A model generated the notes under the pieces. It was given only the letters and a program-made list of their open reading frames with translations. It was not told the DNA's origin and did no database searches. A stretch of DNA of 64,000 nt, from the NCBI RefSeq assembly GCF_032062105.1, contig NW_026928947.1, positions 1-64,000 on the forward strand, given 5' to 3'. Both the position numbers and the translations under genes were made by a program. Positions within the stretch are counted from its first letter, which is position 1. Each line of letters starts with the position of its first letter. Shown here in pieces: positions 1 to 64,000 of the stretch. This stretch comes from Saccostrea cucullata. Its lineage: Eukaryota.

Positions 1-3000
1 GGGTTTGTCTATAGCATAGACAAAACCAGGGACATTGGCAACTGGTACCACTTACACTACTCATTCAGAATGTGACTTGAGTACAACTGGATGCACACAT
101 GACTCCATGCCAATGCTCCTTATATTCTTCTGGGAAAAAAATAATACATAGACTTGTAGCTGAGATAAAAAGGGATGGTAAGAATGTCAAAACATGAAAA
201 TTGAAAAAAGAAAATGAACTTACCTTCTTCAATGTGTTTTTGCTGCAAGCAAGTGCACACGAAGCACTGTTGTTTCTTGGATTCTATCACAACCAAGGCT
301 ATGTACAAGTCACATTCTGAAGTTTTATGAGTGAGTGGCTCAAACAGCTTTTTAATCATCAATCGGGTTTGTCCATAGCGTAGACAAAGCCAGGGACATT
401 GGCAACTGGTACCACTCACATTTTTCATTCAGAATTTGACTAGAGTACAATTGAATGCACACTTGACTCCATGCCAACGCTCCTCATATTCTTCTGGAAA
501 AAGAATAATACATAGACTTGTAGCTGAGATAAAAAGAGATGGTAAGAATGTCAAAACACGAAATTGAAAATAAAAAATGAACTGACCTTCTCAATGCGTT
601 TGTGCCGCAAGCAAGTGCACACCAAGAACTGTTGTTTTTTGAATTCTATCACAACCAGGGCTATGTATAAGTCACATTCTGAAGTTTTATGAGTGAGTGG
701 CTCAAAACAGTTTTTCTTATCCACTGGGTTTGTCTGTAGCATACACAAAACCACAGACATTGCCAACTGGGACCACTTACACTACTCATTCAGAGTATGT
801 CTTGAGTGCAGCTGAATGCACACCTGATTCTATGCCAATGCTCCTTATATTCGTCTGGGAAAAATAATACATAGACTTGTAGCTGAAATAAAAAGATATG
901 GTCAGAATGTCAAAACATGAAAGTGAAAAAATAAAATGAACTAACCTTCTTCAATGTGTTTGTGCAGCAAGCAAGTGCACACCAAGCACTGTTATTTCTT
1001 GGATTCTATCACAACCAAGGCTATGTGCAAGTCACATTCTGAAGTTTTAGGAGTGAGTGGTTCAAAACAGTTTTTTAATCCACTGGGTTTGTCTATAGCA
1101 TAGACAAAACCAGGGACATTGGCAACTGGTACCACTTACACTACTCATTCAGAATGTGACTTGTATAAAGCTGAATTCACACTTGACTCCATGCTAATGC
1201 TCCTTATATTCTTCTGGGAAAAATAATACATAGACTTGTAGCTGAGATAAAAAGAGATGGAAAGAATGTCAAAACATGAAAATTGAAAAAAAATAAAATG
1301 AACTTACCTTCTTCAATGTGTTTGTGCTGCAAGCAAGTGCAAACCAAGAACTGTTGTTTCTTGGATTCTATCACAACCAAGGCTATGTACAAGTCACATT
1401 CTGAAGTTTTATGAGTGAGTGGCTCAAAACAGTTTTTTAATCCACTGGGTTTGTCTATAGCATAGACAAAACCAGGGACATTGGCAACTGGTACCACTTA
1501 CACTACTCATTCAGAATGTGACTTGAGTACAAATGGATACACATGACTCCATGCCAATGCTCCTTATATTCTTCTGGGAAAAAAATAATACATAGACTTG
1601 TAGCTGAGATAAAAAGGCATGGTAAGAATGTCAAAACATGAAATTGAAAAAATAAAATGAACTTACCCTCTTCAATGTGTTTGTGCGGCAAGCAAGTGCA
1701 CACCAAGAACTGTTGTTTCTTGGATTCTATCACAACCAAGGCTATGTACAAGTCACATTCTGAAGTTTTATGAGTGAGTGGCTCAAAACAGTTTTTTAAT
1801 CCACTGGGTTTGTCTATAGCATAGACAAAACCAGGGACATTGACAACTGGTACCACTTACACTATTCATTCAGAATGTGACTTGAGTACAACTGGATGCA
1901 CATATGACTCCATGCCAATGCTCCTCATATTCTTTTGGGAAAAAAATAATACATAGACTTGTAGCTGAGATAAAAAGAGATGATAAGAATGTCAAAACAT
2001 GAAAATTAAAAGAATAAAATGAACTTACCTTCTTCAATGTGTTTTTGCTGCAAGGAAGTGCACACGAAGCACTGTTGTTTCTTGGATTCTATCACAACCA
2101 AGGCTATGTACAAATCACATTCTGAAGTTTTATGAGTGAGTGGCTCAAAACAGTTTTTTAATCCACTGGGTTTGTCTATAGTATAGACAAAACCAGGGAC
2201 ATTGGCAACTGGTACCACTTACACTAATCATTCAGAATGTGACTTGAACGAAGCTGAATTCACACTTGACTCCATGCCAATGCTCCTTATATTCTTCTGG
2301 AAAAAAAATAATAATAGACTTGTAGCTGAGATAAAAAAGCATCGTAAGAATGTCAAAACATGAAAATTGAAAAAATAAAATGAACTTACCTTCTTCAATG
2401 TGTTTATGCGGCAAGCAAGTGCACACGAAGCATTGTTGTTTCTTGGATTCTATCACAACCAAGGCTATGTACAAGTCACATTCTGAAGTTTTAGGAGTGA
2501 GTGGCTCAAAACAGTTTTTAATCCACTGGGTTTGTCTATAGCATAGACAAAACCAGGGACATTGGCAATTGGTACCACTTACATTATTCATTCAGAATGT
2601 GACTTGCATGTATCAGCAATGTCACTTCAGTTCTTATCTGCATTGTGCATGCTCCATAGATTCTAATGTAAATAGAAATTAACTGAGACTTGCAGATACA
2701 GCATACTGTATAGGGGGAAAATAACTCGCGGTGTTAATATTCGCTATATTCACGGTGATAATAAATCCGCGAATTCAAGAAACAGTGAATAATTTTTCAA
2801 TAATCTCCACGTTTTATTTGGAAATTTGAGAATAAACTACGACAGGTTTAAAAACATGTACCACAGTACATGGTCATTTCAGTAATTACGAGTAGTGCTT
2901 CACATTCAATTAGTTTAATTAGCAGGCTTACATCAACAGTTAATTATCTGTATTTGATAAAATGCTTTTTAATAGCCAACGCTACATGTTTCATCAATCA

Positions 3001-6000
3001 AAACACGTGGGCCATGAGTTTTGATTACCAGTGCGTAACAAATGTTACCACGCACGATTATCATGCATATCATAGTTTTTATCGACATTTTGATTTTTAA
3101 AAAAAAATCATTCAAATAAGTATCGAACTAACTGAAGATTTGGGAGGATATTATTTCCATAATTACCTTCATTAACACAGTTATTACCGTCCAGTGGTTT
3201 TTTTCGCCGCGTTGTTTTGAAAATCTTAGGATGTACAAGCACTCATTGTAACAGCATACAGAAAAGTCATTTGACGTTTATAGTCAAGGATATTTTGTAA
3301 CTGTACCTGATTTAATTAATCGTCATTATTTATGAAGTCTATTTTGTATTAAACTACCTTGCTGTTCCTGAAATTAAGACATAACGCTGATTAATGTCGT
3401 TAACATGTAGCTATGGTATGGATTAAACGGATAAAGACAAGGGAGGTGACTTCTATAAAATAAGAATTCCGCGAATTAAAGAAACAGCGATCCTGTACGA
3501 TGAGAGAAAACCGTGAAAATTACAACCCGTGAAATTAATCCCCTATACAGTATATAAAAACATATGAAGGGGAGAATGAAAATTTTCCCTTTTTTCAGTG
3601 TATTGTGTCTGTCCTGCAACATGTGAACATCAAGCACTGCTGTACCCTTGGCTTTTATTACTACCACGACTATATACAAGTCACATTCTGAAGTTTCATG
3701 AGTGAGTGGCTCAAAACAGTTTTTTAATCCACTGGGTTTGTCTATAGCATAGACAAAACCAGGGACATTGGCAACTGGTACCACTTGCACTACTCATTCA
3801 GAATGTGACTTGAGTACAACTGGATGCACACATGACTCCATGCCAATGCTCCTTATATTCTTCTGGGATAAAAAATAATACATAGACTTGTAGCTGAAAT
3901 AAAAAGGGATGGAAAGAATGTCAAAACATGAAAATTGAGAAAAGAAAATGAACTTACCTTCTTCAATGTGTTTTTGCTGCAAGCAAGAGCACACGAAGCA
4001 CTGTTGTTTCTTGGATACTAAGTCACATTCTGAAGTTTTATGAGTGAGTGGCTCAAACAGCTTTTTAATCATCAATCGGGTTTTTCCGTAGCATAGACAA
4101 AACCAGGGACATTGGCAACTGGTACCATCCATATTTTTCATTCAGAATTTGACTAGAGTACAATTGAATGCACACATGACTCAATGCCAGTGCTCCTTAT
4201 GTGCTTCTGGAAAAAGAATAATACATAGACTTGTAGCTGAAATAGAAAGAGATGGTAAGAATGTCAAAACATGAAATTGAAAATATAAAATGAGCTGACC
4301 TTCTGAATGCTTTTCTGCTGCAAGCAAGTGCTCACCAAGAACTGTTGTTTCTTGAATTCTATCACAACCAGGGCTATGTATAAGTCACATTCTGAAGTTT
4401 TATGAGTGAGTGGCTCAAAACAGTTTTTCTTATCCACTGGGTTTGTCTGTAGCATACACAAAACCACAGACATTGGCAACTGGGACCACATACACTACTC
4501 ATTCAGAGTATGTCTTGAGTGCAGCTGAATGCACACCTGATTCCATGCCAATGCTCCTTATATTCTTCTGGGGAAAATAATACATAGACTTGTAGCTGAA
4601 ATAAAAAGATATGGTCAGAATGTCAAAACATGAAAGTGAAAAAATAAAATGAACTAACCTTCTTCAATGTGTTTGTGCAGCAAGCAAGTGCACACCAAGC
4701 ACTGTTATTTCTTGGATTCTATCACAACCAAGGCTATGTGCAAGTCACATTCTGAAGTTTTAGGAGTGAGTGGTTCAAAACAGTTTTTTAATCCACTGGG
4801 TTTGTCTATAGCATAGACAAAACCAGGGACATTGGCAACTGGTACCACTTACACTACTCATTCAGAATGTGACTTGTATAAAGCTGAATTCACACTTGAC
4901 TCCATGCTAATGCTCCTTATATTCTTCTGGGAAAAATAATACATAAACTTGTAGCTGAAATAAAAAGAGATGGAAAGAATGTCAAAACATGAAAATTGAA
5001 AAAATAAAATGAACTTACCTTCTTCAATGTGTTTGTGCAGCAAGCAAGTGCGCACCAAGGAATGTTGTTTCTTGGATTCTATCACAACCAAGGCTATGTA
5101 CAAGTCACATTCTGAAGTTTTAGGAGTGAGTAGCTCAAAACAGTTTTTTATTCCACTGGGTTTGTCTATAGCATGGACAAAACCAGGGACATTGGCAACT
5201 GGTACCACTTACACTACTCATTCAGAATGTGACTTGAGTATAAATGGATACACATGACTCCATGCCAATGCTCCTTATATTCTTCTGGAAAAAAATAATA
5301 CATAGACTTGTACCTCAGATAAAATGGCATTGTAAGAATGTCAAAACATGAAATTGAAAAAATAAAATGAACTAACCTTCTTCAATGTGTTTGTACGGGA
5401 AGCAAAGTGCACATCAAGCACTGTTGTTTCTTGAATTCTATCACAACTAAGGCTATGTACAAGTCACATTATGAAGTTTTATGAGTGAGTGGCTCAAAAC
5501 AGTTTTTAATCCACTGGGTTTGTCTATAGCATAAACAAAACCAGGGACATTGGCAACTGGTACCACTTACACTACTCATTCAGAATGTTACTTGAGTACA
5601 ACTGGATGCACACTTGACTCCATGCCAATGCTCCTTATATTCTTCTGGGAAAAAAATAATACTTAGACTTGTGGCTGAGATAAAAAGGGATGGTAAGAAT
5701 GTCAAAACATGAAAGTTGAAAAAAGAAAATGAACTAACCTTCTTCAATGTGTTTTTGCTGCAAGGAAGTGCACACGAAGCACTGTTGTTTCTTGGATTCT
5801 ATCACAACCAAGGCTATGTACAAGTCACATTCTGAAGTTTTATGAGTGAGTGGCTCAAAACAGTTTTTTAATCCACTGGGTTTGTCTATAGTAGAGACAA
5901 AACCAGGGACATTGGCAACTGGTAACACTTACACTAATCATTCAGAATGTGACTTGAACGAAGCTGAATTCACACTTGACTCCATGCCAGTTCTCCTTAT

Positions 6001-6608
6001 ATTCTTCTGGAAAAAATAATAATAGACTTGTAGCTGAGATAAAAAAGCATCGTAAGAATGTCAAAACATGAAAATTGAAAAAATAAAATGAACTTACCTT
6101 CTTCAATGTGTTTATGCGGCAAGCAAGTGCACACGAAGCATTGTTGTTTCTTGGATTCTATCACAACCAAGGCTATGTACAAGTCACATTCTGAAGTTTT
6201 AGGAGTGAGTGGCTCAAAACAGTTTTTAATCCACTGGGTTTGTCTATAGCATAGACAAAACCAGGGACATTGGCAATTGGTACCACTTACATTATTCATT
6301 CAGAATGTGACTTGCATGTATCAGCAATGTCACTTCAGTTCTTATCTGCATTGTGCATGCTCCATAGATTCTAATGTAAATAGAAATTAACTGAGACTTG
6401 CAGATACAGCATATATAAAAACATATGAAGGGGAAAGAAAATTTTCCCTTTTTTCAGTGTATTGTGTCTGTCCTGCAACATGTGGATATCAAGCACTGCT
6501 GTATCCTTGGCTTTTATTACAACCAAGACTATATACAAGTCACATTCTGAAGTTTTATGAGTGAGTGGCTCAAAACAGTATTTTTTAATCCACTGGGTTT
6601 GTCTATAG
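1..6608. repeat. ~360-bp tandem repeat array (17 hairpin centres visible, continues off the left edge), organised as an ~8-monomer higher-order repeat
   Basis: The GTCTATAGCATAGAC-type core recurs near 7, 371, 732, 1091, 1453, 1812, 2175, 2535, 3740, 4085, 4445, 4804, 5164, 5522, 5884, 6242 and 6601 (truncated). Diagnostic variants recur with ~3.71 kb period (ATCATCAATCGGG at ~355 and ~4068; GCATGTATCAGCAATG at ~2606 and ~6314). Confidence 0.97.
2706..3550. mobile_element. Non-autonomous DNA transposon (MITE, TA target duplication) inserted in the tandem array
   Basis: TIRs CTGTATAGGGG...CCCCTATACAG, flanked by TA at 2704-2705 and 3551-3552. The paralogous empty site CAGCA-TA-TATAAAAAC is present at ~6407-6422. 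Confidence 0.93.
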
Positions 6609-6681
6609 AGTTTGAAAATTTTGGAACTTAATAACAATACAGTTTTAAAACTAAAACACAGTTTTCTGCTTGTAAAGAAAA

Positions 6682-6770
6682 TGCTTGCAATACCAGGGGT
6701 CCTGAGTCAACACGCCGAAGTTGGTTCAACGGCATCGTATTGACTCTTAACCCCTGTCATTGCGAAGATG
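6682..6770. mobile_element. Short fold-back relic related to the MITE at 34169-34494
   Basis: Shares CCAGGGGTCCTGAGTCAAC with 34181-34199 and has an imperfect inverted partner TTGACTCTTAACCCCTG. Confidence 0.5.
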
Positions 6771-8345
6771 GTAAACAAAATTCAATACGATACATTTTCA
6801 CGTGTTACTTAGCTCTAAAATCGTAAATTTAAACTCTGGACATTGCCATTAAACGCAAGAAAATCTCTATACCTGATTTTTGTTTCTTTTTTCCCAATAC
6901 ACGTCTTTTTTTAATCTCTCCTATTTTCGTGCATCCAAATCATCCGCGGCCTACAACTCGTGTGAAGTCATGGTAACCATATCCGGGTTCCTTGTAATTG
7001 TAAGGCTCAAAGCAGATACGGTGTAAAATCCGGGAATTAAAAATATATTAGAGGTAGGGAGGGGTGTTTAACATCTTCAAATTAAAAAAGAATGAAAACT
7101 TAGACTAAATTGCTCTGAACAATTTACGGTATAACTTTCGAAATGCTGTTTTGCTTTGAAAATTACAAGTAATGTCTGTATTTATACTGTATTAGGCCTA
7201 TACTTGAACAGAACATTTTGTCCTACACCTGTTAAATCTAATACATAGTTAGACAATAATTATATAGGCCTAGTTAGCGATCTGCATTTTGACTAAGATA
7301 ATTTCCTTGTTGGTACCTTTTCTGTCCAAGTCAACCACCTAACGACTATGATGTTAGCCTTTGAACCTTATAAGATCTACAGTACTATAAAAAGATATCT
7401 CTCTTGTTTCATGTCTATTTTTTCAAAATAAATATTTTAATGAAGTTGAAGCCAACATCAAACATATTTATATGGAACAAACCTCTATGGATGTTTTCTT
7501 CTTTGTGTATTTTGCAAGTTCTTACTCTGCTCTTTTTCACAATCCACAAACTTTCGCGCTGTGTAACTCTTTGGTTACCACGTTGAATGCTTCCTTGGTA
7601 ACCCATTTTCATTCGGAAGTTTTAATTGGCGGATCTAACTTTTTACCTAAACGGTAAATATTTTTTGTCTGTTGAGTTAACTACAAAGTGGAAACTAAAA
7701 GGTATGTAATTCTATAGATGTATTTAAATTTGATCGTTCCAATTTTAAACCATTTTAGTTGGTGAGAGGGATGAGGCACAGTCAAGGTTAGTAAAATTTC
7801 TTGAAACTAATAAAATGATCAGTCGACAATCAAGAACGTTGTTTAAAAGAAAATTCCCTTTAATAAGCTTTGATTTCTAGTGTGTATTATATCAGAGATA
7901 TTAAAGGAAAACACTTATTCATGTCTCTGGTATAATACTTGAACCGTAATCAATGACGAAGTGTTGAAATATTTGTAACATTTTTTTCTACGATAAGTGC
8001 CTCCTGCAACATCATTCATGGGGGACATGGAATGTGATATGGGATGTATCACAACAGAAAGATCAAAGAAAAAGGCCACAAATCTGCAGTGTCAAGCAGC
8101 CCTATAGCTGAAACTGAGAGACCCTTAGCTTTAGTTAGTTTATCTTCTTAAACAGACAACATACATACATGTATACTGTATACAATACAATATAAAAGAC
8201 ACTTATTCAGTACAATACAGTACAATATATCTTTATTTTATCAATTAATCAAGTAATCATCATTGCCATTTTCTTTATTCAGCTACAGTCCTGTTTCACA
8301 CTGCATGGATTACAGATCTGTGACAGTTTGATATAACGTTGCATA

Positions 8346-9909
8346 TCAACGCCTGGCTACCAGCCATACTTCGTTGTGCCTCATGTTGTAGGGTTCTGAA
8401 GGACCATTGTACCCAGCAGAGAGGAAGGCATTGTTATCATATAAATATCTGTTATTAATGTCACTCTTCAGTTCTCTGACTTTAGCAAGCTTTGTTCTGT
8501 AATTCGAGTATCCACCATAAGATCTTGAACAAAAAAATATTAAAAATTTATTAAATTAGTTTGAATGGAATTTCCCCCCACAAATACATATCATGGTAAT
8601 ATAGATTTGTATTCTTGGTGTATTACGGAAAATTGGAGGAAACTCATCAACTATTTCTCTTCCTGAAACAATCATACAGAAGTAATAAATGAACAGGATA
8701 CATTTAAAGACCTTTGACACCGACTCTCCAATTTGAGGAGATAATCCATCAGCTGCTACAGAGACTGGGTATGTCTTTATCATTTATTTTAAAGTAGTGC
8801 TGATTTAATTATTACATTTTCAATTAAAAATAAAATTTGTGTGTCATATTTCATAAAAACATAGGTCCACTTCATTTTTGATGTTGCCCTTTTCACTTCC
8901 CATTTTCCTTTGTTCAATTTAAAAGCAATTCAATCTCACGATTTAGGCTTGTAAGTTTTATCGTACTTACTTAACGTAGACGTCCATTTGAGGAAGCATC
9001 TTGAGGTAAACTGTGGGGTCGTTTGGTTGAGGGGCGTATCGCTTCATGTTATGGGGGACCATAAACAACATTTCCTTCATGGTCCATTGGTTATTATACA
9101 TCCCTCTCTCAGGGGTATATGTACTGAGCACGGGAGCAGTCATTGGAATCTTCAACCCTGCAGAAAATTGTTCATGTTACGAATTTAAACAAATGAAATG
9201 TTTCGGCTGTTTTGTGACTTGCTGATTTTTTTTTCTCGTATTTTATAATTATGTACCTCTTTCATTGTTCCCGGAAATATAGGAGAACAACTTAGAGAAA
9301 GCCGAGTCTCTCCGGGAAGAGGACATCACATTCCGTGTCCCGACCCACAGCGACGGCTCGTACCTCCTCAGCTCATATCCCTAATTAAACAAAAGAAAAT
9401 ATTTCTAGTTATTTATTCGGGTATTCATAAATTATTTGATATTGATACTTAACTTGCGCCAACTTTTCATAATGTGCACAGTTTGAATAAATTGTGAACG
9501 TAAAATTACAATTATGAAATATACATGTAATACAAGTAGTATGCTAAAATAATGGTTGAAGCATAAAACACTTTAGATCACTTCCACAAATATATTTCTA
9601 TGTAATTTTCGATAAAATTGAAAGCACAAATAATGTGTAAATGCTTAACAGAAGTAAAAAAAATATATAGAATCGAGGAAAAAAGTAACACGCCAAAAAA
9701 AAAAGAATAAAATAAAATGAATAAATATACACGTGTAAATAAAATGCTTGCTCTCACGGATGTGTTACAAAATTAGGGCCATGCAGGGAACTTACATTAT
9801 ATCTTTCTATGACTCTATACTTTGGACAGTCGAGCTCTCTCTCACAAGGCTGAGGGTATCTGGGTGTGACCAGGACAAGAAGAGATGCCAGTACAGTCAG
9901 TCGAAACAT
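8346..9909 (-). CDS. SOUL-family heme-binding protein (HEBP2-like), probably secreted, ~200 aa; coding exons 9909-9796, 9380-9257, 9157-8971, 8523-8346
   Basis: Spliced translation MFRLTVLASLLVLV...LDCPKY...GYELRRYEP.LWV...FSKLFSYISGNNE..KIPMTAPV...PQPNDPTV...VYVKSYGG...AGYNGP...RHNEVWL carries the SOUL motifs. All introns are GT-AG and phase-compatible, and the N-terminus is hydrophobic. Confidence 0.92.
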
Positions 9910-10052
9910 TGTGTTAGCTGATTATAAATTTATGGAAACAGAATTCAATGAATGAAAAATTTAAAAGAGATGTATCGAAAATGAATTAAAATAAATTGTA
10001 TTTGATGATATTCTTTCAGAAATTGTGGAGATAATTTATATGATTTAAGAGT

Positions 10053-10154
10053 TTATGAGGCGCCGTTTTGGTATTTACTGCCAAAAGGCGATGTCACCTA
10101 TTTGATTTGGTGATATCGCTTTTTGGCAGTAAATACCTAAATAGCGCCTCATAA
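10053..10154. repeat. ~100-bp imperfect palindrome (MITE-like hairpin)
   Basis: TTATGAGGCGC...GGTATTTACTGCCAAAAGGCGATGTCACC pairs with GGTGATATCGCTTTTTGGCAGTAAATACC...GCGCCTCATAA. Confidence 0.8.
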
Positions 10155-11970
10155 GACTTCCAGTGTTAGAAGGGCCTCTATGTAGCTTGTATTATCATGA
10201 TTATGGTTATAAATTGTGTTTTTCATAAATTTTGCACTATATTTGGTACTATCATTGTCAGTCAAGAGAATTAAAAAAAAAATACCAATGGGAAAAATGC
10301 ATTGTAAGATACATGTATACATTATGTATTACATTAACTGTAAACAAAACAATACATTTGAATGTCCATAGGTTCTTATGAGGTTTTTTATGTACATAAT
10401 TTTATGATATGAAATTAAGGTGAATCAGAGAAAGTGAGTCTATCAAACATGAAAGCTCCATTTCTTTATTATTCTGGATCAACTTTCTATCATTATAAGA
10501 ATACGCTTTGTTTACTGTTTACTCAACAAAAAAAATAATACACATCTGATTGATATAAGAATTCTATTTTATTCTAACATTTCTTTGGAAATAACATTAT
10601 TTTTATTTTGGTACATGCGGATAGTTTGGAGCATCATTATACAAAATGAAAACAAACATCCTTACCTTTTACGTTTAGAAAGACCTCGGTGCTTATAAAC
10701 TTCGTTTTCAATTTTCTTTTTATATAGACAACGTTTGATATTTTGTTTTATAACAGCAAACGTGCAAGACACGTGCAAGATCATTTTCAGTACAAACTTT
10801 TAAGTTATTAATCATTCAAGATTAATGATGGTCTTTTATTGCATTCATTACCCTTATTAATTAAATGTTCAATTGGAGATTTTTTTAATGAGTTTACTCT
10901 ACATGGATATATGTAGAATTTATTTAATTCTGAGCCCATCCTTGCAAATAAAATGGATCAGTTTTTTTTTAATTGTGTTCCTTAAGACCACTGATAAACT
11001 CTCTGTCTCTCTCTTAAAAATATTACAGCAATGCAGCTATGATTTATTTGGATGTTAAGATCAAGATGTGGACCACTTTTATTTAATAAAAGTAATTTGA
11101 ATACATGTACATATATAACATTTCAGGTAAAAAACTATTTCCATTTCTAATTGGCCGATATCCATGTAGTTCTAAGTGTGATACACATGTATATTTGTAA
11201 CAAAACTGAAAGTCTTGCGAATATTTTTTAAAGAAAAAAAACAGATAAATTGTCTGAAGAAAATAGTGGAATTATTCTCGGTGACTGTTAGGACCCATGT
11301 GTCTCATGAATTTCACGATTACGCAAAACATCAATAAAATTAACATTCTGACATTTTTCCCCAATTGCAGTAAAACAGATGGTTGACATGGACTATGATT
11401 ACATGAGGAATGGGCAACAATTTACATTTACGGCAAATTCGCTGTTCGTACATAAATGAAAGTGAATGTACATTTTTATGGACTTTACGGGAATTGAGGT
11501 GGTGGAGCACTTAAACAAGGGCGGGCGGGGCCAAAGGGAGTTATGGTATAACATTTTATTGCAAAAACTCAAAAGCTTCTCGGGACATTGTCTGGAAACG
11601 AGTGTGTTGCACAAACATAATTTATGAATTTACGACCGTGACCTTTTAACATCAAAGGTAGCAAGGCCAGTCTAGATCAAGTATGAGGTATTAATCATTT
11701 TTGCCTGTTTTAGTATGTACATGTATATTCTTTTTAATAGCCCAAAACATATTCTGTGAGATTCTTGTAAATTGCAGATTTTACAAACATGTTATAAGAA
11801 ATTGCTATAATTTGAAATATATTTTCTTGCTTTCTTATTCGTCCCATATTGGACATCATACTTGCCATTTTCGCCCATCTTCTAGAGATCTCAAGTCATT
11901 CGCAACTACATATTTACTGTAATGTAGGCATCCAAATTCTTGAAGATAAACCAAAAATTCCAGGTATAGG

Positions 11971-12078
11971 TGTCATGTTGTAAATTTTGAATTTACCGGG
12001 TGGCAGTAAATACATAATTTACTCATGTTGTAAATTTTGTATTTACTGCCACCCGGTAAATTCAAAATTTACATGACA
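11971..12078. repeat. ~108-bp palindrome with a perfect 34-bp stem
   Basis: GTAAATTTTGAATTTACCGGGTGGCAGTAAATAC is the exact reverse complement of GTATTTACTGCCACCCGGTAAATTCAAAATTTAC. Confidence 0.88.
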
Positions 12079-12482
12079 TAGGACAATTTACCCCCCCCCC
12101 CCTTTTTTTTTTAAATAAATCTTAAATAAAAAATTTTAAAAACTGTTCGTGTCCAAAATTAAGCTCCTTGTGTCTTTCCAAATCCCATTAAAATGTGTAT
12201 CAAAAGTCATCGTCAGTTAATATTTATCACTTTACATGCTATGTATATATTTTTTTTTTATTTTGTCAATTGAAATTTTCTTGAGTAGTGTCTGAGAAAA
12301 CGCAATCTAATTGGAGAAAACGTTACTCGTGACAAAGATGCATAAATAAACTTTGCATTTAAAATATATATAAACTCAAGTTCTACTTGTGTATTTTATT
12401 TTTGAAACTTTTTATTGCACACATGTGAACAGAATGTAAAGAGAACGCATCTCTGATAAAAAAAAAAAAAGTCAACATTCTT

Positions 12483-26266: not shown

Positions 26267-29200
26267 TCAGGCCAGGGCCATGGATTCCTGTCTAATTGGT
26301 GGGATAACAGGAAGTGACCCCATCTGTCTTTGTTGTTGTTGTTGCTGCTGTTTCTTTATGGCATCCCAGGCAATTTTACGAGCAGTCTTTCCATCCATTT
26401 GGGTCTCTAGAAATTCTGAGATTTTCTGTAATGCCGTATTCATCTCCTCCTGTAGTTCTATGACCTTGTCCGTGTTCTGCATTGACTCACTCTCCAATTT
26501 CCCAAGCTCTGATTGGTTGTACAGGCCTCGGTATTTGAAGTACTCCATCATGGCAGCATGCATTCTCTTCTGTAAGGATTGTAACTGCAAGAAAAAAGTA
26601 ACACATGGTGATAAGGTAATATTTTTTAAACATTGTTACCTTTAAAATGTGATTTTAAACCCATTCAGTATTCAGCAACATTTTAGAAGTGTTTAGATCA
26701 TATACCTGTCTGCAGTCCTTGATGGCAGCCTCTAGTTTGACTCTGTCATCAAAGTTATTGAGGAGTTTATCCTTCAGAGTGAGGTACTCGTTCTGAGCTT
26801 GTCTGTACTTGGAGGCTAATTCTTTATTGACAGCCAACTTATGTGCCATTTCAAGCTGTCAATAAATAAAATATATTTGAATTAAATAACAGACCAGCTA
26901 AATAAAAAAATAAATTCATTTAAAGCATACTCAAAGCATAATCTGTAACATCAATGTCTGACATTTTTTGACTGAATGGTGATTTAAATCAAAACTACCT
27001 CTGTTTTCTTTAGGAATTTTGCCCTCTCATCCTTGAATTTTCTGTGATTCTGTTCATTGATTTTGTATCTATCTGTAATGATACATGCAAGACCACATAT
27101 AGATAAAGGGTATTCGGTATATTTTGGCTGAACTGTTCAAATCATAATTGATTCAATGTATAAGTGATTATGACAGAAGTATGTACCTAGAGACTGATTA
27201 TAAGTGTTCCTCAGTCCCTCCTCTATCTTCTTAGCAGACTCCAACTGAAGAGTCAACTCCTCCAATACTTCTCTGTAATCAACAAAAAGAGTTACTCAAT
27301 TCCTCAGTATTCTTTAAGTGTGATAAAAAGTAATTAGATGGCTGCATATGAATGTGTCAACTATGAATCTGTCTTTTTTCCTGTGTAAAAGAAGAATTGG
27401 AAAATCCATCCCTCTTTTTTTTTTTAAAGAACATCTGAACCCTTTCAACATTTTAATTTGAAAGATTTTGAGTCTATTGTGACAAAATGTGAGGAAACTT
27501 TCTTTATATGTTGATTTATTGGCCAATGTGCTTGAAAATAAAGATTAAAAAAAAATGATCTTATCCCTATCTACCTTTGAAGACTTTTGGACAAAAAGTA
27601 TATAATTGCTTTGAGCAATGCTCTGTGCAAAGTTTGACCAATAGTTAAAGACATCCAAGAGATATCAAAAGTGCAAAATGTTTACAATGCAGATATCTAG
27701 AAATAGGCAAAAAAAAGATGATTTATACTGACGTTAATTCATCGATGGCCTTCTGGGTATTACTGGTCAGCCTCTCCATGGTTCCTGCCTCGCGGTCCCA
27801 GTCATCCATCTGTCTCTCCATCTGTTCCGTCTTCCACTCCATGTGATCCAGACGCTTGTCTAGGGCTAGCACATTTTCCTGTTGACAAAGATAAAACATT
27901 TACAATTTACAAATACTCTCAAAGAACTTGAATAGAAAGAAAGGATTAAGGTCAAAAGTGAAAAATTTGATAATCTGACAGTTAAAAGAAATAAAACGAT
28001 TCGCTGAAATAAAATCCTCATCAAAGAAATATAAGATGTTTAAAAATGGTTGACAAACCTTGAGTTGCTTGTGATGAGGTTCAATGTTTCCCAGCTTCTC
28101 TTTAAATCTCTGTTTAGATTCTTCTTCCTGTTTCTCTGTCTCCTTTAGTTGATCTTGTAGGGTGGACTTTTTCTGTTTACAAAGGGAACAAAATGTTATA
28201 AATATCTGAATTTGGTGATAACCACAGTTATGATAAGGCTGTCTGAAGGCTTAAAATGCCTTAAAATATACATTCTATCTTGTGGTAGATTTTAATTTCA
28301 ATATGTAATCCTTGTTTGAATTACAATCAATTTGACATCATAGTTTAATCAGGTATCAAAATAAAGCATTTTCGTGATGTCACATGGCTGTGTTGATCAC
28401 GTGACGGATATTTATGATATTTCTAAATGTTGCACAAAAATCACTTCGGCACAAGTGCAAAACAAGAATATTGTGCAAAGTTTGTTACATAGATAAATTC
28501 AGCGCGATCTCTGGTACATAGAAAGTGCTGGGGGCAGGTTTAATTATTACTCATTAAGAAAATATTTTATGAGAAATTCAAATTACCACTATAAGAGGGG
28601 GTATTTTCCACTCTTTATCGCGATTTATACAAAAATGGATGAACTACACACAATCCCCCAGCAAAATTCAGTTAGAGGACATACTTCTCTTGTAGATTCA
28701 CACAGAATATCTTCAATCTATGCATGTTTATCACTTGTGCCAGTCCAATATAAACAAGTTTGTTAAATTCTAACTCTGTCTACGGACGTGTAAGGGGAGC
28801 GTTTCACGCATAATTTTTCTCTTTTGTTTGAATATGTGCATATCGGACAAGCAAAAGGAATAGGAATATTTAAATTTCAAATATTCAACTTCATAACTGA
28901 ACATTGGAGCTTAAAAACAATCCTAACAATTGAAATAATCAAAAAGGCCCCAAAATAAATCTACATGCGATGTACAAATTATGACACTTTCCCCGTCATG
29001 TTAGCTCAAGTATGCAGTGACTTGACGTCATGTTCTATTATGACGTCATATCAAGGTAGTTCAGAGAAGTTACTACAGTCTGCATTGTTTGATATTTTAC
29101 GGACAGCCTTATTCTAGCTGCGACATAGATAAAATATCAAAATTTTATGCCTTTCATAATACAATTGAAAAAGGTCATATGACATCAATAAGGCTAGGGG

Positions 29201-32200
29201 ATAGAAAACACAACTGTTGGATACAAATCATTCCCAACACAATAAATCAAGGAAGATCCTACATTTATGGTGAGGAATCTAACAAACAATTTACCTTTAG
29301 TCTATCTCGTTTAGCAGATCTCAATTTTTCTACTTTTGTCTTGACCTCATTCACCACATTGACAACATCATCAGCAACTTTCTTGGCCTGAAAAATATAC
29401 AACATTTATATGCATAAAATAATGACCATCACAGTATACTTATTTACTCCAAGTCAGTCATTTAAAAAAAAAAAAAAAATTGAAAGCTTTACTACCTCTG
29501 ATGACTAAAAGTTTATAATATTGAACCTACACTATTTATTGTATTTACAAGATGAAATAAAGATGACATTCGTGTAACCTAATGATGCTGTAAAAGTTTC
29601 ATTGTATAAAGAAACATTTAATCTTTAATCATACTGTACCTTCTGATTTTTGACCTGTGTGTCAGTTTTGTATTTGGATAAATCAGTTGTGTCGTTAGAG
29701 ATCCTGGCCACCAGGACAGTTCTGGTGTGAACCTCATCCTTGACCTGCCTTCTCAGTGTGTCTGCTGTACCCTGTTAAAACAAACCAAACTTTTTAAAAA
29801 AAATTTCCAGTAAATCTTGGATCCTTATCTGTACTTTTCCCCCTTGTTTCTTTACAACTAACGATCTTCAATATAAAAGTGTGGCAATAATTTAAATGAA
29901 GCTATGTAAGAATGTAGAAATTTAATGAGAAATTTTCTCCTCAATTTAAACAGAAGCAGATACATGTACATGTATTGATCAGTCTTGTGGTAGCACTCTC
30001 TCCCCCTACCTTCAAACTCTCTTCCATCTTGAATGCCTTTTCCTCCTCGGTCTGTAGCTGCTCTCGGATGGACTGGTTGATGGCCAGGACTTTGTTATAT
30101 TCCTCCATTGTGACAGCCATCTGCTGACCTAGCTTCATCATCTCCTTCTTAATACGAGTGATGTTCTTCTCATCAGCCACCTTCTGTCTTTGACTGAAAT
30201 CAGCAAGGGAAGTTTTATACTTAAACCATATGCAATTTTTTTTTAATGCTTCTCACTATATTTTTTTTAATTCAATTTTTCAACAACAAAAAAATGTTAG
30301 TGAATAGAAACCATTTTATTCTGTATAAATATTCCTTACCAATCAGAAATTTTGTCGTAAAAATCTTGAACTTCCATTTCAGCTTCTTGATTTTTCAACA
30401 ATATTGTCCTCAGCTTGCCATCCTTGGCTTTCACTTTGTTTTCCAGATCTCGGATTCTGCTATCATTCTTCTGTTTCTGTTTATAATCATATGGTTTGAA
30501 TTAAACAAATGCACCAATATTTAAACCCATTGCTAATCAGAAATGATGCCTATAATAGTTTCCTTTTCTAAGACCCCAAAAGCACAATGCTTCAACAAAA
30601 GTTAAAGGCATTTCATACCTTTGCCACAAGCTCCTGTTGTAGCTGAATGTTTTCATTTTCCAGCCTGTTATGTTCAAATTCAGCTTCAGCAATTTTGGTC
30701 TGGATTTCTCTCACCTACAGCAAAATGACACCATAAAAAAGAGTGAGCAAACCTTTTCTTACACTTAAGACACGAGTGAGAACAACGGTTCTCTCCTAAC
30801 AACCAATACATGGGATAAGTTAATCAAGAATCATGTTTACTTTTGCGGCTTGCATTTCCTCGGCTACTTTGGCGTTCTCGTTCTTGACGTCCAGAACTTT
30901 AAGTTCCTCGTCATTATCCTTTAGCTGCTGCTGCATGTCGTTCACCTGGTGGATGTAGGCATTAAAGGTCATTTTAGCCTGGGAGTACTCCTCACTGAAA
31001 TTAAAAAAATGACATTTTCAGTTACAGGTACAATATTATATACTTTTTCATAATTGAGAATAGCACTAAAATAAATTTTAAAAAATTTCTGAAGACAAAT
31101 TAATCACAATTTCATTCAGTATTACAAGTGGTTTATAATTTTTTCATCCCACCAGACCTATAGTCTTGGCTTTTACCATACCTGATGGCAGACAGTGCAT
31201 CCCTAACAGTGTCCAGTTCCTTCTTGATATGACCCCTCTCAGACTGGGCTTTCTTCTCTGCTTCTTGTGATTTGGACTTGGTCTTCTCCTGTCTCTCCTT
31301 GGTATTATCTAACTCTGTTGTTGTCTAAATTATAAAATGATACTGACTTAACTTAAGTTTTACTCAGAAAAGAAAATATTTTTTAGTATTAAAGAAGTCT
31401 GAACTAATAAATCTGTGAATTCATATATATGTATACCACACCTCCAAGAATGTACTGCAGTACTGTACTTACTGAGGATTGTGCATTTTTTATTTTCTCC
31501 ATGGCAAGCTTTTCCAATTCTAACTTTTCTTCTACTAAAGGTCTAGAAGGAAAGATGCATTAAGATTTTACTCAGTTTTTATATCTTAAATGTATGGTAT
31601 ATTGTACTAGAATATTCAAAACTAGCCATTTCACTGTTATAATCATAGCATTTACTTACATATGCTTTTTCACAAAAGCAATGTCATCTTTTAGTCTTTT
31701 ATTAAGCAGTTCTGCAGCACTTGTTTTGTTTTTAACTCTCTGTTCATTTCTGCCTCCATAATTACAATGCCAGGTGAGTTCATTCAAATCCATAATACAA
31801 GCTTCATGCTCTGAAAAAAAGTAATAATGCATGTAATTGGAATTTATTCTCATCAGAATCTCAAACTGTTTTATGTTGGATGAAAACATGTACAACAAAA
31901 AGACTTGTTATCATATAACATATATATGTATATAACTGTCAGTTTTTGATTAATGTTACTTATAAGCGCAGTACTTTAAAGAAAATGAATCCTGTGGAAG
32001 TTAATTCTAATTACCTCTTTGAACAATAGCGGGAAGTTCTGTCATCCTACGCAGACAGAGATTGTCGATTTTATTACTGAGCCGCTCTACTCTCTCCTCC
32101 TCGTTCCTAAGGAATTTTTCCGTTTCTATTTTGTCATTTTCTAGTCGAGCTAGCAGCGTTATCACTTCCTCAATCACATCTTCAGCACCAAGATAGGGAA

Positions 32201-33977
32201 TCTCCAATCCTCCTTCTGGTTTTTCTTCTGTGTCTAATAAAAGTATGGCAATAAACTAAAACAGTACACTCTGAAAAAATCCTGACTTTTAGCACTTGAA
32301 TGTACTTAAACTAATAAAGGGTGTATCACTATGTGCTGTTAAATGTGTACTATTCAGAGTTGAACCATTTTAAAAATATTCTCTATTATACAAATATTTC
32401 TACCTGTAATGTAACAATTAGATAATGCAGACGAAGATACATGCTTTCTCTATATTTGAAAGCAATGCCTCATAAATAAGACAACACAGCCTTAAAGTTT
32501 TTTACTGACTGTACTTTCCTTACCCTTGACAGCTCCCACTCCATGAATGGACAGAGGAGTAGAGGGAAGACTCGATCGATCGGTGGATCCAGACTTACGA
32601 GATAATGCACTCGTACCACGCTTGTCTCCACTTCCCTTCCTCACATCATCCTCTGACGACTTGGAAAACCTTAGCTGTTTTTTGCTGCCCACTGAAATAC
32701 AAAAATACCTTTAATTTGGAATTTTCTTTAAACAGTGAAAGCTGTCTAATCCAATATACACTTGGGTGAAAAGTTGTTTTAGAAAAAACAGGATTTTTGA
32801 TTGTACAGAAGAATTTAAAGTGGGGATGAAAATATAGGTTAAAATTTACAATGAAACAGATTGCACAGATGCCAGCTTTGAAAAGTTTTACTTTAATTTT
32901 TATGTAAAATCATTTTGTATAGACTATGCAATTCTGGATTTAGTCTGCAATGTAAGAGCTACAATATTGTAAACAAATGTATTTTGTTAAACTTTGAAAT
33001 AAACATATTCAGTGAAACATTTTCTGCAATAAATAATGCATTCCTGTTTTCTTCTTCATTTTAATGTCTAAAAAGATAAAAATAGTTTTAAACAAGCAAA
33101 TAAATTTTCAAAATTAAGACAAAACCAAAATATATTGAATATGCTACAAAATATACCTGGTCTCATTGGTAGAACTTGCTCTTTACATTCTTCCTCTCGC
33201 TCTTTGAACCATTCCTCAATGATTCCCTGAATCAATTCCAAGTGAGAGACTGCCTTGTTCACGCATGGTGTTGTGTTGTTTGTTAATTCACAACTTTTCC
33301 TCCTGAAAATCTGTGGTATCTTGGGCCAGTCTTGTGGCAATGGGTAGACTTTATCTGAATACAAAATTGTCAGTTCTTCAAACTGAGCATTTAAAAATTA
33401 TCTGATGTCTACTGTCCTAGGAACTCACTGACACATTTAATGACTAGAATTGGGGTGCCAGATAATTTACATCACAAATAAAAATTCATGAATGCATAAC
33501 TTATTCAGTAAAGCTAAATGATAAGTGTATTACATGCATTTTATAAATTCTAAAGACTTTTTGATTTCTGTAAAACACATACCTTGGATTTCTTCTGCTT
33601 CATTATCTGGTTCATCCAGCTCAGTTGTATTTAGGTATTCTGCATCTACAAGGTTAAAGGTGTTTTAAATGTTAATTTTTTTTCTGGAAAAAAAAATACC
33701 GGTAATTTTCCGCATTTTAAAGTTTTTTAGTTAAACATACTAATTAATACGGAAGTCAATGAAGATGAATGTTGCTTCAAAATAACTGTATCTGGAATGT
33801 AAAATCCCAGTTTGCTATAAGAATTAATTCATTATAAGCTAACTTGTTGGCTTATGATCAGTGTATCTGTAATATTTTCTTACTTTGAGAGAGATGCTCT
33901 TCTGAACCTCCTTTAGGGAAATCTTCAGTATTGGACCTCTCAATATCCTCAACACGTACAACTTTTACAGTTGACAT
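26267..33977 (-). CDS. CCDC178: Coiled-coil domain-containing protein 178-like, roughly 20 coding exons (not all boundaries resolved)
   Basis: Exon translations FRRKSCELTNNTTPCVNKAVSHL, EVITLLARLE.DK.ETE..L..E.ERV..L..KID, LPAIVQREHEACIMDLNELTWH resemble CCDC178 as I recall it. Many heptad-rich minus-strand exons with GT-AG borders. Probable ATG at 33977, stop at 26267. Confidence 0.82.
28224..29121. mobile_element. Probable degenerate non-autonomous DNA transposon in a CCDC178 intron
   Basis: Imperfect TIRs CAGTTATGATAAGGCTGTC / GACAGCCTTATTCTAGCTG, with a CpG-richer interior than the flanking intron. Confidence 0.5.
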
Positions 33978-34168
33978 ATTTGACAGGAATAATCCAAGTT
34001 ATTGCTTACCACCTGTAATAATTTCAGAGAAAAAAGTTATTAGTGCAATCACCACATACTGTATGTGTACATAAATTGATGTATTTAAAATCTAGCACAA
34101 ATTTAACACAAATACTTGGTGTAGGGACGTTTGCATAATCATGAATTAGCGCTACTCCTTTCTGTGTT

Positions 34169-34494
34169 CATCCTCACATGCCAGGGGTCCTGAGTCAACG
34201 TTGCTGTATTTCATTCAATATCCATGGGCTTGCTTCTCTTACTGAGAAGCATTAATCAAATTAAAGCTTTCAAAAATAGTCAGATAAGGATTCAGCTGGC
34301 ACCTAAAATGCACATGTTACAAGTTGTTTATCATAGAATGGCTTAATGTAATTGCTTGAGAGATAAGAAAAACAATCAAGTTTTGCAAATTTTCCGAAAG
34401 ATGTTTCTAAAATCAGCCCACAAATATTGAATGAAATATGCCAGGGGTAATTAACGGCAACATGTTGACTTAGGACCCCTGGCTTGCAAGGATG
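34169..34494. mobile_element. MITE with ~35-bp imperfect TIRs and a probable 8-9-bp target duplication
   Basis: CATCCT..CCAGGGGTCCTGAGTCAAC / GTTGACTTAGGACCCCTGG..AGGATG. Flanks are TTCTGTGTT and TTCTGTGTG. Confidence 0.72.
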
Positions 34495-34508
34495 TTCTGT
34501 GTGGTGTA

Positions 34509-34945
34509 TTTATAGCGAGCGCAGCGAGCTCAATAGACTAACGTGTAAGAACAGAGGAAATTTGGATTGAAATCTGTACATACGTCAGGCAAATTTTTCT
34601 CCGAAACATTCCCAGAATTCCTTTACTACCCAATGTCCTTTGCGCGAACAAATAAATAATAACGTAAAGCATAAAAGGCTTTCATTTTGTAGAAATCTCT
34701 CGAAGAAACAAAAAATAAATCTGCAATGTTTTTCAACCAAAATTGCACAAGGTCTTTAGTTTCAAATTTCAATCAGATGCTCGGCTGTCTCCGTAAGCTC
34801 CGACGAGCTCCGTGACGTCGTTTGACGTCACAGCTAGTCGAGATGTCTCGTGCGGTTTGATGTTTGAAGTGGTTGATCAATTTTTCAAGTGTTTTTGATG
34901 GTACAACTATGCTCACCCCAACGGTCACGCCGTAAAACATATTAA
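34509..34945. mobile_element. Interspersed repeat, copy 1 (Helentron-like start TTTATAGCGAGCGCAGCGAGC)
   Basis: Both ends are near-identical to 36473-36897 (AATAGACT..CGTGTAAGAACAG..GAAATCTGTACATACGTCAGGCAAATTT and CCCCAA.GGTCAC.CCGTAAAACATATTA). Confidence 0.7.
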
Positions 34946-35745
34946 AGAATCCCGAGCGGTTTTCATGAATTAGCTCATCGCTATCCACACCAAAGCTGCT
35001 AAAATATGAAGCCCACTATAATAAGTACACATACAGTAATTACATGTAACTATTGTCCACAAAATAAGATTCTTGCAGCCACTATTTGTTTTTGGTGTGG
35101 ACATCATGTAATCTAATCTTAAAAGTAACAAGTGTAACATAACATAAATAAATGATGTTTTATGATATGTAGCTTATTTCTTTGCCAATAAGAAATGACA
35201 CTCCAGGTCTGACAACAAAAAGCTACAGCATCATGAGTATGACGCCATCATATCATAAAATATGCTATTAAAAGGGTTTTTATTTTTAAAATATTTTATC
35301 CATGCACAACTGTACTTGGGTAAATACAAAAGATATATATGGACTGTCATTTTGAATTAAAATACATTTCTTTTACCACGTACTTTACATTATTTCCAAA
35401 CTAAAAATTCATTAATTTCATTGTTTATGCCATCTTGTCCTCCATATTTTAGTTTCCAAGCAGTTTTAGTATCGTTGAATTTCATTGGACTGCTGCTAAA
35501 AATGGAGTACAGTTGCGAGAGAGAAAATAGGTGATTATTCCAGAATGTAGATAAATGATTGAAAAAAGCTACATGGATTGGATGTCAGTTAAAATGATTT
35601 TAAAATTTTTCTTTTTTAAAAATAAAAACAAAACGATGATAAAATATTTCTGTATTTCTGTGATTTAATCATCAAAGTATTTTTCATATTTCGAACATTC
35701 CGTTTTTATCCGGTTATGACTGTCTCGTTCTGAACGATTAATTTC

Positions 35746-35755
35746 CAAAATGGCG
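35746..35755 (+). promoter_or_regulatory. YY1-like motif CAAAATGGCG near the ASXL 5' end
   Basis: Matches the AANATGGCG YY1 core, ~75 bp upstream of the ASXL ATG in a locally CpG-richer patch. Confidence 0.5.
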
Positions 35756-35826
35756 CTTGATGTTGATAAAAAAAATCTTTTGTACTGAATGTTTATAAAT
35801 TTGATAAATATGAAATCTCTTAAATA

Positions 35827-38800
35827 ATGCAGACAGATAAGCAAGTAAAGAAGAAGTCAAGAACATGGGCTGAAGCAGCTAAACTTGTAAGATGAAAATC
35901 CCCCATATATTGATTACATTAGGCGTATGCCAATTTTTTTAATGTCAGGTGGATGAATGCTATAATTGGTCAATGTAGGTGCGTGGTGGATGTGCCAGTT
36001 AGTCAAATCATAATTATGCATAATTCTCATGTTATCGAAAAATTTAGATATATGCATGATATTGATTTTGTGCATCGCTTCAGTAATTTGGTTTGCAATG
36101 ATACTTGTTTATCATTGGTAGGAAGAAATTATTGTTCCTGGACAAAAATGAAATATTTTGTATTGCATACACATTTTGCATGAAGTAATATATAAATTCA
36201 AAGGACAATGATGAAAATATGTCGTAATCAAATCATCATATCAATGGTACTACTAATGAAGATTTAATTTGTGTCACTTCTTTTGTAATTTGCCAAATTG
36301 TATCTTCTAATAAATATGTTGGATAATGCAACCATTATAGCAAGGGTGACTCTGATTTATTTTGTACATTTAAATTTGACAGTGTTTTATTTTGTTTTTC
36401 CTCAAACAAAAAAAAAATGTCAAAATTTTTGTTCAATTTCTTGTGGTCAAATGACTTAAAGCTCAAGATTAAGCGAGCTTAATAGACTGGCGTGTAAGAA
36501 CAGGGGAAATTTGGAATGAAATCTGTACATACGTCAGGCAAATTTTCCTGTGCAACATTCCAAGAATCCCTTCGCTCCCAAGGTTCAATGTGAATTTATT
36601 TTCAAACATACAAAAGACCAAGAATAATTGTTCTATACCAAGATATGTTTACTTTTCTTTATTTCCACAAAGCTTAAACTTAACAAAAAATATTTTCATC
36701 TACTCTACACCTTATTTTATTATTAAAATATTGCACCAGACTTGTAGTCTTGTTTAACCAGGTGCTTAGCTGTCTCTGTAAATTCTGACGTTATGTGACG
36801 TCACAGTCTACACTTTGTCTCGTGCGGATTGACATTCAACTGTAAGCTGTGTATAGGACTGCGCTCGCCCCAATGGTCACACCGTAAAACATATTAATAA
36901 ATTGATAATCCATACCCTATAAATAACTACTCATTAAACATTACTGTAATCATTTGAATCAGATTTTTTTTAAGTAAGTGTTTATCTTAGTTGTTGTTAG
37001 GCCATCCTTAAAAATATTTTATTTTGCGGTAACGCGCCTCATCATTTTAGGCGTGGGTAGGTAGGTAGGCTTATTTTTTTTTTTTGGAGACAAAAAGTCA
37101 GAATTAAATTTTGATTATATAGAGGTATTAACTATGTCTTAGATTTCACTTTAACTTACTTATCAAACAAGAGAATTAAGGCATTTGTCTTGAATCCAAT
37201 CTTTTATTGTTCAAATATCAGAACACATCAGTTCTTTTTTAAAAACGGCGTCTACAAGTGCACACCGTAAAAATGTAATAGGATAAAATTAAAAATGGAT
37301 ATGTAAAAAAAAAAAAAAAAATTTGAACCTATAAAAAAAATCCAGTAGGGTGGATTTTGGTGAGTCGGTCGCAAAAAAACAATTTTTTAAGGATGGCCTT
37401 ATGGTATGAAAATTTGGTGAAGGTTTGCAGGTTGTGCCACACGGCATAGCATTCCTTTATTTCATTTTTAGGCAGGCAGCAATGTGGACAGAAAGTGTGA
37501 TCTTTAGATCTGTAACCGCCCCCCCCCCCCCTTCCGCTGTCCATTGTATTGAAAATTTATTGGTTAATCCAAAGTATGTCTTTCTCAGGCAGATGAAAAC
37601 TTTGTTATAGTTCAGTTAGCAATCTCTCTCATTTTACATATACTTCACTTAAACCTGATAGTCCATTTATGATCTTGAGGGAAAAGTTTTCAATTGTTTG
37701 AAGTACAAAATTTGCCTCAATCAACATGGACACAGACATTTAAAGTATGCTGTATATGTATAATTTCAGGTCTTGGAGAAATATAAACAGACACCTATGA
37801 GCCATAAGGCAATACTAAAATCAATTCAAGAAGACAATTTAAAAGATATAAGGTAAATTTTCAAAGAGTTCTTATGAGGTTTGTATTCTCAGAGTACAAG
37901 AATTTGGATATTTTACTAAAATTACATGAAACTTGTGTATTTAACATGAAAATGCTATTTTTGCCTAGATTATCCAAATTCCAAGCTGCAACAAAGTATC
38001 TAGGTATAATAAGTAAAAGTATATGATAAAGTATACATCATCAGATTTCGAAGGAGCTATTGATATTGTGACTGTGTCCATCTATCCTGCTGTTTGATAA
38101 GAGTCTGTATTCAGATTGCTACTTGGATACTACTCCTGCGGTTTTAATTTAATTTCTGTAAGCTGATAACAGGCATGTATATACATAAAGGCTATTTCAG
38201 CGTAAATAATTTTAGCTTAATGAAAACATAGCAGTCGCACATCAGTCATACTACATGTACTTCTTCTGGGTGGAATTAGTTAAAATACAACTGTTTTCTT
38301 AGATTTCTTTTACTACTTCAAGTTGTTTGACTGACTGTCTTATCAGAAACCTCTAGTTTATTACAACTTTTAATTTCTCGTTATGCTCTTTGGGAGGGAC
38401 AACAAATTAAAATATGTGAAAAAGTGAATTACTGGTGTTAATACATAGATTCTTACATTACAGTGGTTCCGTTCCTTTAGCTTGCCTTAATTCCTGTTTA
38501 CATGCCTATTCCCGCGGTAAGGAGGCTGTATTTTACAAAGTTGAAGGAAGATCTGGTGTGTATGGATTAATGGTATGTACATGACCATGAAGATTACTTT
38601 TAAAATTAATTTCTATTGATTGCCAGAAAAATGCTTTATTTTCTACAAAATATATATAGTATTGAGAAAAGTCAGTTTTAAACTAGCATAAAAAGGACAG
38701 TCTGTAAAATTATGTTCTATATTTCTATTAACATGCATATGAAATTTTGATTTATAAAACTTTATACACTGTACATTGATTGCTTTTAAATTGAAATATA

Positions 38801-41800
38801 CACTTATTGGTACATGTAATGTTATAAAAAAATGTATTGTTACTCTTAACAGAGCGATAGGCCAGCTGGCTCAAGTGTACAAGAGGTTACAGAGGATATA
38901 GGAGAAGAAAGTGACAAGGAAAAACCTTTTAAGGAAAGAAGAAAGGAAAATGGTAAATGCCCAGGAGGTTAAATTACTCATTTTAAAATAAAGACAAATA
39001 TTCATCAGGATTAAGAGACATTATTAGTTTTTAGAAAAAATAAGATTGATCAACTCTTTCTTAAAAAACAGCTATTTTCATTTAGAAATATGCACCACAA
39101 TTAAGGCCATATAAAATTGAAATCCTGGTTCTCAGGCCCGCGCGCATCCGTTTTGAGGTAGCCGCATTGCCGATTTTATTGTATTTTTGATAAAATAAAA
39201 AGTTGGTATTGTGGAGACCAATCCGGGAAAAAAAATTTCGACCTCATTTGTTTCGTAGTTTAGTATTCAAATAACACTTCCGGTAGCTATTTGCAATGAG
39301 ATTTTGGCTACTTCGTTTGAAAATACATTCGAGGACATTACCTACGATGTTTAAACGCTGTTAAGCAATGGATAAAGCAGAAATTTTGACCAGAAATGAA
39401 AAGTATATCTGTGATTAAAAAAATTATCTTTATGTTAAAGAAAATTCGAAAATTAAAATTAAAAAAAATACCTCCTTCATCTACTTTATTGCCAATAAAA
39501 TGATAAATAAAATGCCGCCCTCCCGCATCTGTTTTGGAGAAAATTGGCCTGAGAACCAGTTAATTAAATTTAGATAGCCTAAATAAAATGTTGAATACCA
39601 AATACACATAAAATTAATATGCATGACTAGCTAATGGCTGCCATCATTTCTTCTTCTTTATGACATCACTGTGGCTATCCAGTTACGAATAAACCATTAC
39701 ATGTATCTAATGTTCATTCTTTTTCTCTCAGTGATGTATGTAAAGCTACCAAAAGGCTCCAAGACAATACCCCAGACTGAATCGGATGAAGAGGAGATAC
39801 TATCAGTAGTGGACGAAAAAGACCAGAGCAGTTCAGCCATGTCTTCTGAGACCCTGGACAACGGAACAAACTCCTCGACGGAGAGCACATCTCTCAGGAG
39901 GAGCATGAGGCAACAGAAAAAGAAGAGACCTGACTTCCCCAGGATTATCATTAAACCTATACCACCTCCTAAAGAAGGTAAAACAAACTAATTTATAAAT
40001 TATTTCATGACTAATGTTACAATAACATAACATAACATAAGCTAAGTGGACACTAACCACAGGGGTACATGAAATAACGGACAATCCCAAGATGTAAAAT
40101 ATAGCAGTGAAATAGTTATAAAAATCACTGGTGGTTAAACAAAATGTTAACTTTTTATAAAATGTACAAATGAGCTTTTAGAAGCTTATTTGCAACATTC
40201 TTTCATTTTTTACTTTGCAGAAATGTTTAATCCATGTCTTTTTAATGTTAAAATAAAGCAATACCAAACTTAATTTTTGGCAGATGAAAAGGCAAAGGAA
40301 ACAACAAAGGTGACTTTTACAAGGGTAGAAAATGGTGTGAACCACAGTTCTGATGACAACCAGAGTGACTCGTCTGAGAGATCTCCAGGATTGTCAGGCT
40401 TCCAGAAAACTCAAACCATGAGGGAAATGTTAGCTGGTATCCCCGGCATAAGTATGAAGGTACACAAGTGACACTCGGAATTGTGTTGTGATTTTGCTAA
40501 AATACATGTATCTGCCTTAAAAGGTCTATGTTATCATTGTTTTGAATTATGTATCTGTTCAAGTGTGATTTTAACCAATGACTGTTATTTTTATGTCCCT
40601 TTTCTCTTGAAAAAAAACGAAAACTGCAACCCAACTAATGGTTATGTAGACAACATTTAAGAAATGTTTGCATGATTATTTTTAAAAAATGCCAGAGCAC
40701 TTTTGAAAATTGTAAAATTTAAGTCTGTTGGACAGTATTCAGACATCTTACTAGGGATGATTGTCGAGGCCTGTGAGTCTCATGCATACTTTATGCAGTA
40801 AGTTTTAATGAATGAATTAATTTATAGATGCATTTCATTTTTTCTTCACTAGCCAAGAAAAAGTAGAAACAGAAAGCTTAGTCATGCAGCACAGATTGCC
40901 CAAACCAAGGAGGGGTGTATAGATCTGGAGACTCCTGACTCCATTCTGGTCAACACCAACCTTCGGGTACGAGGATTTTTGATTCTTGGTGTATTTGAGT
41001 TTTTAAAAAGTGAGATATACAAGCACTTGTTCTTTGTATATAGGCTCTATTTGATACCTCCACGTTTAATGTGTTATCAGTACATTACCATCAGATGTGT
41101 CTATCTGTTTGCAGGCTCTGTTTGGTAGATCTACTTTTAATCTGTTACCTGTACATTACCAGTACAAACTTCTTCAACTCCTTCCAGAATGTGACAGAAT
41201 TCTGGAAACGGAAAGCAAATTCAGGTGGGTTTCAAGCATTAAGAATATTGTGGAATGGAAAATAAATCAAAGGCCATATAAATTTCTTCCAAGTTTCAGA
41301 AATTCAGAGTTGGGTAATTCATGAAGTATGTCCAGTATGGCTCCAGGGCCATAAATACTTAGATGATACTTTTGATTTCATTTTCACCTTTACAAAAGGA
41401 TTTTATTGTGGAAAATTGAGAGTTCAAAAGTGAGCTCACCAAAGTTTTATGGCTAAGAAGTCAGGCCTCAACTTTTAAATTTGAAATGAATTAAATCAGT
41501 TGATACAGTTACTGACAACTACTTTACTTCACTTGTTCAAACCGTGCTCCTGGGGGCTAGATGTTGCCATAACAAGGGATCAAATTTTTACATCAGACTA
41601 AATTAGAAAAAAAATTCTCAAGACCTGAACCTTGTAGCAAGTCAGGTGTAAATTTCTGTACACGAGCTTGAGGTTAAATAATGTGACATCAATTTGATTA
41701 GTTTCTCTTTTACAAAGTGCAAACAAAGTCACTATGTGTTGAAGTTTGTATTAGTCTTATTAGCATTGCGTTTGAAATGAAATATTTTAAAAATTAACTA

Positions 41801-44800
41801 AACGAGACCAAACATTAGTCTGGATTGGTCAGACATGCCCTAATGTTTAGCCTTGAATGTCTTGTTATCAAACTCTTCCCAGTGTTCTTAAAGTTAGCTT
41901 ATTCATTGTTATTGTGTTTGTTTTAGGATGAGCACAACTGCTTTTAACAATGAATTCTTCAATAAGGCTTGTGAAGAATGGAGGGAGAGGTTATCAGAAG
42001 GTTTGTACACTTATACTAGGAATCAGTTATGTTTTACTGGAACAGTTTTCATCAAAGTGTTTTTTGGGGAAACTGAAATGTTATTTATTGGGGATCTTTA
42101 CCTGTATATATACTGACACGCAAAAGAAACGCAACTAGCAGTAATCTACAAATGTTTGATTTTTTATCTCAATGATTTTCAAATGCGAATAAAGTAAGTC
42201 TTAACTCACTTTTCAGAACATCATAGATTTGATAAAAATCATAAATGTTTATCTGTTTACTTTACTAAGTAAAATATGATGACTGTTAAAACACCCCCCT
42301 CCCAGCCATTCAAGTTAAACGCACTAGACTGCCCTAAACAACAATTGCAGTTTAATTTCTACGATACAATAGTTTAATTAATATCGAGATCTGAGCGAGG
42401 GAATTATCCTTTGGCATTTTTAAATGCCCGTGTTTCAGATGATTAGGTCGAATTTTCTCTAATTTAGAGCAGCGTGGCGACCCTTGGACTTCGGGTACAA
42501 AAATGTCCTTAATGTATATGATACGTAAGACCCTGTTGAGGCATAATGTAGTGAAATTTCGCATCAGCAACTCTCCATCACTTGTACATTGAAATTTTCC
42601 AGCTAGAGCAATGGAATTGCGTACACAAGCCATTTTCAAGTAGCCTTAGCATCGTTACGGGAAATGAAAGGAGAGTTTATTTTTTGAAATATTGCTGCAT
42701 TACTTATGATGAACAGTAAAAAAACCTTAAAACTCCATAATATTGCCAAATGTTTTGTTAAACATGCAATTTTTGATTTCTGTTAAGCAGACTCAAAATT
42801 TACTTCCGGTTATGGTATGGAAATTGTTCAACCGTTAAATTACCGATGTTTACCAAATTGAAGATATTCATAATTTTAAGATACAAAATTTTTCACTTTA
42901 CATATTTTTTCTCCATAAAGTCGGGTGTTGCGTTTCTTTTGCGTGTCAGTATATGTGTACTTGTCACTTATCTAACTTTTTATTGTAAGATCTGTAAAAA
43001 CACATTGACACCCCAGTAATAAACTAAGAGCAATGCCCTAGATTTCATATGCTATTAAAGAACCCCTGCAAGACCACAAAATATGCCAAATTGTCCAGTT
43101 GAACCAAGTTTTCCAAACACTTTCAATTTTAAGGTAATCAAATAAGAATTATTTTCTTTTCTTAGGTGAATTTACTCCAGAAAATCAATTACGATTGAAA
43201 CAAGATGAAGAAAAGGAACAAACAAAACTAGATCCTTGGAAGGTGAGTCATAATTTAGTAATCAATTTATGATTTGTTTCATTCTGAAAAAATGGCACAA
43301 GACTGAATAAATGAAGATCAATTCTGACAATGTTATTCATTTAATAAATGACCATTATGATTTTTCAGGCCAAGCACTTTGAACCAGTGTGGGGAAAGAG
43401 GTAAATAAAAAAAATCATTTTTATTTCTGTGAGAGTCATTTGAGTTTTAGTTATGGAACAAACTCATGCACTATTAAAATTTGGTTTATTTAAATTGTAA
43501 AATGAATTGATAAAACTGGATACCTGAAATTGTATAATTTCTCTTTCAAATTTCCTAAGCAGCTTTCTTACAATATTTTCTTTGAAAACAGGTTCAGTGG
43601 TCAGGCTGTCCCAAAGGCTGATATTCCATCTCCCCCTCCCCAACCTCCTATCCCCAAAATGAAAATCAAGCCAGCACTGAAAAAATCCACAACAAAGGTG
43701 TCTACATTAATCAAACAGGAGAAGATATCACAGACTGTGTCACAACCTGTGGTTAACAGTACATATGTTAGTGAAACTTCATCTCAAAGTGGACTCTTGT
43801 TGAAAATTTCTCATGATAAATCCGAATTTGTGATGAGTCGCAGTGACAAAAGTGTGATGCGTCATCAAACATTGAAAAGATCTCTATCGGGTGATATTAA
43901 GAATGAGGATGGAGGTGAGAGTCCCTCAAAGAAAAACCGTGTAACCCCAGTACACTCTCCTCTGAAGACTGTTATTCAAGTGTGTACAGCAAATCAGATG
44001 GCAAAAATCACCAGGCCTGTGACAATAGATACCAGTCCAGGTGTGAACCAGCCAAAACAAGTCTCCCTCTTAAGCACGGCTACCTCACCTGTTCTTTCAC
44101 AGATGCAACAAACTATTTACTCCGCTCCGAGATCCCAAACACACATTTCTCCCCCCAAAACATCCCAAGATATGTCATCCCAAACTAGAACTCTCGCACA
44201 AATCAAAGTCCAGACAAATGCAGTGAGAGGTGCACCTGTACAAATCGAGAGACAGACTAGAACTCTTGCCCAAATAAAAGCTGAGACCAGAGCTAAAATT
44301 CAGATGAGAAATCAAGGAAAACCACAAGAAGTAAATGCTCCCACAACTGTGAAAAAATTGACATTCCCAAGTGCAACAGTGGCAAGACAGGTCCCTAACA
44401 TCCTTCATGGCCGACAGCGAAGTATCCCCAGCAAGGCACCGTCTTCTCCTCCCAATCCCAATGTTCCTGAACCTCCCGAGGAAACAAAAGACGGGATCAA
44501 ATTGAAAAGATCTTTACAGATTTGTAAAGATGTGATAAAGAAAACAGGAGGACTCTCATATCAAGTCAATGCAGATGGCAAAGTTAAAATCAATACTCCT
44601 GTGTCCACTACAGAACCTGTTGCTATTTTAAAACAAGATCCAAAGCCACCAGCCCCTGCATTGTTGACTCAGAGTGCAAAAAGTGCCTCAAAAGTTGTAT
44701 TTGCCAACCCTCCTGCTTCTGAAAATATGACAACTCTTCCTTCAATCTCTGGTATTCTCCCAGTTTCCTCCAGTTTACAGACTTTGGCTTCTAGTAATTC

Positions 44801-45683
44801 AGAAGCATCAGAACAGTTTGTTGTGCGTGTGACGAAACCCCCGACTACATTACAGCCCCAGCTAACAACAGCTAGGGTGGTAACGGTTCCAGGATCAAAT
44901 GCCAAATTTCTTATTCCCTCTGGAATTCCAACCACAGCAGTTGGTAATTCTAGTATTGTACAGATTTTGAACTCTGCTCCTGGAAGCAATTTAGTGACTA
45001 TGCAATCACTTCAGCCCTCAAGAGCCTCCAGTGCTCCTCCCCAGAATGAAATTAACCCAGCAAGTGTTCAAGTACAAGCTGTATCCAGATCAGCTAGTGT
45101 GGGATTAAGTAGTAACAGAGTAGAAGCCGGCTCTTCTCAGCAGCATCTCCATTACTTGCTGCAACAACAACACCAGAATCAGCAAAGGCAGAAGATTGTC
45201 CGAGTCCAACAACCAATGTCTGGTGAGCCCAGCACTTCTCAGTCAAAAGTTGCAGACTCCTCAACAACCCCTGAGGCCAGCAGTACAGAGGGTAACTCAG
45301 TCATGGTTCAACAAACACCAGTAACTGCTGCTCCTGAATCATCATCTGCTAAACCCCCACAAGCACCTGCAGCAACAGTGTCAAGGGTCATTGTCAGTAG
45401 CGCGAGTCAACTGGTCAGTCAGATGAAAAAGGAGGCACAACTGGGGAAAACTTTGACCAACCAGGCCTCAGTTGTCACAGTTCCTTCATCAACAGGAAAC
45501 GGCACAACGAAAATTGTTCTGCCTACTGCAATCTTGACCAGTGCTTTGGCAGGGGGTGAAAATGCTAGCTGTGCTTGTAGTTTGAAAGCAATGATCATGT
45601 GTAAGAAATGTGGGGCATTTTGTCACCATGACTGCATTGGACCTTCTAAACTCTGTGTGACTTGTCTGATAACAACCTCATAG
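35827..45683 (+). CDS. ASXL: Additional sex combs-like Polycomb protein (HARE-HTH, DEUBAD, C-terminal PHD), ~12 exons, large last exon ~43592-45683
   Basis: [95 protein letters not shown], two RTLAQIK motifs and terminal [32 protein letters not shown]. Confidence 0.97.
36473..36897. mobile_element. Interspersed repeat, copy 2 (in ASXL intron 1)
   Basis: Direct-orientation homolog of 34509-34945. Confidence 0.7.
37000..37398. mobile_element. PIF/Harbinger-type MITE
   Basis: TIR GGCCATCCTTAAAAA / TTTTTAAGGATGGCC with a TTA target duplication on both sides. Confidence 0.85.
39105..39579. mobile_element. PIF/Harbinger-type MITE
   Basis: Imperfect TIR GGCCATATAAAATT..CTGGTTCTCAGGCC / GGCCTGAGAACCAG..AATTTAGATAGCC with a TAA target duplication. 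Confidence 0.8.
42111..42951. mobile_element. Tc1/mariner-type non-autonomous element
   Basis: Perfect 25-bp TIR TACTGACACGCAAAAGAAACGCAAC / GTTGCGTTTCTTTTGCGTGTCAGTA, flanked by TA. No transposase ORF. Confidence 0.88.
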
Positions 45684-47841
45684 TGTGACTGAATGAAGCA
45701 GAAATGGTGAATATGATGCCAAACTTATGGGAGAGATGATTTTGTTTGTTTATTTTTTTTTTTTTTCACAAGGGATTTATCTGTGGATAAACATATAGTT
45801 CTATCAATCATTTTTCAGAAAAAGGTATCTAAACAGGGTGTCTTTTTACTGATATACTGTGAATCACTTTTCATTCGTGAGAATTTTTTTTACATAATTA
45901 CCAGTGATTGTTTGCTCGTGAAAATTCTATTGCGGTCTATATTCCCATTATGAAAGATTATATTCAGCAATAACCAAAATTTGTGAAAAGTCTAATTCAT
46001 AAATATCAAATGATAATCTCACAAAAATAAGATTGCACAAATATTGGTGATCCTTAGTAACTTTTCTAATAGATAAGTATGGCTCTCAAGGTCCTTGCTT
46101 TGAAATGATCAAAGTGATCTATTTCAAATTACCCTTAATCCAAAATTTATATGTATAACCATGACAAAAGACACTGTCATATTGAAATGCACAACTACTT
46201 CAACATTCACATAAAGTTTTCACATAAAAGTTTTTTAACTGAATCGAAAAAAAGTGTGTAAAGAAGTATGCAGCCTACATATCATCAGATTTTTTTCAAC
46301 AAAAAATGTATACATTACTAGGAGTTTCAAGCAGATATCAAATGATGAAAATCTTTTTGATTCCTAGAAAAATTTGACAAAAACATAGTTTAAGCAGGCA
46401 TTTTCTCATTTTTTTAAGGAGATGTTCTGCATTGCAAAAAGGTTTAGTCATTGGAGGTTGTAAATTGTACACAGAATAAGTCAATTAAATTCAAAGCTAT
46501 ATTGTGTATGTCCACAAAGTAGATATGCATATATTTTTAAACAAATTTTATTCACATTAGACTTATTATTTTAATTTTAAGGGAGGGGGGTGGTCTTGTG
46601 AAAGAAGGTTTTAATGCAAGTAATTTGGTATTGCAGAATGGAGTGAAATCATTTTAAATGAAGTTAAGTCATTAGAAAAAGGAACATGGTATATTTTGAA
46701 TCTCATACAATATAATTTATTGAATGACAAGGTTTTATTGAAAGGGAAATTCAGAATTGTGGTAAAGTGTGTAAGACATTTTATATATACTACACTGTAG
46801 TAGTTTTATGGAATGATGAGCATCATTTTTGCGAAATGAGTCTTTGTCTTTTTCTGGCATTCTGTTCATATTGACCCTGTAAGATGAAAAAACACTGATC
46901 ATGTTTCATGAAGATAATAGTCTATGTAAATATACTTCATGTGCAAGTACATGTACTAATATGCACTATTTATTTAACATTCATTCCACAGTTCTTTTGT
47001 AGAGAATAAAATATTTTAAATAAACTCTTTAAAAAAAAAACATCATGCAAATGAGTATCAATGGTACAAATTATTCTGTTCCACAATGCAATGAATATTT
47101 TTACGAAAGTCATTAAACAAAATAAGATGTTAAAATTATTTTGCAACGAGATGTTGTGAGACTGAATTGTTTGATCGAGGACTGTATTGATAACAGTTTC
47201 TGCTTGTGTGGTGGTCAAAGTGATGAATGATGTTTTAATTGTGAGAAATGTGTACTACTGAATATATTAAAAAGTTTTAAGCTACTTGTTTCTTTGTTTA
47301 CTTTCTTGCCCCACCTTTATATCCCTGACAATGTTAGGCATACAATATATGGAACATTATTTTATCTTTTTTAATCTCTAACTTGCTAGAGATGGCAGAT
47401 AGCTAGGGCTACAACCCTGCTTGCTTGAGGATCCAGAGGTCAAGGATAGCATATCAACAGTGTTGTTTTTAACACAGTATGTCCATTTATATTTAACTTT
47501 CTGTACAGATGGATCTGGTTTGACATTTCTGTCACAAATTATCAAAAGCAATGGATTTGACCAGGATGAATCCTATTTATTTGAGGGTCAAAAGGTCATG
47601 GGGGAAAAATGATGAGTTTATAACTGTGTTGTGCTTAGGGTACATAGTGTAAAAAATTATTTTTCAGTCCATATTCCCCAGCAGAGATAGTTATTTGATG
47701 TGAAAGGAAATTGACCAATGTAATTTTAGAGTCCAAAAGTCACGGTCAAAGACTGATGTTATGGACACAATATCCCGTTGTTTAGTGTTTAGTCACATAC
47801 AGTGGCCAGAGCCTCTGGAGAAGAAAAAAACACAGTCCATG

Positions 47842-47843
<2 letters not shown>

Positions 47844-47881
<38 letters not shown>

Positions 47882-49543
47882 GCTTTGAACTTCCGTTCTT
47901 TACCAGAATTCCCCCTTGTTATACATGTTGTGACCCCACCCTACCCAACTGATGATAATTTAAACAATTTGAAATCTACACTACCATAGGATGCTTTGAT
48001 TTAACATAGTAAAACTTTGATTCCCCATTGTGGCCCCACCCTACCCCCGGGGGTGACATGATTAGAACAATTTAGAATCTACACTATCCCAGGATTCTTC
48101 CACATAAGTTTCTGCTTTTCTGGCCCAGTGGTTCTTGCAAAAAAGATTTTTCCTATATATTTCTATGTAAAACTTTGATTCCCCATTGTGGCCCCGCCCA
48201 ACCCCCGGGGATCATGATTTTTACAATTTAGAATCTACACTACCCCAGGATGCTTCCACTTAAGTTTCAGCTTTTTTGGCTCAGTGGTTCTTGAGAAAAA
48301 GATTTTCAAAGATTTTTCCTATATATTGCTATGTAAAACTTTGATCCCCCATTATGGCCCTGCCCAACCCCTGGGGGTCATGACTTTGACAATTTGGAAT
48401 CTACACTACCCTGGGATGCTTCCACATAAGTTTCAGCTTTTCTGGCCCAGTGGTTCTTGAGAAGAAGATTTTTAAAGATTTTTCCAATATATTTCTATGT
48501 AAAACTTTGATTCCCCAATGCGGCCCTGCCCAACCCCCGGGGGTCATGACTTTTACAATTTAGATACGATATAAAGCTTCCACATAAGTTTCAGCTTTTC
48601 TGGCCCAGTGGTTCTTGAGAAGAAGATTTCTAAAGATTTTTCCAATATATTGCTATGTAAAAGTTTGATTCCCAATTGTGGCCCCGCCCTATCCCCGGGT
48701 TGTCATGATTATAACAATTTAAAATCTACACTTCCCCAGGATGCTTCCACATAAGTTTCAGTTTTTCTGGCCCAGTGGTTCTTGAGAAGAAGATTTTAAA
48801 AGATTTTTCCTATATATTTCTATGTAAAAGTTTGATTCCCCATTGTGGCCCCGCCATATCCCCGGGGGTCATGATTTTTATAATTTAGAATCTGCACTAC
48901 CTAAGAATGCTTTCACCTAAGTTTCAGCTTTTCTGGCCCAGTGGATCTTGAGAAGAAGATTTTTAAAGATTTTTCCTATATATTTCTATGTAAAAGTTTG
49001 ATTCCCCGTTGTGGCCCCGCCCTATCCCCGGGGGTTATGATTTTAACAATTTAGAATCTGCACTAAAACAGCTTTTCTGGCCCACAAAATTGTGGCCCCG
49101 CCCTATCCCCGGGGGTCATGATTTTAACAATTTAGAATCTGCACTACCTAAGGGTGCTTTCACATAAGTTTCTTATTTCCTGTCCCTGTGGTTCTTTATT
49201 ATAAGATTTTAAAAGATTTTTCCTATATATTTCTATGTAAAAGTTTGATTCCCCATTGTGGCCCCGCCCTATCCCCGGGGGTCATGATTTTAACAATTTA
49301 GAATCTACACTGCCAGAATGCTTCCACATAAGTTTCAGCTTTTCTGGCCCAGTGGTTCTTGAGAAGAAGATTTTTTAATGACCTCACCCTATTTTTGTCT
49401 TTTCTTGATTATCTCCCCTTGTGAGGGGACTTGGCCCTTCATTTTCATAATTTAAAGTCCCCTTTATGTAAGGATGCTTTGTACCAAGTTTGGTCAAAAT
49501 TGGCCCAGTAGTTGTGCTCCTGAGCCTTGTCATGAGCTAAAAA
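47844..49543 (+). mobile_element. Helentron-type non-autonomous element carrying ~9 copies of a 166-bp Cg170-like satellite
   Basis: Starts AAACAAGAGGCCCATGGGCCACATCGCTCACCTGAG and ends TGAGCTAAAAA. The unit TAAAACTTTGATTCCCCATTGTGGCCCC...CAGTGGTTCTTGAGAAGAAGATT recurs every ~166 bp. Confidence 0.88.
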
Positions 49544-50837
49544 GACAGTGTGAAGGTTTAATAAGTTGCGAGATTTTTTTTAAGAATCATCATGCTTTCT
49601 ACATGCATATACTTGTTGATTGGCAGATGAGTATTGTTTTTTGGTGGGTGGGCTAAATATTTTAAAATAAAATTCAGTTTCACCCTCCACTGATATAAAG
49701 GTTTCTTTCCTGTAAAGAGACATACATCTCTATCCATACATAAACATCACGTATTTAAAAACTCTGCTATTGATTCGAAACATTTAGGATAGAAATGAAA
49801 CATATGGAGATAACGAACAGTGTCAAGATCAAAAGTCCATAAAACAATACAAAATAGGAGCAGAGCAAATACAAATACCTCCAAAACATCTGATAAATTG
49901 CCGACCGGTTACACTCGCCGTGTGCTCCTTGTCATGATCGGGAAATAACGGAAAAATCCCTCGTCAATTCAGTGTATAGATAATGGACTAAGAATTAGTA
50001 TGAAAAACGTCAGTCAGCAGTTGACGCAATGATAAATTGTATTTGATGACAAGGTCGACCATAGAACTAACGAAATAACTTTAAACGAGACTGATGATAT
50101 TCTTGTTTCATCAATTCATTTGTCAGTAATTTACATCGTTTGAGAAGTTGTTCATACATAGACCATGCTCTTGCGTATCGAATCAACTGAGATACTAGTA
50201 TATAAACTCCGTATGCAGGTGTTGAAGGTATAGTGCTGCATAAGTAAGGACTTCAATGCAATACCCAGATCCCCCCCCCCCCCCCGTTAGGATTTAAATT
50301 CCTGGATCCGCCCCTGAATACTGTGGTTCAAAGATGTTTTTTTTTTTATCATAAACAGAACAGTGGAATGTATACTATGATTATCCTAGATAGATTTTTT
50401 TTTAAAGTGTAGTTCTTAAAAAGCAAACTGTCTTTCAATACTATGGTTCCATTAAATTGGTTTTCGAGTCACTTGGTGGGAGGGAGAAGTAAGAATCTGA
50501 TATGATGTTCTTTGTATAAGATCTTATATAAATTAGATATAAACAGTAGGAAAAAATATGTCACAAAATAACACGAAATTCATGTTGTAATATTAAGAGA
50601 AATTTTACATCCATTAAAAATGATTGTGGACACCCCCCTCTCTTGTCGAATATTTTCTAACTAACAACCGCACCCCCAGTGCAAGAATTTTTTTTTGCTC
50701 TGTTTCATCGATTCTATGTGTTCTTTTAGCACATACCCGGTATTTACAAATAATCTGAACAAAACATCATGAAAGAAAAGCACTCTGTCATAAAAAATAC
50801 CACGAATATAAATATCATTTACAAACACATACATGTA

Positions 50838-51899
50838 CGAGGGGTTATCAAAAAGTTCGTGGACTGAGGCTATAAAATAAGAACTATGTAGTCTGTGCAT
50901 TTAAAATTTATATAGGACATAAAACAAAACAAAAAAAAAGAAATGTTGAAAAATTTAGCCTGGTACGTTCATTATTTGCCAAATTATTATAAAATGAAAA
51001 CGACATTATATGATCACCCGGCGCTGTCGTCGTTTATTTTCATGACGTCCGATAACGTCATTGTTTTTTCAATGTCCGCTTCTTCTACCTCATACACTTT
51101 TTTTGATGAGATTCCCTGGAGCTGAGTAAGGATTTAAACCCGCCTTGTTTATATGAATTTACAATGTCATGAACAGTGGCCTTCAATGAATATAATATTC
51201 CAAATGGATTAATATATTGGGAGAGATCTGCGCTTGATTGTGCTGGCATATTGTTCAATATCTACAACACATGATCAACGTCATTTTTTGACGTGATTGA
51301 TTTTTCACACCTTGACTGCAAATCGGCCTTAACTGTGTATCCTTTTTCTCTCTGAATCTATTTTGACATTAAAAGACAAGTATTCTGGATGCATATTATT
51401 TCTTCCTAGCCAGTTTCAACATATTTTTGGTCTATATCAGTATTTTCTGTGGCAAAACTTCAGAGAATGTTGGAAACGGAAACCCCTCCCCACTTTTGAC
51501 GTCACTTTCAAGGCCTCCTTTGTTTGGACATTCCGTGTAAAATTTACGATAAAATTTCATAGAATATCCAGAATAAGTGAAAATTTTATATTTTATGGAA
51601 CAATTGTGTCCCGACACATACCAGAATGAACAGGATTTTTGGATGTCAAATGATCATATCAGAAGAGTTTTTCTCAGATACACTTAGGTCGAAAAAACGT
51701 CGTGTTCGAGGTTGCGCCGCCTGGACATACCATTGCTTATAAAAACATTACTTATTTATTTAAAAATAAATTTTATGATTGATGGTTTATTCTTTAGATA
51801 GAAAAGATGGTGTTAACTTGATATTTAAAATTTCATTGATGTGCCTAAAGCGGTTTTAAGTTTATGACGCTAGTCCACGAACTTTTTGATAACCCCTCG
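50838..51899. mobile_element. Mariner-like non-autonomous transposon
   Basis: Perfect 28-bp TIR CGAGGGGTTATCAAAAAGTTCGTGGACT / AGTCCACGAACTTTTTGATAACCCCTCG, flanked by TA. No intact transposase. Confidence 0.9.
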
Positions 51900-52932
51900 T
51901 ATACGTATTCCGGGGTATATATCTCAAAGTTCTACTTTTAGCAATATTGAACACATTCTAAATGAAGCCACTCTCTATATGAAATGAAACAAGTTAGAAA
52001 GAAAGAAACTAGAGGTGCTGTGAGCATGCACCGAGCTCACTGAATGATACCCCCCGCCTCCCATTTGATTAAAGTGGTAAATTCCATGTTTTGCTCTGGG
52101 GGACCCGAAATAAGTGTCAGATCAAAAAGTAAAATAGGAGGTGCACGAAGGCACAATGTAACAAAGATTTTCTGAAAGTCTCATTCAGAAGTATAAGAGG
52201 TAGAGGAGGTGAGGATAAGAGATGGGTATCCCAAAGCGTAACAGAAGGACGCACATACAAACGGACGGCATCCCGAGCACTATATTACCTCTCACTTTTC
52301 AAGCAGGGTATAAAAACATGGGAACATTAGTATACTACGGGGAGGCTTTCTACCAGTCTCTTAAAACAGTAGAATTAATTATAAATTAACAGTGGTCCAT
52401 GCACTTTGCCTTTAATCATATAAACCATAACGCGAATAGGTAATGCTGGTACTTGAAAAGTGAATGGCAACACCTTGTTTTGATAAACATTATCATCTAC
52501 CAGAATTTCAATTTCAATTCTGCGATTAGCATTGATGGTAATTAAGTTGGCTGCACTGGTGATTATTTGTGAGAACTTAGGACTACATGTACAGTAAGGG
52601 TGTTCGATTTATCCAACAAGACCTAACGCTGGAATCTCATTCAATATCTACCCGTACTATTCTGGTTTTCATTTCACAATATGTAAAAAGATTTCGAAAT
52701 AAAACCCATTCCCCCTACTTTTTAGTTGACGAAATTGGCATTTATAGAAACAACATGTAGGTTCGAAAGAATCGCTGAAGCATGAATAACCTATTTTTGG
52801 AACACTTCCTCCATACCACGAACACTAGAATTAGCATATGAATAAACTGTGATCCAAAGCCCATTCATCGCGTTTGATTGTATTCATTCAATGCTTTCAT
52901 CGCCACGAAGATGGTGTGATTTCGGATTCGAA

Positions 52933-55900
52933 ATGGCAGGGAGTGAGAAGTTACAAGACATCTTGAGCGATTTCCCGGAGGTGACTCCAATCAGGGCGTA
53001 TCTACAAGATTACACTTACAACTACTCACTTCGTCACACGTGGTTCGGGGATCAGCACGCTCATTCCAGGTAATTGTAATCGTTTGGACACACCCGGAGT
53101 TACGAATACTGGGTACCTCATTTCATTAACACGGGAATTGCGTTCGTTGGTCACCACATATTACTAAAGGAAAATCACTTAATTCAGCAAATCAAAATAA
53201 TTTATTTAAAAAAATAAAAAAAGTAAAAAAAAAACGTGCCTTTTTTTGGCGGGTATGAGTTACGACAGTCCCTTAAATAAACACTTTTTTCTATATCGGT
53301 GAGGAATTGTTTCTAATAGAAATATCTAAACCTACGTGAATGCTCAATGTTTAATCAAAATTACTGAAATTTCGAGTTTTTTAAAGTTAAACATTGTTAA
53401 TAAGATCAGGCAAACAGACAGATACTTAAAAAAAGGGTAGACAGATTAGTAGACTATATATGAGAGAGACAGATAAACAGGTAATTAGGTAATTAGACAA
53501 AACGACGAAAACACGTAGACAGACAGTTAACTAAAAGAAATACAGGATTTGTTTGTTTGTCTGTCTGTTTGTTATATGTTCTTTTCGAGGATTTTTCACT
53601 CAAATTGAGTTCACTTTTAGATCGAAGGTTGCTTTAGATCTTAGCATTTGGCACTCAGGGCCAGTACCTACTGCAACATGGGATCTAATCCGAGGGATGG
53701 GTATTCTATGGGATTCGAACTTGCGATGTGGCAACACACTTTGAATGTTTTTTTTTTCAAAGTGCGCCGGATTTAGGACAAATACAACGCATTTCTAAAA
53801 AAAAAAATCCAATTGCGTTTAGAGTGTATATCAACATTTTTTATTTACCATGAAGACACTTAACACACTTTGAAAAAATATGTATAAAACAAAAATTATA
53901 GACTTAGATTTGAGAAATAGAGAGCATTAATTTGTTATTAATTAATATGAATTGATTTACCCTAGCCTTATCTAAGCCCCATTTTAAAAATTTTTCCTAT
54001 GCATGGGCGTCGGTAGCAAATTGAAAGAGGGAGGGGCTAAATCAAAAAAGATAAGCCCCAAATTTCATTGTGTATTATGTATATATTTGAAAAAAAAATC
54101 AGGAAGGGGGACTAAGCCGCTTAATTAGTCAATAATTAAGACAGGAATACAGACAGATAATTAGGGAATAAGACAGACCAATAAACAGATGACTAGTGAA
54201 TAAGACAGACGTATAAACAGATGAATGTGCAATAAGACAGACTAAATACGCAGGTACATGTAATAACTACACAATAAGACAGACAAATAATTAGTCAGGC
54301 TGACAGACAAAAAACCAAATAAGATAGGTAGACTGACAAATAACTAGACTATAAGACAGACAGATGAACAGAAAATAGGATAGACAAATAACTGGGCCAT
54401 AGGAAAGATAACTAGGCAATAAGCCAGATAACTAGGCAATAAGACAGATAACAAGGCAAAAAGACAGATAACTAGGCAATATGACAGATAACTAGGCAAA
54501 AAGACAGATAACTAGGCAATGGGACAGGCAAATAATTAGGCAATAGGACAGGCAGATAACTAGGCAATAGGACAGATAACTAAGCAATATGACAGATAAC
54601 TATGCAATAAGGCATATAAACAGATAACTGGGCAATGGACAGATAACTAGGCAAATAGGCAGTGGGACAGATAACTAAATACACAGATAATAATGGGACA
54701 ATAAGGCAAGAGGACAGATAAGGCAATAGTGAGGACAGATAACTAGGCAATAGGACATATAACTAGGCAATAGGACAGATTACTAGGCAATAGGACAGAT
54801 AACTAGGCAAGAGGACAGATAACAAGGCAATATGACAGATAATTAGGCAATGGGACAGATAACTAGGCAGTGGGAAAGATAACAAGGCAATAGGACAAAT
54901 AACTAGACAGATAACTAGGCAATAGGAAAGATAACTAGACAATAGGACAGATAACTAGGCAATATGACAGATAACTAGGCAATGGGACAGATAATAAGCA
55001 ATAGACAGATGACAGTGGGACAGATAACTAGGCAATAGGACAGATAACTAGGCAATGGGACAGATAACTAGGCAATGGGACAGATAACTAGGCAATGGGA
55101 CAGATAACTAGGCAATGGGACAGATAACTAGGCAGTGGGACAGATAACTAGGCAATAGTACAGATAACAAGGCAATATGACAGATAACTAGGACAGATAA
55201 CTACGGAAGAGGACAGTTAACTAGGCAATAGGAGAGATAACTAGGCAAAAGGACAGATAACTAGGCAAGAGGACAGATAACTAGGCAGTGGGACAAATAA
55301 CTAGGCAATGGGACAGGACAGATATCTAGGCAATATGACCAATAACTAAGCAATGGGACAGATAACTAGGCAATGGGACAGATAACTAGGCAATAGGACA
55401 GATAACTAGGCAATGGGGTAGATAACTAGGCAGTAGGACAGAAAACTAGGCAATGGGACAGATGACTAGGCAATGGGACAGATAACTAGGCAATGGGACA
55501 GGACAGATATCTAGGCAATGGGACAGATAAGTAGGCGGTGGGACAGATAACTAGGCAATAGGATAGACAGGTTACACAACAGGATAAGCAGACAAATCCA
55601 ATGTAGAAAATCTTAAGATAAAATTGTATTTTCTTTCAGACTCAGCAGTCAGAGTCCTCCAGATTTTGCTGAAACAAAGCCTAATGTTTTCCCCAAACTT
55701 CAGCTAGATCATCTTCAATTCCCACCAACAAATCTTTCAACAGTTAATCAGGATCCATGCAACATAAAGACAGAACCATATGAATATGCAACAAGTACAG
55801 AAGTGGCAAGTGAATATGTGCAAGTCAATCCCCCAGTGGCCAAATTTCCACCAATTAAGTTGGAACCCAATGAGTTTCCTACAGTTAATATTAGAGATTT

Positions 55901-58900
55901 GGGAAGCAGTATATTACAACTCCCCATGGCTGAGAAATCAAATAGTTCTGATGTTCCTTCAAGATACCTTCAGAATAACCCCCAGCTTTCATTACCTTTG
56001 CGACAACCTCTTGTTGATATGACCAATGTCTTAGAGTCATTTGATACTGGAAGGTCAAAGGAGAACAGCCAAAATGAAAGAGAAAATCTGAGCAGGGTAC
56101 CTCTCTCCAAATATTTACCTGTTTTATGGAAATCTGTTTTTGATTCCCAAAACACTCAAAGTGATTTAGAAGAGGAAGAGGAGAAACCTATGACAGATAG
56201 AGAATTTCCAAAGACCTCAGAAGGTCAGGAAAGGAGGGTAAAAAGATCAAGGAAACTTCAAATACCGGTCAAAAGTGCCCAAAGATTGGATCCAAACTTC
56301 AGAGGGGCCACTGTAATACTGCACACAGAAATAAAGAATAAAAACTGTAGTCTCACTCTATCAGCTCATTTCAGGTGAGTAGATAGAAAACATTGGTAAA
56401 AATGAGTCTGTTTTCCATATCATAAAACAACAGGTATACAAAATATTTTTACATATACCGTATATATATTATATCATATGTTACTACATGGTATAAGTTA
56501 TAGGTTACATATATCATAACTTTGGTATCTCAAACATAAATATCTAGAATACCATGAATACGTCAAAATCAGAAGGAAATCCAGTTCAACCTTAATTCAA
56601 ACTTGGTATGTTGAATCTTCAGATTTCTTTAAGTTTATTGTTCATCCCATCAAGAAAATATAATGAGATTTGACTGTATATATTTTCAGTAATGTAAAGA
56701 TCTACAAGCAGCAGCCCTGCAGAAAACGGAAGCACAGTGGTTCCTACTCCAACGCGGACTCTGTGAGTGGCTCTGATGAGGAAAATACAATTCCATTCCC
56801 AAAGGATACCCATTACTCGGGTGATTTTCTGAATATTTTTCACCTGCAATCTTCTGAATTGTGTAAAGACAAAGTAATGATCTAAATAAATTGGTCTAAA
56901 AAAGCATAGAAAGTATATGAAATTCATATTTAAAAGAGAGTTAGTGAAGCAGGTTCATTTGTCAGTGCCAGATGTTCAGAGGTGTTCAGGGAGCCTGGGT
57001 ATCACCATACACAAAAAATCTTACACCTGTTTTCCCTTACAAAACTGTGTTTATCTTACAACATTTGTGATTAGAACCATGCATTGCTTTAAAACTTAGG
57101 ATTATTCTAAGTTTAAGCTGTTGTCATCATTTTTAGCTCTACTGGTCAGAGACCAGAAGAGCTTATGTTTGACCGTATATATCCTCCTACATTTTTAGTC
57201 TGATTTCAATATTACTTGGCACACAAGTAGACTACATTAAGATACATAGAATAGTGCATCGGTTTTTGATTTCGATGAACGGTGTTGCCATGGTTACTAA
57301 AAATAGAATTTTCTGTGAAATTCCACAGTTTTGGTCTGTTTTCAATATAACTTGGCACACAAGTAGACTACACTGACATAGAATAGTGCATCAGTTTTTG
57401 ATTTCGATGAACGGTGTTGCCATGGTTACTAAAAATAGAATTTTCTGTGAAATTCCTTAAAAACGACTCCTTCTACAGTTTTGGTCTGATTTCAATATAA
57501 CTTGGCACACAAGGATACACTATACATAGAATAGTGCATCAGTTTTTGATTTCGATGAATGGTGTTGCCATGGTTACTAAAAATAGAATTTTCTGTGAAA
57601 TTCCTTAAAAACGCTACTCCTTCTACAGTTTTGGTCTGATTTCAATATAACTTTAGACTACACAAAGAAACACCTAATTTTGATGAACGGTGTTCATGGT
57701 TACTAAAAATAGAATTTTCTGTGAAATTCTTTAAAAACACTACTCCTTCTACAGTTTTGGTCTGATTTCAATATAACTTGGCACACAAGTAGACTACACT
57801 AAGATACATAGTATAGTGCATCGGTTTTTGATTTCGATGAACTTTGTTGCCATGGTTACTAAAAATAGAATTTTATGTGAAATTCCTTTAAAAGACTCCT
57901 TCTACAGTTTTGGTCTGATTTCAATATAACTTGGCACACAAGTAGACTACACTAAGATACGTAGAATAGTGCATCGGTTTTTGATTTTGTTGAACGGTGT
58001 TGCCATGGTTACTAAAAATAGAATTTTCTGTGAAATTCCTTAAAAACACTTCTACAGTTTTGGTCTGAATTCAATATAACTTGGCACACAAGTAGACTAC
58101 ACAAAGATACATAGAATAGTGCATCAGTTTTTAACAACGGTTTTGCCATGGTTACTAAAAATAGAATTTTCTGTGAAATTCTTTTACTCCTTCTACAGTT
58201 CTGGTCTGATTTCAATATAACTTGGCACACAAGTAGACTACACTAAGATACATAGAATAGTGCATCTGTTTCTGATTTCGATTAACGGTAATTTTCTGTG
58301 AAATTCCTTAAAAACGCTACTCCTTCTACAGTTCTAGTTTGATTTCAAAATAGGTTGGCACACAAGTAGACTACACAAAGATACATAAAATAGTGCAATG
58401 GTTTTTGATAAGTACAAACCAGTAGAGCTACAGTCTCGACAGAGACTTCTGGTTTATTAATAAATACACTTAAATTCTTTTCTGGTTCATCATCTCCATT
58501 ATGTTGCATCTTGTTAAAAGTATTATGACCATTGTTGAACAATATTACAGGTAAGATCTGTGCCTCCTGTGGGACCCATAGAACCCCCCTCTGGAGAGAC
58601 GCTGATGATGGAACACCCCTCTGTAATGCTTGTGGAATCAGGTGAGACTATTTCCCTCTTCTTTACTACAAGACTTTTGAAATTGTATAATTTAAATCTC
58701 TGCCATCATAGTTCATGAAGCACATGGACATTTGAACATCTCTAATTTAAATGCTTGTTCCTAAGCAAATTTTATCCATTGCACTGTAAGTGAAGGTACT
58801 GGATTATTGGTATGGAGATTACTGGAAATGAGATTCAACTCTTCTTTATAGCTTTTTTCACCATCTCCTATTACAGTTGTATCATTAAATATCCCCAAAA

Positions 58901-59333
58901 CATTGCCAGGGCTGGCTTGATCATTTAAAGTATATCTATCCTAAATATCATATTCACAAAAATATATTTCAAGTTGCAACAAATTAATTTTACTTTTTGA
59001 AACTGAATAATTTTTGCAAATGTTTTCCTTTACATAAACTGAAAGCAAGCGTTTTTATAAATAATATTTTCAGGTAAACGGTCGAAGTGGGTTTGAAAAA
59101 TAATGCATTTCACACGTTAAAAGTCACAATCAGGCAAATTTAAAGTATGAATAAGTCACAAATGTAAATATAAGTAATAAGGTATCAGTGCCTAAAGCCC
59201 TTTGGGGCTTAAATAATATTTTCATTCCATAAGAAGTGCCTGTTGGACATCAAAGGACATCAAGACATACCCTAAATGTCCCCACTGCGGAGCCTCACTT
59301 CGAGTTTCTTTTGCCAAGCGACATCCTTGGTAA
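52933..59333 (+). CDS. ZGLP1: GATA-type zinc finger protein 1-like, ~397 aa as assembled; exons 52933-53069, 55640-56374, 56690-56820, 58551-58641, 59234-59333 (last exon boundary uncertain; alternative ATG at 52891)
   Basis: CASCGTHRTPLWRDADDGTPLCNACGIR is the ZGLP1-type finger. RK..P..SA.R.DPNFRGAT precedes it and the tail reads CW...KCPHCGASL. Splice phases are consistent. Confidence 0.82.
54130..55570. repeat. 20-bp minisatellite GACAGATAACTAGGCAAT(G/A)G, roughly 55 well-formed units in 54400-55560 plus a degenerate leader
   Basis: Directly visible periodicity, e.g. identical 20-mers at 55041-55120. Confidence 0.97.
57130..58455. mobile_element. Helentron-type element with ~8 internal tandem repeats of ~130-155 bp, in ZGLP1 intron 3
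   Basis: T-run start, sub-terminal inverted repeat AGCTCTACTGGT / ACCAGTAGAGCT, and terminal palindrome AGTCTCGACAGAGACT. Repeats of TTCAATATAACTTGGCACACAAGTAGACTACAC...GTTGCCATGGTTACTAAAAATAGAATTTT. Confidence 0.85.
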
Positions 59334-62300
59334 CATCCACCATTGTAAATTAAGCAATGAAAATGAATGAAGGAGAAAGATAATTTTAGGAACATTTTAT
59401 GTCATTTTTAGAGAATGTTTTGCCTTTTTTGTAAGTAATTCTGAGTTTACCTGTAATTAGTCTCTTAATCAGTCATAACTTCATCTTAGTTTGTATATTA
59501 ATTTTTTAAAGTGTTTTTGTTTCATTTTCCCAAACATTTTACCACAAAAGGGGAAATTTTGTAAGGGAGATAAGTGTGTATGTGTGAAATTTTATTTTTG
59601 CTCTTTAAAAGATATAACATAGCAAGAAACATCAGCTGTATGCATGCATGTCAAATATTATTTCTATAAAATCCTTAAATTCTTTTTCATTGCAATGAAA
59701 GATTTATTTTTGATTTAGGCTCCGGCCAACATACTAGCATTACATTGCATTCCATGTGTATGTTTTGAGTTCATTATCGAAAGGATTTTTTTGAGTTGAT
59801 TTTTTGTTTTGTTTTTTCTGTTAAACCTCATATCAGATAATATGATATTTGTTTTCCTTATACTATGTATATTAGTTCCTTTCTTTAAGTACAAGACTTT
59901 TTTTGTTGAATATTGCATATAAATGCTTTTTATAAAAGCTTAATTATTTATAAAGAGTTAAATCATAATTACGACTGTTTTCATGTAACAATTAATAAGA
60001 AGCCATGTTACATGTATAACAAACTGGATAATTTTTTGTTCATTTTGAGGGAAATACATCATTATTTATTTCAATGTACTGTGACTACTGTCAGTATTTA
60101 TGCATGGGGACCAGACTAAATAAAACTTTACAAGAACAAATGCATTCCGAATCTTGATCAAATGTCTACCAATTGTTCTTGCACATATGCACTTCATATT
60201 TTGACTGACTGATGAATTTTCTACACTGATATTTCTTTATGGATCAATTAGCAACGTAATTGTTATTTTACTTATGATTGAAATAAAGAGATAAAATTTC
60301 ATTCAAAGTTGACTTATTTTATATTGAGTTGCATGCTGCTACTTGAATGATACTCACTATTACCTCCTTATCATGTCCTTCTTGCACAGTATAAACACAA
60401 AACAGTAATGAGATTATCAAACATTTTTATTTGGCTGTGAAAATGATAAATCTCGCATACATTATCATTCAACATGCCAGCAGATAGGCAGCTTGGGCTG
60501 ATTGAAAAATGTTACAAAATCTTCAGCTAGTCTAACCACAGAAGCTAACATTTAGCACCTAGTATAGCTGATGTCTGGATGACCTATATACAGATATAAT
60601 GATGGATGTAGCATCTATCTGGTATACTTGTCTATGAGAAGCTTACAAAAGCAATAAAATAATGCACCATTTGAAAAAATAATCAGAATACAGAATTATA
60701 CACGTTTTTATGTTGCACTTCTTCAAACATAGACTAAAGATACATTCAACAGAATTTATAATTCCTCACAGTGGTGATAATGGCTGAGTCTAGCATTTGG
60801 TAAATACCTTTGATTGTCTGGTGATTTATTATGATATCATCATGTGTTCAGTTTCCATTTTATATGAAATGTATGCTAAAAACCATTTTACAACACACAA
60901 ACAAAAAAATGAATTTACGTGACATCAGAAGAGACGCAGAATATTGTACAGTTTTAGAATGCATATTGACAAGAAATCAGTATCATGGGAGATAACTTTA
61001 GTAGCATGGTACTTGAAGCATTAAATTTTCTTTGGCAATCCATTATATTTTTCTTGTGACCTGACATATAAATTCTTTGTGTGAACTTAAACATAGATCT
61101 AACACTAGCAATTAAAACATTACCTAAATTGTTACTTTTAATAATTTTGCAGTTCGTTAGAAAAACCAAGACTATGTAAAATTTTTATAATGACTAAACT
61201 GAAGACATCATTTTTAGCATTGTAATATATTTGGATTTTATTTGGCAAGTTTTTAAAGGATTTCAACAGAATCAATCTACACACTACAAAGTTTTTACGA
61301 AAATCAATAGCCATTGATAGGTGAATTACTTTCTGAATAAATTTAATCGTTTGTAAAGAAATGAAAAAATTGCAATATGGACGGACACTAGACTCCCAGT
61401 TTTTAAGTCACAACAGACATTGAATTAAATCCTTCCTCAATACAAGCTTAGAAGATTTATGTTTAAATATATATAATGGTTACCATGACAACAACATTGA
61501 CATAAGCACCATTGAAAAATACCCTTAATTTTGTCATGTTTGTCTCCTCTCCCTTGCTCACTCCACTTCCACACTCAAAATCGGTCTCATAACAACTATA
61601 CAGATTCAGTCTGAATGTAAACTAAGCACCCAGATTTATAAAGTCTAATGATAAACAGAATTTGATGCTTGCAGGTTTAAAATATGCTGACTAAAACTGA
61701 TAGAAATTTGGAAAGAGGATCCTTTATTATATATAATACATAAATTTACAGATATTTCTGTTGCCACTCATGTTTGATTCCCATTTATCTCAGAATTTCG
61801 AATTAAAATATTGTTAAATGTTACATTATGACAAGAAAGTGGAGATTTTAAGTGATTCTGCAGTAAAAACGACAAAATAAATTGTTTAAAAATGCTTGCT
61901 GTTTGTGGGAATCTCCGGGAAAAAAAATATCAGCAATTAATTTGAAAAATCATTTACTCCGAGTCATCAGACATGCTGGTCTACCTTTAGTTATTACATT
62001 TGAAGATTTAAGTTGCTTGTATAAAATATTGGTTTAAATTCCATAAAAATAATGGCAAGAAAAATATTCAACAGTTCATGGCACTTTGACCAATCTCTCT
62101 ACTGGACCCATCAACAAATTTCACATAATTGACAAGTACAAAAGAATGCAATTTTTTTTTAGAACAAATACTACATCCTTAACAATTTTCACAGTAGTAT
62201 AATTATGCAGAGTGCCTCAATATCTTAAGGCTATGACTAGAAAAATTATTTGCTTTGGTATATCTTCAAAGAAACATTCAGACAAACACAAATACCCATT

Positions 62301-62725
62301 GTTTTCCTTTAAAAAAATACTGAAAAATACTAGAAAGACATTAAATTATCTATAATGTCAGTTGTTTAGTCAGTATTGACAAAACACCTGAAATTATGTA
62401 TAATGTCAAACAATACTGACAACACAACAGAAGAAAGACATTAAATTACACATATAATGTCTGGCTTTCAAAAAATGCCTATTGGTGTCCATGGATCTTG
62501 CAAATGCTATGCTTCTACAAAATTTGTGTCTGGCAATGAACAACAGAATGACTCTTAATTACAGATTCTTGGTTTTCACAAGTTTATAAGCACACAGACA
62601 TAGCATCAACATCTGCTGAAGCTGGTGCAGTTTAGAACTGCAGTTTATTCCTGTTCATCACAACAATTTTGATTCAGTGAGTATAAATGTACAAAAAAAG
62701 TTTACACCACAAAATGCACTGCTGT

Positions 62726-64000
62726 TCACTCATGATAGTCCGCCGTCCTCTGGTCAGGAATGTACACATTTTGTGCCATCAAGTTATTGAACCTCTGACA
62801 GTCTGATGGTCCATTGACCACCGCTGACCCATTGGGGACACTATTCATACCCAACACCTGCGTGTGTGGGATAGTGCCAGGGCCAACCAATTTGTAGTTT
62901 GCAGTGGAGTCCTGTGACCCAGAACTAGCAGACGACTTGTGACTGGAAGCCACAGATTCTGCAGGAGAGATTTTCTGAGGGCCATTTTGGCCTACCACTG
63001 GATACAAGGGTTGTTGCTGTAATTTCTGATGGTTACCAATGGGAGGATGTGCCAGTGGGTAATTAGGTGGGACAGGGGACTGCATCATTGGGGATTGGAT
63101 GGGCCCAGCTTGAGCTGGGGTGTAATGCACTCTTGGTAAGTCTGTGTAACGAGGGTCCATCATTTGGACCTGTGGATGTTGGGCTGGGGTCTCGGACCCC
63201 CCACTACTTCCTGTGAGTCCCGTCAATGCTGTGGTATTACTGGGCCCAGTACTGCTGTGGTGACTAGGTCCACTCTGTGAGCTCTGGTGAGTACTTCCAC
63301 TGTGAGCTGAGTGAGTCTGACTCAAGCTCCAGTGAGGATTCTGCATGAGGACTTCAGTCTTCCAGGCACGCAATCGAGCATGAATTTCTCTAAATGTTGG
63401 CCTCCTTGTTGGGTTTTCATGCCAGCATTCAACCATGAGGCCATACATGCGAGGGGGGCAATCCTCAGGATTGGGTAGGATTTGGCGAGATCTTACTACA
63501 TCTATCACTTCTTGGTTAGTGTAGCCATAGTAAGGCTGGAGTCCATAACTGAAAATTTCCCACAGAACCACTCCATAAGACCACATATCACTTTCTGTGG
63601 TGAACTTTCCATACAAAATAGCCTCCAAAGGCATCCACCTAACAGGTAGCAAGGATTTACTCTGCACACGGTAATAGTCTGATGAGTATATGTCTCTGGA
63701 TAAACCAAAGTCTGAAATCTTCACTGATAAATTATCTCCCACCAGGATGTTCCTGGCTGCAAGATCTCGGTGAACAAAATGGTGACTTGCAAGATACTCC
63801 ATTCCTGCTGCAATTTGAATTGCAATGAACAACATTTCTGGATATTCCAGAATGATTCTTTTGCCACTTTCATCATCCACACTAGACATGTCAGAATTTG
63901 GTGAGTGAGTGAGAAGATACTCATGTAAATCTCCATAGGGCATGAATTCAAACAACATACACATGGGTTCTTGCTTCATCGAAACTCCCAACAAACACAC
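62726..64000 (-). CDS. ROR: ROR-family receptor tyrosine kinase, terminal exon (kinase C-lobe plus Ser/Thr- and Pro-rich tail); 5' part lies outside the window
   Basis: HFVHRDLAARN, KISDFGLSRDIYSSDYYRVQSKSLLPVRWM, SDMWSYGVVLWEIFSYGLQPYYG, followed by an S/T-rich then P-rich tail. Confidence 0.95.
   Translation of the reverse strand: MCLLGVSMKQEPMCMLFEFMPYGDLHEYLLTHSPNSDMSSVDDESGKRIILEYPEMLFIAIQIAAGMEYLASHHFVHRDLAARNILVGDNLSVKISDFGLSRDIYSSDYYRVQSKSLLPVRWMPLEAILYGKFTTESDMWSYGVVLWEIFSYGLQPYYGYTNQEVIDVVRSRQILPNPEDCPPRMYGLMVECWHENPTRRPTFREIHARLRAWKTEVLMQNPHWSLSQTHSAHSGSTHQSSQSGPSHHSSTGPSNTTALTGLTGSSGGSETPAQHPQVQMMDPRYTDLPRVHYTPAQAGPIQSPMMQSPVPPNYPLAHPPIGNHQKLQQQPLYPVVGQNGPQKISPAESVASSHKSSASSGSQDSTANYKLVGPGTIPHTQVLGMNSVPNGSAVVNGPSDCQRFNNLMAQNVYIPDQRTADYHE

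Follow-up and report, generated by a model that had tools for sequence, protein, structure and literature searches.

The minus strand of the first 6,608 nucleotides of the stretch of Saccostrea cucullata DNA analysed here (64,000 nt, containing no N; hereafter the window) carries a tandem array of hairpin exons belonging to a multi-locus family of tandem hairpin-RNA genes that is apparently undescribed. It is highly probable that these are transcribed non-coding genes whose hairpin is under selection, and there is about an even chance that they are spliced, transcribed by Pol II and a source of a lineage-specific microRNA that Drosha and Dicer-1 excise from the hairpins. A literature search, itself incomplete, found no published description of the hairpin family. 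The initial annotation had proposed an amplified non-coding hairpin gene rather than an inert satellite, and this is borne out by an upstream head, constraint between loci, retention of splice donors and contigs of assembled RNA. The main features of the window are:

1–6608, minus strand: tandem array of ~360-bp exon-plus-intron units, truncated where the contig begins and containing 17 copies of the hairpin
Hairpin starts in this array: 1 (partial), 306, 668, 1028, 1390, 1749, 2111, 2472, 3677, 4019, 4381, 4741, 5101, 5460, 5821, 6180 and 6536 (partial)
1390–1525, minus strand: representative 136-nt conserved fold-back, with outer stem, irregular middle and apical stem-loop
1308–1573, minus strand: representative 266-nt non-coding exon (266–276 nt in other arrays)
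1214–1307, minus strand: representative 94-nt intron, GTAAGT...CCCAG, with donor G at 1307 and acceptor AG ending at 1214
2706–3550, no strand: unrelated TA-flanked inverted-repeat element in one spacer, with an empty site in the duplicate near 6412
6770–7050, minus strand: head block B, a candidate for a second promoter or an exon; conserved, with 31 matches in the genome, one to each locus, and bearing a donor-like GT (6872) and an X-box-like motif (6967–6977)
7415–7620, minus strand: head block A, a candidate for the promoter with the first exon; conserved, with 28 matches in the genome, one to each locus, and bearing an E2F-like motif (7552–7559) and an X-box-like 14-mer (7590–7603)

The outer stem of the representative hairpin comprises 16 bp (1525–1510 paired with 1405–1390) and its apical stem pairs 1445–1458 with 1462–1475, with one mismatch and a 3-nt loop. 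The fold is much more stable than chance would give, whichever strand is folded (z = −7.8 on the plus and −8.5 on the minus strand, with 0/200 shuffles equally stable). The positions first assigned to the stems, loop, donor, acceptor and intron were all correct on re-checking, while the fold-back said to lie in every unit is present in 17 copies, with z about −8, and has decayed in two monomer types (z −2.1 and −5.1). Within the window array the hairpin and the intron have accumulated variants at much the same rate (0.36 vs 0.35 per site), so that no selection is visible from the window alone and single copies appear weakly constrained. Nor are the hairpin copies of the array independent, since 304–2705 and 4016–6413 form a higher-order duplication (96.5%), after which the TA-flanked element entered, as the empty site near 6412 indicates. 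The contig start falls inside the array, whose 3′ end is therefore missing. A small palindrome at 6694–6756, separating the head from the first, truncated hairpin, is probably a tiny MITE; by eye it looks similar to m0044, a candidate hairpin of C. gigas (PMC4138081 Table S7).

Stop codons occur in all three frames of the 266-nt exon, as first reported (3–6 per frame), and each of 56 exons examined across loci has at least two stops in every frame, with lengths falling in all three phases; stops and frameshifts together rule out a coding reading. They likewise exclude a selenoprotein, which had been considered along with other coding readings for some variants at third positions of one frame. 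The open reading frame read through the repeat unit had no protein homologue in a length-limited search, and no host coding gene was found for the repeat units. The donor GT, whose survival across monomers had been remarked on, is kept in 13/13 regular monomers of the window array and is invariant in 14/14 locus consensuses, its exon-side neighbours varying; intron interiors are unalignable between loci, with the pyrimidine tract and AG retained, and exon length is held at 266–276 nt across arrays. In most arrays an acceptor precedes the hairpin and a donor follows it; the hairpin is intronic only where acceptors have been deleted. In one subfamily (L037, L044, L045) the 278-bp units have a donor only and the 322-bp units a dead donor, mostly with an acceptor; here hairpins would alternate between exon and intron, and the complementary loss of splice sites may reflect decay of unused donors. 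Splice sites had been described for each unit, which is accurate for the window; in some other arrays they are lost from many monomers and are thus not needed per unit.

The array was initially treated as a single locus, but a search of 1.17 Gb of genome for hairpin and head copies places it among about 30 related ones. Matches to the monomer are found on many further contigs, and two different hairpin words of 15–16 nt occur 571 and 557 times, compared to a single occurrence for a control, giving at least 571 hairpin copies. Among the matches listed, nearly all copies sit in arrays, and some 30 heads with about 19 copies each match the total hairpin count. Arrays are short, with periods of 278–408 bp in 18 fetched loci and 446 bp in another array, and hairpins at other loci are mostly 85–96% identical to those of the window. 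Two lone exact 15-nt matches to the 3′ side of the hairpin, outside the listed arrays (G000:C874:49173 and G000:C3871:20537), are possibly orphan copies or complementary sites. On each of two contigs a pair of genes with head and array stands in opposite orientation, 45–80 kb apart (G000:C2718 at 1.40 and 1.46 Mb; G000:C21811 at 0.30 and 0.38 Mb), suggesting spread by local inverted duplication. Other repeats of the window are a 166-bp oyster-type array and 126–153-bp repeats (48009–49311 and 57185–58397); the latter contain near-perfect X-box-like palindromes, and the 166-bp repeat is also present beside or within some of the hairpin arrays (L032/L033, L040, L048).

No Rfam family was assigned to the repeat by gathering threshold or E-value, and ARAGORN found no tRNA in it. 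A snoRNA host array or ribozyme satellite was rejected, there being no conserved C/D, H/ACA or hammerhead core in the alignment (by eye) and no Rfam hit, as were SECIS and IRE elements, whose motifs are not conserved (by eye). A pattern scan of metagenomes gave single matches only, which were taken as chance.

Selection becomes apparent when loci rather than monomers are compared. Among 14 locus groups (253 copies, one consensus per locus), between-locus divergence is 0.06 in the hairpin compared to 0.24–0.29 in the flanks, a four- to five-fold reduction; 112/136 hairpin columns are invariant across the 14 consensuses, compared to 24/80 in the 3′ flank, and the hairpin has fewer fixed differences than its singleton variants would lead one to expect (p = 2e-7). 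Hairpin distances correlate with flank distances (rho 0.49, p 0.003), from which it follows that hairpins were inherited with their loci, and which argues against recent homogenisation between loci. Ascertainment bias is limited, as loci found by the head also carry exact hairpin words. In the hairpin alignment 95% of cells are paired, a level reached in 0/500 shuffles, and covariation is seen in two pairs, both partners of which have changed throughout a subfamily (from U-A to G-C in one, from C-G to U-A in the other). These are just two single inherited events, and could have arisen by DNA template switching without RNA selection. Conserved G-U pairs are formed only on the splice-site (minus) strand; common single-side variants show no G-U excess on the sense strand in a G-U vs A-C strand test, and folding energies are approximately equal on both strands. 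Constraint extends to unpaired positions (0.89) and to the outer 16-bp stem, which covaries and is as conserved as the arms. A three-way junction formed by outer helices was predicted for the consensus and rejected, its pairs being often broken.

At all 18 loci with both coordinates the head lies 5′ of the array on the splice-site strand, where it would act as a Pol II promoter. We take the motifs of blocks A and B to be RFX X-box-like and E2F-like; motifs of this type are often seen in genes of the germline and of ciliated cells. Of 30 perfect matches to the X-box-like 14-mer in the genome, about 27 are at heads, even though heads elsewhere are just 70–79% like that of the window; the four heads that were aligned all have the same E2F-like word. 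Several arrays among the matches listed have no head. Upstream homology between loci fades with no sharp boundary, and downstream flanks have nothing in common except between likely alleles and for common repeats, with no 3′ end or downstream coding sequence common to non-allelic loci. The neighbouring gene (8346–9909, minus strand, four exons, signal-peptide-like start) encodes a SOUL heme-binding protein (PF04832) and ends ~600 bp upstream of the head; co-duplication with the hairpin family was considered and rejected, as SOUL paralogues lie on contigs without heads. Further along the window are an open reading frame with three PARP-type zinc fingers (PF00645; 12765–13724, minus strand), with no catalytic domain in this exon, and exons resembling UMP-CMP kinase by eye (16273–17773, plus strand).

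The family is represented in RNA, its sequence occurring in just one run. Assembled contigs of one long-RNA run (X1) from a close relative derive from spliced RNA, as judged by the SOUL gene, which served as a control and is covered in its exons only, with three CT..AC joints and 95–98% identity. In this run 322 contigs were aligned, concentrated on the hairpin exon, with up to 46 per hairpin site, mostly alleles of paralogues and including both compensatory types; one lies on head block A (7452–7573) and almost none on the diverged spacer. Intact hairpins are thus well represented in long RNA. Two contig ends, at 6135 and 6141, are at distances that both point to the predicted donor at 6097/6098, and the match of one contig piece breaks off at 6008, as that of a spliced molecule would. 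Some contig ends thus coincide with predicted splice sites, with no junction-spanning contig among those listed; as contigs show neither strand nor level, splicing and the transcribed strand of the hairpin genes are suggested rather than established.

We propose that the family comprises about 30 non-coding Pol II genes, each starting at a head whose motifs are of the RFX X-box and E2F types, and that the transcript would run through roughly 5–30 tandem units, mostly a ~267-nt hairpin exon plus a short intron, with the hairpin as the selected product. Drosha would crop the upper ~57–59 nt of the hairpin and Dicer-1 would free a ~22-nt microRNA from one of the consensus arms, 99–120 or 134–155; by analogy with miR-430 or C19MC, the high copy number would give a very large microRNA dose. 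Any mature sequence, target or tissue is likewise a matter of inference. In the representative hairpin the relevant elements are:

1466–1487, minus strand: candidate 5p arm, ending UGU; consensus 99–120, identity 0.948, inside the best-conserved part of the hairpin
1453–1465, minus strand: apical 13 nt, candidate Dicer-released loop; consensus 121–133, identity 0.845
1431–1452, minus strand: candidate 3p arm; consensus 134–155, identity 0.942
1423–1425, minus strand: mismatched-GHG-like element, G-A-G opposite U-A-C at 1493–1491, invariant in the locus consensuses

Conservation is saddle-shaped, the two arms exceeding the loop between them and outlining a 57-nt pre-miRNA; the apical 13 nt hold the compensatory C-G/U-A pair and five sites variable between loci. 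The GHG-like element, whose G-U pair is formed only on the minus strand, the basal UG and the apical UGU lie within 1–2 nt of one register, with cuts at ~98–99 and 155–156, if the spacing of such motifs to the Drosha cut site is as we presume. Mismatched GHG, UG and UGU are listed as processing motifs (PMC10954719); there is no CNNC at the expected place in the hairpin. Candidate seeds vary in 2–3 of the 14 loci, and no motif match was found among the C. gigas miRNA sequences compared. Kinship with mir-184 and mir-1992, which show partial resemblance, was rejected on account of different seeds and precursors. Canonical pri-miRNAs have a ~35-bp stem with single-stranded flanks at its base and do not need an outer stem, whereas here another conserved helix follows on from the stem where open flanks are expected. 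Similarly, canonical miRNA arms have at least ~16 paired bases and no large loops, and the candidate duplex has ~15 pairs with a 6x5 internal loop in its best register. The 6x5 loop and the conserved outer 16-bp stem count against a canonical microRNA, and the precursor would be atypical. Bivalves and other molluscs keep Drosha, DGCR8 and Dicer-1 (PMC4793324) and are without Dicer-2 and siAGO (PMC11114477), so that any small RNA would most likely be made through the microRNA pathway.

These same departures lend some weight to a different fate for the transcripts of these genes, which we regard as possible and clearly less probable than microRNA production, namely that the RNA acts uncut or is cut non-canonically. 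If uncut, it would be a structured, multivalent lncRNA with a dsRNA-binding protein bound to its repeated 136-nt module, and would serve as a scaffold, decoy, localisation signal or editing substrate; if cut non-canonically, the long fold-back would be diced without Dicer-2 into two successive duplexes. Either would make a new class, about 30 spliced transcripts of one 136-nt module serving as intact scaffold or decoy or as a source of non-canonical small RNAs. Conservation of all 136 nt, unpaired positions and outer stem included, fits such a role, as do the narrow range of exon lengths, the mostly exonic hairpin found intact in long RNA, and an internal loop poorly suited to a canonical miRNA duplex. 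However, the apical conservation dip and Drosha-like motifs are in line with cropping, and where acceptors are lost in the 278-bp arrays hairpins can be intronic, which suits co-transcriptional cropping more than a mature scaffold.

A neutral or selfish transcribed satellite, whose exon-plus-intron unit was copied head-to-tail and spread with its promoter by segmental duplication while gene conversion or template switching kept the palindrome alike, would account for the lack of constraint within the window array, the decayed copies, the many monomers without splice sites, the equal folding of both strands and the local inverted duplicates on two contigs. We nevertheless consider it unlikely, as hairpin divergence is four- to five-fold below that of adjacent DNA and subfamily alleles follow locus history, while the promoter-like 14-mer is kept exact and the donor GT remains invariant among varying neighbours. 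Still less probable are germline piRNA precursors, spliced transcripts cut into 26–31-nt piRNAs with the hairpin as a tag or incidental passenger. The common promoter-like head, with motifs frequent in germline and ciliated-cell genes, would suit them, yet piRNA precursors normally conserve neither fold nor a fixed 136-nt sequence. The piRNA pathway is kept in molluscs (PMC11114477), but the arrays have no transposon cargo in common. Least credible is a transposon origin, in which the repeat would be either a MITE that was amplified together with its flanks or the internal array of a non-autonomous Helentron/Ngaro-type element. The hairpin is indeed an inverted repeat in several hundred copies, but the arrays and their heads explain this number, non-allelic loci have no common 3′ end or downstream coding sequence, and upstream homology fades gradually with no long ORF in common. 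The dispersed MITE offered at first as an alternative fails on the same grounds, with copies in arrays, homologous flanks and a common head, and the transposon-borne reading is largely refuted.

If the product is a microRNA, then about 30 promoters would drive more than 570 hairpin copies of one undescribed lineage-specific microRNA, to our knowledge among the largest microRNA amplifications in an invertebrate, and a dosage-critical job would be indicated, for example embryo mRNA clearance, gametogenesis or genetic conflict. If instead the RNA is functional uncut, or dicing proceeds without Dicer-2, molluscs would have a new kind of structured RNA. There is a fair chance that the hairpin-RNA family represents a new class. 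Repeat masking and unique-mapping filters would conceal such a family from standard annotation.

Fish miR-430 and frog miR-427 provide a large dose of microRNA from canonical short hairpins and have an early-embryo role. They are high-copy tandem genes (PMC10417697); their canonical short hairpins set them apart from the oyster family, and no sequence relation was seen. The primate cluster C19MC, cited in the initial annotation as a parallel, consists of tandem 400–700-nt units; every unit contains a hairpin, and the Pol II transcript that spans them is non-coding and spliced (PMC2691840). The likeness in repeated exon-intron hairpin units holds, with splicing only suggested in the oyster, but C19MC is one locus of 46 intronic, Alu-flanked canonical pre-miRNAs (PMC2691840), whereas the oyster family has about 30 loci with their own heads and more than 570 copies of a hairpin conserved over 136 nt and exonic in most arrays. 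Drosophila hp-CG4068, with 9–20 tandem hairpins in one transcript and fast copy-number change (PMC10317233), also resembles the family in its tandem hairpin copies from one transcript. It requires Dicer-2, however, and as molluscs are without Dicer-2 and siAGO (PMC11114477) the fly hpRNA route that had been put forward is unlikely here; the oyster stems are moreover short and interrupted, with no source or target gene identified in genome searches, which the arrays saturate. The tandem mir-184 clusters of oyster (67 hits at two loci; PMC4138081 Table S8) are microRNA arrays in an oyster genome. The first of these clusters has a period of ~128 bp; the hairpin is short and canonical and differs in sequence and seed, and no exon-intron unit was seen in that paper's description. 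The oyster family is thus built like the C19MC, hp-CG4068 and mir-184 arrays and is a member of none of them.
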